Assembly (NCBI GenBank): GCA_021513715.1
Contig: CP084167.1
Coordinates: 2,656,001 to 2,720,000, forward strand
DNA length: 64,000 bases
Direction of reading: 5' to 3'
From: Candidatus Heimdallarchaeum endolithica
GTDB taxonomy: Archaea; Asgardarchaeota; Heimdallarchaeia; Heimdallarchaeales; Heimdallarchaeaceae
Shown here: positions 1-64,000 of the stretch, piece by piece
How the letters are laid out: each line of letters starts with the position of its first letter
Numbering within the stretch: the first letter of the stretch is position 1
The notes under the pieces: generated by a model
Databases searched by the model: none
What the model saw: only the letters and a program-made list of their open reading frames with translations
What the model was told of the DNA's origin: nothing
Position numbers and translations under genes: made by a program

Positions 1-506
1 ATTTGCACAGCAAGACAATTTTTCAACATCTTTATCAAGAGCTAATATTGCCAATTTTATTGCTTCAACCTGCACTAGATAGGGAAAAAACTCTGTTGAA
101 ATATCTATTAAAGATACTCCATATTTTTTTCCGAAACTAATAATTAATGAGGCTGTTTGAATAATTTCTCCTGCATTAAAACCAATAATATGCGCACCGA
201 TTAAGTAATCTGTTTCCTTATCTGCTACTAGTTTTACAAATCCTTGAGTATTAAAAGAAGTAAGCGCTTGTGGAACATATTTCATAGGTAAAAGGCTAGT
301 TTTTACTTTGTATCTATGTTTTCAAATGTTGCTCTTATTGTTTCATCATTAATGATTTTTGAAGTAATAATTTCGGCTTTACCTTCTTCCCATTTGGAAA
401 CATAAACGTTATTTATACCTTTCAATTTAGATAAAGCCTTTTTTATATGTAATTCGCAAGATTTACAAGACATTCCTTGTATTTCTAATTTGATTTTTTC
501 TTCCAT
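1..506 (-). pseudogene. merA: Mercuric reductase remnant: N-terminal HMA (NmerA) domain joined directly to the C-terminal dimerisation domain; FAD/NADPH core missing; runs off the window edge
   Basis: 303-506 encodes an HMA domain (GMSCKSC). Manual translation of 1-312 (minus) gives YKVKTSLLPMKYVPQALTSFNTQGFVKLVADKETDYLIGAHIIGFNAGEIIQTA...FPYLVQVEAIKLAILALDKDVEKLSCCAN, the MerA C-terminus with the vicinal Cys pair. Confidence 0.8.
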
Positions 507-635
507 TTAATTCGATTGTACAGAGGATTCTTTGTTAATAATAGCAATGGTTTAAATTTTTATGTTTGAGAAGGAGTTGTTTTTTATTTCAGATGAATTA
601 GAAACGTTTATATCATAATAATCCAAATTTAGCTT

Positions 636-1562
636 ATGAATAGTGAAGAAATTCGAGAAATTACTCCTGAAGATATTGACGAAGGAAGAGAACAAAGTGT
701 TAGAGAAAAAAGAAAAAGAGAAAAAAATCAGAGTAGAATTGAAACTGAAGAAGACAAAGAAGCACAAAAATTAATCGAAGAAAAAAAACTTAGAAAAACT
801 GTTTACAAGAAAATCATCGTCGATTTAAGGGGAACAAAATTTCATACTGATGAATGGGGAATAAAACTTGACCAACAAAGGCAATCTAAATCAAGACAAT
901 GGACAAAAGATATGGATACAATTGGTGACGTTAAAATTAACAACAAAGCTTGGGGAAAATTGGGTATAAGAGAAGAAAAATGGAAAAAAGTTGATCCACT
1001 TAAAAAACGTTTTGTGATGAAACTCTTTACTAATAGTTTTTACTGGAGGGGAACAATAGAGTTTCTTCAAGGAGAAAGTGTATTATTATCCTATGTCACA
1101 AATGAAAACTGCCCAGTATACATGTGTAACATCAGTACTAGTTTAAATTTGGTACGTATTAGGCGTCTTCCTCATAAGCCTAGGTTTAGAGGAGAAGTAT
1201 TCGGTTTTGAACTTGTAGATGATAATGGTATACATAATGTATTTATGATTGATGATAAAAGGTTTACACTAGGTTCTGATTGGTATGTTAAAGATGTTCA
1301 CAAGAATATTGTGGCCATTATCAATGGAAAATTCTTCAATGTAGGTGGACGATACGATATTGAAATATATGACAAAAAACTTGCCTCAAATAAAGAATTC
1401 TTCTCTACATTGATTCTATTTGCTTCTACATTACGTTGGCATAAAGACATAAAAAAACTCCTGAAGAAAGTAATGTACGAAATAAGGAGAAAGAATCAAA
1501 CCTTAAAGTTACAAGAAAGTGAAGCAGATTTATACCTTAATCCTCGGAAAATGAACTATTAA
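636..1562 (+). CDS. Hypothetical protein with LURP-one/Tubby C-terminal (scramblase-like) barrel features
   Basis: 308 aa ORF; charged N-terminus, then DDKRFTLGSDWYVKD..IVAIINGKFFNVGGRYDIEIYD followed by a hydrophobic helix, the pattern of LURP-one/Tubby-C proteins. Confidence 0.5.
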   Translation: MNSEEIREITPEDIDEGREQSVREKRKREKNQSRIETEEDKEAQKLIEEKKLRKTVYKKIIVDLRGTKFHTDEWGIKLDQQRQSKSRQWTKDMDTIGDVKINNKAWGKLGIREEKWKKVDPLKKRFVMKLFTNSFYWRGTIEFLQGESVLLSYVTNENCPVYMCNISTSLNLVRIRRLPHKPRFRGEVFGFELVDDNGIHNVFMIDDKRFTLGSDWYVKDVHKNIVAIINGKFFNVGGRYDIEIYDKKLASNKEFFSTLILFASTLRWHKDIKKLLKKVMYEIRRKNQTLKLQESEADLYLNPRKMNY

Positions 1563-1573
1563 TATAATCTTTA

Positions 1574-2681
1574 TTATATTATTTTTTTAAGCTCTTTTTC
1601 TAATTCAGGAAGGGTATATTGAACATTTCCTTGAACAAAATATTGTATTTTGTTCATATTAGATGTAGAAGTATAGTTAAATAAGACACGGGTAGTTTTT
1701 CTATTTTCAAAGAAAAGATATGAAGCAGGGTAAACCTCTAGACTTGTTCCTACTGCAATAAGCAGATCGCACTGTCTAGAAGTCTCAAAGGCAGCAGTAT
1801 AAACTTCTTGAGGTAGAAATTCCCCAAAGAGAATAACTTTTGGTTTTAATGGGTTGTTACATTTAGGACATTGAGGAAAAGGTTTCTCGCTAAGATGCTT
1901 TTTTTCATCAACTACTTCTTCATATTGGCACCAAAGACAATGTAACTTACTTGTTGTACCATCAACTTAATTTTTGTACAATATTTTTGTACGCCAATCT
2001 TGCTCTCGGAAAGATCTGTCTAGGAGGGAGATCTAAACACTCATTGAGCCAGAGGAGAAGGTTGAGCACTCTTCCACCGTGGAAACTGGATGAATAAATC
2101 CTCTCACACGGGAAAGTTAAGTCGTATTCAACTTTTCTTTGATTTCTTTCTTTATGCGAATGTTTTTTTTTATCCTGACACGCCGTGCCAGCTTAGAGAG
2201 TAAGTATTTTTCTTAACATCTATCTTTTTTTTTCACTCTCTACATTAATAATGTCTTTTCACTATTTAAACACCAATTTTTTAATTTGACAAAAATGTAC
2301 AAAAAAGCTCTTCATGAATCTCAAAAACATTTTTTGTGTTTGCTTTCTGATGTAAGGCATCTATATTTTGTGTGGCTACAAAAACCTTCTCTTCTCCTAA
2401 CATTTTTGTATGTTTGATATTGCATAATGAGCTTCGTTTGGTTCTGCAGATTTAATAATGGAAAAAGCTTCTAAAAAAAATTCCCAAACCCTTTCCGGAT
2501 TCTTTCTAAAAGCACTTATAGTGCCATATTTATTAGGGTCAAATTTTTGCCATATTCCATTCGGCGAACGAAAATCTGGAATCCCGCTAGGTGTACTAAT
2601 ACCTGCGCCAGTAAAGAAAAGAATCTTTTCAGCATTTTTTGCTAATGTAGCTATATTGCTAATTTCACTTTTACTATTCAT
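1574..2681 (-). pseudogene. cobB: Sir2/CobB NAD-dependent deacylase, interrupted by a mini element and a -1 frameshift
   Basis: GAGISTPSGIPDFR in 2397-2681. Adding one A at the run 2403-2407 continues as MLGEEKVFVATQNIDALHQKAN..EIH. After the insert it resumes GTTSKLHCLWC..CPKC..LKPKVILFGE..VGTSLEVYPA to TAA at 1574. Confidence 0.9.
1960..2316 (-). mobile_element. Non-autonomous ~350-bp mini element (MITE-like) related to the tnpB element at 32067-33555; retains the predicted omega-RNA
   Basis: Splits the sir2 EIH|G codons at CATG. Minus-strand ends CATG-AAGAGCT-TTTTTGTACA and TGTACAAAAA-TTAAGTT-GATG. 1960-2116 aligns by eye with 33392-33555. Confidence 0.88.
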
Positions 2682-2788
2682 TAAATTACATTTAATTCTT
2701 GAGGTAAAAAATATTCTTGCTCTACCTTCTAACTAAATATTCTGAGGTAAAAAACAATATAATAATCTCTTTTTCTATATATTTCAAT

Positions 2789-3049
2789 CTATTTTTTTGT
2801 AGGGGCTGTAAGTAGTTTCTTATAGAGTTTTCTGTCTAATAATTCTCCTCCGACACTTAAGTAGTTTGAAATGAGCTTATCGCTTGTTTTTCTACTTATA
2901 CATGCTTCTTCTGTAAACTTTTTGGATAAAAACTTTGTAACATGTCTTTTTCTTCTATCCATTGATCTGAAATACCAGAATAATTTGATTTTGACAATAA
3001 TAAAGAAAAAAAAAGCCAAAGGTGCATCTAATATTACTCTTAGCTTCAT
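2789..3049 (-). CDS. Small hypothetical membrane-anchored protein
   Basis: 86 aa ORF abutting 3050-3382; one N-terminal hydrophobic helix. Confidence 0.5.
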   Translation of the reverse strand: MKLRVILDAPLAFFFFIIVKIKLFWYFRSMDRRKRHVTKFLSKKFTEEACISRKTSDKLISNYLSVGGELLDRKLYKKLLTAPTKK

Positions 3050-3382
3050 TTATTCACCTTTGCCATTCTTTAGGAAAGCAATCATTTTGTTCAAATTTCC
3101 TGAGAATTCTAAAACTATTTTTTCTACAGTTTCTTTGGAAATTCCTTCATTTAGTAGTTTTTGATAAACTCTTATTACTGCATCAGCATAATTTTCTGCT
3201 ACATCTACATTGTATATTGAACCTAATAACTGTTCTACTATTGTTCCTATTTCACCTGAAAGAACTTTCAAGAACTCTTTTGTTTGGGTTTTGTCGTCAA
3301 TGCTTTTTTTTTCTTTATCTAGCGCATAATCATTGATATGATTCTTTCCATTCGTCGAAGAGTTTCGTTCTTTCGCCATCAA
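3050..3382 (-). CDS. Hypothetical helical protein
   Basis: 110 aa ORF with typical composition, first gene of a two-gene unit. Confidence 0.6.
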   Translation of the reverse strand: MMAKERNSSTNGKNHINDYALDKEKKSIDDKTQTKEFLKVLSGEIGTIVEQLLGSIYNVDVAENYADAVIRVYQKLLNEGISKETVEKIVLEFSGNLNKMIAFLKNGKGE

Positions 3383-3580
3383 ATCACACTCTACGATTAC
3401 ATCGAGTTTTCATTTAAAACCTTTTCCTAAGTCCTTTATCTCTGTAAAAACATTGTTCAACAAATAAAGTCTAATAAAATCATATGATTCTTCAATTAAA
3501 ACAATCAATTTTTAAATGAACTTTTTGAGACTCAGAAAAGTATAAAATAGAAAGAAATAGAAGAAAAATCAATTTTACAT

Positions 3581-4252
3581 TTACTGAGCTTCTTGTGGAA
3601 CAACTTGTTTTTCAGATTTAGATAATTGTATTGTTCCATAAATAAAGCGTTGGATAACTGTTATTACACATAATCCTGTTAATATCATGTATCCAATATA
3701 GAAGTAAGTCCCATGAGAAAATTCACCTATTGTGAAGAATGGGTTGTCCTTAAAGCTTGGGATAAACAAGGAAATTACCATCAGAAAGAACAAAAATAGT
3801 AATCTTTCACTTCTTTCCATTAAGCCTACAGCCATTTTTTCTATACCAATACTTTCTCCTTTTGCACGAATATAGCTTATAAGTAAGGTGGAGGTAACCA
3901 TTATTATTCCTGTTACTAGATCTACATGAATACTAAGTGCAACCCCTCCAAAGATAGCTAAATCGCTTATTCTATCAACAATACTATCCAGAAAACCACC
4001 TTTTCTAGTTGCAAGTCCCCTATATCTGGCCACTCCTCCATCCAAAAAGTCCATAGCTGCGCCAACCATTAGCAAAATTACAGCAGTAAGAAAATTGTCT
4101 AAATAAATGAACACCCCTGCAGCAATAGACAATAATACTCCTAAATAAGTGAAGACATTAGGGTGAATCCCTAGTTTTCCAAAAAAGACAACAATTGGCA
4201 TTAGTATTTTAGTGACAGGTTCTCGTATTTGACTTGATACCATAATCTTCAT
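3581..4252 (-). CDS. pgsA: CDP-alcohol phosphatidyltransferase (archaetidylinositol-phosphate synthase-like)
   Basis: Signature DFLDGGVARYRG...GGFLDSIVDRISD; PN..T motif; SYIRAKGE. Confidence 0.9.
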   Translation of the reverse strand: MKIMVSSQIREPVTKILMPIVVFFGKLGIHPNVFTYLGVLLSIAAGVFIYLDNFLTAVILLMVGAAMDFLDGGVARYRGLATRKGGFLDSIVDRISDLAIFGGVALSIHVDLVTGIIMVTSTLLISYIRAKGESIGIEKMAVGLMERSERLLFLFFLMVISLFIPSFKDNPFFTIGEFSHGTYFYIGYMILTGLCVITVIQRFIYGTIQLSKSEKQVVPQEAQ

Positions 4253-4380
4253 ATTTCGTTAGGGAGAGTGTCAATTTAAACTTATCGCAATAATACATCA
4301 TCCTTTTTTTTTCTCTCTGTAATACACAATATTACATAACTACTAATATCTGCCGACAAAAAATATGTTCGGGGAAAAAG

Positions 4381-4746
4381 ATGAGAGAAGAGTTAACCGA
4401 TTCAGAAATTAGTAATTTTTTACAGAGATATGGAAAAGTCCGTCCCTTATTGTTGCCTAAGCAGAAACTTAGTAGTAGTATTTTACCTTATGAGGTAGAA
4501 AATGAAAATCAAAAATTTGCAGTTTTTGTGTATAATTGGAAAAAAAGTATAGGTACGGATGTGCTTATTAGACTAGAAGACAAAGTTTCTGATTTGGAAA
4601 AAAAATATGATGGAATCATAGTTATCGGAAAGAAATTTAGCGTAAATGCACGAGATATTGTGAATGATATAAACAGGAGAGGAAAAAAACCTTTAATCTT
4701 GATTAAACGTTCAGAAATATCTATGATTTTGGAATCAGTAAGATAA
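4381..4746 (+). CDS. Mrr-cat/restriction-endonuclease-like fold protein, catalytic residues apparently degenerate
   Basis: AVFVYNWKKSIGTDVLIRL...GIIVIGKKFSVNA follows the Mrr_cat pattern but lacks the (E/Q)xK motif. Confidence 0.5.
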   Translation: MREELTDSEISNFLQRYGKVRPLLLPKQKLSSSILPYEVENENQKFAVFVYNWKKSIGTDVLIRLEDKVSDLEKKYDGIIVIGKKFSVNARDIVNDINRRGKKPLILIKRSEISMILESVR

Positions 4747-4786
4747 AAAAAAAACAAGTATTTTCTAAAAAAGAAAGAAAGGCCTA

Positions 4787-5077
4787 TTATTGCCTTTTTC
4801 TGAGTTCTAATTTATCTTTGTCTCCTTTTTCCTCTTTTTCGTCTGAAGAATACTTTGTCTGAGTATATACTGATTTTTGTACAATGAGCATTATTCCTAA
4901 TCCTAAAACTCCTAGTGAAATAAAGAATAAAATGTCTATAGATGTTGCTTGAGAAATAATAAGTAGAACAACACCCAATAGTGCAATTGAATAAGATACT
5001 ATGTTATAAATCAAATTTTTCCTTTTCTTCTTTTCTTGTTCCTCTGAAATATTATTCTGTTCTTTAGACTTCATCAA
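4787..5077 (-). CDS. Small two-helix membrane protein
   Basis: 96 aa ORF with two hydrophobic segments. Confidence 0.65.
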   Translation of the reverse strand: MMKSKEQNNISEEQEKKKRKNLIYNIVSYSIALLGVVLLIISQATSIDILFFISLGVLGLGIMLIVQKSVYTQTKYSSDEKEEKGDKDKLELRKRQ

Positions 5078-5215
5078 CTTTTACCATTATTCTAATTTTA
5101 AAAGTATTTCTTAATATATTCAAAAATAAAAATTTAATAAGATTCAGTTTCTAAGTTGGTTTATGTTTGTTTTTTAAGAAAAATATAATTGATAAATATA
5201 AGAAAAAAAATGTAT

Positions 5216-5599
5216 CTATCCAAAATCATAAACCCAGTTCGTTTCAGGAATGTAAAGCATGTTTAAGATAAGTGTCCACACAGCTATAGTAACAATAAAG
5301 AACTGAAAGATTGCAGAAGTATAAAACGATCTGGCTTTAAGTCCAGTATTTTTATTTCTATAGATTAAAAACCAAACTGATGATAGTAACAGAAATACTC
5401 CAAGTAATGTAAGTCCTGCTGGCCAGTTTCTAAAATTAGTTACACCGAAAATTATTCCAGTAACTATCCCTACTAACACTTTAGAATAGTACATTTTGTT
5501 CGTTAAAGGCATTTCTTTAATTTTTTCTAACCAGTTGACGGGATTCAAATTATTTTTAACTTTATCCTTAATTTTGTTCATATCAATATTCAAACTCAT
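5216..5599 (-). CDS. EMC6/Rab5-interacting-like three-TM membrane protein
   Basis: YYSKVLVGIVTGIIFG...FYTSAIFQFFIVTIAVWTLILNM resembles the EMC6 TM1 GxxxG pattern and C-terminal F..F...WT motif. Confidence 0.55.
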   Translation of the reverse strand: MSLNIDMNKIKDKVKNNLNPVNWLEKIKEMPLTNKMYYSKVLVGIVTGIIFGVTNFRNWPAGLTLLGVFLLLSSVWFLIYRNKNTGLKARSFYTSAIFQFFIVTIAVWTLILNMLYIPETNWVYDFG

Positions 5600-5615
5600 T
5601 CACCCAGGTGTTAAT

Positions 5616-7631
5616 ATGAAATCATCATTAACTTCATTAGATATTAATTGTCTTGTTGAGGAACTGAGGCCCGAAATTATCGGTAGTTGGCTCAATAACG
5701 TCTATAACATTGGAGAGAAATTACTTATTTTAAAGTTTCGAAAGTCAAGCAAAATTAATTTTGAGCTAGTTATTGAGTTGGGGAAGAGGTTTCATATAAC
5801 AAAATATGCTAGAAGTAAACCTCCTGCACCTAACAACAAAGTAGCAATGATGCGAAAACACATAAAAGGACTGCCAGTTGATGACTTTTATCAAGTAGGT
5901 TTAGATAGAATTGTAGTATTTGAAATAGCTTACAAAGATTCGCACTATAAGCTAGTAATTGAGCTATTTGGAGAAGGAAATTATATTTTGGTTGATCCCA
6001 ATAATAGAATACTTCTTGCACAAACACATAGGAAAATGAGAGATAGAGATATTCATCCAGGAAAAGAGTTTCTCTTACCCCCTCAAAGAGAAAAGGATAT
6101 CACTTCACTTACTAAAGAAGATATATTAGAAGCTATTTCTAGTGAAGAGGAAAAGATTATTCCCATCCTCAATAAACTTCTAGGATTAGGACCAAAATAT
6201 TCAAAGAATATTCTGGAGAAAGCAGAAATTAATAGCACAACTACAACAAAGTTAAGTTCTAATGAAAAAGAGGCCCTTATAAGAGAAATACTAGAATTGA
6301 AGAAAATAATAGAAGAAAAGAGATATTCGCCCGTTGAATATTTTGATGGTGAAGAAGTAGTTGATATATCGCCTATTCCATTAGTGAAATATAACGATTT
6401 AGAAGAGAAAAAATTGGATTCATTCAATGATGCGCTCGATGACTTTTTTACAGAAAATGAAGAAACACCAGAATTCGAAAAAACTGAAGGAAAGATAAGA
6501 ACCACTCAATCAAAACATGAAAAAATTCTACAAAATCAAATTGAGCATAAGAAAAAACTCGAATTACAAGAAGAGCTAGAAAAGAAAAAAGGAGATTTGT
6601 TATATTCTCACTTTGCACTAGTGGATGAATTGCTAAATACCATTATTAATGCGAGGAAAAACAATATTCCTTGGTCCGAGATAGAGAAAAAAATGGAAGA
6701 AGCTAAAAATAAGAAAATTCCTGCAGCGTTAATCTTACATAAAATTAACCCAAAAACAAAGGAAGTATGGGTGAATTTAGAAGATCTGGAAACTGGAGAA
6801 AAAGAGATTATTGTTCTAGATTTTACTCTCTCTGTGGCTGATAATGCTAATAAGTTTTATGAAAAAAGTAAAAAAGCAAGGAGAAAAATACCAGGAGCTA
6901 TTCAAGCAATAGAACGAACAAAACAACAGATTGAAAAAATGAAAGAAAAAGGAGAGCAACTTCTTACTGAAAAAGAAACTAGAAAAAAGGTTGAAAAACG
7001 ACCAAAACGATGGTACGAGAAGTTTCACTGGTTTTTATGTGATGGTACTGTAGTCGTTGGAGGAAAAGATGCTAAATCCAACGAAAGATTACTAAAAACT
7101 TATCTAGACGATGATGACCTTTTTTTCCATGCAGATGTGCATGGAGCCCCTTATGTAATAGCAAAGGAAGGTAAAAAGAAACTCTCTGATGAATGCGTTA
7201 AAGAAATAGCCTCCTTTGCTTTATCGTTCTCAAGTTTGTGGAAGGCAAAAAAACTAGTGGGCGATGTATATTACGTAGATCCTGAACAAGTGAGCTTAAG
7301 TGCTCCTTCTGGACAATACTTGGCAAAAGGGAGTGTAATGATATATGGAGAAAAGAATTATGTTAAGAATGTAGAAATCAATCATGTTTTGGGATTAATC
7401 ATTCATGAAAATTACGCTCAAGTAATTGGAGGACCTATGAAAAGTGTTGAAAATAAAACGAACTTAATAATAAGATTAAAACCTGGTGAAATAAGTAAAG
7501 GAAAGATAGCAAAAATAATAAAACAGAAGTTTATTAAGATGTGCCCAGAAGAAGATAAATACAAAATTGAAGCTCTTGATATTAATGAAGTAATGGACTT
7601 CATTCCTGGAGATTCAGAGATAATAGAATAA
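5616..7631 (+). CDS. rqcH: Ribosome quality-control protein RqcH/NEMF (archaeal Rqc2)
   Basis: NFACT-N (SLDI, GLDRIV, ELFG), coiled coils, NFACT-R (WYEKFHWF, FFHADVHGAP), SAPSGQYL. Start moved to ATG 5616 behind a GGTG RBS. Confidence 0.92.
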   Translation: MKSSLTSLDINCLVEELRPEIIGSWLNNVYNIGEKLLILKFRKSSKINFELVIELGKRFHITKYARSKPPAPNNKVAMMRKHIKGLPVDDFYQVGLDRIVVFEIAYKDSHYKLVIELFGEGNYILVDPNNRILLAQTHRKMRDRDIHPGKEFLLPPQREKDITSLTKEDILEAISSEEEKIIPILNKLLGLGPKYSKNILEKAEINSTTTTKLSSNEKEALIREILELKKIIEEKRYSPVEYFDGEEVVDISPIPLVKYNDLEEKKLDSFNDALDDFFTENEETPEFEKTEGKIRTTQSKHEKILQNQIEHKKKLELQEELEKKKGDLLYSHFALVDELLNTIINARKNNIPWSEIEKKMEEAKNKKIPAALILHKINPKTKEVWVNLEDLETGEKEIIVLDFTLSVADNANKFYEKSKKARRKIPGAIQAIERTKQQIEKMKEKGEQLLTEKETRKKVEKRPKRWYEKFHWFLCDGTVVVGGKDAKSNERLLKTYLDDDDLFFHADVHGAPYVIAKEGKKKLSDECVKEIASFALSFSSLWKAKKLVGDVYYVDPEQVSLSAPSGQYLAKGSVMIYGEKNYVKNVEINHVLGLIIHENYAQVIGGPMKSVENKTNLIIRLKPGEISKGKIAKIIKQKFIKMCPEEDKYKIEALDINEVMDFIPGDSEIIE

Positions 7632-7853
7632 TAATTGTTTAGAACAGAAGACGTGTTAAGAAAATTAGATTAGAATATATCTATTTCCTATCAAATTTCA
7701 TCTCTTTTTTTGTAAAACTTTTTAGATTTAATTGAGATTTTATGTATTAAATCCAAAAACAAGTATAAAATATTGCTAAATATGTTTTAACTAAAAAACA
7801 GACAATATGTTGTAGATATTACATGAGATTAAAATTATTATTCGAATAATTAG

Positions 7854-9137
7854 TTGGTGAGTCCAATCACTCAAAAGAAGAAATGCCCTGTATGTGGATA
7901 TGTGACAAAAGATAATCGTTTAATGAATTGTCCTAATTGTGGTACAGAACTTATTCTAGACGTTGTTCTTCCAAACTTGAATGTTCAGGATTCTTTTTTT
8001 GATACTCAAATAAATGAGTTAAAGGAAGAGCAGTTAGGTCTCAGTGCAAGTAACAAAAAAATAGATCAACAAGCTTGGCAAATAATGGATCAAGAGGGAG
8101 GAATAACACAGTATCCTCTATTTGTGAAAAAAGAAGTAAATTTGTACCCAACAATCCAAATACCTAGAATTTCATTTAACTTTTTTAGACAATATAGAGT
8201 CGTCAACATAGTTTTGATTTCTATACTTTCATTGTTACAATCAGGTTCTTTTCTTTTTTTAATATCAAGTCTGCATGCTCTTTTGTATCAAATTAATTCA
8301 ACAAAGGTTGTTTCTGTTGTTCCATTATTAATAACTGGACTAGTTTTTTATTTTCTAGTTTCTTATTTACAATTGAGATTTATCCTATATCTAAAACAGA
8401 AAAACTTTCCAGAAAGGAAATTAAAGCAAAATTTTTCTTTTGTTAGTTTTGCCTTGATTAATGCTATTCAATTATTCTTTTCCATTATGGTGTTAGGAGT
8501 AGTTTTTATAATAATGAGGAATTCTGAAGTAAATATTGAAAGATCAATTGTTTCACAACTTATACTTGGATTGGGACTTTTAATATTAGCACCATTTTTA
8601 TTAGTCTTTAGAATAGCTAAAATGTTAAGTTTAATGAGAAAGACTGGTCTCTTTCAAAACATATATGATTCATTTCAATTTTCAAAATTCTCATTAAGGA
8701 GAGGGTATGGAATTCTCTTTTTAAGTATATTATTACCTACTTTCATAGTTACTCTTGCAATAGAATCTGTGACTAGATGTTTATCTTTTCTTTTCAGTAT
8801 ATCTGATCACACAGGAACGACCTTAAATGTAGTCATTAGTATATTTTTGCTTTTGTCAATATCTGTATTATTTACTATTTCAAATAGTGAAGACCTTGAT
8901 ATTTTATCTATTTATGAATCATTTCTATTTTCCTTTTCTGTTCCACCTATAATAACTTGGATAAATAAGGAAGCTAAAATGGAAAGTTTGAAAGAGGAAA
9001 AACCAGAGTTTGAAGATTTATTTAATCTAGACAATGTTGACGCTTTAACCGAAGTAAGATACTGCCCTGTCTGTTCCACTAAATTACCAGAAGATGTTGA
9101 TTATTGTGTAAATTGTGGTCATCCTTTGAGAGAATGA
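7854..9137 (+). CDS. Multi-pass membrane protein with N- and C-terminal zinc ribbons
   Basis: CPVC..CPNC at the start, CPVC..CVNC at the end, about 6 TM segments between. Confidence 0.7.
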   Translation: MVSPITQKKKCPVCGYVTKDNRLMNCPNCGTELILDVVLPNLNVQDSFFDTQINELKEEQLGLSASNKKIDQQAWQIMDQEGGITQYPLFVKKEVNLYPTIQIPRISFNFFRQYRVVNIVLISILSLLQSGSFLFLISSLHALLYQINSTKVVSVVPLLITGLVFYFLVSYLQLRFILYLKQKNFPERKLKQNFSFVSFALINAIQLFFSIMVLGVVFIIMRNSEVNIERSIVSQLILGLGLLILAPFLLVFRIAKMLSLMRKTGLFQNIYDSFQFSKFSLRRGYGILFLSILLPTFIVTLAIESVTRCLSFLFSISDHTGTTLNVVISIFLLLSISVLFTISNSEDLDILSIYESFLFSFSVPPIITWINKEAKMESLKEEKPEFEDLFNLDNVDALTEVRYCPVCSTKLPEDVDYCVNCGHPLRE

Positions 9138-9166
9138 GAAAAGGATAGAATAAAATGAAATTCTCT

Positions 9167-9904
9167 TTACTTGACTTTTTGTACAAGCTGTTTTAGAATG
9201 GCTTGTATTGTTTCTATTTTTCCTTCTAGTTTCTCTACTTTTTTAACAAGTTTCTTGAATTCTTCCGCTGATACTGCTACTTCTCCAGAAGATGGTTCCA
9301 TCATCGATTCTTTTATATCTATAATTCCTGGTGTAAGGTCTTTTTTCTTTGTTATTTTGACGTTATTTGCTTCAAGGAGTGTATAAGCTAAGAAATCAAA
9401 CGTTTCTTGTATATTTTGTCCTGTTAATGCAGATGTTTCACTATAATAGAAGTTTATTCCAGTTTCTGTCATTAACCTTTGACAAAACTCTAAAGCCATT
9501 TTTTGTGATACTCTTCTGTTTTCTGAAGGAAGATCGATTTTGTTAGCTATTACAAAATAAACTAAGATACCAGAGTTTGATCCTTCAATACTTTCTTCCA
9601 GCCATGTTCGTAGATTAGTCATTGTTTGTTGATCCTGGATATCAAATACTAACAAAGCAGCTATAGCTCCTTTATAGAAAGTTGATCTAACTGCTGAATA
9701 ACTATCTTGTCCTGCAAGATCCCATATTTGAAAAGTGATTTCATTGTCTTCTAGTTTTACTTTTTTTGAAGCGAAGTCTGCTCCAATTGTTTTAAGATAA
9801 TCTCCAGAAAATCCTTTTCCCATGTATCTTTCTCTAATAGATGTTTTTCCTACTGCCCCATCTCCAGCCAACACAATTTTAAAATTCCATTTTTTTCCTG
9901 TCAA
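9167..9904 (-). CDS. Rab-like small GTPase with C-terminal coiled-coil extension
   Basis: G1 GDGAVGKT, G2 TIG, G3 WDLAGQ, G4 NKID, G5 ETSA; about 70 aa tail ending in a heptad repeat, no CAAX. Confidence 0.9.
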   Translation of the reverse strand: MTGKKWNFKIVLAGDGAVGKTSIRERYMGKGFSGDYLKTIGADFASKKVKLEDNEITFQIWDLAGQDSYSAVRSTFYKGAIAALLVFDIQDQQTMTNLRTWLEESIEGSNSGILVYFVIANKIDLPSENRRVSQKMALEFCQRLMTETGINFYYSETSALTGQNIQETFDFLAYTLLEANNVKITKKKDLTPGIIDIKESMMEPSSGEVAVSAEEFKKLVKKVEKLEGKIETIQAILKQLVQKVK

Positions 9905-9914
9905 GATTTCACCT

Positions 9915-10595
9915 TTATTGTTTATATTTAGCTAGTTCTTCTTCTAGCTCTTCTATCCTTCTTTGAGCTTCTAATAATCTCTTTTGGAATGTTTCGCCTA
10001 CTTCCTGCTGTGTTTTTTCAAAGTGTGCTTTTGCTTCTTCTAGTTCTTTCCTCATTTTATCTCTTTCTTCTCTAGCTTTCTTTATTTCTTCACTCTCACG
10101 AACTGTTTGAACAGCTTTTTTGAGCAAAGTTTCCAGATCATCTTTTGAAACATCGAAATTTGAAGAGGTGAGCATTTTTAGGGCATTAAACTCATCAGCA
10201 GAGATTGTAGGTCTACTTTTCATTAAGTCCTCTACCTTTTCTTGTAAAGCTTTTTTCTCTATGAGTAAATCAGAAACTTGTGCTTTCAGTTCTCTATTTT
10301 CTTCACTTAATTGAGTAGAATTTTGTGTTTCTATATCGAGTGATCTTCGAAGATGTTCAATTTCATCTGAACCTTCTCCTAATTGTTTAATATATCGTGC
10401 TAACATAACTATATATTCACGTAGAAGGGGGTGAATTATATTCCAATATTGATGAATTTCTCGTTCAATGTCTGTTAGCCTTGGGTCTTTCATATCTGGT
10501 GGAAGTTTTACAAAAACTGGGCTTTCAACATTAACTTGGGGCTGATACTCAGGAATGTAATTGTAGATTGTTTCTCCTTTATATTTTTTAAACAT
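9915..10595 (-). CDS. Coiled-coil protein, upstream operon partner of the Rab-like GTPase
   Basis: 226 aa, two long heptad segments, 10 bp from the GTPase start. Confidence 0.75.
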   Translation of the reverse strand: MFKKYKGETIYNYIPEYQPQVNVESPVFVKLPPDMKDPRLTDIEREIHQYWNIIHPLLREYIVMLARYIKQLGEGSDEIEHLRRSLDIETQNSTQLSEENRELKAQVSDLLIEKKALQEKVEDLMKSRPTISADEFNALKMLTSSNFDVSKDDLETLLKKAVQTVRESEEIKKAREERDKMRKELEEAKAHFEKTQQEVGETFQKRLLEAQRRIEELEEELAKYKQ

Positions 10596-10751
10596 AGTTT
10601 AACCTCACTTTTTTAATCAATTATATGTATCACTTCCATTTAATAAAAGTTTTATGTCAAAGGAAATAATTAATGAACGTTAGATTAAGAATGTTTTTTA
10701 AAGTTAGTTAGTAATTCTAAGTAGGCCTAAATAATTTACAAATCTACGATT

Positions 10752-12188
10752 GTGAAAGAAATGAGCGAAGAAAGTGATCAACAGTTTTTTGAATTAGTGA
10801 AAGAGATAGATGAGATTGTTTTCCGACCTATGAGAGAAAAAATTACATCAATAGAGTATAAACAAGTTTTAATAAAAGAAAAAGATGATGTTAAACCAGT
10901 TAGTACGCTTCTTGATGAGGAAAAAGATGAAATTACAGAGATATCATCTATTATGGATAAAATAGGCATTAATTCAAAAGAAGCTAACATTCTGGAAGAA
11001 GAACAATTGTTGTTAGATGAAGCAGAAGAAAGTACTAAATTCTTGCAATTAAAAGATAATTATCCTGAATATAACATTTATATTAAACAGATTTATTGTT
11101 CAAGTAGTTATCAAGAGGATAAAGTAATTACACTTTTACAAAGAAATTTGAACTCTCTCAAAGATATAAAAATTAAAAAAAGTGAGAACAAACTTTTTCC
11201 ATTTTTATTGCATAATGTTAAGTATGTAGTAGAAGAACCATACTTTATTAATTTTCATGAATATAAAATCCCTATTTATAGAACTTTACAGGAAGAAAAA
11301 TTACGTTTTTATCCAGTAGGAGAGTATCCCTTTAATGAAAAAGACAAAATCTTTGAAAATAAGTGGGTCACATTAATAAGTAGCTTACAGCACGCATTAA
11401 TAAAGTCAATTAATGAGGGAAAGTTAGCAGAAAAGAAAGTGGAAACAATAGATAAAATAGAGATTTCTCATGTTGATTTTAATAAGTTAAAAGAATCAAT
11501 TGATGCTTCTGTAGATAATTTAAAGAAAGTAATATCAAATCTTTCTAAAGAAAATGTTTTGTATAACTTTGAAAGATTTTGGCGTAATGAAAAGCAGTTT
11601 AACCATGCTTTATCTAAATTAAAAAAGCAGTTAAAAGATATTGAACAAGAATTGAAGGAAGAAGATGATAAAATAAAGAAAGAATATCTAGAATTAAAAA
11701 CAAAACAAGTACAGTTGAATAAAGAAACAAAAATGTATAAACAACTTGAAAATCAGGGAATAAAAATAGAGCGAGAAAAAAAGGAAAAAGTAGCAAAATT
11801 ATTATCAGAGTTTCAAAGAAAGAAAGAATTGGTTCAACAAAAACTCTCTGAATTTAAGAAAAAAAAGCATGTGTTAGAGCAGTTAATTGAGCTCATTGAT
11901 AATAATGAGAATATTGAGGAATTTGAAAAAAACTTTAGGGAACTTTTTAAAAAAGACATTGATAATGCTTTAGAATCAATCAAAAAAGCTATGGCTGAAA
12001 AAGAATCTAATGCTATTAATTTTGAAAAAAATGAAGAAATTGATAAAAGTATTAGGTTACATGTTGTTTGGGTTCCAATATACTTAATTTACTTTAAAGC
12101 ATTCCAAGAAGGAAAAAAAATCGATGGTAAAGCATTTTATTCTGATTTTGAAAATAAAGTCTTTATTATTACTCCTGCAACAAGTTAA
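10752..12188 (+). CDS. Long coiled-coil hypothetical protein
   Basis: 478 aa, E/K-rich central coiled coil with globular ends. Confidence 0.7.
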   Translation: MKEMSEESDQQFFELVKEIDEIVFRPMREKITSIEYKQVLIKEKDDVKPVSTLLDEEKDEITEISSIMDKIGINSKEANILEEEQLLLDEAEESTKFLQLKDNYPEYNIYIKQIYCSSSYQEDKVITLLQRNLNSLKDIKIKKSENKLFPFLLHNVKYVVEEPYFINFHEYKIPIYRTLQEEKLRFYPVGEYPFNEKDKIFENKWVTLISSLQHALIKSINEGKLAEKKVETIDKIEISHVDFNKLKESIDASVDNLKKVISNLSKENVLYNFERFWRNEKQFNHALSKLKKQLKDIEQELKEEDDKIKKEYLELKTKQVQLNKETKMYKQLENQGIKIEREKKEKVAKLLSEFQRKKELVQQKLSEFKKKKHVLEQLIELIDNNENIEEFEKNFRELFKKDIDNALESIKKAMAEKESNAINFEKNEEIDKSIRLHVVWVPIYLIYFKAFQEGKKIDGKAFYSDFENKVFIITPATS

Positions 12189-12412
12189 ATATCAATGTTT
12201 AGTTATCATTTTCTCTTTTTATACTCAAAAAAGTTAGAAGGAAAAAGGAAAATAATGGCTAATTTCACATTTAATTAAGCATTCTTCCGTCCTATTAAAA
12301 TAATAACAAACTCTTGTGTAAATTAACTATGTATATATATAATTCGACGTTTATATTTGAATCTAAAAGTTTAAGAGTTTCTACACTAAATATTTTCGTA
12401 GACAAAGTGAAA

Positions 12413-13015
12413 ATGATGAAAACGCTTTTCGATAAATCAAAGTTCGATATGAAGATTGAAGAAATTATGACAAAGGGGGTTATTTCTGTAGCCCCTAAAG
12501 CAACTGCAGAAATATGTGCTAAACTAATGATTGATAATAAAATTGGTTCTGTGGTAGTAATTGATAGTAGTAAAAAAATTCTAGGAATCATTACCAAAGA
12601 GAATCTAATTAAACATGTCATTGCGCAAAATGCGAGTCCAGAGGCAGTAAAAGCTTTTGAGATAATGTCTGCTCCTGTAATTACAGTTAGAGAAACTATA
12701 ACTATTTCAGAAGCTATGCATAAGATGTTTAAAGAAAACATCAGACACTTAGTAATAACTGATTCACAAGGTTTTGTAATAGGAATATGTACAGATACAG
12801 ATCTGTTTAAAGTAGTTCCTACTTTGATTCTAATAGAAAAAGAATATATTCAGATGTTGAAAAATGAAGAAGAAGATGAGAAAAATGAAGAACTGGTATC
12901 TGGATACTGCGATGACTGTGGTGAATATTCTGATTCATTAAAGGAACTTGATGGCCAATTTAAGTGTCCAAGATGTGTTCCAGAGGATTTAAATATTATA
13001 CCTCCTGAAATATAG
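12413..13015 (+). CDS. CBS-pair protein with C-terminal zinc ribbon
   Basis: Two CBS repeats (IMTK..KIGSVVV..GIIT; IMS..IRHLVI) plus GYCDDCG..CPRC. Start placed at ATG 12413. Confidence 0.85.
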   Translation: MMKTLFDKSKFDMKIEEIMTKGVISVAPKATAEICAKLMIDNKIGSVVVIDSSKKILGIITKENLIKHVIAQNASPEAVKAFEIMSAPVITVRETITISEAMHKMFKENIRHLVITDSQGFVIGICTDTDLFKVVPTLILIEKEYIQMLKNEEEDEKNEELVSGYCDDCGEYSDSLKELDGQFKCPRCVPEDLNIIPPEI

Positions 13016-13032
13016 CTAAAAATGAACTCATA

Positions 13033-13524
13033 ATGAGTAAAATGAAATTCTATGTCGATGCAATGTTTGGAAACCTTTCCAGATTTTTAAGGGTTTTAGG
13101 TTATGATTGTTTACTACGTCCTAATACTCAAAATACAAGCGATTTTTTCTACAAAGCAAAAGAAGAAAATAGGATAATTATTACTCGCTCTAGGGTTCTT
13201 TATTATCAGGCTTGTAAGAGAGAAATTAGTTCTATTTTCATAAATAAAGAAGGAATTGTCAATATCTTATGTGATCTTAGAAGAAAGATAAAAATTAAAC
13301 TTATATGCGATCCTAATAATTCTCGTTGTTCAGAGTGCAATGGTTTATTAGTTAAAATTGAAAAAAAACTTATACGAAACGAAGTTAATAATGGAACATT
13401 TGAACATTTTGAAGAATTCTGGAAATGTAAAAGTTGTGGGAAAATTTATTGGGAAGGATCTCATTGGATTGATATAAGAAGAAAAGTAAAAGAAGTAGAA
13501 GAGTGTGTGAAAAATGAAAATTGA
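13033..13524 (+). CDS. Mut7-C RNase domain protein (DUF82)
   Basis: FYVDAMFGNLSRFLRVLGYD, RIIITR, RCSECNG, CKSCGKIYWEGSH. Confidence 0.9.
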   Translation: MSKMKFYVDAMFGNLSRFLRVLGYDCLLRPNTQNTSDFFYKAKEENRIIITRSRVLYYQACKREISSIFINKEGIVNILCDLRRKIKIKLICDPNNSRCSECNGLLVKIEKKLIRNEVNNGTFEHFEEFWKCKSCGKIYWEGSHWIDIRRKVKEVEECVKNEN

Positions 13525-14128
13525 ATTTAAGACAGGAGAATACCTTGTAAAACTTGCTAGAAAAGCAGGAGAAAGCTGGGTGAAATATAACAAAGCCATT
13601 GACCCTATTGACCCTATTCCAGAGCAAGCAAAAATGAAAACTGGAGCTTTTGTAACAGTGAAAAAACATAAATTCACTTTAGAAAGTTTAAGAGGCTGTA
13701 TCGGTTACGTGGAAGGTATTGCTCCATTGTATGAAGAAGTGATACTGCTTGCAAAATCTGCAACTCAAGAAGACCCTCGATTCCCTCCAGTAAAACCTGA
13801 TGAATTGTCAAATTTACTTTTTGAAGTAACTATAATGACTGTACCAGAAATAATTTATTATAATACAATTGAAGAATTAGTAAGCCAGATAAAGATAGGC
13901 AGGGATGGATTAATAGTAGAAAAAGGTTTTAACAGAGGGTTACTTTTACCTCAAGTTCCAGTAGAGCAAAATTGGACTATTGAGGAATTCCTGTCTTATA
14001 CATGTAGAAAAGCTTATCTTCCGGTTGATACTTGGAAAAAAACAAATCTAACAATTAAAAAATTTCAAGGGATTATCTTTAAAGAAAAAGTTCCTGGCGG
14101 AGAAGTTGAACAAGAAGTTATTCAATAG
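13514..14128 (+). CDS. AMMECR1-domain protein
   Basis: GAFVT, LRGCIG, DPRF, GRDGLI, GLLLPQV motifs. Confidence 0.92.
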   Translation: MKIEFKTGEYLVKLARKAGESWVKYNKAIDPIDPIPEQAKMKTGAFVTVKKHKFTLESLRGCIGYVEGIAPLYEEVILLAKSATQEDPRFPPVKPDELSNLLFEVTIMTVPEIIYYNTIEELVSQIKIGRDGLIVEKGFNRGLLLPQVPVEQNWTIEEFLSYTCRKAYLPVDTWKKTNLTIKKFQGIIFKEKVPGGEVEQEVIQ

Positions 14129-15053
14129 TTTTAAGAATTTTATTAACATTTTCGAAATCTGGTTTTTCAGCTAGATCAGGGACAAAAATGGGGATAGTTA
14201 CAGGAAATCTTTTTTCTATTCGATAAAATAGGTCTCTTGACATTACTATAGCCTGTGAGTTAGTAAGTAAATAGTAAGAATGTATTTCTTCTATCAAATT
14301 CTTTTGATTTTCAAGGACTATTAAGTGTTGTTCCTTCAACATTTTAGGTTGGAGGTTCAATATTAGCTCAATAAAGTTAAGATATGTTTTATCAAAATTT
14401 TTGAGAGGTTTGAGTGAACACACAACTGTATTTGTTCCTCGTTGATACATCTTTATGGTATTTGTTAGATCTTCCTTTTTTCCTTCAACTAGAACTAACA
14501 CTTTTCCTTGACAACCTACAGGTAATCCTCCTAGGCCTTCTTCTTTTCTATGATATAAATATGCATCTTTCTCTCTAACCTCGATGAATAGTGTGTATTC
14601 TGGTGAAGTTAAATCTACTTTTAGTTTATTATTAGAACATTTTTCTAATATAAATGACCCAATTTCAGCAGCAAGTTCCATACTATTGAAAGAATGAGTC
14701 CCTACTCTTTTTACTCTAACAGCAAAAGAAGAGTTAGATTGAATTGCATTAAGAAATTGTTTTTCGATAGTAGTTTTGATTTCTTTTAATTTTGAAGGGC
14801 ATTTTGTTGTTTTACTTGTGCTTTTAACCCCTGGAACAAAAGAAGTAACAATTTTTTCAGCTTTTTCTAGTTCATTTGTTAATATGTAAATTCTACTATA
14901 TTGATTTAAAACACTGAAATCTTGAATATTAAAATAATTTAAACAATATTTGATATGATTTACTAAGATAGAAGTAAACCAATGTCTAGTTTTTTTGCTT
15001 TTAATTCCAATTTCTGAAAAACGTACTAGAAGCAAATGCTGATTATTTTTCAT
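14118..15053 (-). CDS. ThiI-like NFLD+THUMP protein with degenerate adenylation domain
   Basis: LLVRFSEIGIKS, THUMP (FAVRVKRVG..VDLTSP..IEVR), GLGGLPVG; PP-loop SGGxDS replaced by VEGKKED. Confidence 0.75.
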   Translation of the reverse strand: MKNNQHLLLVRFSEIGIKSKKTRHWFTSILVNHIKYCLNYFNIQDFSVLNQYSRIYILTNELEKAEKIVTSFVPGVKSTSKTTKCPSKLKEIKTTIEKQFLNAIQSNSSFAVRVKRVGTHSFNSMELAAEIGSFILEKCSNNKLKVDLTSPEYTLFIEVREKDAYLYHRKEEGLGGLPVGCQGKVLVLVEGKKEDLTNTIKMYQRGTNTVVCSLKPLKNFDKTYLNFIELILNLQPKMLKEQHLIVLENQKNLIEEIHSYYLLTNSQAIVMSRDLFYRIEKRFPVTIPIFVPDLAEKPDFENVNKILKTIE

Positions 15054-15101
15054 TAGTTTTACCTATGATGGAAGGAAAAATAAAGATTATAAGAATAACT
15101 A

Positions 15102-15359
15102 TTATTCATTAAAGAAATCTATTCCTTCGATGAATCTTTCTCTCCTCTCTTCCTTCTCGGCTTCACTAACTTCTATTTCTTCTTCCTCTATTATAATATC
15201 TCCTAGTTCACTAGATTTATGTTCAACTTCTTCTTGTATTTCATATTTTGAAGTATCATCGATGTCTTTTTCAAATTTGCATTTAGGGCAAATAAGAATG
15301 CGTTTTTTACCTTTTTTTGCTGGGATTAGCATTTTTCCGCAATTTTTACAGAATTCCAC
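15102..15359 (-). CDS. TFS/RpoM-like protein with only the N-terminal zinc ribbon and an acidic tail
   Basis: MEFCKNCGKMLIP...CPKC; no C-terminal QxRxxDE zinc ribbon. Confidence 0.7.
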   Translation of the reverse strand: MEFCKNCGKMLIPAKKGKKRILICPKCKFEKDIDDTSKYEIQEEVEHKSSELGDIIIEEEEIEVSEAEKEERRERFIEGIDFFNE

Positions 15360-15539
15360 GTCTCACTCACTTTTTTATCTTGTGATTTTTGGTATGTCGC
15401 TTTTCACTTTTTAACTTTTCTCTTCAAAACTTTTTTACTGATCATCTATGTTTTTTTGTAATTTTTTTTATATTCCGTGAAATAACTTTTCTAACAACTT
15501 AGAAGAGATAAACTTTTGAATTGTTTTTTTTTAAGTCAT

Positions 15540-16604
15540 ATGAAAAGAATGCACAATAAAACTTCTCCTAGAAAAGATGAGCATTTGAAAATATGCAATG
15601 AACTAGATGTAAATTATGATTTGATCTCTCCTGGTTTTGAGAAAATAAGTATCACAGAAGAACTTTCTAATTTCTCAGATGTTACACCAGACATAGTTAA
15701 TCTCGAAACTTCATTATTTGGAAAAAAAATAGACTTTCCTCTAATTATTTCTGGAATAACAGGAGGATCAGAGGAAGGGAAAAAAATTAACAAATCTATA
15801 GCTAAAGTTTGTGATAAATTTAATATAGCGATGGGGGTTGGTAGTCAGAGAGCTGCTATCGAAGAACCACAACTAGCTTCTACTTATCAAGTAAGGGAGT
15901 ATGCTCCAAATATCCCTTTGATTGGAAACCTAGGTGTAGCTCAACTTTTAGATAAAACAAATGGAGAAAAAGTTAAACTTGCTGTAGAAATGATCGACGC
16001 AGATGCTCTTGCTTTACATATAAACCCTCTACAAGAATATGTACAATATGAAGGCGACAAACAGCTAAGTAACATAATTTCACCTTTAGAAAGTATAATA
16101 CAGGAAAGCAATTATCCAATAATAATAAAAGGTGTTGGTTTTGGTTTTAGTTTAAATGATATGAAAATAATAGGTAAACTAGGTGCCAAATATGTAGACA
16201 TTGCTGGAGCAGGTGGTACGAATTGGACAAAAATCGAACTTTATAGACATAAAAAAGAATTTAGTTTTTCTAATGAGTTTGTAAATCTTGGTATTTCAAC
16301 AGTAGAATCACTGAAAAATGCTGTTTTTGTACAACAATCTTTTCCCTATAAAATTATTGCATCAGGTGGTATATGGTCTGGCATAAACGCTGTAAAAGCC
16401 TTGCTTTTAGGTGCTGATTATGTAGGTTTTGCTCTACCTATTGTAAAAGCGTACTATAATAAGGGAGAAGAAGGAATAGAATCCTTTCTTTCAGTTTTTC
16501 TAATAGAAATGAAAATAGTTTTAGCTATGATGGGTATTAAGAATATAAAACAACTAAATGAAAGGAAAAAGAAGTCTTGTTTTCATAATAAAAAAAGGCT
16601 TTAA
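15540..16604 (+). CDS. fni: Type 2 isopentenyl-diphosphate delta-isomerase
   Basis: RKDEH, ITGG, GVGSQR, HINPLQE, AGAGGTNW, SGGI. Confidence 0.93.
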   Translation: MKRMHNKTSPRKDEHLKICNELDVNYDLISPGFEKISITEELSNFSDVTPDIVNLETSLFGKKIDFPLIISGITGGSEEGKKINKSIAKVCDKFNIAMGVGSQRAAIEEPQLASTYQVREYAPNIPLIGNLGVAQLLDKTNGEKVKLAVEMIDADALALHINPLQEYVQYEGDKQLSNIISPLESIIQESNYPIIIKGVGFGFSLNDMKIIGKLGAKYVDIAGAGGTNWTKIELYRHKKEFSFSNEFVNLGISTVESLKNAVFVQQSFPYKIIASGGIWSGINAVKALLLGADYVGFALPIVKAYYNKGEEGIESFLSVFLIEMKIVLAMMGIKNIKQLNERKKKSCFHNKKRL

Positions 16605-16609
16605 AGTTA

Positions 16610-16676
16610 GGAATCAGCCTAACTATGATTCGTCATTGTCTTTTTTAGACTCAGCAATGCCTTGCTCATCATTAAT
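16610..16676 (-). ncRNA. Box C/D guide sRNA (dual guide)
   Basis: Minus strand reads AUGAUGA-gcaaggcauug-CUGA-gucuaaaaaagaca-AUGACGA-aucauaguuagg-CUGA: boxes C, D', C', D with 11-12 nt guides. Confidence 0.88.
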
Positions 16677-16730
16677 GTTAAATAATTTTTAGACTATTTC
16701 TTTTTTCCTATTTCGTCTTATTTTTAAAAA

Positions 16731-17663
16731 TTAGAATAGGTTAGTACTGAACATTAGTGGAGGAATAATGATTAGAACGTTGATGGCTAACAATGCTGCA
16801 TAAGCAAATTTATTCCAATTAAGAATTTTTTTTCCGTCCAACTGCCATAAAGGAATGCAATTAAAAAGCGCAATAAGACCGTTGAATAAGGTTATTTGAA
16901 GAAATATATTTTCAAATATTGGTGATAAAGTAAGAGGAAGAATTGCAAACTTGATAAGTAAGCCAATAATTAAACTAACTCCTCCAATAATTGCGTTTGT
17001 GGCTGGTCCAGCTAAAGCTACAAGTCCTCCTTCTTTTTTGGTCATTTTTCGTCTAGGGTCTAAAGGAACAATGGCTACAAATCCAGGGACAATTAAACCT
17101 ATTTGGAAAATTAATGTGAATAAAGTGAATAAAATCCCTTTTGTCCATAAAACATATCTAGCAAATTGCCCTTTTTTAATTGCTACAAATTTATGAGCCA
17201 GTTCATGAGGAAGGAAAGCTGTGCCAATGAGAATACCTGAAATAAGAAATCCCCAATAATTTCTCTCGAAAATAAATTCTGATAGTCCAAATACAAGAAT
17301 AATTAATCCAAAACCGAAAATTAAGTCTAAAACTTCTGAACCTAAAGAAAAAATATCAGGAGAAGCTAATAATCTTTTGTTTATTAATTCTTTTTTTGAT
17401 TTTTCATCTAAACGCGATAATTGATCATAATATGCTTGTTGAGCTTGTTTTTGTACATATTCTGCAGCTTTTTGGATTCCAGTAATTATAGAAGAAGTTG
17501 CTTGAGCTACTGTCTCTACTTGATCTGGAAAAGATTGGCTGAAAAAGACTGGACATTGATGATTTTGGGGATCACGATGTTCTTCACAGAAAGAGTGATG
17601 ACAATATCTACAATAGAAGAGAATATCTTCATCTCTATTACAGTTTGGGTATTCGCATTTCAT
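16731..17663 (-). CDS. AN1 zinc finger fused to site-2 (M50) intramembrane metalloprotease
   Basis: CEYPNC..CRYC..FCEEH..HQC; HELAH; ALAGP; NCIPLWQLDG. Confidence 0.88.
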   Translation of the reverse strand: MKCEYPNCNRDEDILFYCRYCHHSFCEEHRDPQNHQCPVFFSQSFPDQVETVAQATSSIITGIQKAAEYVQKQAQQAYYDQLSRLDEKSKKELINKRLLASPDIFSLGSEVLDLIFGFGLIILVFGLSEFIFERNYWGFLISGILIGTAFLPHELAHKFVAIKKGQFARYVLWTKGILFTLFTLIFQIGLIVPGFVAIVPLDPRRKMTKKEGGLVALAGPATNAIIGGVSLIIGLLIKFAILPLTLSPIFENIFLQITLFNGLIALFNCIPLWQLDGKKILNWNKFAYAALLAINVLIIIPPLMFSTNLF

Positions 17664-17839
17664 TAGTTATACTCAATTTAACATAGGTATTTTAGAACCT
17701 ATTCATTTAACAGAAAATTTTAGTGCTTAATGTCTCGAACTTTAGAATGAAAGATTAATTTTGAAAAAATATTACATTTTTATTCCAATAAAACTTTTAA
17801 GTTAGAATCATCTAACATTTTTTAACAACTCAATTAGGT

Positions 17840-19534
17840 GTGAAAATGAAACCCGATATTGAAATCTCACAAGAAAAAGCAAAAGACATGAAAGATATTA
17901 GAGAAATAGTAAAAAAAGTAGGATTAACTGAAGATGATCTTCAGCTTTATGGTAAATATATAGCTAAATTAAACCAAGATACAATTGCACGTGTTCTTAA
18001 CTCTGACAAAGAAGAAGGAAAATTAATTTTCGTTACAGCTATGACTGCTTCAAAAGCAGGTGAAGGAAAAACTGTAACCAGTATAGGTTTGTCTCAAGCA
18101 TTCGCTAAACTAGGAAAAAGCGTAATGTTTGCTATCAGAGAACCATCTATGGGACCAACTTTTGGAATAAAAGGAGGAGCTACTGGGGGAGGATATTCAC
18201 AGGTCTATCCAATGGTTGACATTGATTTACACTTTACTGGTGATCTCCATGCTATTACATCAGCTCATAATCTGCTCGCTGCACTGATTGATAATCACAT
18301 TACAAAAGGTAATAAACTGAATATCGATCCAACAAAAGTTACTTGGCCAAGAGCTTTGGATGTAAATGATAGAGCATTAAGGAATATTATTACTGGATTA
18401 GGCGGAAGAAGATTAGGAGGAGACATTCGTAATACTGGTTTTGTAATTACAGCAGCTAGCGAAATAATGGCAATTTTAGCACTTTCAATGGATATGAAAG
18501 AATTAAAAGAACGATTAGGTAATATCCTAATAGGTTATACATATGATGACAAACCTGTATATGCAAAAGATCTAAATGCTGTTGGCGCAATGGCTTTAAT
18601 ATTAAAAGATGCAATTAAACCCAATATTGTCCAGAATTTTGAGGGTGTTCCTGGTTTCATTCACTGTGGGCCATTTGCAAATATTGCACATGGAAATAGT
18701 TCAATACTTGCTACTAAGTTAGCACTTAAACTCGCTGATTATGTTATCACTGAAGGAGGTTTTGCTGCTGATTTAGGTTTTGAAAAATTCTGTGATATAG
18801 TTGCTAGGAAATATAATACAATTCCTTCTGCAGTAGTACTTGTAGCTTCAATTAGAGCATTGCACATCCACGGTGGAGCTCCATTTGAAAAAGGATTTGA
18901 AAAGAACATAGATGCTTTAGCTAAAGGAGCAGAAAATCTAGCTAAGCACATAGACAACATGAAGACTAAGTTCAAAGTTCCTCCTGTGGTTGCAATTAAT
19001 CGATTCCCACAAGATGATGATGAGGAAATAGAATGGTTACGAAATTGGTGTATCGAACAAGGAGCAGAATTCGCAGTCTCTGAAGTATTCTCAAAAGGAG
19101 GAGAAGGTGGAATTGATCTCGCTAAAGCAGTACTTGCAGCAATTGAAAAAGGAGAAAAACAATTGAACTATATTTATGAATTAGATGACCCTGTGAAAGT
19201 AAAAATAGAAAAACTTGCAAAACAAGTTTATGGTGCAGATGGAGTAGAATATTCGCCAAAAGCTCTAGATGATATAAAACTCATAGAAAAACTAGGCTAT
19301 GCTAATTTCCCGATTTGTATGGCAAAAACACAATTGAGTATTACTGATAAAGTTGGGCTTTTAGGTGCACCTACAGGTTGGAAATTAAATGTAGATGAAG
19401 TTAGATTGTACACAGGTGCCCAATTCATTGTTCCTGTTGCAGGAAGAATGTTCTTGATGCCTGGATTACCTCCAGTACCAGCTGCAGAGCGTATGGATAT
19501 TGATGAAAACGGTTATGTAGTTGGATTAGAGTAG
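17840..19534 (+). CDS. fhs: Formate--tetrahydrofolate ligase
   Basis: GEGKT, GIKGGATGGGYSQV, HFTGD, GPFANIAHG, CMAKTQ, MPGLP. Confidence 0.96.
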   Translation: MKMKPDIEISQEKAKDMKDIREIVKKVGLTEDDLQLYGKYIAKLNQDTIARVLNSDKEEGKLIFVTAMTASKAGEGKTVTSIGLSQAFAKLGKSVMFAIREPSMGPTFGIKGGATGGGYSQVYPMVDIDLHFTGDLHAITSAHNLLAALIDNHITKGNKLNIDPTKVTWPRALDVNDRALRNIITGLGGRRLGGDIRNTGFVITAASEIMAILALSMDMKELKERLGNILIGYTYDDKPVYAKDLNAVGAMALILKDAIKPNIVQNFEGVPGFIHCGPFANIAHGNSSILATKLALKLADYVITEGGFAADLGFEKFCDIVARKYNTIPSAVVLVASIRALHIHGGAPFEKGFEKNIDALAKGAENLAKHIDNMKTKFKVPPVVAINRFPQDDDEEIEWLRNWCIEQGAEFAVSEVFSKGGEGGIDLAKAVLAAIEKGEKQLNYIYELDDPVKVKIEKLAKQVYGADGVEYSPKALDDIKLIEKLGYANFPICMAKTQLSITDKVGLLGAPTGWKLNVDEVRLYTGAQFIVPVAGRMFLMPGLPPVPAAERMDIDENGYVVGLE

Positions 19535-19569
19535 TTTTGATATTTTTTATTTCTTTCTTTTATTAAAAG

Positions 19570-20580
19570 TTAAATATAAAGCACGTTGTTCAGAATAATG
19601 TAAACAAAGTAAATAACTATATTTGAAATCCATAGGGCCCATGCAAGATTCTTTTTCCATTCAAAGATATAATTTCCATCAGATAATGGAAATAAAGGCA
19701 TAGAATGAAAAACGAGAAAACCAAAAATAAATACAACTAAAGCGCTTGAAAATGAATATAAAGCAATGATAAAACTAGACGCAGGATAAAAGACTCGTAA
19801 CAAAGTAAAAATAGCTGCTATAATTTCCCACCCAAGTAACCATGTAACACCCGCTAAAGCTGTTATTCCATATTCCCTTCTTACAGGGTTGATATCATTT
19901 AAATGAATGATGTTTCCTTGTGTTCTTCTAAATAATCTTTTTTTGAGGATAAGTATTGATGGAGGTAATATGAGAACAGGAAAAACAATTGAAAGTAATG
20001 ATATCAAGAATGCTTGTAACCACATAGCGTTTTTCACACTTACTCCAACTCTTTTACCTACAACATAGTGTATCAGTTCATGAAGTGAGTAAGTTACACC
20101 AATTCCAATGAAAATTATAGGTAAAATAATGAGAATTGTATTCCTGTAGAATCTGAGGTTAACTGTGAAATATAATGAAAGAATAAGTGAAATGAAAATT
20201 GTGGGAATTAGAACGTTAAAGAAATTTTTTTCGAATGCATAAAGAGTGAAAAAAGCAGATCTTGCTAGAAATCTATCCTTTTTTTCAAAGTAAGAAGATG
20301 TACGTTTAACTCTTTTGCTTGAAGTATCGATAGGAAATATTTTCTCTTTTTTTTCTTCTGTTATAGTCTTTACTGGAGTAGAAGCTCTGCTAATCTTTGA
20401 CTTTTTGTATTCATCAGATTGAAAATAGTTTAATTTTACACAATTATGCTGTTCTGGAAGTCGGTGTTTTGAGCAATAGTAATTACCACAAAGTTTGCAC
20501 TTAAAAGGCAACATTTCTTCTTCATTATTACAGTTTGGATATGAGCACCTGGTTTTTGTTATTTTAGTCACCCTCTTCAT
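19570..20580 (-). CDS. Second AN1 zinc finger + M50-like membrane protease paralogue
   Basis: CSYPNC..CKLC..YCSKH..HNC; HELIH; ALAG; MPLFPLSDG. Confidence 0.8.
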   Translation of the reverse strand: MKRVTKITKTRCSYPNCNNEEEMLPFKCKLCGNYYCSKHRLPEQHNCVKLNYFQSDEYKKSKISRASTPVKTITEEKKEKIFPIDTSSKRVKRTSSYFEKKDRFLARSAFFTLYAFEKNFFNVLIPTIFISLILSLYFTVNLRFYRNTILIILPIIFIGIGVTYSLHELIHYVVGKRVGVSVKNAMWLQAFLISLLSIVFPVLILPPSILILKKRLFRRTQGNIIHLNDINPVRREYGITALAGVTWLLGWEIIAAIFTLLRVFYPASSFIIALYSFSSALVVFIFGFLVFHSMPLFPLSDGNYIFEWKKNLAWALWISNIVIYFVYIILNNVLYI

Positions 20581-21808
20581 CGTCGTTTTTTAGAGTGATT
20601 TCGCAAATGCGATGCTCTGTTTTTTCTAAAGAAATATCTGTTTTACATGTTTCAGTTATCCATTTCTCACAATCATTACACATTATATTGTCAGGATGTT
20701 TCCAGAACCCACAAACAAGTAAAAACTTTTCCTCGTCAAAATAGAAGTCATTTATAAAACTACACTTGTTAAAAAGTTGAATTAGTCTTATCATTGGGTC
20801 AAGTTCGTAGTATATATCTCTTCCAATTTCTTGATTAATTAATTCAATTGTTTTTTCTCTTTCTTTCAATCCCATTTCTCTTATTGCTTGAGTACTTGCG
20901 TGAACAGCTTGTTCTCTTCCTGCTCCTTCTCTGCTAATCTGGAAAAGACATTCTTGAATATAACTATATTCTGAAGCACAGCGTGTTTCTTCACAGAAAA
21001 TTTTATCTTCAAATATGCGTGAAAAAATTGTTTCTAACATCCCTTCTATAAACGAACAAGTTTTTGTAGCAATAACTCCTAAAGAATCTGTCCAAATAGA
21101 ATTTCTAACAGCTATTGAGGCTACTTTCTCTTCTGGGTCAAAATGCATAAGTGAAAATTTGCCCCATCTAGCAACGATAGGTGATTTTAAAATATCTGTA
21201 ATTTTATCTCTGGGTTTTTTAGCACTGTTAATATTGATAGTCTGGATGATTCTTTTTCCTACTTCCTTACCGATTTTATCTAGAACTTGTGATATAGGAT
21301 CTTCCTCACCTTCAAATTGTCCATAAAATATCATTTGTAAAAGGGTAGTAACCTTATCTCTGAGATCTCTTAAAGTTGTAGCCAAAAAAGGAAATTCTTC
21401 AAGAGTGGGGGAAGTAAAATTAACAACGTTCAACAATTCAGGAGATTCTTTTAATTTTGTTATAGATTTTTCCATCTCATCTTCAGTTGAAGAAATCATC
21501 AAATATTCTGTAATTGTTGGGTCGAATATAACAACTGAGAGCATAAATTCTTCTTTTCCACCTCTCGCAAGAGGGTTGGGGACAGAGAAAAACATACTTG
21601 AGTAAACTACATTTACCATTGCGTTGACAAAGGCTTTCATCTCTTGTAAAAAATTAAAATCCATCAGTCTAGTAAGACTAGCAGTAATTCTGTCGTCTTT
21701 AATTTCTGCTATGTGAAAAAGAAGACGAGGACCTAATCGTTGGTCAAAGTGAAAAAGCATCACGTTTATTCTGTCTAAAAGATCTTTAGGTTCACTCATA
21801 TTCTCCAA
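20564..21808 (-). CDS. Longin/uDENN-like domain fused to a V4R domain
   Basis: N-terminal LFHFDQRLGP motif typical of uDENN/longin folds; central WGKF..VRNS..CSFIEG..CEETRC..CLF of V4R; Cys-containing C-terminal region. Confidence 0.65.
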   Translation of the reverse strand: MENMSEPKDLLDRINVMLFHFDQRLGPRLLFHIAEIKDDRITASLTRLMDFNFLQEMKAFVNAMVNVVYSSMFFSVPNPLARGGKEEFMLSVVIFDPTITEYLMISSTEDEMEKSITKLKESPELLNVVNFTSPTLEEFPFLATTLRDLRDKVTTLLQMIFYGQFEGEEDPISQVLDKIGKEVGKRIIQTININSAKKPRDKITDILKSPIVARWGKFSLMHFDPEEKVASIAVRNSIWTDSLGVIATKTCSFIEGMLETIFSRIFEDKIFCEETRCASEYSYIQECLFQISREGAGREQAVHASTQAIREMGLKEREKTIELINQEIGRDIYYELDPMIRLIQLFNKCSFINDFYFDEEKFLLVCGFWKHPDNIMCNDCEKWITETCKTDISLEKTEHRICEITLKNDDEEGD

Positions 21809-21843
21809 CTTTCAAATGATTAATATCATACTTCTTTTGCTGT

Positions 21844-22884
21844 TTATAGTTTTTTTGTATAGAGATATCCTATTGCAAATGCAGGGCTAAACTCAACTGA
21901 AATAAAATCACTACCTTTTCCTATTTTAATATTTGTAAATTCCTCATCTTGAGATAGATAATCAAATAATAAGTCTGCGCCTATTCCGAAAAGGACTATT
22001 TTATCAAGTTCATAAGCTTTAAGTTTTTGTATGATCGAGTTTTTAATTATTGCTAATATTTTTTGAATAAGAGCACTAGTTATTTTTTGTAAAAATTCCA
22101 TGTTGTTCTTATAATCAGAAATACAGAACATTCTACTTACGTTCCGATAAGCATTTTCTTTAATTTGATCTAAGGTTAGGTTTGAATCAGTTTGAGAAGT
22201 ATGCAAATCATTTGAAATAAAGAAGAGATCAGTTGTCTTAGCATGAGGAAAAGAAGGAAGGTAAAACTGTTTATCATCAAAAACAAAAGGATTTTCAATA
22301 TTGGCTAAATTAGTTTCTAGAGTTCCAATAAACAACAGTTCATCATTTAGCATTCTGTCGTAGTTGTTTTTTGAATTAGAAGCGTATTTTCCCTCTTTTA
22401 TTGGTGTTAATGAAAAAGTCCTAGTTGAGAATTCAATCGCTAAAAAATCTTCTTTGACAAAGTCAAAAGCTGCTTCAGCTAAAGCTTTCCAACCTGCAGA
22501 TACAACCTTAGAAGGTGTTTTTACTGCTTCAGAGGGAGAAAGAAATGAATTATCCAAGGAGTAGTAACTTACATTCTGTACATATTTATTAACAATTTTA
22601 CCAATAAATTCTACAGCTTCTTGATCAGAATCAAAAACTTGCTCTGCAGTAGTTGTTACTATGAAATCCCTAATTCCAAAGTCACTGTACGAACGCAGAA
22701 GAGATTTAATAAAGGTTTCAAATTCATCTCTTTTATCATATAGTGAAAAAAGAATTCTCTGATAACTTAAAGGTGAATCAGGTTGAGAAGGATCTATCAC
22801 ACAAATTTTCTGTGTTGTGATCCCAATATCTAAGACGGCAATAGCTTTTTTTGAGGTAAAAAAAGCAGAATTTGTAGTGTTCAT
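21844..22884 (-). CDS. Hydantoinase/oxoprolinase-family (MfnF-like) protein, divergent
   Basis: LDIG, TTTAE, SAGW.A, EFSTRTFSLTPI (cf. DxGSTTTDIIPI), DRM..ELLFIG. Confidence 0.6.
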   Translation of the reverse strand: MNTTNSAFFTSKKAIAVLDIGITTQKICVIDPSQPDSPLSYQRILFSLYDKRDEFETFIKSLLRSYSDFGIRDFIVTTTAEQVFDSDQEAVEFIGKIVNKYVQNVSYYSLDNSFLSPSEAVKTPSKVVSAGWKALAEAAFDFVKEDFLAIEFSTRTFSLTPIKEGKYASNSKNNYDRMLNDELLFIGTLETNLANIENPFVFDDKQFYLPSFPHAKTTDLFFISNDLHTSQTDSNLTLDQIKENAYRNVSRMFCISDYKNNMEFLQKITSALIQKILAIIKNSIIQKLKAYELDKIVLFGIGADLLFDYLSQDEEFTNIKIGKGSDFISVEFSPAFAIGYLYTKKL

Positions 22885-22962
22885 TTATATTTCTCCTTAA
22901 CTTTATTTTAAAATGATATACACATTACTTAAAATAAGTTTTTGTTTAGTCTTTTTATTTTT

Positions 22963-23607
22963 TCATCTATTTCTAAAGAAGACTCCTTCTGGCTCCTCCT
23001 CCTCTTGTTCTATTTTTGCCTTTTTCAGTTTTTTTTCATTAACTTTAATATTCTTTAAGTAGGTTTTATCTCCAACTAATTTTGCCTTAGGATATATGTT
23101 AGAAATTACTTGACAAACTTCAGCTAGTTTTGCATCTTCTATATATTCTCCTAAGAAAAACTCTTTTCCTTCTCTGGAATAAATGAGAATCATACCTTTG
23201 TTTTTATATTTTCGAAGATCCAGTGATAATTTTCTAGGTATTTTTGACATCCCATATCTTCTTATCTCAACGAGAGGTAAATCATTCTTTCTTATTTTGA
23301 ACCCTGTTACAAGCATTGGTGTGGATCTATATATTAAATGTTTATCTTTTGTTATTTGAATAAAATCACGAGGATAAGATATTTCTTTAAACAAACGATT
23401 AATAAAAATGATTGAAGGTATGGTAATTACAACGATAGCTATTACCCAATCGCCTATATTTTCAGATTTAAAATAAATAATTGTTGCAATAAATGCTCCT
23501 ATCATTATTAATGTTGAAACAAGGTTAAGAACAAAATCTTTCCAACCAAATCTCTTCGCTTGAACTTTAAGTAGTACTTCATCTTCTTTTTTTACCATTT
23601 TAATCAC
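22963..23607 (-). CDS. Two-TM membrane protein with soluble C-terminal domain
   Basis: 214 aa ORF, two hydrophobic helices, overlaps the upstream stop (operon). Confidence 0.65.
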   Translation of the reverse strand: MIKMVKKEDEVLLKVQAKRFGWKDFVLNLVSTLIMIGAFIATIIYFKSENIGDWVIAIVVITIPSIIFINRLFKEISYPRDFIQITKDKHLIYRSTPMLVTGFKIRKNDLPLVEIRRYGMSKIPRKLSLDLRKYKNKGMILIYSREGKEFFLGEYIEDAKLAEVCQVISNIYPKAKLVGDKTYLKNIKVNEKKLKKAKIEQEEEEPEGVFFRNR

Positions 23608-24596
23608 AATTTCCTGTTAAAATCATTAATCAATTTCACAATAAGGTCTAAACTTTCATCTTCTACCCCAAGAGGAATTACACAACCTGGAGCTAAAATG
23701 TTCCTTTTAATTTGTTTGGTTACCTCTAAACTTTCTCTGATATTGCTAATTATTGCTTCCTTATCTCCCTCGACAAGCTTTTCCTCATTAATTCCAGAAA
23801 GGAAACCCTTTTTTGTAATTTTACTTGCTTCTAAAAGAGAAGGCCATGTAAGTTGATCATGCCAATTATATGCATGGGTTATTATCCTTTCTGTTGCTTT
23901 TTTGAAGAGAATATCTTCTCCATGTATGTGCAATACAGTTAAAGGAGTGTTTTTTCTCACCCTTTTTATCAACTTTTCAATAAAATATAACTCAAATTTG
24001 TTTATTTCCTTAGCTGTTAATGAGATGGTTCTTAAATGCTGGGATGCAATAAACAATCCATCAGCTCCAAAATCAAGAGATGCCATAGAAAACTCTGAAA
24101 TAACCTTATAAAGAATGTTCAACACTTCAAAAATAGTTTTTGGTTCTTTCTTTATGTGCTCTTCTATATTCCTATCTAGCTTTGAAGCAACCATTAATGG
24201 GCTAAAAATTGTATTAATTTTGGGTAAAAATTCCAGTTTTCTATTTATTAATTCAACTGCGCGAAGTTGTTTGCCAAATTCTCCATCATTTACATCAACT
24301 TGTTCAATATTTTCCCAATCTTCGATTTTTGTTATTACAGGATTAGCACATCTTGTTGAACCACTTATAGGATCATATTCATCAGCTATTTTACATCCAA
24401 AATCGATGCAAGGATAACGTCCATGAAGAGAAATTTTCATTAAATCGAAGTTGAAACGATTGTAATAGTTAATATGGGCTTTAGCCAATTTTTCTGGATC
24501 AAGATCGAGTAAAGGAAAATGGCGCCAAAAAGAAAAAAGAATTTTTTCATCATTTAGTCCAGAAAATGTGTCAAGAACGAGTTGTAATTTGTCCAT
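23604..24596 (-). CDS. Uroporphyrinogen decarboxylase-family (URO-D/MtaA-like) protein
   Basis: FWRHF, FDLMK, TIFSP, GADGLF, LHIHG, ILAPGC. Confidence 0.8.
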   Translation of the reverse strand: MDKLQLVLDTFSGLNDEKILFSFWRHFPLLDLDPEKLAKAHINYYNRFNFDLMKISLHGRYPCIDFGCKIADEYDPISGSTRCANPVITKIEDWENIEQVDVNDGEFGKQLRAVELINRKLEFLPKINTIFSPLMVASKLDRNIEEHIKKEPKTIFEVLNILYKVISEFSMASLDFGADGLFIASQHLRTISLTAKEINKFELYFIEKLIKRVRKNTPLTVLHIHGEDILFKKATERIITHAYNWHDQLTWPSLLEASKITKKGFLSGINEEKLVEGDKEAIISNIRESLEVTKQIKRNILAPGCVIPLGVEDESLDLIVKLINDFNRKL

Positions 24597-25148
24597 CTAG
24601 AAATCCCTCGGCTTACATAATAGTTCTCTCATCTGTAGTTCGAAGAATGTATTTGTATGAGCAGGTTTAACTACCCATGCAGTATCTGCACCACTTCCTG
24701 TTCCACCAACAGAAATTACGTCCTCCATTTTAATTAGTCCGGCATCAGCAGCCATTAGAACTATTTCTGCTACAACCTTTGTTCCTTGACCAAAAATACG
24801 AAGGGTTTCAGCTATTAACTCTGAAATTTGCCAAGTACCATGTTTTTTTCGAATTGCTCTGTCAACTCCAGCTAAAGCATGAGTTGCAGTTAAAACTTCA
24901 ACACCTTTTTCTTTTAATGATTCAATTACTTCTTTAGAAATCTCCATCTCTCCTGGATTGCGAAAGCCTGCTTGATGTGTAACTGCAATAATTCTAGCAT
25001 TTTTAACGTTTTCTGCAGCATACAACGCTGTTTGACCCCTTGTGGTTGCCACAATAACTGTGTCAATTGAGCTCTCTTTTAGTTTTTGATTAACGAGTTC
25101 AAATACTTGCTCTGAATAATCTCCTGGTGTTTCAAAATACACTGTCAT
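24597..25148 (-). CDS. Pyruvate kinase alpha/beta-domain (stand-alone PK_C) protein
   Basis: VATTRGQTA, VTHQAGF, GQGTKV..EI..MAADAG, GGTGSGADTA. Confidence 0.85.
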   Translation of the reverse strand: MTVYFETPGDYSEQVFELVNQKLKESSIDTVIVATTRGQTALYAAENVKNARIIAVTHQAGFRNPGEMEISKEVIESLKEKGVEVLTATHALAGVDRAIRKKHGTWQISELIAETLRIFGQGTKVVAEIVLMAADAGLIKMEDVISVGGTGSGADTAWVVKPAHTNTFFELQMRELLCKPRDF

Positions 25149-25241
25149 TAAATAAAATAAAAAAAATTGTTTTATAAAGTTTTTATAAAAATATCTTTGT
25201 TTCTGAGAAGATATATAAATAACTATTTTATTAGTTAAATT

Positions 25242-25658
25242 GTGGTAAATGTGTCGATGACATTCGAAATTAATGAAGCAAAGTATAATCCTTTGAAATT
25301 ATCAGTCAAAAAAATAATCATACCTAAAGGGCAAGAAGAAATTATTGATAGGTTAAAGGGTTGTATTTCTGCAGCATTAATAGGTTTATCAAAAGAAGTA
25401 ATTTACACACTTTTAGTATTAGCAAAACGTGAGTGGGAGAAAGCAAATATGAAACCATTGAATGATTTCAGATTTATGCATGTCAATGAAAGAATCAAAG
25501 CATTTGATAGTATGATAAAAACTTTCATAGTCCATTTAAACTCCGTTTTAATATCTCCATTAGATGAGAGTCAACAAGCATTTCTCAGAAAAAATGCTCT
25601 TACAAACTATAAAGATATTCTGGAAACAGAAGGTTATGTTGTCACGTATGAAATTTGA
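25242..25658 (+). CDS. Hypothetical protein
   Basis: 138 aa ORF; no family recognised. Confidence 0.6.
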   Translation: MVNVSMTFEINEAKYNPLKLSVKKIIIPKGQEEIIDRLKGCISAALIGLSKEVIYTLLVLAKREWEKANMKPLNDFRFMHVNERIKAFDSMIKTFIVHLNSVLISPLDESQQAFLRKNALTNYKDILETEGYVVTYEI

Positions 25659-25755
25659 TTTAAAAAAACTTTGAGCTATTTGTTGCTCAAATCTATTAAA
25701 AGATAAATACTAGAATTTGGGAAAAGCATAAATAATAAATTTCTTTCAAAATTGT

Positions 25756-28374
25756 ATGAAAGTAAAGAAATTTATGTTATTTTTAGTTATCCTATCTATT
25801 CTAACGCTAAATTTCGCAGTTTTACAAAGTAAAGCTGATTCTCCGCAAAATATTCTAATCTTATCAGAAATAATAGATGATTCTATTAAGGATAGATTTC
25901 AACTTGATCCTTCATTTTCTATAACTATTCAGTCTCAACTCCCAAGTTCTCTTGATAATTATGCTGGGATAATTTTGTATGACTATGCACCTAAAAGTTC
26001 TGAATATGAACAAATTCTAACTTTTTCTGGTGGTATCGCTAGTTTCGTTGGTACCTCATTATTGTCTAATAGTTCAATTTTACTTGCTCTAAATATGATA
26101 TCTGACTCTGTAGGAGAATTGATAAATTCTACAGCTCTTCCAGAACCATTAGATTCAAAATCTGAACATCAACTAATAGCTAACATTAGATGGAATTCAG
26201 TTGTTCAAATTAGGAATTTTACAAATTTAGCTTTAGCAAATACAATTCTTATAGAGACCTCTTCTGAAAGTGAAACACCGAATGTTCCATTGGTCAGCGT
26301 TAATAATGATGATTCGCGTATTGCTATTAATTTTCTTCCTAGTGAGGAGTCTAATAGCGAATTTATTCAATGGCCTTATTTTAATTACTTCCTAAACATA
26401 ATACTTAATCTAATCTCATTTCAAGAACCACAATCTTACGCAGATTGGCCTTACTCTCCTGTTCCTCATAAATCATCAACAATAGGTTTAGGTTTAATGG
26501 TTTTGCTTACATCAGCTATTACTATTGCTGTTTTTATAATTGTAAAAAAATATTCTAATAGGAACCCTATCAAAAAAGAAGATCTAGAGGAAATAAGCAA
26601 AGAAATCAAAGAAGAAAAAGACTGGGAAGATATTGGAATGCATAGACAGCTTGCAGGTTTCTTTGTTCAATTGTTTATTGGTTTACTTATTATTCTCCCC
26701 AATGTAGTCATGTCTTCTCTTATTTTTCCACTTTATATACTTCCAAGTCCTCAAGCTGCAGGTTTTTATGATTTTACAATAAGATTTTTTGAAGTTTTAT
26801 GGTTAATGTTCGATATTGGTACCTCTGTTGTACTTGTAAAGTTCTTTAGTCAACATAGAGTTAAAAATCCACAACAAGCAGTAAAATATATTCAAATTTT
26901 CATCTATTATCAGATGATCAGTGGAGTTCTCCAACTCTTTTTGGTTTCATTTCTAGGGTCGATCTTCTTCCCTCGTTCTTTTTTGGCTCATCTAAGTTGG
27001 CTTTTTGTAACTCACGCTTTCTTCCAATGGCCAGCGTTTTTTGTTGTTTTCATGCTAATTTTTCAAGCAATGAACAGACATGACTTGTACCAGATTCTAA
27101 ATATTCTCTTATACGGGGTTTTTAATATAACCATTCAGTATTGTGTTATTGTGATTTTTAGATTTACTTTAGGAAAAAATCCAATTTTTGGCGATGGTTT
27201 GGCAGGAGCTATTGGATATAGTGTTGGAAACTATGTAATACAAGTAGTCACATTTCTATTAGGTTTATGGATGTTTAAACGTCAAAAATTCTCTATAAAA
27301 AGCATATTTCGAATAGATTTTTCTATGGCTGAAGTTAAAGAGTCTCTAAGTTTCGGTTTTAAGTGGATGATAGGAAATATTCTTCCTCCGTTAGGTTGGT
27401 TTGCACAAATGTTTCTTCTTTCAACTTTTCTTCCTAACTACACAGAACAACAAGGTTATTTCTCTCTAGCATGGAATTTTGCGTTAATAGTTATGATAGC
27501 TGGACTCTTTGCACAATCAATTTTACCAGGCGTTTCCGAGTCGTACCATGGCAAGAAAAAGATTCTAACAAGATACTACACAGTAAATTCTTTGAAGTGG
27601 GGCGCATATTTTGATTGGTTCTTTGTTTCAGCACTGTTGGCTATTGGACCTCGTTTTATCATTGGAGGAGCAGGGGAAGAATGGGCTTCTGCAGCAGTTA
27701 TTATACGATGGATACTCTTATTCCATTTCTTCGGTTATTTATCGTGGCTTGGTGATTGGATGTTTGCAGGTTCAGATCGTCCTGGATGGGCTGCAATAAG
27801 CTGGGTAATAGAACAAGTAATAAGAACAGGATTGCTGGTTGCGTTCATTCCAGCATATAAATTCTTTACGATTCACTTCAATTCGCCTATGGTTGGAGTA
27901 CTTTTTGCATATATTCCTGCTCTAATTATAAAGAATGCATTTATGTGGTGGGGGATACGTAGAGATGACTTTTTCAAGTTCAGATGGAAAGACCTATGGT
28001 ATCAAGGGGTAGTAACTCCTCTACTTTCTGCTCTAGCATTGTTTGGTGTACTTGAACTACTATTTTCGTTAATTTGGAAAGGTGAAATAATTACATCAGT
28101 CGTAATTCTGTTAATTGGTATAATACCTGGACTTTACCTTTTTGCATTCTTTATGGGACTATTTGGTGGATTCGATGATAACACTTTAGCAGAATTCAAG
28201 AGAAGTACAGATATGGTAAAGGGAGTAGGATTTATGGCTAGACCTCTTTACAAACTTACAGAATGGGGAGCTAAGATTTCTCCCCTTCACAACAGATTCC
28301 CTATTTCTATATATAATAATGCAATTAAAGAAGCAGAAGAATTAACAAAAGAAAAAGCTAAACTTGTAATCTAA
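25756..28374 (+). CDS. MATE/MurJ-like (MOP superfamily) flippase with N-terminal extracellular domain
   Basis: Signal peptide, about 220 aa soluble domain, TM, then 12-14 TM segments with FDIGTS..LVKF and LPGVSESY patterns. Confidence 0.65.
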   Translation: MKVKKFMLFLVILSILTLNFAVLQSKADSPQNILILSEIIDDSIKDRFQLDPSFSITIQSQLPSSLDNYAGIILYDYAPKSSEYEQILTFSGGIASFVGTSLLSNSSILLALNMISDSVGELINSTALPEPLDSKSEHQLIANIRWNSVVQIRNFTNLALANTILIETSSESETPNVPLVSVNNDDSRIAINFLPSEESNSEFIQWPYFNYFLNIILNLISFQEPQSYADWPYSPVPHKSSTIGLGLMVLLTSAITIAVFIIVKKYSNRNPIKKEDLEEISKEIKEEKDWEDIGMHRQLAGFFVQLFIGLLIILPNVVMSSLIFPLYILPSPQAAGFYDFTIRFFEVLWLMFDIGTSVVLVKFFSQHRVKNPQQAVKYIQIFIYYQMISGVLQLFLVSFLGSIFFPRSFLAHLSWLFVTHAFFQWPAFFVVFMLIFQAMNRHDLYQILNILLYGVFNITIQYCVIVIFRFTLGKNPIFGDGLAGAIGYSVGNYVIQVVTFLLGLWMFKRQKFSIKSIFRIDFSMAEVKESLSFGFKWMIGNILPPLGWFAQMFLLSTFLPNYTEQQGYFSLAWNFALIVMIAGLFAQSILPGVSESYHGKKKILTRYYTVNSLKWGAYFDWFFVSALLAIGPRFIIGGAGEEWASAAVIIRWILLFHFFGYLSWLGDWMFAGSDRPGWAAISWVIEQVIRTGLLVAFIPAYKFFTIHFNSPMVGVLFAYIPALIIKNAFMWWGIRRDDFFKFRWKDLWYQGVVTPLLSALALFGVLELLFSLIWKGEIITSVVILLIGIIPGLYLFAFFMGLFGGFDDNTLAEFKRSTDMVKGVGFMARPLYKLTEWGAKISPLHNRFPISIYNNAIKEAEELTKEKAKLVI

Positions 28375-28379
28375 ATCTA

Positions 28380-28853
28380 TTATATCCATTTATTTTTATT
28401 TTTTTTATGTTTCATAATTGTATGTTTTACCCAATTTTCAACTTCTTGGTCTTTCAATAATTCTTCACAATATTCCCAATATTCTCCGGCTAGGAGCCCC
28501 ATAAGAGCTATTTTTTTGAATTTACTAGGCTTTTTAGGTGTTAATACAAACAAAAAAAGATATTTTGCAGCCTTATCTTTTATTTTTTTGATATCAACAT
28601 TATCTGAAAATACTATTTCATCATCACGAATAGTTACAGCTACATCAGAACTCATAGTAGTTAAATTAGCTATCTTAACTAAAGCAAGTAAAGCATAATT
28701 TCGTATCCAATCTATACGAGAAAAAGTTAATGCATGGTGATAAAGAGAAGAAATACAACCATTTTTTATTAGTTCTCGCATGGCCTGTTTTCTCGTTTTG
28801 TCTCCAGATGAGGGTCTTACAATTAACTCATCAAACTCTTTACAATTGTTCAT
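28380..28853 (-). CDS. Hypothetical helical protein
   Basis: 157 aa ORF; no family recognised. Confidence 0.55.
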   Translation of the reverse strand: MNNCKEFDELIVRPSSGDKTRKQAMRELIKNGCISSLYHHALTFSRIDWIRNYALLALVKIANLTTMSSDVAVTIRDDEIVFSDNVDIKKIKDKAAKYLFLFVLTPKKPSKFKKIALMGLLAGEYWEYCEELLKDQEVENWVKHTIMKHKKNKNKWI

Positions 28854-28904
28854 TATTATTAGTTGGTTATTTAAAAAGATAAAAGTTGCTGTGGAATAGC
28901 ATAA

Positions 28905-31082
28905 CTATTCTTTATATTCAAATCTTTCTGAAACTCTAATGTCTCTAGATGAAAAACCTATAAGCAGCTCAAATGTTCCTTCTTCTACTTTCCATTGATG
29001 TAGCTGTGGATCATAGTATTGTAAATGTTCTTTGTTGAAATTAAATTGAATTTCCTTCTCCTCTCTACTTCTAAGTGTTATCTTAACAAAACCTTTCAGC
29101 TCCTTAAAGGGTCGAATTAATGAACTATCGATATCTCGAATATAAGCTTGAACCACAACTTTTCCTTCTCTGTTTCCTGTATTTTTTACCTTAAATTTTA
29201 CTTCTATGGTTTCATTACCCTTGAAAGTTTTCTTGTTCAAAGTAAGTTTTTCACAATTGAAAGAAGTATATGATAAACCATGACCAAATGGAAATTGAGG
29301 TTCTATTTCATGAGTGTCAAAATGCCTGTATCCTATCATTATTCCTTCCTTATAACGCATTGTTGTTGAAACAAAAAAGCGTTTTTTTTCTTTTGTATTT
29401 TGCTTTAAGTGTTTGATTTTTTGATTAAGGAAGTCTTTCGAATAATTTGCTACAGTAGAAAAATCATTCCATCTTTTGGCCATTGTGAAAGGAAGTTTAC
29501 CTGAAGGGTTAACTTTTCCTAAAATGACTTCTGCAACAGGAATAGCAGCATTCTGACCAAGGTAAAAACTGTGAATAATAGCTTCAGCTGAGTTTATCCA
29601 ACTTTCTGTTTCAAACCCTCCTCCTGCATTAACTACTACGATTATTTTTTTGTTTAGTTCAGCAACTTTGTTGATAAGTTTAGATTGATTTTGAACAAAT
29701 TCCCAAGGTCTATCAAATGTTTCTGATTCTTCCCATTCAGTGAAACCCGTGCAAATAATGACTTTATCTGCAGTTTTTATTTGTTGTTGATATTTATTAG
29801 CTATTTTATCTTTACTAGTTTTAATTGGGATGAAATTAATATTTGGTGCTAATTCAACTAAAGCTTCGAAGATACTTTTAGGATTAGATACATGAACATA
29901 GCATGATCCTCCTCCACTTGTAGGTGTCTTAAATGCATTTCTCCCCAAAACAGCTATATTTTGTTTTTTCATCATGTTGATTGGTAAGCAATTTCCATCA
30001 TTTTTTAACAGAACAATACTCTCTCTAGCTATTTCAAGAGCAATATCATTATTTATTTTTAAGATGCTTTTAAAATTTCTTTTTTCTTTTTTTCTTCCAT
30101 ATATACCCATCGCAAAAAATACTTTAAGGATATTTCTAACTTTAGAGTCAATCTCAATAAAAGAAGAAGCATTGTTATCCTTGTGTTTTTTTTGTAAATA
30201 ATTAAGAATTCTTTTTGTTGTGTAGAATTTTGCTTCAGGCATTTCAATATCTAATCCAGCTTCTAATGGCCCTTCAGTACTATAAACTGAATCCCAATCA
30301 GATATTATAATCCCATCAAATTTCCACTTATTTCGCAAAACTTCAGTAAGTAGTTCTCTGTTTTCGCTACAGTGAACTCCATTTACTAAATTGTAAGCAG
30401 ACATTACAGCTTTTGCTTTTCCTTTTTGTACAGCAGCCTTGAAAGCAGGGAAATATATTTCATGGAGAGTTCTTTCATCCACAATTACATTAGTAGAGTG
30501 CCTTTTGTATTCTGAATTGTTTGCTACAAAGTGTTTAACAGTTGCTATAATACCAGTTTTTTGTAAACCTTGGATATAAGATACAACAAGCTCTGAAGCT
30601 AAAAAGGGATCTTCTCCCATATACTCAAAATTTCTTCCGTTGGTGGGAACACGATAAATATTTACTCCTGGACCAAGTAAAACAGATATGCCTTTAGATA
30701 AACACTCCTCTCCTATTGCTTCACCAACTTTTAAAATTAAATCTTTATTCCAACTAGCTGTCATAGCTAACAGAACTGGAAAAGCTGTAGATTTTCCATA
30801 CGTTCTGATTCCAGAAGATGCGTCTGTAGTCCATACTCGTGGAAGTTTAAAGCGATCCACACCTGAAATAGCAAACATTTCTTCTCCTGAAAGAAGACTT
30901 ATTTTTTCGTTAATTGTTAATTTGCTTAGAAGGTATTCAACCTTTTTTTCTGTTGTTTCAAGTGAAAAAAAATCTTGTTTTCTGATTTCCTCATTAAGTT
31001 TAATATCAACATTAAGTTTTTCACTGAAATCACGGGGAGTAGTAAAAATATGGTGAAGCACAAATTTTAACAAATTATTCAT
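28905..31082 (-). CDS. Glycoside hydrolase family 3 beta-glucosidase
   Basis: GRNFEYMGEDP, KHFVAN, MSAYN, ISDW nucleophile, PSGKLP, FPFGHGLSYT, Fn3-like C-terminus. Confidence 0.93.
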   Translation of the reverse strand: MNNLLKFVLHHIFTTPRDFSEKLNVDIKLNEEIRKQDFFSLETTEKKVEYLLSKLTINEKISLLSGEEMFAISGVDRFKLPRVWTTDASSGIRTYGKSTAFPVLLAMTASWNKDLILKVGEAIGEECLSKGISVLLGPGVNIYRVPTNGRNFEYMGEDPFLASELVVSYIQGLQKTGIIATVKHFVANNSEYKRHSTNVIVDERTLHEIYFPAFKAAVQKGKAKAVMSAYNLVNGVHCSENRELLTEVLRNKWKFDGIIISDWDSVYSTEGPLEAGLDIEMPEAKFYTTKRILNYLQKKHKDNNASSFIEIDSKVRNILKVFFAMGIYGRKKEKRNFKSILKINNDIALEIARESIVLLKNDGNCLPINMMKKQNIAVLGRNAFKTPTSGGGSCYVHVSNPKSIFEALVELAPNINFIPIKTSKDKIANKYQQQIKTADKVIICTGFTEWEESETFDRPWEFVQNQSKLINKVAELNKKIIVVVNAGGGFETESWINSAEAIIHSFYLGQNAAIPVAEVILGKVNPSGKLPFTMAKRWNDFSTVANYSKDFLNQKIKHLKQNTKEKKRFFVSTTMRYKEGIMIGYRHFDTHEIEPQFPFGHGLSYTSFNCEKLTLNKKTFKGNETIEVKFKVKNTGNREGKVVVQAYIRDIDSSLIRPFKELKGFVKITLRSREEKEIQFNFNKEHLQYYDPQLHQWKVEEGTFELLIGFSSRDIRVSERFEYKE

Positions 31083-32160
31083 TTATATTATAAAAACTAA
31101 ATGAATAGTTAAGTGTTATTATTAGAATACGTTAATTCTTCATAAAAAAGGCAAATGTTTTTAATCAAAAAAGCAAATTTAATGACGATGTCAATTCCTT
31201 CAATCTTTGCATTTGCTTTTATAATAGAATCAACCTTATTACTTGGTTTTACAACTTTTATTTTTATGAAAACATATTTGCAAATCAGACACATTTCTAA
31301 TTTTCTAATGAGTATAGGAACAGGACTAGTAATGATTTCATACTTCGTATCTTTTGGAATGGCTTTTATTGATCAAACAGATGTGGATTCAGCAAAGATA
31401 ATTTTGTCAATTACAAACATGGTAATTACATTAGGTTTATTTCTTATTGCCTTATCTTTATTTTATATAAAATCAAAATATTTTAACATTGCAGCAATTG
31501 TAGGTTCTTTTCTTATTGGAATTGCATTTATCACAGTTTCAAATACAGAGAATCTAAAAATGCACTACGATGAAAATGTTAGATTCTGGATTAATGATTA
31601 TACTAAATATGCTAATATCTTAATGAGTTTGATTTTTCTCATTATTGTTATTTTAATTACTTTATATGTTAATGAAAAAATACGTTATATAATAAGAAAG
31701 AAGAAACTTTTTTCTTTCACAGTTCTCGGAATTTTCTTTGCTTTTGCATGGTTAGCTATAATTTCTATCCCTGGAGTATATGTTTTCAGAGTGTTTCTTT
31801 TACCTATATCGCTGTTTTTTTTAGGTTTAGATAATTTGTTCAATCCTTTAAGTTTAATAGTTTCTCATAATAAACCAACAGAAATTTTTCTTCTTTCAAA
31901 GACCAATGTTCCTCTTGTTGGCTTTAATTATAGTAAAGGAGAAAAAATAGAAGATTTAAGTGATATTAGAATACTCAGAGTTAGTCAATTGCTTATAGAA
32001 GAGAAGGTGGGAGAAACAAAAGATGCTTACTTTTCAGCAAAACAAGGAGAATTAATATCAATAGCTCATGAATAACTTTTTTGTACAAGAATAAAAATGT
32101 AGGAAGAAAAAAGAGGGGAGGAAAAAATTTAGGTTTAAATAGGAAAAAAAGATAAAATAA

Positions 32161-33498
32161 ATGATGAAGAAGAAAGGGAGTAGAGAATGGATGGAGAAAA
32201 CAGTAAGGATAACTTTACTCCCAAGTAGGAAAAAAGAAAAGTATCTAAAGGATGCGCAAAAAAAAGTAAGAGAACTAGCAAACATACTAATACCCTACAA
32301 AAAAAATGTAAAAACAGGAATGGAGTTCCACCATTTAGTATACAAAAGGTTCAGATATCTAGGTCTGCACAGTCAGTTACAAGAGAATGTGCAAAGAAAG
32401 GTATATGGGGCAAAAAAGGTAAAAAAGTTCAGAACCTTACCTTTGGAGTTCAACTTTCCCCGAAGTGGAAAGATAGCAAAAACAAGAAAAGACAACCCTG
32501 TTTTAGTTGTTTCCCCATTGAAAAAAAGGATAGCTTTTCCTATTTGCCGAGATGGAGGGTGGAGAAGACTAAAGGAGTATACAATCAAGGGGTGGGAAGC
32601 ACATAGTTGTAGAATTTTCCAACAAAAAAGGAAAAGAAAAAGGAAAGCAAAAGACCGAAAAAGAAGCAGTAAGGTCAACTATGGGTGGGTAGCACACCTG
32701 AATATTAGAAAAGAACTTCCTCCTCCTCAAGAAGTAGAGGGAACAATAGGAGTAGACGTGGGAAGAAAAGTTTTTGCTGCAGTAACACTTAACCACCCCT
32801 CTTTCCCTTTATTAGAGAGGTATATGGGAAAAGACATAGCTTGGAAACAACATCAGTTAGCAAAAAGAAGAAGAAAACTACAATCCTACAGAGATAAAGG
32901 AAGTAAAAAGGCACGGCGTGCACTAAAAAAATTAAGAATGAAAGAAAGAAAGTATAATAAAACCCGTTGTGAGCAAATAGCTCACGAGATAGTAGATTGG
33001 GCAGTAACTACCCGTTCTGCCATAGTTATAGAAAACATAGAAGGAATAAGAAGTAAATGGAAAAAAGAAAAAACTAAAAGAAGAGGGAAGCAAAGCAAAA
33101 ATCTTCTTCGAGAGTTGAATAATTGGCCTTATGGCTTTTTCCTCTCGTTTTTGACCTCTCTCGCCTATCAACACCATATCCCAGCTGTAAAAGTTGACCC
33201 TCATTATACCAGTCAAACTTGTTCTCGATGTGGACATACTTCCAAGTCTTCACGTGTTAGTCGAGGACTTTATCGTTGTGTTGCTTGTGGTATAGAGCTC
33301 AACAGTGACCGTAACGCTTCTCGTAATATAGCCTTGAAAGGTTTCTCTTTCCTTGCTTTGCCTTTCTTTAGTTCCTGGTCTTCTTTTTATCCTTTCCCAC
33401 GTGAGAAGAAAAATAATTTTCTGGTTTCCGTGGTCGAGGAGCGCTCAACCTCCTCTTCTGGCTCAATGAGTGGTAAGTTCTTCCTCCCTCCCGGATAG
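32161..33498 (+). CDS. tnpB: TnpB/Cas12f-like RNA-guided nuclease, canonical RuvC triad
   Basis: GVDVG, IVIENI, VDPHYTSQTCSRCG..CVACG..NSDRNASRNI. Confidence 0.92.
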   Translation: MMKKKGSREWMEKTVRITLLPSRKKEKYLKDAQKKVRELANILIPYKKNVKTGMEFHHLVYKRFRYLGLHSQLQENVQRKVYGAKKVKKFRTLPLEFNFPRSGKIAKTRKDNPVLVVSPLKKRIAFPICRDGGWRRLKEYTIKGWEAHSCRIFQQKRKRKRKAKDRKRSSKVNYGWVAHLNIRKELPPPQEVEGTIGVDVGRKVFAAVTLNHPSFPLLERYMGKDIAWKQHQLAKRRRKLQSYRDKGSKKARRALKKLRMKERKYNKTRCEQIAHEIVDWAVTTRSAIVIENIEGIRSKWKKEKTKRRGKQSKNLLRELNNWPYGFFLSFLTSLAYQHHIPAVKVDPHYTSQTCSRCGHTSKSSRVSRGLYRCVACGIELNSDRNASRNIALKGFSFLALPFFSSWSSFYPFPREKKNNFLVSVVEERSTSSSGSMSGKFFLPPG

Positions 33499-33555
33499 AT
33501 CTTTCTCGAGAGTAAGATTGGCGTACAAAAATTTTGTACAAAAATCAAGTTGATG
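33392..33555 (+). ncRNA. Predicted omega-RNA scaffold overlapping the tnpB 3' end
   Basis: Main internal segment conserved in the mini element; position at the right end matches TnpB omega-RNAs; hairpins such as GAGGAG..CTCCTC and ATCTT..AAGAT. Confidence 0.65.
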
Positions 33556-33896
33556 AATGCTTTATCCTAACAATAATTGCCAAGAAAATAGATTCTAATT
33601 TGAGATCTGTGCTTTATTTGATATTACAGAAATTCTGTGAATGTATTAACTATTCAGTATTTATCTCTTCTGAAGTTCTAAAACAAGATGAGGAGGAAAA
33701 GTTTCTTATGATTCTAAAAAGTAACCTTGATGCAATATTGTATTAAAAAGAAACTCATTCTTTTTCCATTATTAAAACTAGTAAATACTAACACTCGTTA
33801 ATTGAGTACATACCTGAAAAACCTTTAAAAAATTTAAATAATTTGAACTTCTTCATAAATTAAAACAACATAATTCTTTTAAACGAATTTCTGTAT

Positions 33897-34973
33897 TTGA
33901 TGATGCTAATTTCCCTATACTCCTTATCCTATTTTATTGAGGCTATTCTATTTTTTGGTTTTACTTCGTTTATTTTCATAAAAAGTTACTTAAACATAAA
34001 GCATATTTCTAATCTATTTATGAGTATTGGAGCATTTTTTACACTACTTTCGTATAGCTTGGCTTTTGCATTAGCTTTTACTAGTCCTGACAATATAGAA
34101 AGAGCTAAAATAATTTTGGTAAGTACAAATCTATTACTTACACTGGGTATTTATTTAATTTCTATAGCTCTCTTTTATATAAGATCAAAATTTTTCAATA
34201 TTGCTGCCATTACAAGTTCTTTTGTAATAGGAGTCGCTTTTATAACGCTTTCTTACCTTGAAAATATATCAATGAATTACAATGAAAATGTGAAATACTG
34301 GGTGACTGATTATTCAAAGCATGTAACTGTATTAATGGGTTCAGTTTTATTGTTTATCACAATTTTAATTTCTCTCTATGTAATTGAGAAATTAAAATAT
34401 GACATTAAAAAAAGGAAATTCATTACATTAACAACATTAGGTATATTTACTTCGTTTATATGGATTCTAATAATTTCCATTACCAGATTATATCTATATC
34501 GGATATTTATATTACCTTTAGCTCTTTTTTTGATTGGTTTAGATAATTTATTCAATCCTCTAAGTCTGATAATTTCTCATAACAAGCCTACAGAAATTTT
34601 TCTTCTTTCTAAAACCAATGTTCCTCTTGTAGGTTATGATTATAATAAAAGAAAAAAAATAGAAGATTTAAGCGATATTAGAATACTTAGAGTTAGCCAA
34701 TTACTTATAGAGGAAAAAGTAGGAGAAACAAAAAATGCATATTTCTATGCAACAGAGGGAGAATTAATATCAATCGCTTACGGAAATTTTATTTTGACAA
34801 CTATCGCTAAAAAAATAGATGTTAACTTGAAAACTGTACTTTTTCTTACTCTAAGACAGTTTAACGAATATTTTGATTTTTCAACAGTAAGAAATGTCAA
34901 GGAGTTAAAAAAAGATGAAGAAGAGATGTTTCTTACTATTCTAAATAATTATCTAGACACAATCTTACATTAA
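33897..34973 (+). CDS. About 7-TM membrane protein with C-terminal longin-like domain (intact tandem paralogue)
   Basis: Seven hydrophobic segments, then EIFLLSKTNVPLVGY..FILTTIA..L..F; long near-identical stretch shared with 31155. Confidence 0.7.
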   Translation: MMMLISLYSLSYFIEAILFFGFTSFIFIKSYLNIKHISNLFMSIGAFFTLLSYSLAFALAFTSPDNIERAKIILVSTNLLLTLGIYLISIALFYIRSKFFNIAAITSSFVIGVAFITLSYLENISMNYNENVKYWVTDYSKHVTVLMGSVLLFITILISLYVIEKLKYDIKKRKFITLTTLGIFTSFIWILIISITRLYLYRIFILPLALFLIGLDNLFNPLSLIISHNKPTEIFLLSKTNVPLVGYDYNKRKKIEDLSDIRILRVSQLLIEEKVGETKNAYFYATEGELISIAYGNFILTTIAKKIDVNLKTVLFLTLRQFNEYFDFSTVRNVKELKKDEEEMFLTILNNYLDTILH

Positions 34974-35049
34974 AGAATTCCCTTTTTTAGTGATTTTTAT
35001 AATTTGGAAATATTTTTAAGTTCTTAATAAGGACTTATAGTGATAACAA

Positions 35050-35210
35050 TGAATCTTGTCCTCTCCTTATAGCATGTTGCGAGGGGAACTCGCGCTAAGA
35101 AAAACAAGTCATGAATTTTGATTAGATTAGCGGCGAGTAGAGAAATTGTTTGAGTTTTGCTTTTACTTATAAAAGAACTATAGTTTTACTTTTCTCATAC
35201 TAGCTGTTTT
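35050..35210 (+). promoter_or_regulatory. Structured 5' leader or ncRNA upstream of the GTPase gene
   Basis: Nested stems CTTGT/ACAAG, TAGC/GCTA, GCGAG-gggaa-CTCGC, and a long stem pairing 35129-35145 with 35191-35208. Confidence 0.4.
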
Positions 35211-35236
35211 CTAATCAAATTTTTATTTAATCAAAA

Positions 35237-36235
35237 ATGGAGGTGAAAAAAGTGTCAAATTACACAAAATTAAAGTGGTATCGCTTTGATATTGCGAGAA
35301 GAATCAGAGCGCTTGATGGAGAAGAATTAATTGCAGAATTAGAAGAAATAATAGAAGAAATCAAAAGAAAAAAGTTAGATCGATTAGGAGTATTTAAAGT
35401 TCAGATTAGAGAATTAGAACAGTTAATCGAAAATGAAAAAGCTCAACCAAAAAGAAAAGGAAGACAATATGACCCATTTTATATTCCATATGGAGGAGAT
35501 GGACGAGTTGCACTTTTTGGTTTGTCAAATGTCGGAAAAAGCTCGCTTATGAATGCTATAACTAATGCAGAAGTAGCTACTGGGGATTATTTGAACACTA
35601 CAAGACAAGCCTTAGCAGGGACGTGTGTATATGAGAATGTAAAAATTCAAATTATTGATTTACCTGGTTTCCTTGATTTTAAGGAAGATTGGAACATTAG
35701 TAAACAAATCTTAAGGGTTGCTCGAACTTGTGACTCTATATTACTTGTAATAGACTTGTCAATGGATGTTGAAAGACAATACAACTTTCTTATCAAACAA
35801 TTAGAAAACGCTAGATTAATTAAAGATAGAGAAACAATCTACAAATTTGCTATTATTGCAACAAAAGGTGATCTTCCTTGTACAGAAGAATCTTTTAAGA
35901 AACTGAAAGCAATGACTGATTTAGCTGTATGCCCAATTTCAATGAAAAATAAGGATTCTTTGGATAGATTAAAGAAAATGCTATTTGAAACACTAAATGT
36001 AGTAAGAGTTTACACTAAGAAACCTAAAAATCAACCTGATATGGAGCATCCTCTCGTTCTACCAAAAGGTTCAACAGTTAAAGATGTAGCACTGAAATTG
36101 CATAAGGATTTCCTTAAATTTTTCAACTATGCTAGAATCTGGGGTAAATCTTGCGATTTTCCAGGTCAAAGAGTAGGGGTTGGACATACTCTTGAAGACG
36201 AGGATATAGTAGAAATTTCTACTTCACAAAAATAA
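35237..36235 (+). CDS. DRG/OBG-family GTPase with TGS domain
   Basis: GLSNVGKS, YLNTT, DLPG, TKGD, RVYTK..YARIWG..GQRVG..LEDEDIV. Confidence 0.9.
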   Translation: MEVKKVSNYTKLKWYRFDIARRIRALDGEELIAELEEIIEEIKRKKLDRLGVFKVQIRELEQLIENEKAQPKRKGRQYDPFYIPYGGDGRVALFGLSNVGKSSLMNAITNAEVATGDYLNTTRQALAGTCVYENVKIQIIDLPGFLDFKEDWNISKQILRVARTCDSILLVIDLSMDVERQYNFLIKQLENARLIKDRETIYKFAIIATKGDLPCTEESFKKLKAMTDLAVCPISMKNKDSLDRLKKMLFETLNVVRVYTKKPKNQPDMEHPLVLPKGSTVKDVALKLHKDFLKFFNYARIWGKSCDFPGQRVGVGHTLEDEDIVEISTSQK

Positions 36236-36328
36236 CCTACTTTCTACTTTTTTATTTCAGAAAAGAGATTGAACTAAACTTCTAGTTCTGGATAAAATTT
36301 ATAACATGTAAATATCTTTTCGATTTCA

Positions 36329-36847
36329 ATGGATTCAGTAAGCCATGGAAGTGTTTCCACTCTTATAGGTTTTATTTTCATTCAATTTTATGAGGTGCCT
36401 TTTTTTCCCTTGTTGGTGATATTATTTGTATGGGGGGTCTTAGTTGATTATGATCATGCAATATATTACAAGCGAAAACACCCTGAAGCAAAAATATGGA
36501 ATATTCCTCAATTGATCAAAATCTATTTCAGTACGGTTGATAATAACGATGAATTTGTCTATCATACATGGTTGCATGAACCATTAGGTGTATTATTTGT
36601 TAGTGCGATAACAATACCAATTTTTTATTTTTCTAAATATCCAGAATTTATTATTTTAGCAATAGGTTGTTACTTTTTTCACTTTTTACTTGATTTATTC
36701 TCTGGAAAAATGAAACCTTTGGCTCCTTTTAATGAAAAATTCACAATAAATTGGCAGATTTTGCCAAGAAACTCATTTACTGCTGCTTCAATATCATTAT
36801 TAGTTTTTTTGGTTACGTTAACAATACAAATATTCATTGGTTTTTGA
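36329..36847 (+). CDS. Membrane-bound metal-dependent hydrolase (YdjM-like)
   Basis: N-terminal H, DYDH, HTWLH, HFLLD motifs. Confidence 0.75.
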   Translation: MDSVSHGSVSTLIGFIFIQFYEVPFFPLLVILFVWGVLVDYDHAIYYKRKHPEAKIWNIPQLIKIYFSTVDNNDEFVYHTWLHEPLGVLFVSAITIPIFYFSKYPEFIILAIGCYFFHFLLDLFSGKMKPLAPFNEKFTINWQILPRNSFTAASISLLVFLVTLTIQIFIGF

Positions 36848-36893
36848 TTTTGCAAAAAAAGCTTATTTAGTTAGAAGTTAAATGTAAATTGAG

Positions 36894-39284
36894 ATGTCAA
36901 CAGAATTTGTGGGTAAAGTTCCTACTAAGATAGTAAAACTTGTTTTGAATAAAATTATAAGAAAAAAACATTTCAAAAATAATCAAGTTACTCCTCCAAA
37001 AAATTGGCAATCATTAGGAAGTTTTGTAGGAATAGATAAAGAAAAACTAGAAATAGAACTTGATAATGGCGTAATGAAAATAGACTATATTAAGCCTTAT
37101 GTTGTTAAAATTCTTTATAAACTAAAAAAAGAAAAAGAACCGTTAAGTTTTGCTATTGAAAAAGATCTTGATTCATTTACTGAAATTTCTGTTACTGATA
37201 AAGAAAAGATAGTAAATATAAGCCCTAAAGAAAGTAAGAAAAAACAGAAAATTTCCATTGGTATAGATAAAAAAAATAATCTTTGTAGCTTTAAATCAGA
37301 AAAAGGAGAAATTTATTCTGAAACTATAGCAGATTTTTCTGAAGAAAGGTGGTATAAAAGTATAAAAAGGTCTAATAATACAAATGAACATTATTTTGGT
37401 TTTGGAGAAGCTACTGGAGAGTTAGATAAAGTCAATAATACTATTGCGTTTTGGAATACTGATAGTTTACCTTATGACAACAAACGAAAAAACCTCTATC
37501 AAAGTCAAGCAATTCAAATCACAATTCAAGAAAATGGGCCAATCTACGCAATTATTTATGACAATCCATATAAATCTTTAATCTCTATTGAAAAAAAAGA
37601 AGAAGGTTATATAACTAAATATTTTGTTGCTGGAGGGGGAATAAAATATTACCTTATAATTAGTTCTTCAATTGCCGATTTATTTTCTGAATTGGCCTAT
37701 ATTTTAGGAGATGTACCTCTTCCTCCATTAAATTCTTTAGGGCATCATCAGAGTTTATGGTCATATAAAAATGAAGAAGAAGTGAGAAGAGTTGCAGAAA
37801 CTTTCAGAAAAAAGCAAATACCGTGTGATTTTATTCATTTAGATATTGATTATATGGATGAATATAGAATATTTACTTGGAATAAAGAGCGATTCCCAGA
37901 TATTAAGGCTTTATCTTCTGAATTACTTGAAAAATACAATATTAAGCTTCTAGCAATTACCGATCCTGGAGTAAAAGTCGACCCAGAGTATTTTATGTAT
38001 AAAGAGGGTATAAACGATGGGCATTTTATTAAAAATGGGGATGGAAAAACACTTTTTGAAGGAGAAGTGTGGCCAGGAAAATGTCACTTCCCTGATTTTA
38101 GTCAACAAAAAACAAGAGAGTGGTTCAGCAGTAAATTTAAGATATTGGAGGATAGTGGAATAGAAGCTTTTTGGATAGATATGAACGAACCTTCAATTTT
38201 TTCAGAATTAGGTACTATACCAGAGAATGCAATTCATCCTTGCGATGGAAAGAATAAATTTCACGCTGAAATACACAATCAGTATGGACATTTAATGTCA
38301 AAAGCAGTCTACGAAGGCTTAAAGAAGATTAGGAAAAATAAACGTATATTTATTCTAACTCGTTCAGCTTATATTGGAACACAAAGATATGCTGGAAGTT
38401 GGACTGGAGATAATAATGCTGAGTGGGGACACCTGAGAATGAGTTTACCTATGTTAATGAATATGGCTATAAGCGGTCAAGTAATGATCGGTCCTGATAT
38501 AGGTGGTTTTCTGGGAAAACCTTCTGCAGAACTACTTATTCGATGGTACCAAGCAGGATTATTCTATCCTTTTTTCAGAAATCATAGCATTAACAAAAAT
38601 TGCAGACATGAACCATGGGTATATGGAAAACGCGTAGAAAGAATCATTCGTAAAACTATACAACTAAGGTATAAATTGTTGCCTTATCTTTATACTTCTT
38701 TAGTAGAAACTTGTAAAACTGGTATTCCTTTCTTTAAAGCTCTCTTCATTGATTATTTTGAAGATAAAAAGGTTTATAACAAAGAATGGCTTAATACTGA
38801 GTATTTAATTGGAAAATCTTTACTTATTGCACCAATTCTTAAACGATGGAGAAGAAAAAGAAAAGTATATTTCCCCAAGGGAACAAAATGGTTTAGTTTT
38901 GATGGTACACAAATTTATGAAGGCGGAAAAACATATACTGTTTCGATTCCAATTGATTCCTTTAATTTTATTTTTGTAAAGGAAGGTTCTATCATTCCTA
39001 CAATCGATAAGAACATTCAGTCAACAGAAGAAATACTAAAAGAACCGTTAACTCTTCTAATTTTTGGAGAAAAAGAAGCAAGAGGAGAAGTTTATCTTGA
39101 TGATGGTTGTACAATAAACTATGAACAAGATTATGAAATTACACAATTTGAAGCCAAGCTACAAGAAAAAGAGTCTTGGAACCTTTACCTTTCTAGAAAA
39201 GGAAAAAAGAGAAGATTCATTAATGTTGAAAATGTAAAACAAGTTGGGCATAGGGAAATAGGCTTTGCAATATTTGAAGAATAA
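36894..39284 (+). CDS. Glycoside hydrolase family 31 alpha-glucosidase
   Basis: HLDIDYM, WIDMNEP nucleophile, WTGDN, GPDIGGF, PFFRNH. Confidence 0.93.
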   Translation: MSTEFVGKVPTKIVKLVLNKIIRKKHFKNNQVTPPKNWQSLGSFVGIDKEKLEIELDNGVMKIDYIKPYVVKILYKLKKEKEPLSFAIEKDLDSFTEISVTDKEKIVNISPKESKKKQKISIGIDKKNNLCSFKSEKGEIYSETIADFSEERWYKSIKRSNNTNEHYFGFGEATGELDKVNNTIAFWNTDSLPYDNKRKNLYQSQAIQITIQENGPIYAIIYDNPYKSLISIEKKEEGYITKYFVAGGGIKYYLIISSSIADLFSELAYILGDVPLPPLNSLGHHQSLWSYKNEEEVRRVAETFRKKQIPCDFIHLDIDYMDEYRIFTWNKERFPDIKALSSELLEKYNIKLLAITDPGVKVDPEYFMYKEGINDGHFIKNGDGKTLFEGEVWPGKCHFPDFSQQKTREWFSSKFKILEDSGIEAFWIDMNEPSIFSELGTIPENAIHPCDGKNKFHAEIHNQYGHLMSKAVYEGLKKIRKNKRIFILTRSAYIGTQRYAGSWTGDNNAEWGHLRMSLPMLMNMAISGQVMIGPDIGGFLGKPSAELLIRWYQAGLFYPFFRNHSINKNCRHEPWVYGKRVERIIRKTIQLRYKLLPYLYTSLVETCKTGIPFFKALFIDYFEDKKVYNKEWLNTEYLIGKSLLIAPILKRWRRKRKVYFPKGTKWFSFDGTQIYEGGKTYTVSIPIDSFNFIFVKEGSIIPTIDKNIQSTEEILKEPLTLLIFGEKEARGEVYLDDGCTINYEQDYEITQFEAKLQEKESWNLYLSRKGKKRRFINVENVKQVGHREIGFAIFEE

Positions 39285-39337
39285 GTTCCTTTTTTTCTTA
39301 TAATGAAAACTGAAAAAAGTCTATACTTTTATTTCTT

Positions 39338-39664
39338 TTAGCTTTCAGGAATAGAACGGGGAATTGATGGGTCATCAGCTTCATGATATATTTTACCTTC
39401 CCTACCAAGGGAGATCTGCTTCTTTCCTAAATATTCCTTACACCAACCATTAACAATACTAACTACTTGTCCAACCTTATAATCCTCTCCTGCTTTAGGA
39501 CCCCAAAGAGTTAAAACAGTTGAACCAGTTTGATCAACCAGTAATAAATCCCAAGCATAAAGCCATCTCCCTCGGGAGTTAATTTTTCGTGGGCCTTGTT
39601 TAGAAATTATTCTGGCTTTTATTTCGTCAAAATTGCTATTTGCTTTTAGTTCATTTATTTTCAT
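39338..39664 (-). CDS. Single OB-fold ssDNA-binding protein
   Basis: MKINELK..LVDQTGS..LTLW..VGQVVSI.NGW..EYLG..QISLGREG. Start moved to ATG 39664. Confidence 0.85.
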   Translation of the reverse strand: MKINELKANSNFDEIKARIISKQGPRKINSRGRWLYAWDLLLVDQTGSTVLTLWGPKAGEDYKVGQVVSIVNGWCKEYLGKKQISLGREGKIYHEADDPSIPRSIPES

Positions 39665-39757
39665 AAATTTTATTTTAAATTGATACACATAAACTTTTTT
39701 GTACATTCTTCTTTGTTTTTAAAAAAGTAAAAATAATAGAAATAAAAAAAGGAGGGA

Positions 39758-40432
39758 CTATTTTCCTGCTTCAGCTAAAGCTATCTGGATTGCTTTTTCT
39801 ATATCTTCATCTACTCGCAATCCTTTATTTCTATCTTGAGGGGAAACAACATTTATGATGGCAATGTCAGCTCCATTGAAGTAAGCTTCTTTTACTTTGT
39901 CTACTACTAAACCCCCTGCAACTGAAATAAGTGTGTCAAATTTTGATCTTATTTTAGTTATATCTTTATATCTAATGATACTTCTTGGATTGTCTTCTTC
40001 ATCTCGTCCTTTATGAATAACTACAGCATGGGGTTTAAAACGTAAAGGCATCATTTTGCGTAGAGGATTAGTTACTCCTAACATATCAATAACAGCGTAG
40101 AGTCCATTCTCACTACAAAATTTGCAGAACAAGTTTAAAGTATCTATTGGCGCAGAACCTAATACAGTTACTGCATTCGCTCCTGCTCTAGCAGCTATCA
40201 TTGTTTCACTAAATGCTCCATCTGTAAGTTTTAAATCAGCTAAAACTAATCCTTTCCAATGTCTACGAATGTAGTTGACTCCTCTCATCCCCTCGAGTTT
40301 GATAAAAGGGGTTCCAGCTTCTATTATTATTCTTGAATCATTAGGTATTCTAGGAAGAATAGCTCTAACTTGAGATAAATCACCGTTAAAAGCTATCTGA
40401 ATATACCTACGATGCAAATCCAAGTTTATCAT
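39758..40432 (-). CDS. 3-hexulose-6-phosphate synthase/OMP decarboxylase (HUMPS) family protein
   Basis: IEAGTP, ADLKLTDG, AGANAVTV, H.G.DE, VAGG, GADI. Confidence 0.8.
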   Translation of the reverse strand: MINLDLHRRYIQIAFNGDLSQVRAILPRIPNDSRIIIEAGTPFIKLEGMRGVNYIRRHWKGLVLADLKLTDGAFSETMIAARAGANAVTVLGSAPIDTLNLFCKFCSENGLYAVIDMLGVTNPLRKMMPLRFKPHAVVIHKGRDEEDNPRSIIRYKDITKIRSKFDTLISVAGGLVVDKVKEAYFNGADIAIINVVSPQDRNKGLRVDEDIEKAIQIALAEAGK

Positions 40433-40436
40433 ATTC

Positions 40437-41225
40437 TTACTCCTTTGATTTATTCACGTTATGAATGATTTCAGTTATTTCTTCAGTTAATCCTCCTGGC
40501 ATAAAAATAACCACTTTCTCGCTAGGATCTTGAGCTATATCTCTTATGGTTTGCAATGTTCTAAGTTGTAGACCACCTTTTGTTTTTGTTAAAATTGTAG
40601 CTGCTTCAGAGAGTTTCTGTGCTGCGATAAATTCACCTTCAGCTTTAATAATAACTGCACGTTTATCTCTTTCTGCTTCTGCTTGGATAGCAAAAGCTCT
40701 TTTCATTTCAGCTGGAAGTTCAATCTCTTGCATTTTGATAGCTTCAATATCCACGCCCCATTCGCTTGTTTCTTTATCTACAATTTTCTTGATATCTGCA
40801 GCAATTTGATCTCTCTCCGTTAACACTTGGTCTAACTCCATTGTGCCTATAGTATCTCTTAATGCAGCTTGAGTATATTGTTGTACTGCATAACGATAAT
40901 TAGCTATTTTTATCACTGCATCTTCAGGTCTCTCTACTTTGAAATAGACTACAGCATTAGTCAAAACAGGAATGTTGTCTTTTGTCATAACTTCTTGTCG
41001 AGGAATATCTTGGGTAATTATTCTCAAATCAACCTTTACTCCCTTCTCTAATATGGGAGTGACATATACAAGTCCTGGACCTATAGTTCGTACATATTTT
41101 CCAAGTCTGAAAACTACTATCCTCTCATATTCATAGGCTAATTTCAAACCAGAAAGGAAAAATAAGCCAATAATTGCCAATCCTATTCCAATGAAAACAA
41201 ATATTTCTACTTCCATTTCTATCAA
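40437..41225 (-). CDS. SPFH/stomatin-like protein
   Basis: EYER.VVFRLG, TKDN, WGV, QAEAER, LQLRTLQT. Confidence 0.93.
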   Translation of the reverse strand: MIEMEVEIFVFIGIGLAIIGLFFLSGLKLAYEYERIVVFRLGKYVRTIGPGLVYVTPILEKGVKVDLRIITQDIPRQEVMTKDNIPVLTNAVVYFKVERPEDAVIKIANYRYAVQQYTQAALRDTIGTMELDQVLTERDQIAADIKKIVDKETSEWGVDIEAIKMQEIELPAEMKRAFAIQAEAERDKRAVIIKAEGEFIAAQKLSEAATILTKTKGGLQLRTLQTIRDIAQDPSEKVVIFMPGGLTEEITEIIHNVNKSKE

Positions 41226-41506
41226 CTCTTTTTTTTAATCCTTTATTCTTTTTCACAATTTTAAATATATCCAAATGAAAAGCTAATTTTATTCTGTTTC
41301 TAAATTAGCTAATATTTAGTAAAATCAAGTTTTCACCCATAGAAAATTAAAATTCGTTAATTTGCAAATACTTTTAAATGAGAACAGTTTTACGTAGTTT
41401 GAAGTTTTAAAATAATTCCTTATTTGTTTCAAAATAATGCAATTGTTTTAAACGCTATGAAACACTAACTACGATACAATGCGATGTTAGATAAAACCAG
41501 TATACG

Positions 41507-42799
41507 GTGATAAAAATAGAATTCAACGAATTACCATTGACACATGAAACCTCATTAGCAATAGAAAAAATGGGTTTCACAACATTAACAGATATTCAAG
41601 AACAAGCTATTCCTCTGATACTTGAAAGAGATGATACACATGTTTTAGCTCAAGCAAAAACAGGAACTGGAAAAACACTTTCTTTTGCAATTCCTTTGGT
41701 AGAAAAACTTTACCCAAAGAAAAAAATTGTTCAAGCAGTAATAATTGTTCCAACAAGAGAGCTATGTAAGCAAGTTCACTCAGTTATAAGAGATGTATCA
41801 AGATATAGACGCTTTAAAACAGTGGAAGTCTATGGAGGAGTATCTATAAATAGACAAATAGAAAAAATAGAATCTGGAGCTCAAATTGTTATAGCTACAC
41901 CAGGAAGATTAATAGATCTTTATTACAGAGAAGCAATAAATCTAGACAATGTAAGGTTTGCTGTTTTGGATGAAGCAGATAAAATGCTAGATATGGGTTT
42001 TTTCCCAGATATAGAGTTTATCTTGTTTGAAGCAATGAAGAATGCTAGACCGCATTTGATGCTGTTTTCAGCAACAATTATTGATACTATAAGAGAAATC
42101 GCTTTTGATTTCACTATCGGTCAAAAACTATTAGAAATTGACGTATCTCATGACTCATTAACAGTTGAAAGTTGTGAGCAGTATTACTATAAAGTAAATG
42201 ATCAAAGACACAAATATTCTACATTCAAACAGATTCTAAAAAAAGAGAACCCTAAATTTAGTATAATCTTTGTAAATACTAAAAGAATGGCAAATATATT
42301 AACAAAAAGACTCAGAAGTGAGAGAGATTTATCTTTAAGAGTAGATATGCTACATGGGGATATGACCCAAAAACAAAGAGAAATTGTTACTAATCGTTTT
42401 AGAAAAAAACAATTAAATTGTTTGATTGCAACAAATGTGGCAGCAAGAGGATTAGATTTCCCCCACATTACTCATATATTCAATTATGATATACCTGACA
42501 CAGTAGAAAGCTATGTTCATAGAGTAGGAAGAACATCAAGGATGGGGTCGTCAGGAACAGCTATTTCTTTAGTAGTTGATGATGGTAAACAATTAAGTCA
42601 GTTATATGCAATTGAGCAATTTATCGATTTAGAAATAAAAAGAAAGCATATAAAATTTTCAAAAACAGAAAATTCGGGTTCTGAAAATAAAGGAAAAAGG
42701 TATAATAATAATTCCAGTAATAGACAAAAGAATAAAGGATCTAAAAAATCTAAATCTCCCTACTATAAGAAAGTCTATTCACAAATTGAACGAAACTAA
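41507..42799 (+). CDS. DEAD-box RNA helicase
   Basis: AKTGTGKT, PTREL, TPGR, DEAD, SAT, ARGLD, HRVGRTSR. Confidence 0.95.
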   Translation: MIKIEFNELPLTHETSLAIEKMGFTTLTDIQEQAIPLILERDDTHVLAQAKTGTGKTLSFAIPLVEKLYPKKKIVQAVIIVPTRELCKQVHSVIRDVSRYRRFKTVEVYGGVSINRQIEKIESGAQIVIATPGRLIDLYYREAINLDNVRFAVLDEADKMLDMGFFPDIEFILFEAMKNARPHLMLFSATIIDTIREIAFDFTIGQKLLEIDVSHDSLTVESCEQYYYKVNDQRHKYSTFKQILKKENPKFSIIFVNTKRMANILTKRLRSERDLSLRVDMLHGDMTQKQREIVTNRFRKKQLNCLIATNVAARGLDFPHITHIFNYDIPDTVESYVHRVGRTSRMGSSGTAISLVVDDGKQLSQLYAIEQFIDLEIKRKHIKFSKTENSGSENKGKRYNNNSSNRQKNKGSKKSKSPYYKKVYSQIERN

Positions 42800-42849
42800 T
42801 ATTCTACTTTTTCTATTATTTTTTTTAATTTATGTCTTCTAAAAAAACA

Positions 42850-43677
42850 TTAATAATTTTCTTTTTTCAATTGAGTTGATAAAGTTGTTAAATCTCTCTT
42901 GAATTTTTGGTATTTTTTTTCTTTTTTTTCTTCATCGGACACAAGAGAAAGGATTTTTTGTAGATTCATTCTGTGTATCTTTTTCTCAGAATAAGTAAAT
43001 TTGAAGATATCTACATCTCCTAGTTTTAAGGAATATAAATAATCAAGATTACTCTTTACTAAACTCTTATCTTTTAGTACTTTATCGTGACCTGTAATAA
43101 TCAACTTACAGTCAAAAGAGAGATATTTTTCTAATGTATTAATATAAGTTTCAATGTCTAGATTGTTAATATAAGGGAAAGGTTCTTCAACATTGTCTCC
43201 AACAAATAAAATCTTATCTTGAGCATCAAAACATGAAGCTGATTCTATTGTGTGTCCTGGGCTACTAAAAAAAATTATTTGGTCTTCTGGGAAAAATAAT
43301 TTTGAATGAAATAGAAGATTTGGTTTAACTAATGAAACTTTTCCTTTCTGGTAGTTTTTATATTTAACTAATTCATCTTGTGCTTTTTTCCTAAATACGT
43401 GTTCAAAATTTTCCTGAGCAATTATGATTTTGTTAGAAAAAAAGCAGTTTCCCCAGATATGGTCATAATCTGCGTGAGAATTAAAAATAATAATATTTGT
43501 AGGAAGAAACTTTTTTTGTTCTTTTAAGTACTTAATAACGCTCTTCATGGATTCTGGACCCAAAAAAGTATCACAAATGAATGTATGTTTTTCTCCTATA
43601 ATAGCAAAAACATTTGTTTTATATGGTTCAAAAAAGGTGAATAAAATTCCCCTTTTCCCTATTTGTTGAATTTCCAT
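42850..43677 (-). CDS. MBL-fold metallo-hydrolase
   Basis: SHADYDHIWGN, PGHT, GD, GH. Confidence 0.88.
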   Translation of the reverse strand: MEIQQIGKRGILFTFFEPYKTNVFAIIGEKHTFICDTFLGPESMKSVIKYLKEQKKFLPTNIIIFNSHADYDHIWGNCFFSNKIIIAQENFEHVFRKKAQDELVKYKNYQKGKVSLVKPNLLFHSKLFFPEDQIIFFSSPGHTIESASCFDAQDKILFVGDNVEEPFPYINNLDIETYINTLEKYLSFDCKLIITGHDKVLKDKSLVKSNLDYLYSLKLGDVDIFKFTYSEKKIHRMNLQKILSLVSDEEKKEKKYQKFKRDLTTLSTQLKKENY

Positions 43678-43890
43678 TATTTTTAATACAAATTATCACT
43701 CTCTTTAATTTTTTTCTTTTTTGAATCAAAGAGAAAATATCATCAAAGAAATATTAGGAGGTGTATTATAGATTTTATTTTACTTTTTTTTGATTTATTT
43801 ACGTTTACTGTTGGTTTCAAATGTGTTATATGAAATTTTGCATAAACAAAAATAGTTATAAGATATTCTGTGATATCGCCTATGACATAA

Positions 43891-44187
43891 ATGATAGAAC
43901 GAATGCGCTTTTATGCCCAAGCATTAATATCTGCTTTAGAAAATAATCAGACTCCTACAATTTGTTTAAATGAATTTGTTAGTTCAGTAAGAGATGCATG
44001 GATAAAGTTTGAACAAGGCCAAATAACTGTTGAAATAAGTCAACTTCCAAGAGCTATGTACATGTTTGTTGTGGAAGAGTTACCACAAGTGGTTGAAAAT
44101 CCTTTAGAAAAAGAAAAAATAATTAGAGAGTTAAAACTCTTTTTGAATACTATTGATCTTATCCTCCAGCCTAAAGAAACTAATTAA
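43891..44187 (+). CDS. Hypothetical protein
   Basis: 98 aa helical ORF. Confidence 0.6.
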   Translation: MIERMRFYAQALISALENNQTPTICLNEFVSSVRDAWIKFEQGQITVEISQLPRAMYMFVVEELPQVVENPLEKEKIIRELKLFLNTIDLILQPKETN

Positions 44188-44322
44188 GGTATTTTCAACG
44201 ATTTTCGCTAAATTTTTAGAATCTTTATTTTCGTTTTTAAAAAATAAAAAAAATGATTGTTATTTTCTTAAAACTATGTTTTAAGTTAATTCTTATTCGA
44301 TAATAAAAAAGATTATTAGTTA

Positions 44323-44490
44323 TTAATAACGATTATATCTTCTATTATTTTGTCTATGTTTTCTATAACAATCTTGACAATAGACGGGTCTTTCACCATC
44401 TGGTTTGAAAGGTACCTGTGCTTTTTTTCCACAGTCATCGCAAACGATGTCAAACATTTCACGATTGTCTATATAATTTTCTCTACTCAA
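44323..44490 (-). CDS. CxxC-x17-CxxC domain small protein (55 aa; absent from the ORF track)
   Basis: Manual translation from TTG 44490 behind a GGTGA RBS: MSRENYIDNREMFDIVCDDCGKKAQVPFKPDGERPVYCQDCYRKHRQNNRRYNRY. Confidence 0.9.
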   Translation of the reverse strand: MSRENYIDNREMFDIVCDDCGKKAQVPFKPDGERPVYCQDCYRKHRQNNRRYNRY

Positions 44491-44970
44491 TATATTTCAC
44501 CGATTATTGATTAGTTATACTTGAAAGCTCACTAGGATTCAAAAAATAGTTGAAACTTATTTAATGGATTCTAAAATTGAACTACAAATATACTAAGTAA
44601 ATGAAATATATCGAGTATTTAAATTCTAGGTTTGAACTCAAGAAATAATTGTTAGATTTTAAATTATTAATTAAGTTAGATTTCAATTTAAAAATACTCA
44701 CACTATTGGTGCTAGCTGTTTATTCTTTTGCTTTGGAACTTCATAAATTTGGATTTTTTGATTTTTCAAATAGCTGTAAGTTTTCATAAAAAAATAGAAT
44801 TTGGTTCTGTTATTGTTCTTGAACAGCTGAATAATTATTCTAAATTTCTCGTGTTTTTTGTGAAAAAAACAAATATTATAAAAAAACAACTTTTTCTACA
44901 ATTTTCTTTTTTTTTCAAAATCTATTTAAGTGAAAATACCTTCTTTCTTTTAGTACCATCGGTGAGTATA

Positions 44971-45215
44971 GTGGATAATCCTGATTCTTCAATTATAATT
45001 GATAAGATTAAAGAAGAAATAAATAATTACGAATCTTCGAGAGCTAGAGGAAAAAAACTTGTTTTTGAGAAATCTACTTCTGAGCTTTTAAATGGTTTAG
45101 AACAGTTTCTAGATGATTTTTTGACAAATATTCTAAAACAGAAGAAGTAGAAGAAATTGACAAATTTGTTGAACACCTCTATTCTTCATTAGGGTGGAAA
45201 AGAAATGATTACTAA
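44971..45215 (+). CDS. Small acidic helical protein (~81 aa after adding one T at 45117-45122; 59 aa as sequenced), first gene of the SMC-PIN operon
   Basis: GTG start behind GGTGAG RBS, TATTTAAG upstream. Corrected frame ..LEQFLDDFFDKYSKTEEVEEIDKFVEHLYSSLGWKRNDY overlaps the ATPase start codon. Confidence 0.6.
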
Positions 45216-47031
45216 TGTAAGTGTAAAAAATTGGAAAAAATTTGATCAGCAAAAGGAATGGTCTTTTGATAAAGGAATCCAGCTTATTTATGGGCCAAAT
45301 ACAAGTGGAAAATCTTCACTTCTTGAAGCTATTTATTTTGCCTTTTTCGGAGTAGATGAGAAAGTTGATGGAAATCCAACTTATAATTCAAATGAGGCTG
45401 CTATCGTGACAGTAGATTTCATTTCAAATACTGGTGAAAAATATAGAATAATCAGAAGTTATAAAAAAATAAAAAGAAAAGAAGAATCTTTTACACTTTA
45501 CAAATTGGTAGATGGAAATGAAGAATTTTTCTCTGATAATCCTCAAGATGCGATAAAAATATATGGAAACTTTGAAGATATCTTTACACATATAATTTTC
45601 CTGAAAGAGGGCGAAATATATCGAGCTCTATCAAGAATGAAAAGCAATTTAGATGAAGAATTAGCATATTTGTTAAACTTGCAACGATTTGATGTTCTTC
45701 GTGATAAATTAAGAGAAACAAGACTTAAAGTTATTAAAAAAGAAAAAGAAAATGTAAAAAAAGACCCGACTTTTCTATCTGAAAAAGAAATAAATGAACT
45801 TAACGATAAATTGAATGATTTAAATGAAGTTAAAAAGAAGCTAGAAGAAGAAAAATCGAAGTTTATAGACAATAGGCAAACAGCGCAGAAAAAATATTCA
45901 TTAACTAAAAAACTGAGAGATCTTGATTCTCAAAAACAAAAATATGGTGAAACAATAAAGACTATTAGAAACAAGTATGAAAATAAAGAATCTTTAATTG
46001 AGTTTTTGGATAATGAGATTGAATCATTAGAAAATAAATATAGACAGCTAGAACTAGAGTATAGTAAACTAAGTAGTGAAAAGGCAGAAAAAGAAGGAGA
46101 AAAGAGAAGACTAAATAAGCTTATTATTGAAATCAAGTCTTTTAAGTCCTCTGGAACTACTACATGTCCTACTTGTTATCAAAAAGTTGACCCCTTAATT
46201 CTTCAAGAAGCTATGGAAAGTTTTAGCAAGAAAGTTACAAAGTTAGAAAATGCTTTGTCCCAACTTAATTATTCTATTGATACGGTTAATGAAGAAAAAA
46301 GAAATATCTCTCAAAAAATAAAGGAAATTAAAGAAGACTTATTTGAGCTCAAAAATGCAAAAGCAAGAATAAGTGATGTCCAAGAAGAAATGAATGAAAT
46401 AAGTGAAAATCTTAACTCTCTCCCCCATACTGAGGATATTCAATATTATTCAAAACAAATACAAGAACTAGAACAAAAAATAAGTGAAACTAATGTAGAA
46501 ATAGGAACAATAGAGAAAAAATTAAGTTCAAGTAAGCAAGAAGGGGTTTTTATTGATGAACTAGAGTTTCAGGAAAAATTCATAGAACTTGTTGAAAATA
46601 AAATAGCAGAGTATAAAGATGAGTTGTTAGAAAGAAAATTGGATGAAATTAAAAGTGTGATAAAAGAAAAATGGTCAGAAATATGGGATAAAGAAATATG
46701 GTCTATTGAATTTGACGAAAATTTAATTCCTACAATTAGCTTTAAGTTTAAAGGAACAACTATTCAACAGAATTTACGCAGTTTTTCAGCAAGCGAAAAA
46801 ATACTCCTGAGTGTCATTTTACGAGCTGCACTAATTGATAAATTCTTAAGCGTGAAAACGATGATTCTTGATGATCCCTCAATCTTTCTTGATCAAGAGA
46901 GTGTTAAAATTGCTGCTAGATTCTACCGTGAACTAATAGATAAAAAAAGTGTTGAACAGATAATTATGACTACATTTGATGAATCATTCAAAGAGTTGTT
47001 AAAACCCGAAAAAGTGATAAATCTTGAATGA
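45205..47031 (+). CDS. Short Rad50/SbcC/SMC-like coiled-coil ATPase with zinc hook
   Basis: Walker A GPNTSGKSS, central CPTC hook between coiled coils, signature FSASE, Walker B/D-loop ILDDP..FLD. Confidence 0.9.
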   Translation: MITNVSVKNWKKFDQQKEWSFDKGIQLIYGPNTSGKSSLLEAIYFAFFGVDEKVDGNPTYNSNEAAIVTVDFISNTGEKYRIIRSYKKIKRKEESFTLYKLVDGNEEFFSDNPQDAIKIYGNFEDIFTHIIFLKEGEIYRALSRMKSNLDEELAYLLNLQRFDVLRDKLRETRLKVIKKEKENVKKDPTFLSEKEINELNDKLNDLNEVKKKLEEEKSKFIDNRQTAQKKYSLTKKLRDLDSQKQKYGETIKTIRNKYENKESLIEFLDNEIESLENKYRQLELEYSKLSSEKAEKEGEKRRLNKLIIEIKSFKSSGTTTCPTCYQKVDPLILQEAMESFSKKVTKLENALSQLNYSIDTVNEEKRNISQKIKEIKEDLFELKNAKARISDVQEEMNEISENLNSLPHTEDIQYYSKQIQELEQKISETNVEIGTIEKKLSSSKQEGVFIDELEFQEKFIELVENKIAEYKDELLERKLDEIKSVIKEKWSEIWDKEIWSIEFDENLIPTISFKFKGTTIQQNLRSFSASEKILLSVILRAALIDKFLSVKTMILDDPSIFLDQESVKIAARFYRELIDKKSVEQIIMTTFDESFKELLKPEKVINLE

Positions 47032-48627
47032 AACTAAATTTTTGTTTGTTTTTGATACTTCTTTTTTTTGTCTCTCTTAAATGTTAATCGCCATCAATTG
47101 ATACAAGATATCAAAGAAGTATTTGACTTTGTTCCAAACATTGAATATATTGCTCCAAAAATAATTCTAAAAGAGCTTTCGGGAAAATATAAAGACAAGT
47201 GTCCTTTTCTAGAGCAACATATTCAATTTACAGATGTAAAAATTACAGAAGAAGAGATAAAAGAACTTAAATCATTAAATTACTCTTTAGCGAATCATGC
47301 GTTTGAGAGAGATGAAAAGGGTGATTACCTCATAATTAAATCAGCACAAAAGCATAACAACTCAGAAGTAGTCACATTCATTGTAAGTAATGATGAAGGT
47401 ATTCATTTGTTTCTCAATCAAGCTATTCCAGAAGAGAAAATAAAGCCAATCTGGGTTGCAAGATTTTTATCTTTTTTAGCTAAACAATCTCCAACTAAAC
47501 CTCAAAAACAAAGGTTTATTCGAGCTTCTGAAATGCTAGAAGAGTATATTGAAACTTATCGTATAAAGGCTAAGCGAGGAGAAACACCTTTTTATGATAT
47601 GGAAAAGATACTCATGTCAGCTAAATTTTTACCAGCTGAAGAGCAAGTTGTTCAGTTGCAAGAATCTCTAGAGAATCAAATAATCACAGGAGAAAAAAAT
47701 AAAACTCTTCCTTCATTTATTAATCAAATAGGTTCAAAACTACATCAAATTTTTACATATATTGATTTAGGTGAAACAAATGTTATCGAAGCTCAACTCG
47801 AGTCTGTAGAAAATATAATCAAAAATCTAAATTTCGAGCAACAAGAGACAATTTACAAAATTATTAGTTTTTATATGATTGCTATTCTAAATCGATTAGC
47901 TTCATTATATGACCAAAATGGAGCTTTTTCTGGTATTGTTTCCGCATTGGAAAGAGCAAAATACTATTTGAAATATGTAGAAGAATTTGAGGATAAGAGT
48001 CAACTCTACGCAATTTTAAGTTGGATACATTTATTAAATAATTCAGTTGATTTGTCTCAATATTACTTCTCAAAAGTAACAGATAAGAACTTTGAACTAG
48101 CAAGAAAGTTAATTGCATTATTAGAGCTTTATGGCACTCCACTAGCAAAAATTAATTTAGAATTGTATGAATTACTTCCATCTGAAATTTGGAAGGATCT
48201 CAATGAAACGCTTGCTATATGCCCAAATAAGTTATTACGAGATAAAATAGCTCATATAGTTAATACCTTTGAAATAAAGCCCTCTTTTGTTTTCGATGCA
48301 AGACATTTTAGTCTGAAAAATGTAAGTGTGAAAGAAAACTATTTACTTTCTTTTCTAAAAGAGCAGTTTAGAATACTAAATATAAGAAAAAAAGAGAGTT
48401 CAATAGTGATTGAGTGTTATAACAGTAAAATTGGTCAAATTGAACTCCGTTTACCAGTTATGACAAAAATGCTTAAAGCATCACATGGTGATTTAATTAG
48501 TTTTCAAGGTGGAATAGTAGCAAAAATCAACAAACCTGGCCCAGGAAAAAAACATTCTGCAACAATATATTTCAGTAAATTAGAAGAAAAGGATCATAGT
48601 GTCTCAAAGGATAGTAAGTTAATTTAA
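47024..48627 (+). CDS. PIN-domain nuclease + helical repeat + beta-rich C-terminal domain (needs one extra T at 47062-47069)
   Basis: TTG 47024 overlaps the ATPase stop and gives MNETKFLFVFDTSFF, joining the ORF at 47068 (LSLLNV..). PIN acidic motifs DTS, KEL, GDYLII, VSNDEG. Homologous to 63039-63644. Confidence 0.75.
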
Positions 48628-48742
48628 TATTTTTCCAATCACTTAATTTATGTAATGCAAAAAAATATCCAGACATAGAAAACAGCACTCGGATTTGCAA
48701 TTATTTAAAGTATGTTTATATAGTCTCTTTAAATGAACACGT

Positions 48743-49093
48743 GTGGACAATATTGTAACTGGGCTGTATGTTGGTAAAAAAGACCCCGTTTTTACTGAAA
48801 CAAGTTCCTTTCAACCTAAAAATGTTGTAATCATTAGAGTAAAAATAGTTGATTCTAGTGGAAATGCTGTTGAAGGTGCATCAGTAACCATAACAATTAC
48901 TAACCCTAATGGAGATATAGTGACTCTAACCTCAACAACTGACAATCAAGGAATAGCAGAGTTTTCTTATAGGTTAAATCCAAAAACTCCACTAGGAATT
49001 TACACTATTAATGTGACAGATGTGAGTCTAACTGGGTATACTTATGATCCAAATGCTAATGTAGTTTCAACACTTGATTTTAATGTAAATTAA
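48743..49093 (+). CDS. Ig-like beta-sandwich domain, probably a fragment of a larger surface protein
   Basis: VDSSGNAVEGASVTITITNPNG..TTDNQGIAEF..GIYTINVT; no signal peptide. Confidence 0.6.
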   Translation: MDNIVTGLYVGKKDPVFTETSSFQPKNVVIIRVKIVDSSGNAVEGASVTITITNPNGDIVTLTSTTDNQGIAEFSYRLNPKTPLGIYTINVTDVSLTGYTYDPNANVVSTLDFNVN

Positions 49094-49808
49094 AATATAC
49101 AACCCTTTATTTTTTTCTTTCTTTTTAAAATGATAGAGCAAAATATTTAGATTACAAAATTAAAGAAATTTTATGGTTTCAATTACATTTTATGGTGCAA
49201 TCAATGAAATAGGAGGAAATAAAATACTTCTAGAAGGAGAAGAAACTAGAGTTTTTTTGGATTTTGGCTTGTGTTTTAATCGATATGGTAATTATTTTTC
49301 TCCTTATATTACTCCGCGTCAAGGACTAAAATTAAAGGATTTTATTGAGTTGAGCCTTTTACCTGATCTCGAGGGTTTATATTGACAAGATTTTGAACAG
49401 CGCTTTCGAGAGAGTGCTAAAGAGCCATTGTTCGATGGAATCGTTCTCTCACATTCACACATTGATCATGCAGGATTTATTCCATTTATACGTTCTGATA
49501 TACCTTTCTATGCTTCTGAAGGTTCATTGGCTATATTGAAGGCAATGGAACAAACTAGTTACGGATTCTACGAATTTTTAGAACTTAAAGAGAAATTCAA
49601 AATAAGAGAAAGTAAAAGAGAGAAAGGTAAATATATACGAGATAGAGATTCAAGTATTCGAAGAGAAATAGTTTCTTTAAAATCAGATTTTAAAATAGGT
49701 GAGTTTAGTTTTCATTTCTTCCCCATAGACCATTCAATTGTTGGAGCAACGGCTTATGTTATTGAAACTCAAGAAGGCTCAATAGTTTATACTGGAGATA
49801 TACGTTTT

Positions 49809-51657
49809 CATGATTTACTTTTTGTGAAGTTTGTCGAACTTAGTCTTTCAAGAAAAAAACAAAGATAGATAATTGTTAGTTTCTTGAGAACTTAATCCTA
49901 ACATACAATGAAAGAAGAAGGATTAAGACAGACGTCATACACGAATCGGGGGAATCATAAAGAAGAAAAGAACTTTTTCTTTCTTTTCTTCACTCCACGA
50001 GAGACAAAAAAGAAAAAACTAAACCCTTGAATATAAGAGTGAATAATTCTTTTTGTCTACTGGGACTGCAACCAATGGCTGAGTCCTCGGCAAACAGTAT
50101 AATGCGTAAGACTAAACTTTTGACCAGTAAAGTAATCAGTAATAGTTGTAACACGGGGACGAAAAAGATGACTAAGGAATTTACGAGCAATATTTCTAGC
50201 TCCTGTTAAATCAGAGTGGTAAGTATAGTTACAAAAGGGACAGTGTATTAATCCTCTGACGGGACGAGAAACTTCTTTTCCACAACGGGAACAATGAGAA
50301 GATGTTCCTCTTTCGTCTATTATAAGAATACGATGAGGAGCAAAACCTCTTAATATCAATGCTCGACGGAGAAGAGAAAGAACTAAAGAAAAATTCCACT
50401 GGTGAAGTTTTCTACGAAAATAACGAGTACTTTTACCTTTCCCTTTTTCTTTTCCTTTTCTAACATTTTTGGGGTAACCTACGACGACGAAAAGGTCATA
50501 CATTTGAGCATAGGTCCCTATCGTCCGCACAACGTCGTTTATAAATTGGTGAATATAGGACTGTTTAACGTTTCTATATCTCCGACGAAGATATCCAAGA
50601 AAACGATAAATTTGGTGTTTTTTACCCGACTGGTCATTTAAAGCCGCTTTCCTCTGAAGACGGGAAAACTTGAGTTTATATCTGTGATTGATTCTATTCC
50701 ACTGTTTGGTATACCAGAATTTTATCTCTTTGCTTGTTAACTTCTTTTTGGGAGTTAGTAACACTCCTACAGCAGGAATGTTTATCCCTAGATCTATCCC
50801 CAGCACAGCTGGGGGAAGAGAAGAAGAATTATTAACTGAATAAGAAAAAGAAGAAGGAGGAAGAACTTCTAATTGAAAATACACCCACCACTCACTTGTA
50901 GAACGTTTATATCTTAATTCCAGGCTTTTCACTTGTCCTTTTTTCAATTCTTTTTGATGGAAAGTGCTCATCTCTAAAGGTAACCACAATCGTTGATGAT
51001 ACCTTGTTTTTCTTTTCCACGTGTCTAATGAGTCTCTTATTCCTACCCACCAACGAGAAATAGAGTTGTTTTTCTCTTTTGGTAAATTAGTAAGAATAAA
51101 CCTATTCTTATTGATTAGTTGTTTTCGGGGTCTCTTTTTTGGAGGACGAGTGGCTTCAGGTCTATATCCTTGCTCGTACAGTTGTACTGCTATATCTCTA
51201 CACTCTTGAAACTCATCATGAGAACAGTAAGGGAACATCTTTTTAAGGTCATGAGGAACAGTCTCTCTTCGCTCTTCTACTTTTTTTAGCCTTGATGTTG
51301 TCAATGTTAGTTCATCTAGTTTTCCTCTATGTACTCTTATTTCTCCTTTCTTTGTTTTCATACACAGTCTTCTTCTGTTGTGATGTATAATTTTTACATA
51401 TTTTCTATTATCCTTGTGTCTCTCCCTGTTATTCTCCTTAATCTTTCCTTTTTTCTCCTCGTCAAAACTTCATTTTTTATTTTTACTTTCAAAGTTTTGA
51501 CTATCTTCTCCATCTTTTTTCCTCTTCTTTTCCTTTTTTTCTTTTTCTTCTCTTCATTTATTTCTACTATTTTTTCTTATAAAAAGTCTCTTTTTTTTCT
51601 TTTTCATCCATACTCTCTATCCTAATGTTCGCAAAATTACGCAAAAAGTAAATCATG
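49809..51657 (-). mobile_element. tnpB-only insertion element with terminal inverted repeats, CATG at both junctions
   Basis: Ends CATGATTTACTTTTTG and CAAAAAGTAAATCATG are a perfect 16-bp inverted repeat, extending imperfectly to about 35 bp; splits host codons H|G. Confidence 0.92.
50057..51513 (-). CDS. tnpB: TnpB with rearranged RuvC-II glutamate; N-terminus separated by a -1 frameshift at 51401-51404
   Basis: GIDLG, VVVGYP, IDERGTSSHCSRCG..CPFC..HSDLTGARNI. Upstream ATG 51513 gives MEKIVKTLKVKIKNE.., which joins the 434 aa ORF if one A is added (~485 aa). Confidence 0.85.
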
Positions 51658-52585
51658 GAAGAAAATCTGACCAAAGTTGGGACTTTGTTGAAAAAGCGAG
51701 TACCTATGATCCAATTCTGATGATTACAGAAGGTACAAGAATTCAGGAACAGACAAATGTAACAGAACAAAAACTAGAAGAAAGTTTGAAGGATACAATT
51801 AAAAACATCAGTGAGTTAGCAGTTGCTTCTTTTCCCGTAAGAGATTTTGATAGAATGCAGTCTTTCATTAATGCTGGAAAGGAAAATGAGAGAGAACTCG
51901 TAATAAGTACACGACAAGCTTTTACTTTGGATATTTTGAATAGAGAAAAAATAGAAAATGCTCCTAAACTAAATGAAGTTAAAGTTTTTCTTCCAAATAA
52001 AGGCTGGGGAATATATGATAATTCTAATTATCCTATTGAAATTCAGATGCAGGATTATACTACTTGGGAAAGAAAAATAATGGATAAGTCATCTACAATT
52101 ACAGCTGCTGAAATAAGAGAAAAACAAAGAAATTATGTGTTAAGGGTAGAACCTACAGAATTAAAATATTTACTTGATATTAAACCAAAAACAGGTTCAA
52201 GATACATTCGTTCTTTAACAGAGCCTGTGGATGAAGAGATGGTGATACAACAACAGAAAATGGATAATTGGTTAAAGTTCTTCGATCTTTATCCATATGA
52301 ACAACTGCATTGCTCTGGGCATACCTCAGGAAAAGAACTAGTTCAAATGATAAAGACTATTAGTCCTAAAAAAATCATTCCAATACATACAGAGAAAGCG
52401 AGAGATTTTATTAAAACATTTGAAAATGTAATTATTGTAGACGAAGGTGTCAAAATAACGATAAAATAGACTTTATAGTTCTATTTGGGTTAAATTGCTT
52501 TTCTTTACTTTATTAAAATACTATTAAAAGGTCTCCTATTATATTACTACAAAAAAGTAATAAATGAGAAATAATTTGTTCTTAT

Positions 52586-54112
52586 ATGACAAATCAATAT
52601 GATATAATAATAGTCGGTTCCGGATTAGGAGGTTTAGTGGCAGGAGCTAAGCTAGCCAAAGAAGGAAAAAAAGTATTACTAATTGAGCAACACTCAGTTG
52701 TAGGAGGATGTTCGTCAACTTTTACTCGTAAAGGCTTTACAGTTGATGTTGGTTTGCATCAAATTGATGGAATAGATGAATATGATGAAAAGATGCACTA
52801 TTTTGAAGAACTTGGTGTTTATGAAAGTATTGAGTTTGTTAAACATGGAGACGAATTCTATCGATTTGTAAATGATAGAATCGATGTAATTATCCCTGAT
52901 AACGTTGAGAAAGCAATCAAAGTATTAACTGAACAATTTCCAGAAGATGAAAAAGCAATTAATGATTATTTCAATACTTTGCTTTCAGTGTATAAAGAGA
53001 TACATTCCCTTCCTAAAAACAAGTTTAAACTTTTCCTAATAATGCCATTGTTTCCCATGCTCTATCCTTCAATTGTCAAGTGGTCCAAGAAAACTGTAGG
53101 TGAATTTATTGATAGTTTAGAAATAAAAAATGACGATCTTAAACTAGCATTACTTGGAAATATTCAATATTACGCTGATGACCCATATAAATTATCTATG
53201 CTCTACTACTCTGCTGCACAGGGCTCATATTTTGTAAAAGGAGCATATTATCTAAAAGGAGGTTCACAGAAACTATCTAATCATTTTGCTAAAGTAATTA
53301 CTGACAATAACGGTGAAATAATTCTCTCCCATATGGTTGATAAGATAATTATTAAAGGGAAAAGAGCTGTAGGTGTAGAGTATTTCCCAAAAAGAAAACC
53401 TGATGAACGAAATCAAGCATTTGCAAAACATATTGTCGCAAATGCAGCTGTTCCTAACGTAATGGAAATGTTACCTAAAAAACAAAAAAAGATTTTGGAA
53501 AAAATTTTCAAAGACATGGAAATTGCACACTCACACTATTCTCTTTATCTTGGATTTAGTAAACCATTGAAGGAGATAGGAAATAAATGCTTTGCAACAA
53601 TGATATGGCCACCTGATATTAAAACACCTGCAGATATAGGAAAAAGTTTGGAGTGGCCTTTCACCAAAAGAAGAATGAGTATAACAGACTATAGTCAATT
53701 AGATAGTGGAATGGCAATTCCAGGAAAAAGTGTAGCAATTATCTCTGGAACAGATATATTAGACGATTGGGAAAAACTTTCTAAAGATGAGTATAAAAAA
53801 AGGAAAGAGCAGGTCACAGAAGAGCTAATAGAAAGATTGGAGAAACTCATTCCTGGAGTGAAAGAACACATAGAATGGAAAAATTTTGCTACACCAAGTA
53901 CTATTAAATGTTTCACCTTGAATCCTAACGGAACAGCATATGGGTATGCCCAACTTCCTTCACAATCGACAAGTAAAAGACCAGGAAATAAAAGCCCAAT
54001 AAAAGGCTTATGGTTTGCAAGTGCGTGGGTTTTTCCAGGAGGAGGATTTACACCTTCAATGACCTCTGGATACAATTGTGCTCTTAAAATATTAAAAGAA
54101 ATGAGCAAATAG
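52586..54112 (+). CDS. Phytoene desaturase-like FAD oxidoreductase (COG1233/retinol saturase-like)
   Basis: IIVGSGLGGL, EQH..VGG, YLKGGSQ, ATP.T, GTAYG, PGGG. Confidence 0.85.
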   Translation: MTNQYDIIIVGSGLGGLVAGAKLAKEGKKVLLIEQHSVVGGCSSTFTRKGFTVDVGLHQIDGIDEYDEKMHYFEELGVYESIEFVKHGDEFYRFVNDRIDVIIPDNVEKAIKVLTEQFPEDEKAINDYFNTLLSVYKEIHSLPKNKFKLFLIMPLFPMLYPSIVKWSKKTVGEFIDSLEIKNDDLKLALLGNIQYYADDPYKLSMLYYSAAQGSYFVKGAYYLKGGSQKLSNHFAKVITDNNGEIILSHMVDKIIIKGKRAVGVEYFPKRKPDERNQAFAKHIVANAAVPNVMEMLPKKQKKILEKIFKDMEIAHSHYSLYLGFSKPLKEIGNKCFATMIWPPDIKTPADIGKSLEWPFTKRRMSITDYSQLDSGMAIPGKSVAIISGTDILDDWEKLSKDEYKKRKEQVTEELIERLEKLIPGVKEHIEWKNFATPSTIKCFTLNPNGTAYGYAQLPSQSTSKRPGNKSPIKGLWFASAWVFPGGGFTPSMTSGYNCALKILKEMSK

Positions 54113-54168
54113 ACTAACTTTTTCTTTTATTACTATTTTTTACTTTTTTTAGCTTAAAAAATAGAAAG

Positions 54169-55182
54169 TTAATAGTCTTCGAATTTTAGTTTATACACAG
54201 TTAGAAAATTATTCTCGCTTAAAAAACTAATAATTTCGATGAAATCAACAAAATTATCTACAGAATTTTGTTCCATGAATATGTCTTTTATCGTCTTTGT
54301 AATATTGTTAACACATAATTCTAATATTGTTCTCTGATGTTTTACATCTTGAATGTCATCTGAATTCATCTTTTGATAATTTGTTTCAATATATTTAATG
54401 AAGTCTTGAATCTGTTGTTCATTACTTATTGGTAGTGAAATAGTCATGTGAAGTATAAGAGCCAACTTTAATAAAGCCAGTTCATCTGCTTTTGAAGTGA
54501 TGTTGAGATCTAAATATTCAGCAATATATGGCATTATTTCTTCATCTAGTGTCACAACGGATTCTAGTTCATTCGCAAGTTCCTGAATCCATCTACGTAC
54601 ATCATCATAGGGGAAAGAACGAATTTTTTCTTTTTTCTTTTTCTTCCTCCACTGATTGTAAACTTCTTGTGCAGTTTCTTTTTTAAGATAAAGGTCAATT
54701 TCAAGAAAACCTAATCTGGATATAACATGAATATGTTTTTCTCCATCTTGCTTTGCTATCTTAAAAATAGTGTTTCTTAATCTATCTTTGATTGTTAGAC
54801 CTTCTATTTTCTTAAAAGTGGACAAAAATGTTTTTACTACTTTTTCCACAAAAGTTTTTGATTGTGGTAGTGGAATGTTAAAGACTAAAAAAGGATTCTC
54901 ATTATTATTTTTCTCTGTGAGATCTCTATCAGGTTCGTAACCAGCATGGGTAGCTTTAACGCGTGCTTGAGAACGAACAACAAGATTGTTATCAATAAAA
55001 CAAATTATAGATGAAAATTCATCATTAATGCAACGATGAATGTCGATATACTGAGAAAGTGCTCCTTCTTTTTCACTTTTAATTAAGAGTTTAGGAATTA
55101 TTAATTTTCTCCTTTTTTTACAGTAATTACACTGATAGTGAATTAAAGTAATTGTCTCTGAAGCTTGTTTCAATATTATCAA
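54169..55182 (-). CDS. Hypothetical protein with N-terminal CxxC..HxC motif
   Basis: 337 aa; CNYC...IHRC at the N-terminus. Confidence 0.6.
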   Translation of the reverse strand: MIILKQASETITLIHYQCNYCKKRRKLIIPKLLIKSEKEGALSQYIDIHRCINDEFSSIICFIDNNLVVRSQARVKATHAGYEPDRDLTEKNNNENPFLVFNIPLPQSKTFVEKVVKTFLSTFKKIEGLTIKDRLRNTIFKIAKQDGEKHIHVISRLGFLEIDLYLKKETAQEVYNQWRKKKKKEKIRSFPYDDVRRWIQELANELESVVTLDEEIMPYIAEYLDLNITSKADELALLKLALILHMTISLPISNEQQIQDFIKYIETNYQKMNSDDIQDVKHQRTILELCVNNITKTIKDIFMEQNSVDNFVDFIEIISFLSENNFLTVYKLKFEDY

Positions 55183-55746
55183 GCAATTTTACACTACATT
55201 TCTTTAAAATTTTTTGGGTATCGTAAAATTTGTTGTAAGAATAATTGTATTGAAGAGTTAGTATAGTCTTTTTATAATAACCTGTTTTGCTGCTTAGGTT
55301 ATCAAGAGATTAAAGATCTATTTTCTCCTTTGAAAGACAGTGTATGAAAAAAGTACGTAAAAAAGTAAATAATAATGAATTAACGCCTTCAAAACCAAAG
55401 CATCTAGTTTTCTCTGTTTTATCTTTATTGATTTTATTCAGTAAGTTGACAGAAACTTTTCACTGAAATTTTGAATAGCAATAATAGCTTAAATAGATTA
55501 ATAGGGGAAAAATAGGTTATTCAACTAGTGACAATAGTTTCTTTTTTAAAATATTTTAAATTTTTTAAGTTATTTAATTTTGATATTTATTCCAAAATTT
55601 TAAAACCTTCAGTACGTTTTCAAATGACTTTTTTACATTTTATACTTAGTTTTTCCTATTATTTTAATTATTTTTCTATTCTAAATTAAAATCTTATTTT
55701 CTATAAAAAATTATTTTCTATATTTAATTTCTTTAAGAGTTTGAAA

Positions 55747-56280
55747 ATGCATCTAAATACACAACAAAGTAGACTATCAATAATAAAAAACAAAATATCT
55801 GACTCTTCTAAAGCTTTAGGGATAATATACATTATTATTGGTTTATCTGGATTTATTTCTTATTTATTTTTATATGCAGGTCAGCACTTTTTGTTAAATT
55901 TTTAAATCTTGATTATCTATTTGTTTCTCTTTTTTTAGTTTCTATATTTCCTATGAGTTGAAATTTTACTTAATTTCTTCAGGACTCTCCCCAACCAATC
56001 AACAAACTTAGCGAAAGTTGTGAAGACTGGCTTAAGAGAACATGAAAGACACAGTCTTAATTAAGTTCTCTAAGGGGTTCATCTCCTGATCCCGGGCACT
56101 CATAACTCCCAAAGGGAAAACCAGGTGTCGTAGGAATGAAACCTACGTCTTTAAGCATTTAGCTCAAGACACTAGATAAATGAGAATTAAATATATAAAG
56201 ATAGCTGAAAAGTTGTGACACTCCCCAATATTTTGTATTTTTTATTTAAGCAAATGTGTTTCAGGTTGTTATTGGTCTAA
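55747..56280 (+). pseudogene. Degraded third paralogue of the 56646/57524 membrane-protein family
   Basis: 55747-55905 gives MHLNTQQSRLSIIKNKISDSSKALGIIYIIIG.., matching the N-terminus of 56646. Removing the 55987-56228 insert recreates LPNILYF (cf. LPNIFF in 57524). The 3' limit is approximate. Confidence 0.6.
55987..56228 (-). mobile_element. ~240-bp non-coding mini element carrying a structured RNA
   Basis: Bounded by the 8-bp direct repeat CTCCCCAA; AAAGTTGTGA repeated near both ends; minus-strand TATA-like TTTATATA followed by several hairpins; GC-richer than flanks. Confidence 0.6.
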
Positions 56281-56645
56281 TAACTCCACAAACTAAAAAT
56301 TTAGTTTTTACGTAAAAAAGTATCTTATGAATTAAGTAGTGATACAAAGAAGATAGGTAATACTTTTGGAATGTCTACTATGCAAAACAACTTTGTGCAA
56401 CCAACTAATTTGCAAACTGGAATCTTGATCTTTCGATTAAAGAAAAAGTTGTCTATGCGGCTAATGAGACAAAGATTGCTTTTTAGAAAAATCCATAGGC
56501 TGCAAATCCTAAATCAATGGTTTTAGAAGTAAGAGATAAAAAAATTGACCAGATAGATAAAAAAGTATATCATTTAAATATGTTCAATTTTGATTAGAGA
56601 AGGTTTTTATTTTATTAGAACATTAGATATTTTTAGTGCATTATT

Positions 56646-57398
56646 ATGTATTCTAGTGACTCTCAAAGCAAGTTGGAAATTTCTAAACAAAAAATTTCCA
56701 AATCATCTTTAGTTTTAGGGATTTCATATATTTTCATCGGAATTATTGTTCTTACTGCCACTATACTCTTTTATCTTGGTTTTTTCGCAATTTACAATCT
56801 TTATATTTGGGATATTTACTTTGTTTCCCTTGTACTAGTTTTGTTTATTTACGCGATTATTGTAATATTCAAATCTATTTACTTTTTTAAGCTATCTCGA
56901 GGTTATGATGATTTTTCTTCAGAACTTTCTTCTCTTAGAAATTTACATATTGGTGCTGCTAAAGATGCCAGTAAATATATTAAAATAGGAACTATTTGTG
57001 AATTAATTCTTACTTTTCTCTTTCCTTTGATTGTTTTTGTAATATTGTTTTTACCTTTATTCTTTAACATATTTCTAATACCCTTTGTTTTCTTTACTTT
57101 AGGATTTATTGAGATTAGAAGTGTGTTTAGTCAATTAAGTAAACATGAGTTCTATAGTGGCAAATTTGCAAATTTTCTTTTATATTCGAGAATTAGTGTG
57201 TTTATAGCTTTTTCTTTCTATATCTATAGCGCAATTGGGTTTTTAGATGAAATGATTTCAGAGGCTTTTACTGGTACTTTCAATGATTCTTTTCTGATCT
57301 GGATATTAGTTGCTGGAATCATACTCTTTATTTCTCAAGTTCTTCTAGCAAAGGGATTCTACGATTTGAGTAAAGATACTCGTCGCATTACAATATAA
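56646..57398 (+). CDS. Multi-TM membrane protein
   Basis: 250 aa, about 6 TM; paralogue of 57524 (shared LLYS and DSFLIW.L.AGI). Confidence 0.7.
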   Translation: MYSSDSQSKLEISKQKISKSSLVLGISYIFIGIIVLTATILFYLGFFAIYNLYIWDIYFVSLVLVLFIYAIIVIFKSIYFFKLSRGYDDFSSELSSLRNLHIGAAKDASKYIKIGTICELILTFLFPLIVFVILFLPLFFNIFLIPFVFFTLGFIEIRSVFSQLSKHEFYSGKFANFLLYSRISVFIAFSFYIYSAIGFLDEMISEAFTGTFNDSFLIWILVAGIILFISQVLLAKGFYDLSKDTRRITI

Positions 57399-57523
57399 AA
57401 TAGCTAAAAATTCTTGGAACTATCTCCCTATAGATTATTTTTTTTAATTTAGCAATTCTTACAGACCGTGTGTTTAATTTAAAAAACTTTTAATTCTAGT
57501 ATGTCTCTTCAGTTATAATTAAA

Positions 57524-58489
57524 ATGCAAAACAATTTTGGATTTGTTAAACTAGAATTTATTACGCAAGAGATCTCCAAAACATCAAAGGTTTTAAGTAG
57601 TATTCAATTATTTATAGGATTACCCATCATTACTTTTTATATGAAGTTATATCTTGATTTTTCATCCTTTATAGGAGACTCTATTGATATATCACTAAAA
57701 ATCATACCTTTTTTCTTTCTAATTATTCTTCCTTTAGCCCTTTATGTAGTTAGAATCTTATACATTTTTAAGCTTGCAAATAGTTTTACAGAACTTTCAA
57801 AATTATTTTATTACGACCCTGCTTTTCAAAGAAATAGAATTAAATCTGTTAGTAAATTTATAAGATTAGGAATGATTAGTGAAATTATAACTATAGTAAT
57901 TTCACCTATTCTGTTTGTAATTATATTTTTCGTATCTGTTTTTCTCTCATCAATTATATTCTTTTTACCAAATATTTTCTTCCTGATTGGATTTTTAGGA
58001 ATATCTAAAACTTTTGACCAATTAAAAGAAATAAATCTATACAAGGGTAAGTTTAGAAATTGGCTGTTATATTCCCAAATTAGTTTTATTATCACCTCAA
58101 TGTTAAGCATGTATGGTGGGGGTAAAATGTGGTCATCTATATTGATTTGGGGATTATCAGGAGAAGAAGTTCTAGATGACTCTTTTCTAATTTGGTTTTT
58201 AATAGCTGGAATTTTAGTTTCTTTAGGTTATCTTCTAAATACTATAGGTTTTTTTAAGTTAGGTATAGAAATGAGAAAAATTCACATATCTAACGAAAAT
58301 TCAGATTTTGTAAAGAGTAGAATAAATACAATTAATCCACAAAAAGTTGAAAATCAACTATCAGAGCCTTTAATTGTTAAAAACAACATTCAAGCAAAAA
58401 CATCCAAGTCTAAATATTGCCCAAATTGTGGCGCAATAAACGATTATGATGCAGTATTTTGTACTAATTGTGGTGCAAGTTTTGAATAA
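57524..58489 (+). CDS. Multi-TM membrane protein with C-terminal zinc ribbon
   Basis: About 6 TM plus YCPNCGA..FCTNCG. Confidence 0.75.
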   Translation: MQNNFGFVKLEFITQEISKTSKVLSSIQLFIGLPIITFYMKLYLDFSSFIGDSIDISLKIIPFFFLIILPLALYVVRILYIFKLANSFTELSKLFYYDPAFQRNRIKSVSKFIRLGMISEIITIVISPILFVIIFFVSVFLSSIIFFLPNIFFLIGFLGISKTFDQLKEINLYKGKFRNWLLYSQISFIITSMLSMYGGGKMWSSILIWGLSGEEVLDDSFLIWFLIAGILVSLGYLLNTIGFFKLGIEMRKIHISNENSDFVKSRINTINPQKVENQLSEPLIVKNNIQAKTSKSKYCPNCGAINDYDAVFCTNCGASFE

Positions 58490-58725
58490 TTGTAACGAAA
58501 TTGTAAATATCTAAAAAATTGTGTTGTTAAAGAAAAAAAAGTAAAGGAAATTATGTTATCTTTAGGGAATAGAAATTAATAACAGCTTTAATGATATTTC
58601 TCTTATTTCTTAGGATGTACAAGTTTCATTTATATGTTTGTTACTAAAAGCTCTAATTTTGACAGCCTAAGCATTATTAAATGGAAAAATGTTTATTTAA
58701 TAGAATTATTTATTTTAAATCTAGG

Positions 58726-59508
58726 TTATTGTGTTATTTTTCCTACAGGTGATAAATAAACAACAAACTCATCTTCACCGTCTAGTTCTAGTAACTCATC
58801 AGCTACTTGCTGATTATAAGCAGCAATAGCGCATGTTCCAATGTCTATTGATTCACAAGCGAGATATAGGTTTTGACATATATGTCCTGCTTCGATAGCT
58901 ATTACTTTGCTTGAAGTTATGCTGTATCTCCATTCCATTCTATAGGGTGTAGTTGCCCAGAGAAAAATAACTGCTCCTTTCAAGATAAATTTTTGACCTA
59001 CGAGTTTATCTAACTTGTTTTTATTTATCTCGCTTTTATCTTTGAAAAACAATAGTTTATGCTCTATTGGGAGATATCTGTAGATTCCTGGAACTAAGCC
59101 TTCTACCCTGTTGATAATTAAGTAAGTCTCGTAAGGATGTCTCATACCTCCTGATGGAACTACTCTTCTTGTTCCTGCTCCGTGATGTTTAGTTAATTCT
59201 AAAACTCCTTGAGTAGCCCAAAGTAAATAGGACAATTCGTCAAGTGATAAAGGGTCTTCAGTAAAAGATCTGTGGCTTTTTCTTTTTTTCAAAAGATCAA
59301 TTAAGTTGTAATTTTTATTTAAAGTAATATCATCTATTGAGACTAAATCAATTATTTTTCCATCTTTTGAATAAGGTTTTTCTAAAGGTGGATTAGGAAC
59401 GCCTTTTTGCTGGTCAGTTTGAAAGCCTTCGGGAAACTTTTCCATATCTTCGTCAAAAACCTTTAAGATTCTCCTGTGCTTTAAAATTGTTTTTCTATCG
59501 AATGACAT
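58726..59508 (-). CDS. SagB/ThcOx-family nitroreductase
   Basis: RKSHRSF, LLWATQG, PSGG..P.E.Y, EAGHICQNLYL. Confidence 0.9.
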   Translation of the reverse strand: MSFDRKTILKHRRILKVFDEDMEKFPEGFQTDQQKGVPNPPLEKPYSKDGKIIDLVSIDDITLNKNYNLIDLLKKRKSHRSFTEDPLSLDELSYLLWATQGVLELTKHHGAGTRRVVPSGGMRHPYETYLIINRVEGLVPGIYRYLPIEHKLLFFKDKSEINKNKLDKLVGQKFILKGAVIFLWATTPYRMEWRYSITSSKVIAIEAGHICQNLYLACESIDIGTCAIAAYNQQVADELLELDGEDEFVVYLSPVGKITQ

Positions 59509-59603
59509 AATTCTAAAAAAGAATGCACCTTTAAATAATTATTCAAAACTGAAAAAAAACTGGTTTTAAGTTAATCTTTTTTCTAAATTTTAAATGTGTA
59601 TTT

Positions 59604-60359
59604 TTAGCTTAGTAACGCTTTTATTAATGTAATCAGAGCGAAAATAACCACAATAGTCGATAGTATTATTTCAAGCATACGAGATTTTGTGTTAATTGAT
59701 GCTAATTTACCTATTCTTACGCCAATAAAAGAACCTAGAAACACAACTAAACCCTCTATCCATAGTATTTCACCGTTTTTCCAGAATATTATTGCTCCAA
59801 CTGTGGAAGTAAAAATTGTTGCAAATAAAGAAGTTCCTATTGCATCTCTAATATCAAATTTTAACGAACGAAGAAAGGGAGGAAATAATGAACCCCCTGA
59901 TCCTCCTCTTAAACCAGTAATAAAGTTTACAATCGCTCCTCCACCAATCAATGATGGAGGATTAGGGTTGAATCTTTCTGCAAGATTAGGCGCAAATTTG
60001 TACATATTTAACCCTATAACTGTAAGTATTGAAACAATGACAAAGAGTACAGCGAGAAGTAGTGTGTTCACTGAATAATGCAAGGCTAGTAAAGTTCCTG
60101 CAACAGTTCCACCTATGCCGCCAATAATTAAGAATATGCCTTGTTTAACTTTTACATTTTTTCGATGTAAAATAACTCCAAAAACAGATGTTAGAGGAAT
60201 TGTAATCAAATTTATTCCATAAGCATTAATTAGTGGGATCCCAATAAGATAAAGTAGGGGTATTCTTACTGACCCTCCCCCTATTCCTAACATTCCACTG
60301 AGCAATCCTGAAAATAATCCTATCAAACCTGCAAGTAATAGTAGTAGCCAATAATCCAT
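59604..60359 (-). CDS. TauE/SafE (TSUP) family membrane transporter
   Basis: GMLGIGGG..P and G.RGGSGG..PP repeats, AIGTSL. Confidence 0.88.
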   Translation of the reverse strand: MDYWLLLLLAGLIGLFSGLLSGMLGIGGGSVRIPLLYLIGIPLINAYGINLITIPLTSVFGVILHRKNVKVKQGIFLIIGGIGGTVAGTLLALHYSVNTLLLAVLFVIVSILTVIGLNMYKFAPNLAERFNPNPPSLIGGGAIVNFITGLRGGSGGSLFPPFLRSLKFDIRDAIGTSLFATIFTSTVGAIIFWKNGEILWIEGLVVFLGSFIGVRIGKLASINTKSRMLEIILSTIVVIFALITLIKALLS

Positions 60360-60502
60360 TCACAAGCCTTCTTTAATAAACAATAATCTGACGATAGAAA
60401 AAAAACTGGCTCACAATAAAAGACTTTCTAAAGAGCTCCTAATAAATCAGAAAAAAGAAAAAATCTTTAGATTTTCTTTTCAGTTTAACAAATATTTATG
60501 TA

Positions 60503-61675
60503 TTATTTTGTTTTTTTAGATAAAAATAGTTTGCGTCTATATTTGAGAAAGATAACAAAAAAACCAGCTACTATTAACACAGAACCCGTAATTATCCACA
60601 CGTAGACATTCCTTTCAGGAAGATCTTCAAGATGTTCTCCTTTATACCAATGTTTTAAAACTTTTTCAGCTAATTTATTGTGGGGGCTATAACCAGTTGT
60701 ACTTTCATCTTCTGGATTAACTTCCCAATTCCACCAATAAAGACCAGATATCCACGATAAATTTGCAATTGTCTCAAATGTTGCTTCATAACAGAGATAC
60801 TGCTCTCTTTCATCCTTAAAGCCTTTTCTCTCCCAATTCCAGGGGTCCTTATTTGCTCCGTTTAAACTTCTATATCCTATTTCTGTGAAGATTATGTTTC
60901 TGTTGTGTTGAAGTGAAAATGAATGTAATTTGGGAATATAACCTCTCCACCCTTGTTTTAATTGTTCAAGAGTGGGATTAGTTGTATTTGACAAAGGAAA
61001 ATAAGCATTTATTCCAATATAATCTAAATAATCCCAAAATTCTATTTGTTCGTAAATATCGTAGTTTGAAGCATAAGTTATTGGGTTTTTATAAACTTCT
61101 CTTACTGCATTAATAGTTTTAATCCAATTATTTGTATCTGAAATTGTACCGTCAAGTTCACAACCAACAACAAAAAATTCTACTCCTTTATTTTGAGCTA
61201 TTTCGGCCCAGAAAGTTATAAATTCAGTGTATGCTTTAAACCATTCATCAGAAGGTTCTATATACGCTCTCCACTCCCCTGTTCTAAGATCTAGCATCGG
61301 CTTTAATACAACCTTCATATCCTGTTCATGAATTATATCAATATATGAAATAACATCAGAGATATTTACACTATATAAATTATAATCAGGTTCTATAACT
61401 GTAGAAGTTCTATTCTCTTGAAAATACCAAAAACAAAGCACTACCCATTCTGTTCCAGACTCTTTAAGCTCTATGAGTGAGTTGTTGGCTTCTATTTTTT
61501 TCAAAGAGTTGTCTTCCCAAGGAGTTAATGAAAAAGCTTTCTGTATATTTGGTAGCAAGTTAGAGTTACTATTGTTTTTTGAAAAAGAAGTTAATTTTAT
61601 AAAAGGGACATTAAAAAAACTGAAATTAATTAAAAATATCAGTAAAAAAAAAGTAGAAATTTTCCTTTTTCTCAT
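60503..61675 (-). CDS. Membrane-anchored glycoside hydrolase family 113 (beta-mannanase-like)
   Basis: Signal peptide, LKPM, WR, VGCEL, YASN, D.IGINAYFPL, FTEIGY, C-terminal TM with basic tail. Confidence 0.82.
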   Translation of the reverse strand: MRKRKISTFFLLIFLINFSFFNVPFIKLTSFSKNNSNSNLLPNIQKAFSLTPWEDNSLKKIEANNSLIELKESGTEWVVLCFWYFQENRTSTVIEPDYNLYSVNISDVISYIDIIHEQDMKVVLKPMLDLRTGEWRAYIEPSDEWFKAYTEFITFWAEIAQNKGVEFFVVGCELDGTISDTNNWIKTINAVREVYKNPITYASNYDIYEQIEFWDYLDYIGINAYFPLSNTTNPTLEQLKQGWRGYIPKLHSFSLQHNRNIIFTEIGYRSLNGANKDPWNWERKGFKDEREQYLCYEATFETIANLSWISGLYWWNWEVNPEDESTTGYSPHNKLAEKVLKHWYKGEHLEDLPERNVYVWIITGSVLIVAGFFVIFLKYRRKLFLSKKTK

Positions 61676-61874
61676 AATTAATAAAGTAATGATATTAAAT
61701 AAAAATTCTTTCTTCTATCTCATTAAGTTAAATTGTCTAACTTCTGTGTGTTTTTCATATTTACATAGTGAATGATATCTTTTTGGAAATTAAAAATGCA
61801 GATGAAAATAATTTATATCCCTACGTGAATAGATAATTCAAATAGTATTTGGTATTATCAAAAGAAGGATTTGA

Positions 61875-63644
61875 ATGAAAAACTCTCCGAAAACTAAAAA
61901 TGAATTTATACGTAATTGTGCTGAATTATGGTATAAAAAAAGAGATATTAAAGAGTTAATGACACTTTTTCGCAGCACTTTTGGAAAAAACAATCCCTTC
62001 TTTCTTCTACAGGTAGGTTCGAGTGTATTTAAAAAATATGGGTATGAAATTTGGGTTATATTTTTGTCAGATTTGTTTAATTTCAACAAAAGATTCAGGA
62101 AAGTTATTCAAGGAAGGATAGATAGAACTTTTTTCAATTTAGTTACAGGGTGGAAAGGGAGTGGAAAAAAACATATTATAACATCATCTAAAGAACTTGA
62201 TGAAAAGATCTCTTTTCTTGTTGAAAAAACATCATTACAAAAACCAAATTTTGATAGGATTTATTTTTTCTTAACAGAACAGATAAAAGACCGGGCAATT
62301 TTACCAGAAGAATGGGTGAGAATAAAAAATACATTAATTTATATTCCAGAGAGCGTAGAAACTTATTATTACCTTAAAACAGTTATGTATAAAACATTAG
62401 GTTGTAAGAACTACAAAAAAATAAATATTCAAACAAATATAGGTAGATTCATCAATTATAGAAAACTTAGGCGGAGATTATTTATCTTTTTATTACAAAA
62501 TAGAGATTATAAATTGCAAAAATATTTTCTCAAATTACCTCTTTTTTTAAGAAATAATGAAAAGGAAAAAGTCATTTTAGCAATTTCAATATTAAGTTAT
62601 TTATTTTCTAAAAATTATAAGAATAATGATATAATAACTAAGTATCTTCTTGAAAATGCAAAGATAGGAGCTAAAAAATTAAAAAATCAACATTTCCTAT
62701 GCCAGATAGTTAGAGATCTTTATATTGAAGAATTTTACATTTATATGAAAAACAAGGAATTTACTGAAGCTGTTAAGATTCTTAACTATATAGAAAAAAA
62801 AGAATTAACAAAAGGAAATAAAAAATCTAAAAATAGAATTAACATTTTTCTAGTTGAAGGATATTTGGAACTTACAATTCAATTTTTAAAGCTTGGTATA
62901 TATGGACGGGCACAAAGAACATACGAAATGGCAAGTAATATTTTTAAAAATATCACAAAAAATAAAATTTCCAATCTTAAGGATCTTGAACAATTATTTG
63001 TCTCTTTAAACCAGCAATTTCAAAAAATCGAAACTGAAATGATATTTATTTTAGACACTTCTTTTTTGTGTAGTGTCTTAGACTTTGTTCATCAAAGAAA
63101 AGACGAATTCGAAAAAATTTTTGAAGTAATAAATTCCTATGAGCAGATTGATTATAAAATACCAACTTATGTTTGGGAAGAAATTCCTGTTCGATATAAG
63201 TTTTGGTCTCCTTTACTTCCAAATACAACATCTTTTACTGACTATGAGATACCAGATGAAAGAATAAATGATTTGAAGTTCTTAAATGAAATAAGGCGAA
63301 AAAAGTTTTTTACTGATGACGAAATTTTTGATTATAAAATTATACAAACAGCCCTAGATTATAAAACGGATAGAATTACTTCAATAATTGTTTCTAATGA
63401 TGAAGGAATACATTCCTTTGTTAGTAAGGCTTTACAAGAACCCAATGTGAGATCAATATGGTCTCATACATTTCTCTTATTTCTAGCTAGAAATGGAAAA
63501 AATGAAAAAATAATAAAAATATTAGAAAAAGTTGCTGACGGTGTCGAGAAACTAATTAATGAATATCGAACTAAAGAGAAAAGAAAAAAACTATTGATAC
63601 AACCATTCGACAAAACTTTGATCTCTGTTAAATTAGAAAAATAG
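61875..63644 (+). CDS. Helical/TPR-like protein with C-terminal PIN domain
   Basis: FILDTSFL, VWEEI, FDYKII, IVSNDEGIH at 63039-63644, alignable with the N-terminus of the 47024 protein. Confidence 0.75.
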   Translation: MKNSPKTKNEFIRNCAELWYKKRDIKELMTLFRSTFGKNNPFFLLQVGSSVFKKYGYEIWVIFLSDLFNFNKRFRKVIQGRIDRTFFNLVTGWKGSGKKHIITSSKELDEKISFLVEKTSLQKPNFDRIYFFLTEQIKDRAILPEEWVRIKNTLIYIPESVETYYYLKTVMYKTLGCKNYKKINIQTNIGRFINYRKLRRRLFIFLLQNRDYKLQKYFLKLPLFLRNNEKEKVILAISILSYLFSKNYKNNDIITKYLLENAKIGAKKLKNQHFLCQIVRDLYIEEFYIYMKNKEFTEAVKILNYIEKKELTKGNKKSKNRINIFLVEGYLELTIQFLKLGIYGRAQRTYEMASNIFKNITKNKISNLKDLEQLFVSLNQQFQKIETEMIFILDTSFLCSVLDFVHQRKDEFEKIFEVINSYEQIDYKIPTYVWEEIPVRYKFWSPLLPNTTSFTDYEIPDERINDLKFLNEIRRKKFFTDDEIFDYKIIQTALDYKTDRITSIIVSNDEGIHSFVSKALQEPNVRSIWSHTFLLFLARNGKNEKIIKILEKVADGVEKLINEYRTKEKRKKLLIQPFDKTLISVKLEK

Positions 63645-63655
63645 AAAAACATAAT

Positions 63656-63814
63656 CTACTTTATTTCTTGTTCTAGAAGACAACATAAATCTTTTACCAA
63701 CATTTCTTCCTCTTGATTCTGAAAAATACTAGAACTTTTAGTAATTCTTAAAAGAAATTTGTACAAAGTATTTGCTTCTTCTCTTGATAACTCCAATAAT
63801 ATTAAACTTTCCAT
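63656..63814 (-). CDS. Small hypothetical protein (52 aa)
   Basis: Manual translation MESLILLELSREEANTLYKFL..LVKDLCCLLEQEIK. Confidence 0.45.
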   Translation of the reverse strand: MESLILLELSREEANTLYKFLLRITKSSSIFQNQEEEMLVKDLCCLLEQEIK

Positions 63815-63875
63815 TTAAACCATTTCTTTATTTATTATTATCTTTTAACCTTATTGGTATTCTCCTTTCTTTGAC

Positions 63876-64000
63876 TTATTTTAGGAATAATTTTTCATTA
63901 TTATTCGCTTTTTTAACAGTTTTTTTGGTTAGAAAATGAGCAATAAGAGAATATGTTACTCCAACTATTAAATCAATTACAAAGTGATGATAGAAATAAA
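63876..64000 (-). CDS. 3' end of a PAP2-superfamily membrane phosphatase/synthase (partial)
   Basis: YFYHHFVIDLIVG matches the PAP2 third motif H...D...G. Confidence 0.6.
   Translation of the reverse strand, partial: YFYHHFVIDLIVGVTYSLIAHFLTKKTVKKANNNEKLFLK

Follow-up and report, generated by a model that had tools for sequence, protein, structure and literature searches.

One AT-core end design on unrelated TnpB elements and MITEs of Candidatus Heimdallarchaeum endolithica, probably moved in trans by a serine recombinase

Introduction

IS607 elements recombine at a dinucleotide core, make no duplication, form circles and choose targets that match the TAM (PMC6188088; 10.1101/2023.11.20.567912). 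The elements that we describe here from the archaeon Candidatus Heimdallarchaeum endolithica, which we call AT-core elements, resemble members of this group (IS607, IS1535, ISC1926, CboIStron) in the dinucleotide common to end and target, the lack of net duplication and the phased short motifs. They also pair tnpB with a predicted right-end omega-RNA and a left flank that would double as TAM, and one of their TnpB lineages, U, comes from the IS607 neighborhood. Although they work like IS607, they are not members of it: a serine TnpA with a MerR-like HTH is absent both in cis and from the genome, the core is a palindromic AT rather than GG, the two ends carry inverted motifs at a constant distance whereas the IS607 criterion is unrelated termini without a TIR, and two of the three TnpB lineages have their relatives outside IS607. 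This contrast was nevertheless overstated in an earlier, sequence-only reading of the locus, since IS607 elements also have phased motifs and imperfect inverted repeats near their ends (PMC6188088).

The IS1341-type solo tnpB elements of the IS200/IS605 group are alike in being tnpB-only and moved in trans, with a TAM-like left flank and a right-end pseudoknot (predicted here), and the outgroups of our lineage A belong among them; in contrast with IS200/IS605, AT-core elements have no subterminal left-end hairpin, show a symmetric target preference, and occur in a sister closed genome in which no Y1 enzyme was found. The Cas1H-Asgard TnpB loci (PMC10691335) form the sister clade of our families C and T (support 99/100), whose right end, AACTCAT/AATCAT, resembles the GTTCACTCA of those loci, but the AT-core elements are compact and demonstrably mobile, and no aCas1 neighbor or homologue was found for them. 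DDE-associated (IS630-linked) TnpB and TIR-borne Fanzors likewise place inverted-repeat ends around a TnpB-type gene, a likeness of end layout alone, whereas AT-core elements have no linked DDE gene and their termini are not strictly inverted. By analogy only, integrative mobile elements exploiting Xer (IMEX) likewise have no recombinase of their own and depend on a site-specific recombinase of the host, as the AT-core elements might, with the difference that the candidate here is a serine enzyme and the targets are many, dispersed and of low specificity.

Movement of solo TnpB in trans is already known (PMC10691335), and the closed genomes of both Heimdallarchaeum species were reported without mention of TnpB (PMC8813620); we found no published description of these AT-core elements in the literature. 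Contributed here are a census, three TnpB origins, a rule relating TAM to right end, and candidate recombinases.

Results

Inserts of the window and their empty counterparts

The 64-kb stretch of DNA analyzed (the window) belongs to a closed genome of 3,326,783 bp and 31% GC. The sequence-only reading had placed three insertions in it, each interrupting a host CATG, and all three lie at the coordinates and have the junctions that it gave; excising each of them in silico leaves a single CATG. It overlooked a fourth element, the family-M MITE, which shares a 1.4-kb intergenic gap with an unpaired, degenerate family-C2 right end (Table 1). The insert near 2 kb, a MITE of 355 bp, has about 160 bp of its right end in common with the 32-kb element. 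The latter lies parallel to its host gene while the 49.8-kb insert lies opposite to its host; one element had been described as inverted relative to its host gene.

Table 1. Coordinates of the elements and their parts, in window positions.
Start	End	Strand	Feature	Remark
32068	33554	+	Family-A TnpB-only element, left AT core to right AT core	Second copy 99.2% identical; empty site in H. aukensis
32065	32090	+	TCAT of the host flank (predicted TAM), AT core at 32068-32069, left-end T-tract/GTAC motif	11/11 relatives whose left end can be seen have TCAT
32161	33498	+	Family-A tnpB, 445 aa, intact RuvC D199/E291/D383 and C4 zinc finger	NF040570, 137.9 bits (cut-off 100)
33392	33554	+	Predicted omega-RNA scaffold and right end of family-A element	Region common with MITE B; pseudoknot model of 10.1101/2023.11.20.567912
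31155	32067	+	Interrupted host gene, 5' part, no Pfam match	Host of the family-A insert
1961	2315	-	ORF-less family-B MITE whose right end and scaffold are of family-A type	6 copies, 98.9-99.7% identical
49810	51656	-	Family-C TnpB-only element within RNase J-like beta-CASP gene	Opposite orientation to host
50057	51513	-	Family-C tnpB, ~485 codons	1-base frameshift in A run near 51401-51404
55953	56328	-	Family-M MITE, same end geometry, empty site TCATA	16 paired copies genome-wide
55300	55373	+	Degenerate solo right end, family C2 (approximate start)	

The RuvC residues D199, E291 and D383 and the four cysteines are invariant within family-A TnpB, and the TnpB of the 49.8-kb insert is ~28-33% identical to that of the 32-kb insert over the C-terminal part. 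The frameshift in the 49.8-kb tnpB copy reflects either a pseudogene or an assembly error. Neither of the window ORFs 31155-32075 and 33897-34973 matches Pfam; in the sister genome, a ~70% identical tandem paralogue adjoins the counterpart of the gene interrupted at 32 kb.

The sequence-only reading had proposed a search for empty sites in related genomes. In that sister genome, Ca. Heimdallarchaeum aukensis (CP084166), the orthologous sites of all three inserts are empty and single-copy, with a single ATG. The site in the RNase J-like gene is an exact single CATG and that of the family-B MITE is CATG, while that of the family-A insert is TATG through host divergence. Thus, the insertions are younger than the species split or were precisely lost in H. 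aukensis. An A2 insertion at genome 2833125-2834726 is older than the split: this one copy corresponds to two inverted copies ~17 kb apart with swapped flanks in H. aukensis, a layout that suggests an inversion between the copies.

A shared end design with a 2-bp AT core

End searches of the closed genome gave 132 end-like matches and at least 41 two-ended elements (A/A2, 4; B/B2 MITE, 7; C, 5; C2, 6; T, 2; U, 1; M MITE, 16), with copies found from end seeds and AT demanded at both ends, a requirement that one degenerate pair failed. The sequence-only reading had looked to such a search for all copies and for an autonomous member; 41 paired copies were recovered, but none of them is autonomous. 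Among the rebuilt empty sites, C occupies position -1 in 40/41 and G position +1 in 32/41 (78%; background 15%), and 31/41 read CATG, compared with 1.85% for AT sites across the genome (p=2e-45, binomial). The base after the AT differs between left end and right flank in 8/41 copies, while sister copies agree in their left-end base; thus, only AT is common to both junctions. The symmetric AT core that had been proposed is therefore supported, both by AT at the two junctions and by the single-AT empty sites, and the alternative of a CATG or ATG duplication is excluded.

Read inward, the ends consist of AT, ~7 nt, a T-tract, a family-specific 4-mer and AA, often repeated at 10-13 bp. These T-tract motifs are inverted and phased, lie 8-19 bp inside the ends, and stand at equal distance at both ends in all families. 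Their sequence is TTTTTGTACA in A/B, TTTTTGCGAA in C, TTTTTTACGTAA in C2/M and TTTTCCCCAC in another genus, so that of the inverted TTTTTG(TACA) motif described earlier the geometry is general and the sequence belongs to single families. Relatives of A, C and U in other genera likewise retain junctions of the AT type, and their subterminal motifs are also inverted but differ in sequence. In families C and U, the two ends form near-perfect terminal inverted repeats; the terminal bases of A/B are not inverted (GAATAAC vs CAACTTG), and terminal bases vary among close copies. As the sequence-only reading held, the ends are not IS200/IS605 hairpins: left ends fold no better than shuffled sequences (z -1.0, +1.6 and +0.7).

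Copies up to 99.7% identical indicate recent spread. A +1 G follows 35/40 intact right ends and 7/28 degenerate right ends (p=2e-7), as if copies with imperfect flanks get stuck, although this contrast could also stem from G-to-A drift. One junction-like host site, at genome position 2068102, proved to be a chance gene start.

Family-specific flanks and the predicted TAM

The host flank left of the element is TCAT in 10/11 A/B copies and in 11/11 relatives, CAT preceded by a base other than T in 28/29 copies of C/C2/M/T, and for U it is GAT, while the right ends finish with TGAT (A/B), TCAT (C/C2/M/T) and CAT (U). These flanks point to family-specific TAMs, predicted as TCAT for A/B, VCAT for C/T/M and GAT for U, in place of the single YYCAT(G) of the sequence-only reading. 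Since the guide starts just after the right end (for the family-A element it would begin at host base 33555), a TAM that matched the right-end sequence would expose the occupied site itself to cleavage. In no family is the left-flank motif the same as the sequence at its own right end, as would be expected of a TAM that avoids self-cleavage.

Omega-RNAs are known to end in a pseudoknot (10.1101/2023.11.20.567912). At the family-A right end, the terminal GTTGA can pair with a TCAAC ~110 nt upstream; more generally, the terminal bases complement a 5-6-mer 105-150 nt upstream, covarying in A, B, C, C2, M and U, while no such pairing was found in T. MITEs B and M retain predicted omega-RNA-type scaffolds. 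An Rfam search gave no match.

At least three TnpB lineages carry these ends

The locus had been taken to represent one distinct TnpB family; instead, a single end design is borne by at least three unrelated TnpB lineages and by MITEs. A and C as a single clade were rejected (IQ-TREE, p-AU 3e-48), and support was 92/94 for A beside the hairpin-ended solo tnpB and 99/100 for C beside the aCas1 clade; U was absent from this tree and placed by FastTree only, and the deep branches are long. Family A occurs in Heimdallarchaeaceae only; the closest outgroups are solo tnpB elements of other Asgard families, and their hairpin-like ends finish with TGAC or TTAC. With a FastTree support of 99, lineage U groups with IS607 elements of the serine-TnpA kind from Hodarchaeales-like genomes; a serine TnpA gene adjoins one of these elements.

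The clade sister to families C and T belongs to another Asgard family, has right ends with GTTCACTCA, and places tnpB head-to-head with genes for 1400-1900-aa proteins. The N-terminal 250 residues of these proteins fold like Cas1 in a fold search (Z 12.8, rmsd 4.2, 192 aligned), which alone was significant, as hhalign to CRISPR Cas1 was not. These loci of TnpB and a giant Cas1-fold protein match the Cas1H-Asgard loci of PMC10691335. Beyond the Cas1-fold N-terminus, the giant proteins have a PD-(D/E)xK-like motif and further domains, and an inverted copy of a GTTCACTC motif lies upstream of tnpB. A longer C-related subgroup retains CTCAT at the right end and lacks a clear left end; its 520-aa TnpB lies directly behind a gene for a ~900-aa HerA-like ATPase or the 3' remnant of that gene, hinting at a larger element.

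Two standalone serine recombinases as candidate movers

None of the at least 41 elements encodes a mobilizing enzyme, in keeping with the earlier proposal of non-autonomous elements moved in trans and lacking a standard TnpA in cis. No autonomous member was found behind the 35 solo ends of this genome, nor among relatives at A-, C- and U-type loci. IS607 TnpA (serine, N-terminal MerR-like HTH) was found in neither closed genome. Each of them has two resolvase-family genes with a C-terminal DNA-binding domain, the same two in H. aukensis, and these, SR1 and SR2 (genome 316728-317450 and 405348-406097), are the only serine recombinases found in the two closed genomes. They are paralogous, standalone proteins of ~245 aa (240 and 249 aa), shaped like truncated large serine recombinases, and keep the catalytic Ser and the D/NRxSR motifs. 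PF07508 does not match them; in structural models, a catalytic domain is followed by a long helix E and a winged-helix domain, and the best match is to serine integrases (Foldseek E 1e-9).

Of 25 Heimdallarchaeaceae genomes, 23 have SR1/SR2, whereas searches of other Asgard families recovered none; Thermoplasmatota have homologues, which are standalone as well. We tentatively regard SR1/SR2 as the leading candidates for moving the AT-core elements, with less than even confidence. Against this, their co-occurrence with the elements counts as a single evolutionary event. They never adjoin tnpB or sit within AT-core ends, and SR1 lies in a fixed host synteny; U-type elements with CTCAT right ends are present in two genomes of neighboring families (85% and 68% complete) in which the SR family was not found. 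Some Heimdallarchaeaceae genomes have extra, diverged SR1/SR2-type copies.

This genome also has one Y1, which belongs to an unrelated IS605, one tyrosine recombinase, CRISPR Cas1 genes and four multi-copy IS types. The lone tyrosine recombinase was rejected because a 2-bp core does not fit it, as were the three Cas1 loci because they are CRISPR-type. A search of the Atlas gave no usable match.

Discussion

The AT-core elements are probably non-autonomous TnpB/omega-RNA cassettes and MITEs that recombine conservatively, in the manner of IS607, at an AT core of 2 bp, with a serine recombinase provided in trans. The enzyme would bind the T-tract/RYRY motifs of both ends, and the excised circle would carry one AT at its junction and reintegrate at C-AT-G-like sites, the palindromic AT allowing either orientation. 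TnpB, guided by host DNA beyond the right end, would then cut vacated sites that bear its TAM (TCAT, VCAT or GAT), such that repair restores the element. Serine core exchange is favored by AT at both junctions, outer C/G bases that are variable and host-derived, single-AT empty sites, both orientations, the more frequent +1 G at intact than at degenerate right ends, and left-flank motifs distinct from each family's right end, and it accords with the known chemistry of IS607; the proximity of lineage U to serine-TnpA IS607 elements, and the motifs, fold and family distribution of SR1/SR2, may also point to it. It is odd for one strict enzyme that the end motifs differ between families.

The same serine chemistry could instead have been supplied by an ordinary IS607 TnpA, now lost or visiting on a plasmid or virus, with SR1/SR2 irrelevant; this is a sub-case of the explanation just given as regards chemistry and a rival as regards the enzyme only. 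Such a source is suggested by the grouping of lineage U with TnpA-carrying IS607 elements, by canonical IS607 in other Heimdallarchaeaceae genomes, and by the described movement of solo TnpB in trans (PMC10691335). We nevertheless consider it rather unlikely, because IS607 TnpA was found in neither closed genome although copies are up to 99.7% identical. Moreover, the IS607 elements of the other family genomes, which carry a 650-aa TnpB, have unrelated left ends (ACCGT/ACTGT) and GT-type right ends (GTGCGT/GTGTGT) and were rejected as donors of the AT-core ends for that reason, and none of the ~35 serine TnpA loci inspected has AT-core ends.

Integrated copies alone do not tell a 2-bp core from an AT duplication of that length, and ISL2EU-like DDE elements make a 2-bp AT target duplication. 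A DDE transposase acting on TIR elements of this kind would suit the near-perfect terminal repeats of families C and U and the palindromic target preference. However, DDE enzymes normally require inverted terminal bases, whereas those of A/B are not inverted and change even between close copies. Ends and flanks of the four resident multi-copy IS types are unrelated to those of the AT-core elements. In a search that covered part of the DDE families outside IS630, PF13359 was found in neither closed genome, and PF01548 (IS110) was not found. Thus, while TnpB is known to accompany DDE enzymes with symmetric ends (PMC10691335), we judge this explanation improbable.

Mobilization by an Asgard Cas1-like integrase (aCas1), or by another unrecognized enzyme, appears more improbable still. 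Cas1 integrases make long duplications, unlike the 2-bp AT seen here, and an aCas1 would leave lineages A and U unexplained. Its profile matched in 0/30 family genomes and nowhere in this genome, although a more distant aCas1 may escape the profile; in its favor, family C is sister to the clade ending in GTTCACTCA, the Cas1H-Asgard motif, beside the giant Cas1-fold proteins (PMC10691335). An IS200/IS605 (IS1341-type) route, in which a Y1 HUH TnpA would cleave at NCAT on the left and TCAT/TGAT on the right, accords with the TAM-like and TEM-like tetranucleotides at the ends, the hairpin-ended nearest outgroups of lineage A and the one Y1 gene of this genome, but it is very improbable given that Y1 would leave the base after the right end unspecified whereas it is G in 78%, and its hairpin mechanism was rejected on the folding of the left ends, which form no hairpins, and on the closed H. 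aukensis genome, which holds at least 14 C-type copies and in which no Y1 was found.

Returning to a serine recombinase acting in trans, a speculative scenario, less likely than not, is that three TnpB origins (IS1341-like, aCas1-linked and IS607-linked) independently took on a common att-like end design and so hijacked a domesticated host protein resembling a truncated large serine recombinase, with TAM and guide selecting the insertions that are kept. If so, these elements would constitute a class of OMEGA elements that exploits a host recombinase, and a ~245-aa serine recombinase would need a target of only 2-4 bp. Host recombinases acting as movers would be unusually small integrases of low specificity, whose conserved host role needs explaining. 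More broadly, TnpB cassettes can apparently swap mobilization routes and converge on one end design whatever their ancestry, in archaea close to eukaryotes, and the flanks add an argument from sequence that TAMs are kept distinct from an element's own right end.

Several observations concern neighboring mobile elements. Heimdallarchaeaceae IS607 elements apparently have a GT core, and in most copies of their ~650-aa TnpB the RuvC-III Asp is replaced by H. An IS at genome 208300-209450 is present in 26+ copies at AT-rich sites, with a 307-aa transposase and the ends AAGCATGTCC...GGACATGCTT. Finally, an M MITE at genome 925509-925883 directly precedes the single Y1 tnpA gene of this genome, on its upstream side.

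What the first reader, a model, noticed from the sequence alone, without database searches (positions are those of the whole stretch)
44921..48627. Candidate undescribed defence system: small acidic protein + short Rad50/SMC ATPase + PIN nuclease effector
Seen: three translationally coupled genes (each start overlaps the previous stop once single-T corrections are made) behind one TATA-like box and RBS. They encode an ~81 aa acidic helical protein, a 608 aa zinc-hook coiled-coil ATPase, and an ~533 aa protein with an N-terminal PIN domain, a helical middle and a beta-rich C-terminus. No Mre11/SbcD, HerA or NurA gene is adjacent. Established: repair Rad50 is longer and pairs with Mre11; Lamassu (LmuA effector, LmuB SMC, small LmuC) and RloC couple Rad50-like sensors to toxic effectors; PIN domains are mostly RNases. 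Inference: a Lamassu-like Asgard system in which the SMC senses DNA ends or foreign DNA and releases a PIN RNase, with the small protein as adaptor or a Mre11 helix-loop-helix mimic. It lies in a variable region with gene fragments and IS insertions.
Basis: partly seen in the sequence, partly recalled or inferred. Interest (0 to 1): 0.88.

Follow-up and report, generated by a model that had tools for sequence, protein, structure and literature searches.

The report
Asgard Rad50-like ATPase with PIN nuclease
A three-gene cassette found only in Asgard (Heimdall) archaea joins a tiny clamp protein, a shortened and catalytically altered Rad50-type ATPase and a PIN-TPR-OB nuclease; it is built like the bacterial Lamassu anti-virus system without being a demonstrable member of it, its function is untested, and the copy in this window carries two frameshifts.

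Summary
The three overlapping genes are real: a small helical protein (44971-45215), a 608-aa zinc-hook Rad50-like ATPase (45205-47031) and a 534-aa PIN/TPR-like/OB protein (47024-48627). Intact copies (81/608/534 aa) occur in related Heimdallarchaeaceae. More divergent triads occur in other Asgard lineages, including one with an 889-aa ATPase. The window copy has two 1-nt deletions, one in the small gene and one in gene 3. Gene 3 starts at TTG 47024 and needs one correction, not two.

The PIN fold and its acidic quartet are confirmed. A complex model places the small protein on the root of the ATPase coiled coil, where Mre11 docks on Rad50 (score 0.74, best control 0.01).

The PADLOC 'LmuB' hit (117 bits) is not specific: ordinary Mre11-linked Rad50s score 124-170 bits on the same profile. 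No LmuA or LmuC profile matches. A canonical Mre11-Rad50 pair lies elsewhere in the genome.

Best reading (about 0.55): a Lamassu-like conflict module derived from Mre11-Rad50. Its defence role is inferred, and support from gene neighbourhoods is modest.

This scan has already reported the same cassette in other Asgard genomes. I found no description of it in the literature I could search. Classed as a new variant of a known kind.

The parts
44921..44970 (+). Upstream region with an A/T-rich TATA-like element (TATTTAAG, 44923-44930) and GGTGA (44961-44965) before the GTG start
   Evidence: Read directly from the sequence. No archaeal promoter tool was available, and the sigma-70 scan is not relevant to archaea.
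44971..45215 (+). Gene 1: small helical protein, 81 aa when read through. It is broken here by a 1-nt deletion near 45116, next to a T6 run.
   Evidence: Intact 81/81/77-aa homologs P0004-P0006. Indel mapped. Second frame read. Alignment A3 has an invariant Trp near the C-terminus. Folded alone it is three helices at low confidence, pLDDT 57.
45205..47031 (+). Gene 2: 608-aa Rad50-family zinc-hook ATPase, intact
   Evidence: Pfam SMC_N, AAA_23 and AAA_29. The profile's best matches among solved structures are archaeal Rad50 heads, E 4e-40. Motifs.
45292..45318 (+). Walker A (GPNTSGKSS), canonical
45676..45732 (+). ATPase residues 158-176: outgoing coiled-coil root, modelled docking site of the small protein
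   Evidence: Complex model
46165..46176 (+). Zinc hook CPTC (C321-C324), invariant in the family
46555..46626 (+). ATPase residues 451-474: returning coiled-coil root, second half of the modelled docking site
46858..46875 (+). Deviant Walker B (TMILDD; Asp in place of the catalytic Glu)
   Evidence: The Q-loop Gln is Glu and the H-loop His is Phe/Tyr in every triad ATPase.
47024..48627 (+). Gene 3: PIN / TPR-like / OB protein, 534 aa when read through. TTG start; broken here by a missing G after the T8 run at about 47070.
   Evidence: Homologs P0001 (94% identity) and P0002 (83%) are intact.
47030..47502 (+). PIN domain (residues about 3-160) with acidic residues D11, E51, D101, D124
   Evidence: VIA-align: 1y82 Z 11.2 (rmsd 3.4, 139 aligned), VapC15 Z 10.4, HARP RNase P Z 10.3. 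Conservation in A1. Pfam PIN_4 is above the gathering score in homolog P0009.
47635..48273 (+). Helical TPR-like repeat region (residues about 205-417)
   Evidence: Foldseek and VIA hits to TPR proteins, Z about 8, which is weak for helical repeats
48280..48615 (+). C-terminal OB-fold-like beta domain (residues about 420-531)
   Evidence: Foldseek hits to Stn1, RPA32, HIN-200 and Teb1 OB domains at probability 1.0 but E about 0.01-0.04. VIA: 8tc8 Z 7.5, p204 HIN Z 7.2, Rpa1 Z 7.2. Moderate support.

Best explanation
This is a self-contained three-protein module derived from the archaeal Mre11-Rad50 machine, and it works on the Lamassu principle.

The Rad50-like ATPase dimerises through its zinc hook. 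It has lost three hydrolysis-promoting residues (Q-loop Gln to Glu, Walker B Glu to Asp, H-loop His to Phe/Tyr), so it probably acts as a slow ATP-binding switch that recognises DNA ends or other abnormal or foreign DNA structures. The 81-aa protein clamps the root of the coiled coil, in the place of the Rad50-binding domain of Mre11, and acts as an adaptor. The third protein carries an apparently active PIN nuclease. Its TPR-like and OB domains hold it on the ATPase/adaptor and bind nucleic acid. On sensing, the nuclease would be released or activated and would cut RNA or DNA, which stops a virus or plasmid, possibly at the cost of the cell.

Shown: the gene cassette and its conservation, the folds, the motif changes, and a separate canonical Mre11-Rad50 pair in the same genome. 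Modelled: small protein bound to the ATPase. Inferred: the trigger, the nuclease substrate, binding of gene 3 to the complex, and the defence role.

The copy in this window has a frameshift in gene 1 and another in gene 3. Whether these are real inactivating mutations or residual long-read errors is open.
For: - Cassette conservation: intact small + ATPase + PIN triads occur in L001, L002 and L007 (same order and overlaps). Divergent triads (gene 3 only 23-43% identical) occur in L003, L004, L006, L011, L013, L055 and L057, in different neighbourhoods.
- Patchy spread: full-length gene 3 is found in 2/2 genomes of the genus, but in only 6/30 of the family, and in 3/3 and 5/6 genomes of two other Asgard genera.
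- PIN fold Z 11.2, with D11/E51/D101/D124 conserved.
- The small protein docks on ATPase residues 158-176 and 451-474. Score 0.74, best of 3 controls 0.01. That mark was reached by 58 of 80 solved complexes and 2 of 110 mismatched pairs. Runs agree in at least 87% of contacts; partner pLDDT at least 78. A like complex (Mre11 Rad50-binding domain on Rad50) is solved, so the pass shows likeness to it.
- The nearest relatives of the ATPase outside the family are archaeal Rad50s encoded directly after Mre11, the position the small gene occupies here.
- Motif changes are shared by the whole family and absent from canonical Rad50s. A deviant Walker B is also a Lamassu trait (PMC12663957; 10.1101/2025.06.23.660979).
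- A canonical Mre11 (426 aa) and Rad50 (710 aa) pair lies elsewhere in the same genome.
- In one clade the triad lies next to a type II methyltransferase (E 2e-85 and 1e-96) and an AriA/NsnB-like ATPase.
- The PIN module recurs in other protein architectures, including a second gene in this window.
Against: - There is no experimental evidence of any kind.
- Neither partner protein matches any PADLOC model.
- The LmuB profile hit is non-specific.
- Around this window's copy, and in most other loci, the neighbours are housekeeping or unknown genes rather than defence genes.
- No relative was found on viral contigs.
- Within the genus the cassette sits at a fixed, syntenic place.
- Binding of gene 3 to the ATPase was not modelled.
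- The gene order (small, ATPase, effector) differs from the usual LmuA-LmuC-LmuB order.
Confidence: 0.55

Rival explanations
1. A housekeeping or stress-related DNA-end-processing complex. In this reading a Rad50 paralog has had the Mre11 phosphoesterase replaced by a PIN-family nuclease, whose OB domain binds single-stranded DNA. It would be used for repair, replication-fork processing or recombination, not for immunity.
For: - The ATPase is closest to repair Rad50s.
- The small protein is modelled at the Mre11 docking site.
- OB-like domains resemble RPA, Stn1 and HIN DNA binders.
- The cassette sits among housekeeping genes at a syntenic place in the genus.
- It is present in nearly all sampled genomes of two genera: 3/3 and 5/6.
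Against: - The genome already has a canonical Mre11-Rad50 pair.
- The cassette is absent from most of the family (24 of 30 genomes, though many are incomplete).
- Loss of three hydrolysis residues is unusual for a processive repair motor.
- One genome keeps gene 3 alone and one contig keeps the small gene plus ATPase alone.
- The window copy may be broken with no obvious cost.
Confidence: 0.25
2. A true, very divergent member of the Lamassu family by descent, with LmuB, LmuC and LmuA orthologs beyond sequence recognition, rather than an independent derivation from archaeal Mre11-Rad50.
For: - The best PADLOC family for the ATPase is LmuB, over its full length.
- Walker B hhhhDD and a single CxxC are the pattern reported for long LmuB (PMC12663957).
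- Long LmuC is proposed there to derive from the SbcD C-terminal domain and lies just before LmuB, as the small gene does here.
- Long LmuA C-terminal domains are described as helices plus a beta-sheet.
- Both short and long ATPase forms exist.
Against: - Canonical Rad50s score higher than the triad ATPase on the same LmuB profile.
- No LmuA or LmuC profile matches even at E 10.
- No Lamassu chain appears among the best 60 solved sequences for the ATPase profile, nor among the fold hits of gene 3.
- The backbone of my tree is unresolved and contained no LmuB references.
Confidence: 0.1
3. The two frameshifts in this window are real, so this genome's copy is a decaying, non-functional cassette. 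The alternative is that they are residual homopolymer errors of a long-read assembly.
For: - Across about 15 kb aligned to L001, the only uncompensated coding indels are the two in this cassette.
- The adjacent gene has a 2-kb deletion and a TnpB insertion lies nearby, so the locus is eroding.
Against: - Both indels sit beside T6 and T8 runs, the typical site of nanopore errors.
- The genome appears to be a single-contig Heimdallarchaeum of the kind assembled with Canu from nanopore reads (PMC8813620). That identification is my inference from size and kinship.
- The rest of the three genes shows no stops or other damage.
Confidence: 0.45
4. A chromosome-organising or RNA-processing complex of the archaea-specific SMC-related (ASRP/coalescin) kind, with no role in conflict.
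For: The best NCBIfam model is ASRP (106 bits, near full length). ASRPs are about 600-aa zinc-hook proteins and are reported from Heimdallarchaeota (PMC9389158).
Against: - The score is far below the ASRP cut-off of 300 bits.
- Profile searches find Rad50s, not ASRPs, as the nearest relatives.
- I know of no ASRP described with a PIN partner.
- The distribution is patchy.
Confidence: 0.07

Closest known systems
Lamassu (LmuA-LmuC-LmuB; DdmABC; ABC-3C), especially the 'long' type
   Same: - Three parts: a zinc-hook SMC/Rad50-like ATPase with a deviant Walker B, a small protein encoded just before it, and a large protein with an N-terminal effector domain and a non-catalytic C-terminal region.
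- A proposed origin from an SbcCD / Mre11-Rad50 operon, with the small protein descending from the ATPase-binding tail of the nuclease (PMC12663957).
- Both short and long coiled-coil forms.
   Different: - The partners match no LmuA or LmuC profile.
- PIN is not among the reported Lamassu effectors (Cap4, Mrr, protease, Sir2, FMO, HNH, SMEK, lipase).
- The C-terminal region is TPR-like plus OB.
- The gene order is small, ATPase, effector.
- The small protein is only about 70-90 aa.
- The ATPase is nearer to archaeal Rad50 than to solved LmuBs.
- The cassette is restricted to Asgard archaea, whereas the published archaeal Lamassu systems were in Euryarchaeota and Thaumarchaeota.
Archaeal Mre11-Rad50
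   Same: The ATPase head sequence, the CxxC hook and the operon position of the upstream partner. The small protein is modelled on the coiled-coil root, where the Rad50-binding domain of Mre11 sits.
   Different: - No phosphoesterase domain anywhere in the cassette.
- Q-loop, Walker B and H-loop residues are replaced.
- The coiled coil is shortened (608 aa against 710-1000 aa).
- A PIN protein follows instead of HerA or NurA partners.
- The canonical pair is present elsewhere in the genome.
RloC and other ABC/SMC-ATPase-plus-nuclease conflict systems (Gabija, PARIS, Septu)
   Same: They also couple an ABC-type ATPase sensor to a nuclease effector.
   Different: RloC fuses the anticodon nuclease to the ATPase in one chain. 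The others use OLD/AAA_15-type ATPases without a zinc-hook coiled coil. No sequence relationship to the partners here was found.
VapC-type and other PIN-domain nucleases (Nmd4, Dis3 PIN, HARP RNase P)
   Same: The fold and the four acidic residues of the N-terminal domain of gene 3.
   Different: Here the PIN domain is fused to about 370 residues of TPR-like and OB domains and is encoded after a Rad50-like ATPase. There is no VapB-like antitoxin.

Membership tests
Lamassu | LmuB: an SMC/Rad50-like coiled-coil ATPase recognised specifically by LmuB profiles | tested here: inconclusive
   PDLC03859 gives E 2.8e-34 and 117 bits over the full length. The same profile gives 170, 148, 155 and 124 bits to canonical, Mre11-linked or named Rad50s, and 56-90 bits to other SMC-like genes of this genome. 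No LmuB reference sequences were available for a tree.
Lamassu | LmuA: an effector protein with the conserved LmuA C-terminal domain | tested here: not met
   No PADLOC LmuA model matches the window protein or homologs P0001 and P0003 even at E 10. The layout (N-terminal effector plus a non-catalytic C-terminal region) is analogous only.
Lamassu | LmuC: a small protein encoded directly upstream of LmuB | tested here: inconclusive
   The position is met. No LmuC profile matches. It is much shorter than described LmuCs. A model places it on the coiled-coil root, whereas short LmuC sits in the core between the heads (PMC12663957).
Lamassu | Deviant Walker B in the ATPase | tested here: met
   hhhhDD in most triad ATPases; DE is kept in one clade. 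hhhhDD is reported for long LmuB.
Lamassu | Anti-phage or anti-plasmid activity, with release of the effector on sensing DNA ends | not testable with these tools
   Needs experiments.
Mre11-Rad50 repair complex | An Mre11/SbcD phosphoesterase partner encoded with the ATPase | tested here: not met
   There is no Metallophos domain in the cassette. Metallophos and Rad50 genes lie together elsewhere, at genome positions 473.4-476.8 kb.
Mre11-Rad50 repair complex | Canonical Q-loop Gln, Walker B Glu and H-loop His | tested here: not met
   These are E, D and F in the window protein. Five canonical Rad50s in the same alignment keep Q, DE and H.
PIN domain nucleases | PIN fold with four conserved acidic residues | tested here: met
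   Z 11.2, 10.4 and 10.3 to PIN structures over residues 3-160. D11, E51, D101 and D124 are invariant or nearly so. Pfam PIN_4 scores 25.5 bits (cut-off 21.9) in homolog P0009, but is below the cut-off or absent for the window's own protein.
ASRP (archaea-specific SMC-related proteins) | A score above the NCBIfam NF045487 cut-off | tested here: not met
   106 bits against a cut-off of 300.

The most novel reading that the evidence does not exclude
Asgard archaea independently re-invented the Lamassu principle from their own Mre11-Rad50 operon. Mre11 was cut down to an ~80-aa clamp that still grips the Rad50 coiled-coil root. The ATPase was turned into a slow switch by three active-site changes. 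A PIN-TPR-OB nuclease was recruited as effector. The result would be an Asgard-specific immune system with no homologous partner in bacteria.
Probability: 0.4. Interest if true: 0.8.

Novelty: new variant of a known kind. Interest (0 to 1): 0.6.

Why it matters
If the module is a defence system, it would add a nuclease class (PIN) and a new partner set to the SMC/Rad50-based immune systems. It would also extend them to Asgard archaea, the closest prokaryotic relatives of eukaryotes, where published surveys report almost no Lamassu. It would be a second case of a DNA-repair machine turned into an immune sensor, alongside bacterial Lamassu (proposed to derive from SbcCD), and one that may be independent of it. 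The ~80-aa clamp would be a minimal natural Rad50-binding module that could be studied structurally.

A practical point: the PADLOC LmuB profile PDLC03859 scores ordinary Rad50s higher than this ATPase. Automated 'LmuB' calls in archaea therefore need checking.

Tried and rejected
- Sequence link between the small protein and Mre11: hhalign of the small-protein alignment against three Mre11 proteins gave nothing (probability below 1%). Descent from Mre11 rests only on gene position and the modelled docking site.
- The small protein folded alone gave a low-confidence three-helix model (pLDDT 57), so it was not used for fold searching.
- Pfam, NCBIfam and PADLOC gave no family for the small protein. 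For gene 3 they gave only sub-threshold PIN_4 hits.
- tblastn of the ATPase against plasmids gave one irrelevant partial hit. I therefore could not obtain LmuB reference sequences.
- The tree of ATPase heads (quick method) groups the triad ATPases together with P0030 and P0036 (SH-aLRT 89, below the 95 star). Its backbone is unresolved, so it cannot say whether the clade arose within archaeal Rad50.
- A scan of viral contigs found no relative of gene 3.
- A 92%-identical metagenome contig (L060) has an intact small gene but comes from another strain, so it does not settle whether the window's frameshifts are real.
- ESM Atlas look-alikes (~630-aa hypothetical proteins of Thermoplasmatota; feature score 0.93, TM about 0.3) could not be followed up.
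- The sigma-70 promoter and terminator scan does not apply to archaea.
- Reading gene 3 from ATG 47028 with two T insertions was rejected in favour of TTG 47024 with one missing G, on comparison with intact homologs.


Full report
WHAT IS THERE

Window 44921-48627 holds three co-directional genes in a 26-30% G+C region.

Gene 1 starts at GTG 44971, with GGTGA six bases upstream. In its first frame it stops at TAG 45148-45150. The conserved C-terminal part (…KYSKTEEVEEIDKFVEHLYSSLGWKRNDY) continues in the -1 frame to TAA 45213-45215.

Gene 2 (ATG 45205 to TGA 47031) is an intact 608-aa ATPase. It overlaps gene 1 by 11 nt.

Alignment with a 94%-identical intact locus (L001) shows otherwise. The start is TTG 47024, an 8-nt overlap with gene 2. 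The first 15 codons read (M)NETKFLFVFDTSFF (the start codon is printed as L). A single G is then missing after the T8 run at about 47070. The restored products are 81, 608 and 534 aa.

Over about 15 kb of window DNA aligned to L001, these two deletions are the only uncompensated coding indels. Both lie beside long T runs. The genome is a single 3.33-Mb contig. It belongs to the same genus as Ca. Heimdallarchaeum aukensis PM71, whose sister genome was assembled from nanopore reads with Canu (PMC8813620). I therefore cannot decide between real decay and residual sequencing error.

CONSERVATION

Gene 3 has very few relatives. A search of 1.84 billion representative proteins returned 15 hits. A word-indexed search of 5.8 billion returned 3.

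Every full-length relative whose contig was long enough sits in the same triad:
- L001, L002 and L007 (H. aukensis) have 81/608/534 aa and the same overlaps.
- L003 has 77/622/557 aa in a different neighbourhood.
- L004, L006, L011 and L013 carry triads.
- L055, from another Asgard order, has 79/620/572 aa.
- L057 has 70 aa, an 889-aa ATPase and a PIN protein of at least 565 aa, which is a long-coiled-coil form.

There are partial forms too. One contig has only the small gene plus the ATPase (L039). One closed genome has gene 3 alone, with no ATPase within 8 kb.

Among 400 Asgard genomes, full-length gene 3 is present in 2/2 genomes of the genus and 6/30 of the family (2/25 in its largest genus). 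It is present in 3/3 and 5/6 genomes of two other genera. Many of these genomes are incomplete, so absences are soft. All named hosts are Heimdallarchaeota or unclassified archaea. None was found on viral contigs.

THE THREE PROTEINS

Gene 3. An AlphaFold2 model of P0001, built on a 17-row alignment, has mean pLDDT 88.6.
- Residues 3-160 are a PIN fold. An exhaustive structural search gave 1y82 Z 11.2 (rmsd 3.4, 139 aligned), VapC15 Z 10.4 and Aquifex HARP RNase P Z 10.3, followed by more VapCs, Nmd4 and the Dis3 PIN domain.
- D11, E51, D101 and D124 are invariant or nearly so across relatives down to 17% identity. Their spacing is that of VapC-type active sites.
- Pfam PIN_4 passes its gathering score in homolog P0009 only.
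- Residues about 205-417 resemble TPR repeats (Z about 8, weak for helical repeats).
- Residues about 420-531 resemble OB folds: Stn1, RPA32, HIN-200 and the N-domain of AsnRS.
- The PIN module alone recurs in other architectures (P0012-P0015). One of them is a 589-aa protein in this same window at 61875-63644.

The ATPase. It has a canonical Walker A, a single invariant CPTC hook and an SMC-type signature.
- Every triad ATPase has Glu for the Q-loop Gln and Phe/Tyr for the H-loop His.
- Most have Asp for the Walker B Glu; one clade keeps DE.
- Five canonical Rad50s in the same alignment keep Q, DE and H.
- This points to slowed hydrolysis, which is an inference from established ABC-ATPase mechanism.

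The small protein. It is helical and has no family match. An invariant Trp lies near its C-terminus.

IS THE ATPASE AN LmuB?

PADLOC's best model is LmuB PDLC03859 (117 bits, full length). I ran a control. The same model gives 170 and 148 bits to two short Rad50s encoded directly after Mre11. It gives 155 and 124 bits to the Methanocaldococcus and Methanobrevibacter Rad50s, and 56-90 bits to three other SMC-like genes of this genome. The hit therefore shows Rad50 likeness, not Lamassu membership.

Other searches point the same way:
- NCBIfam's best model is ASRP, at 106 bits against a cut-off of 300.
- Among solved structures, the family profile is closest to archaeal Rad50 heads (E 4e-40). 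No Lamassu chain is among the best 60.
- In the 5.8-billion-protein search, the next relatives outside the family are archaeal Rad50s.
- A quick tree joins the triad ATPases, P0030 and P0036 (SH-aLRT 89), but its backbone is unresolved and it holds no LmuB references.

The genome has its own canonical Mre11 (426 aa) and Rad50 (710 aa) pair elsewhere.

THE SMALL PROTEIN AS A CLAMP

A complex prediction of the small protein with the ATPase supports binding but does not show it. The score was 0.74 and the best of 3 controls was 0.01. That mark was reached by 58 of 80 solved complexes and 2 of 110 mismatched pairs. The runs agree in at least 87% of contacts and the partner's pLDDT is at least 78. 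These counts hold only roughly, because my own alignments were used.

The contacts fall on ATPase residues 158-176 and 451-474. These are the two helices at the root of the coiled coil, where (established knowledge) the Rad50-binding domain of Mre11 sits. Because Mre11-Rad50 complexes are solved, the pass may reflect that likeness. It shows that the pair looks like Mre11 tail on Rad50, not that this copy binds.

Short Rad50s have Mre11 in exactly the upstream position that the small gene occupies here. Together this fits a scenario in which Mre11 was reduced to its clamp. It parallels the published proposal that LmuC descends from the C-terminal domain of SbcD (PMC12663957). Direct sequence comparison with three Mre11s found nothing.

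FUNCTION

Lamassu complexes hold a monomeric effector inactive on an LmuB dimer and release it on sensing DNA ends. LmuB has naturally deviant Walker B motifs (PMC12663957; 10.1101/2025.06.23.660979). The cassette here has the same three-part logic, so the same kind of mechanism is the best guess.

Evidence for a conflict role is indirect:
- patchy distribution and varied neighbourhoods;
- loss of individual parts in some genomes;
- a modular PIN domain that recurs in other proteins;
- possible decay of the window copy;
- in one clade, an adjacent type II methyltransferase (E 2e-85 and 1e-96 in two related genomes) and an AriA/NsnB-like ATPase.

Most other neighbours have no defence match. The window copy lies among housekeeping genes.

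A repair role, with a PIN nuclease in place of Mre11, remains a serious rival.

NOVELTY

PIN is not among the Lamassu effectors listed in the most complete survey I could read. That survey found archaeal Lamassu only in Euryarchaeota and Thaumarchaeota. Literature searches found no description of this cassette.

Earlier notes of this scan describe the same cassette in other Asgard genomes, with similar conclusions. My tests agree with them. They add the Rad50 control for the LmuB profile, the modelled docking site, the long form, the distribution counts and the corrected frames.

Noticed in passing
window 61875-63644 (+): A 589-aa ORF whose C-terminal ~200 residues are homologous to the PIN domain of gene 3 (profile E 1e-46, query positions 3-203; like P0012). 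Its N-terminal ~380 residues have no Pfam or PADLOC match. It is a second carrier of the same nuclease module, 13 kb downstream.
   Followed up: partly
window 48742-49812, compared with L001 9721-12792: About 2 kb of the 780-aa LTD/Big_7/Exo_endo_phos gene that follows the cassette in sister genomes is deleted here. Only its 3' end remains (ORF 48743-49093).
   Followed up: partly
window 49812-51653: An insertion absent from L001 and L002. It contains the 434-aa minus-strand ORF 50057-51361, which earlier notes of this scan describe as a TnpB element.
   Followed up: no
PADLOC model PDLC03859 (LmuB): This profile scores canonical, Mre11-linked archaeal Rad50s at 124-170 bits and matched all 14 control genomes. 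It can produce false 'LmuB' calls.
   Followed up: yes
own genome, L032 (G000 2765710-2767548) and L033 (G000 2469172-2470584): Two further SMC-like ATPases. One is 798 aa and stands alone beside a DDE transposase. The other is 627 aa and lies directly after gyrA. Both match the ASRP model weakly (41 and 63 bits).
   Followed up: partly
L054 (G116, closed genome): A gene 3 homolog (P0022, 581 aa) stands alone with no Rad50-like ATPase within 8 kb. A 78-residue duplicate of its C-terminal part lies nearby.
   Followed up: partly
The genome search, family f5 / genus g14 and family f20 / genus g53: Proteins of about 600-675 aa carry only the PIN-like N-terminal ~200 residues of gene 3. They occur in 17/22 genomes of one Asgard genus and in several genomes of another. 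Their context was not examined.
   Followed up: no
ESM Atlas: The nearest feature-space look-alikes of gene 3 are clusters of ~630-aa hypothetical proteins from Thermoplasmatota (score 0.93; structural TM only about 0.3). They may be a related family outside Asgard.
   Followed up: no
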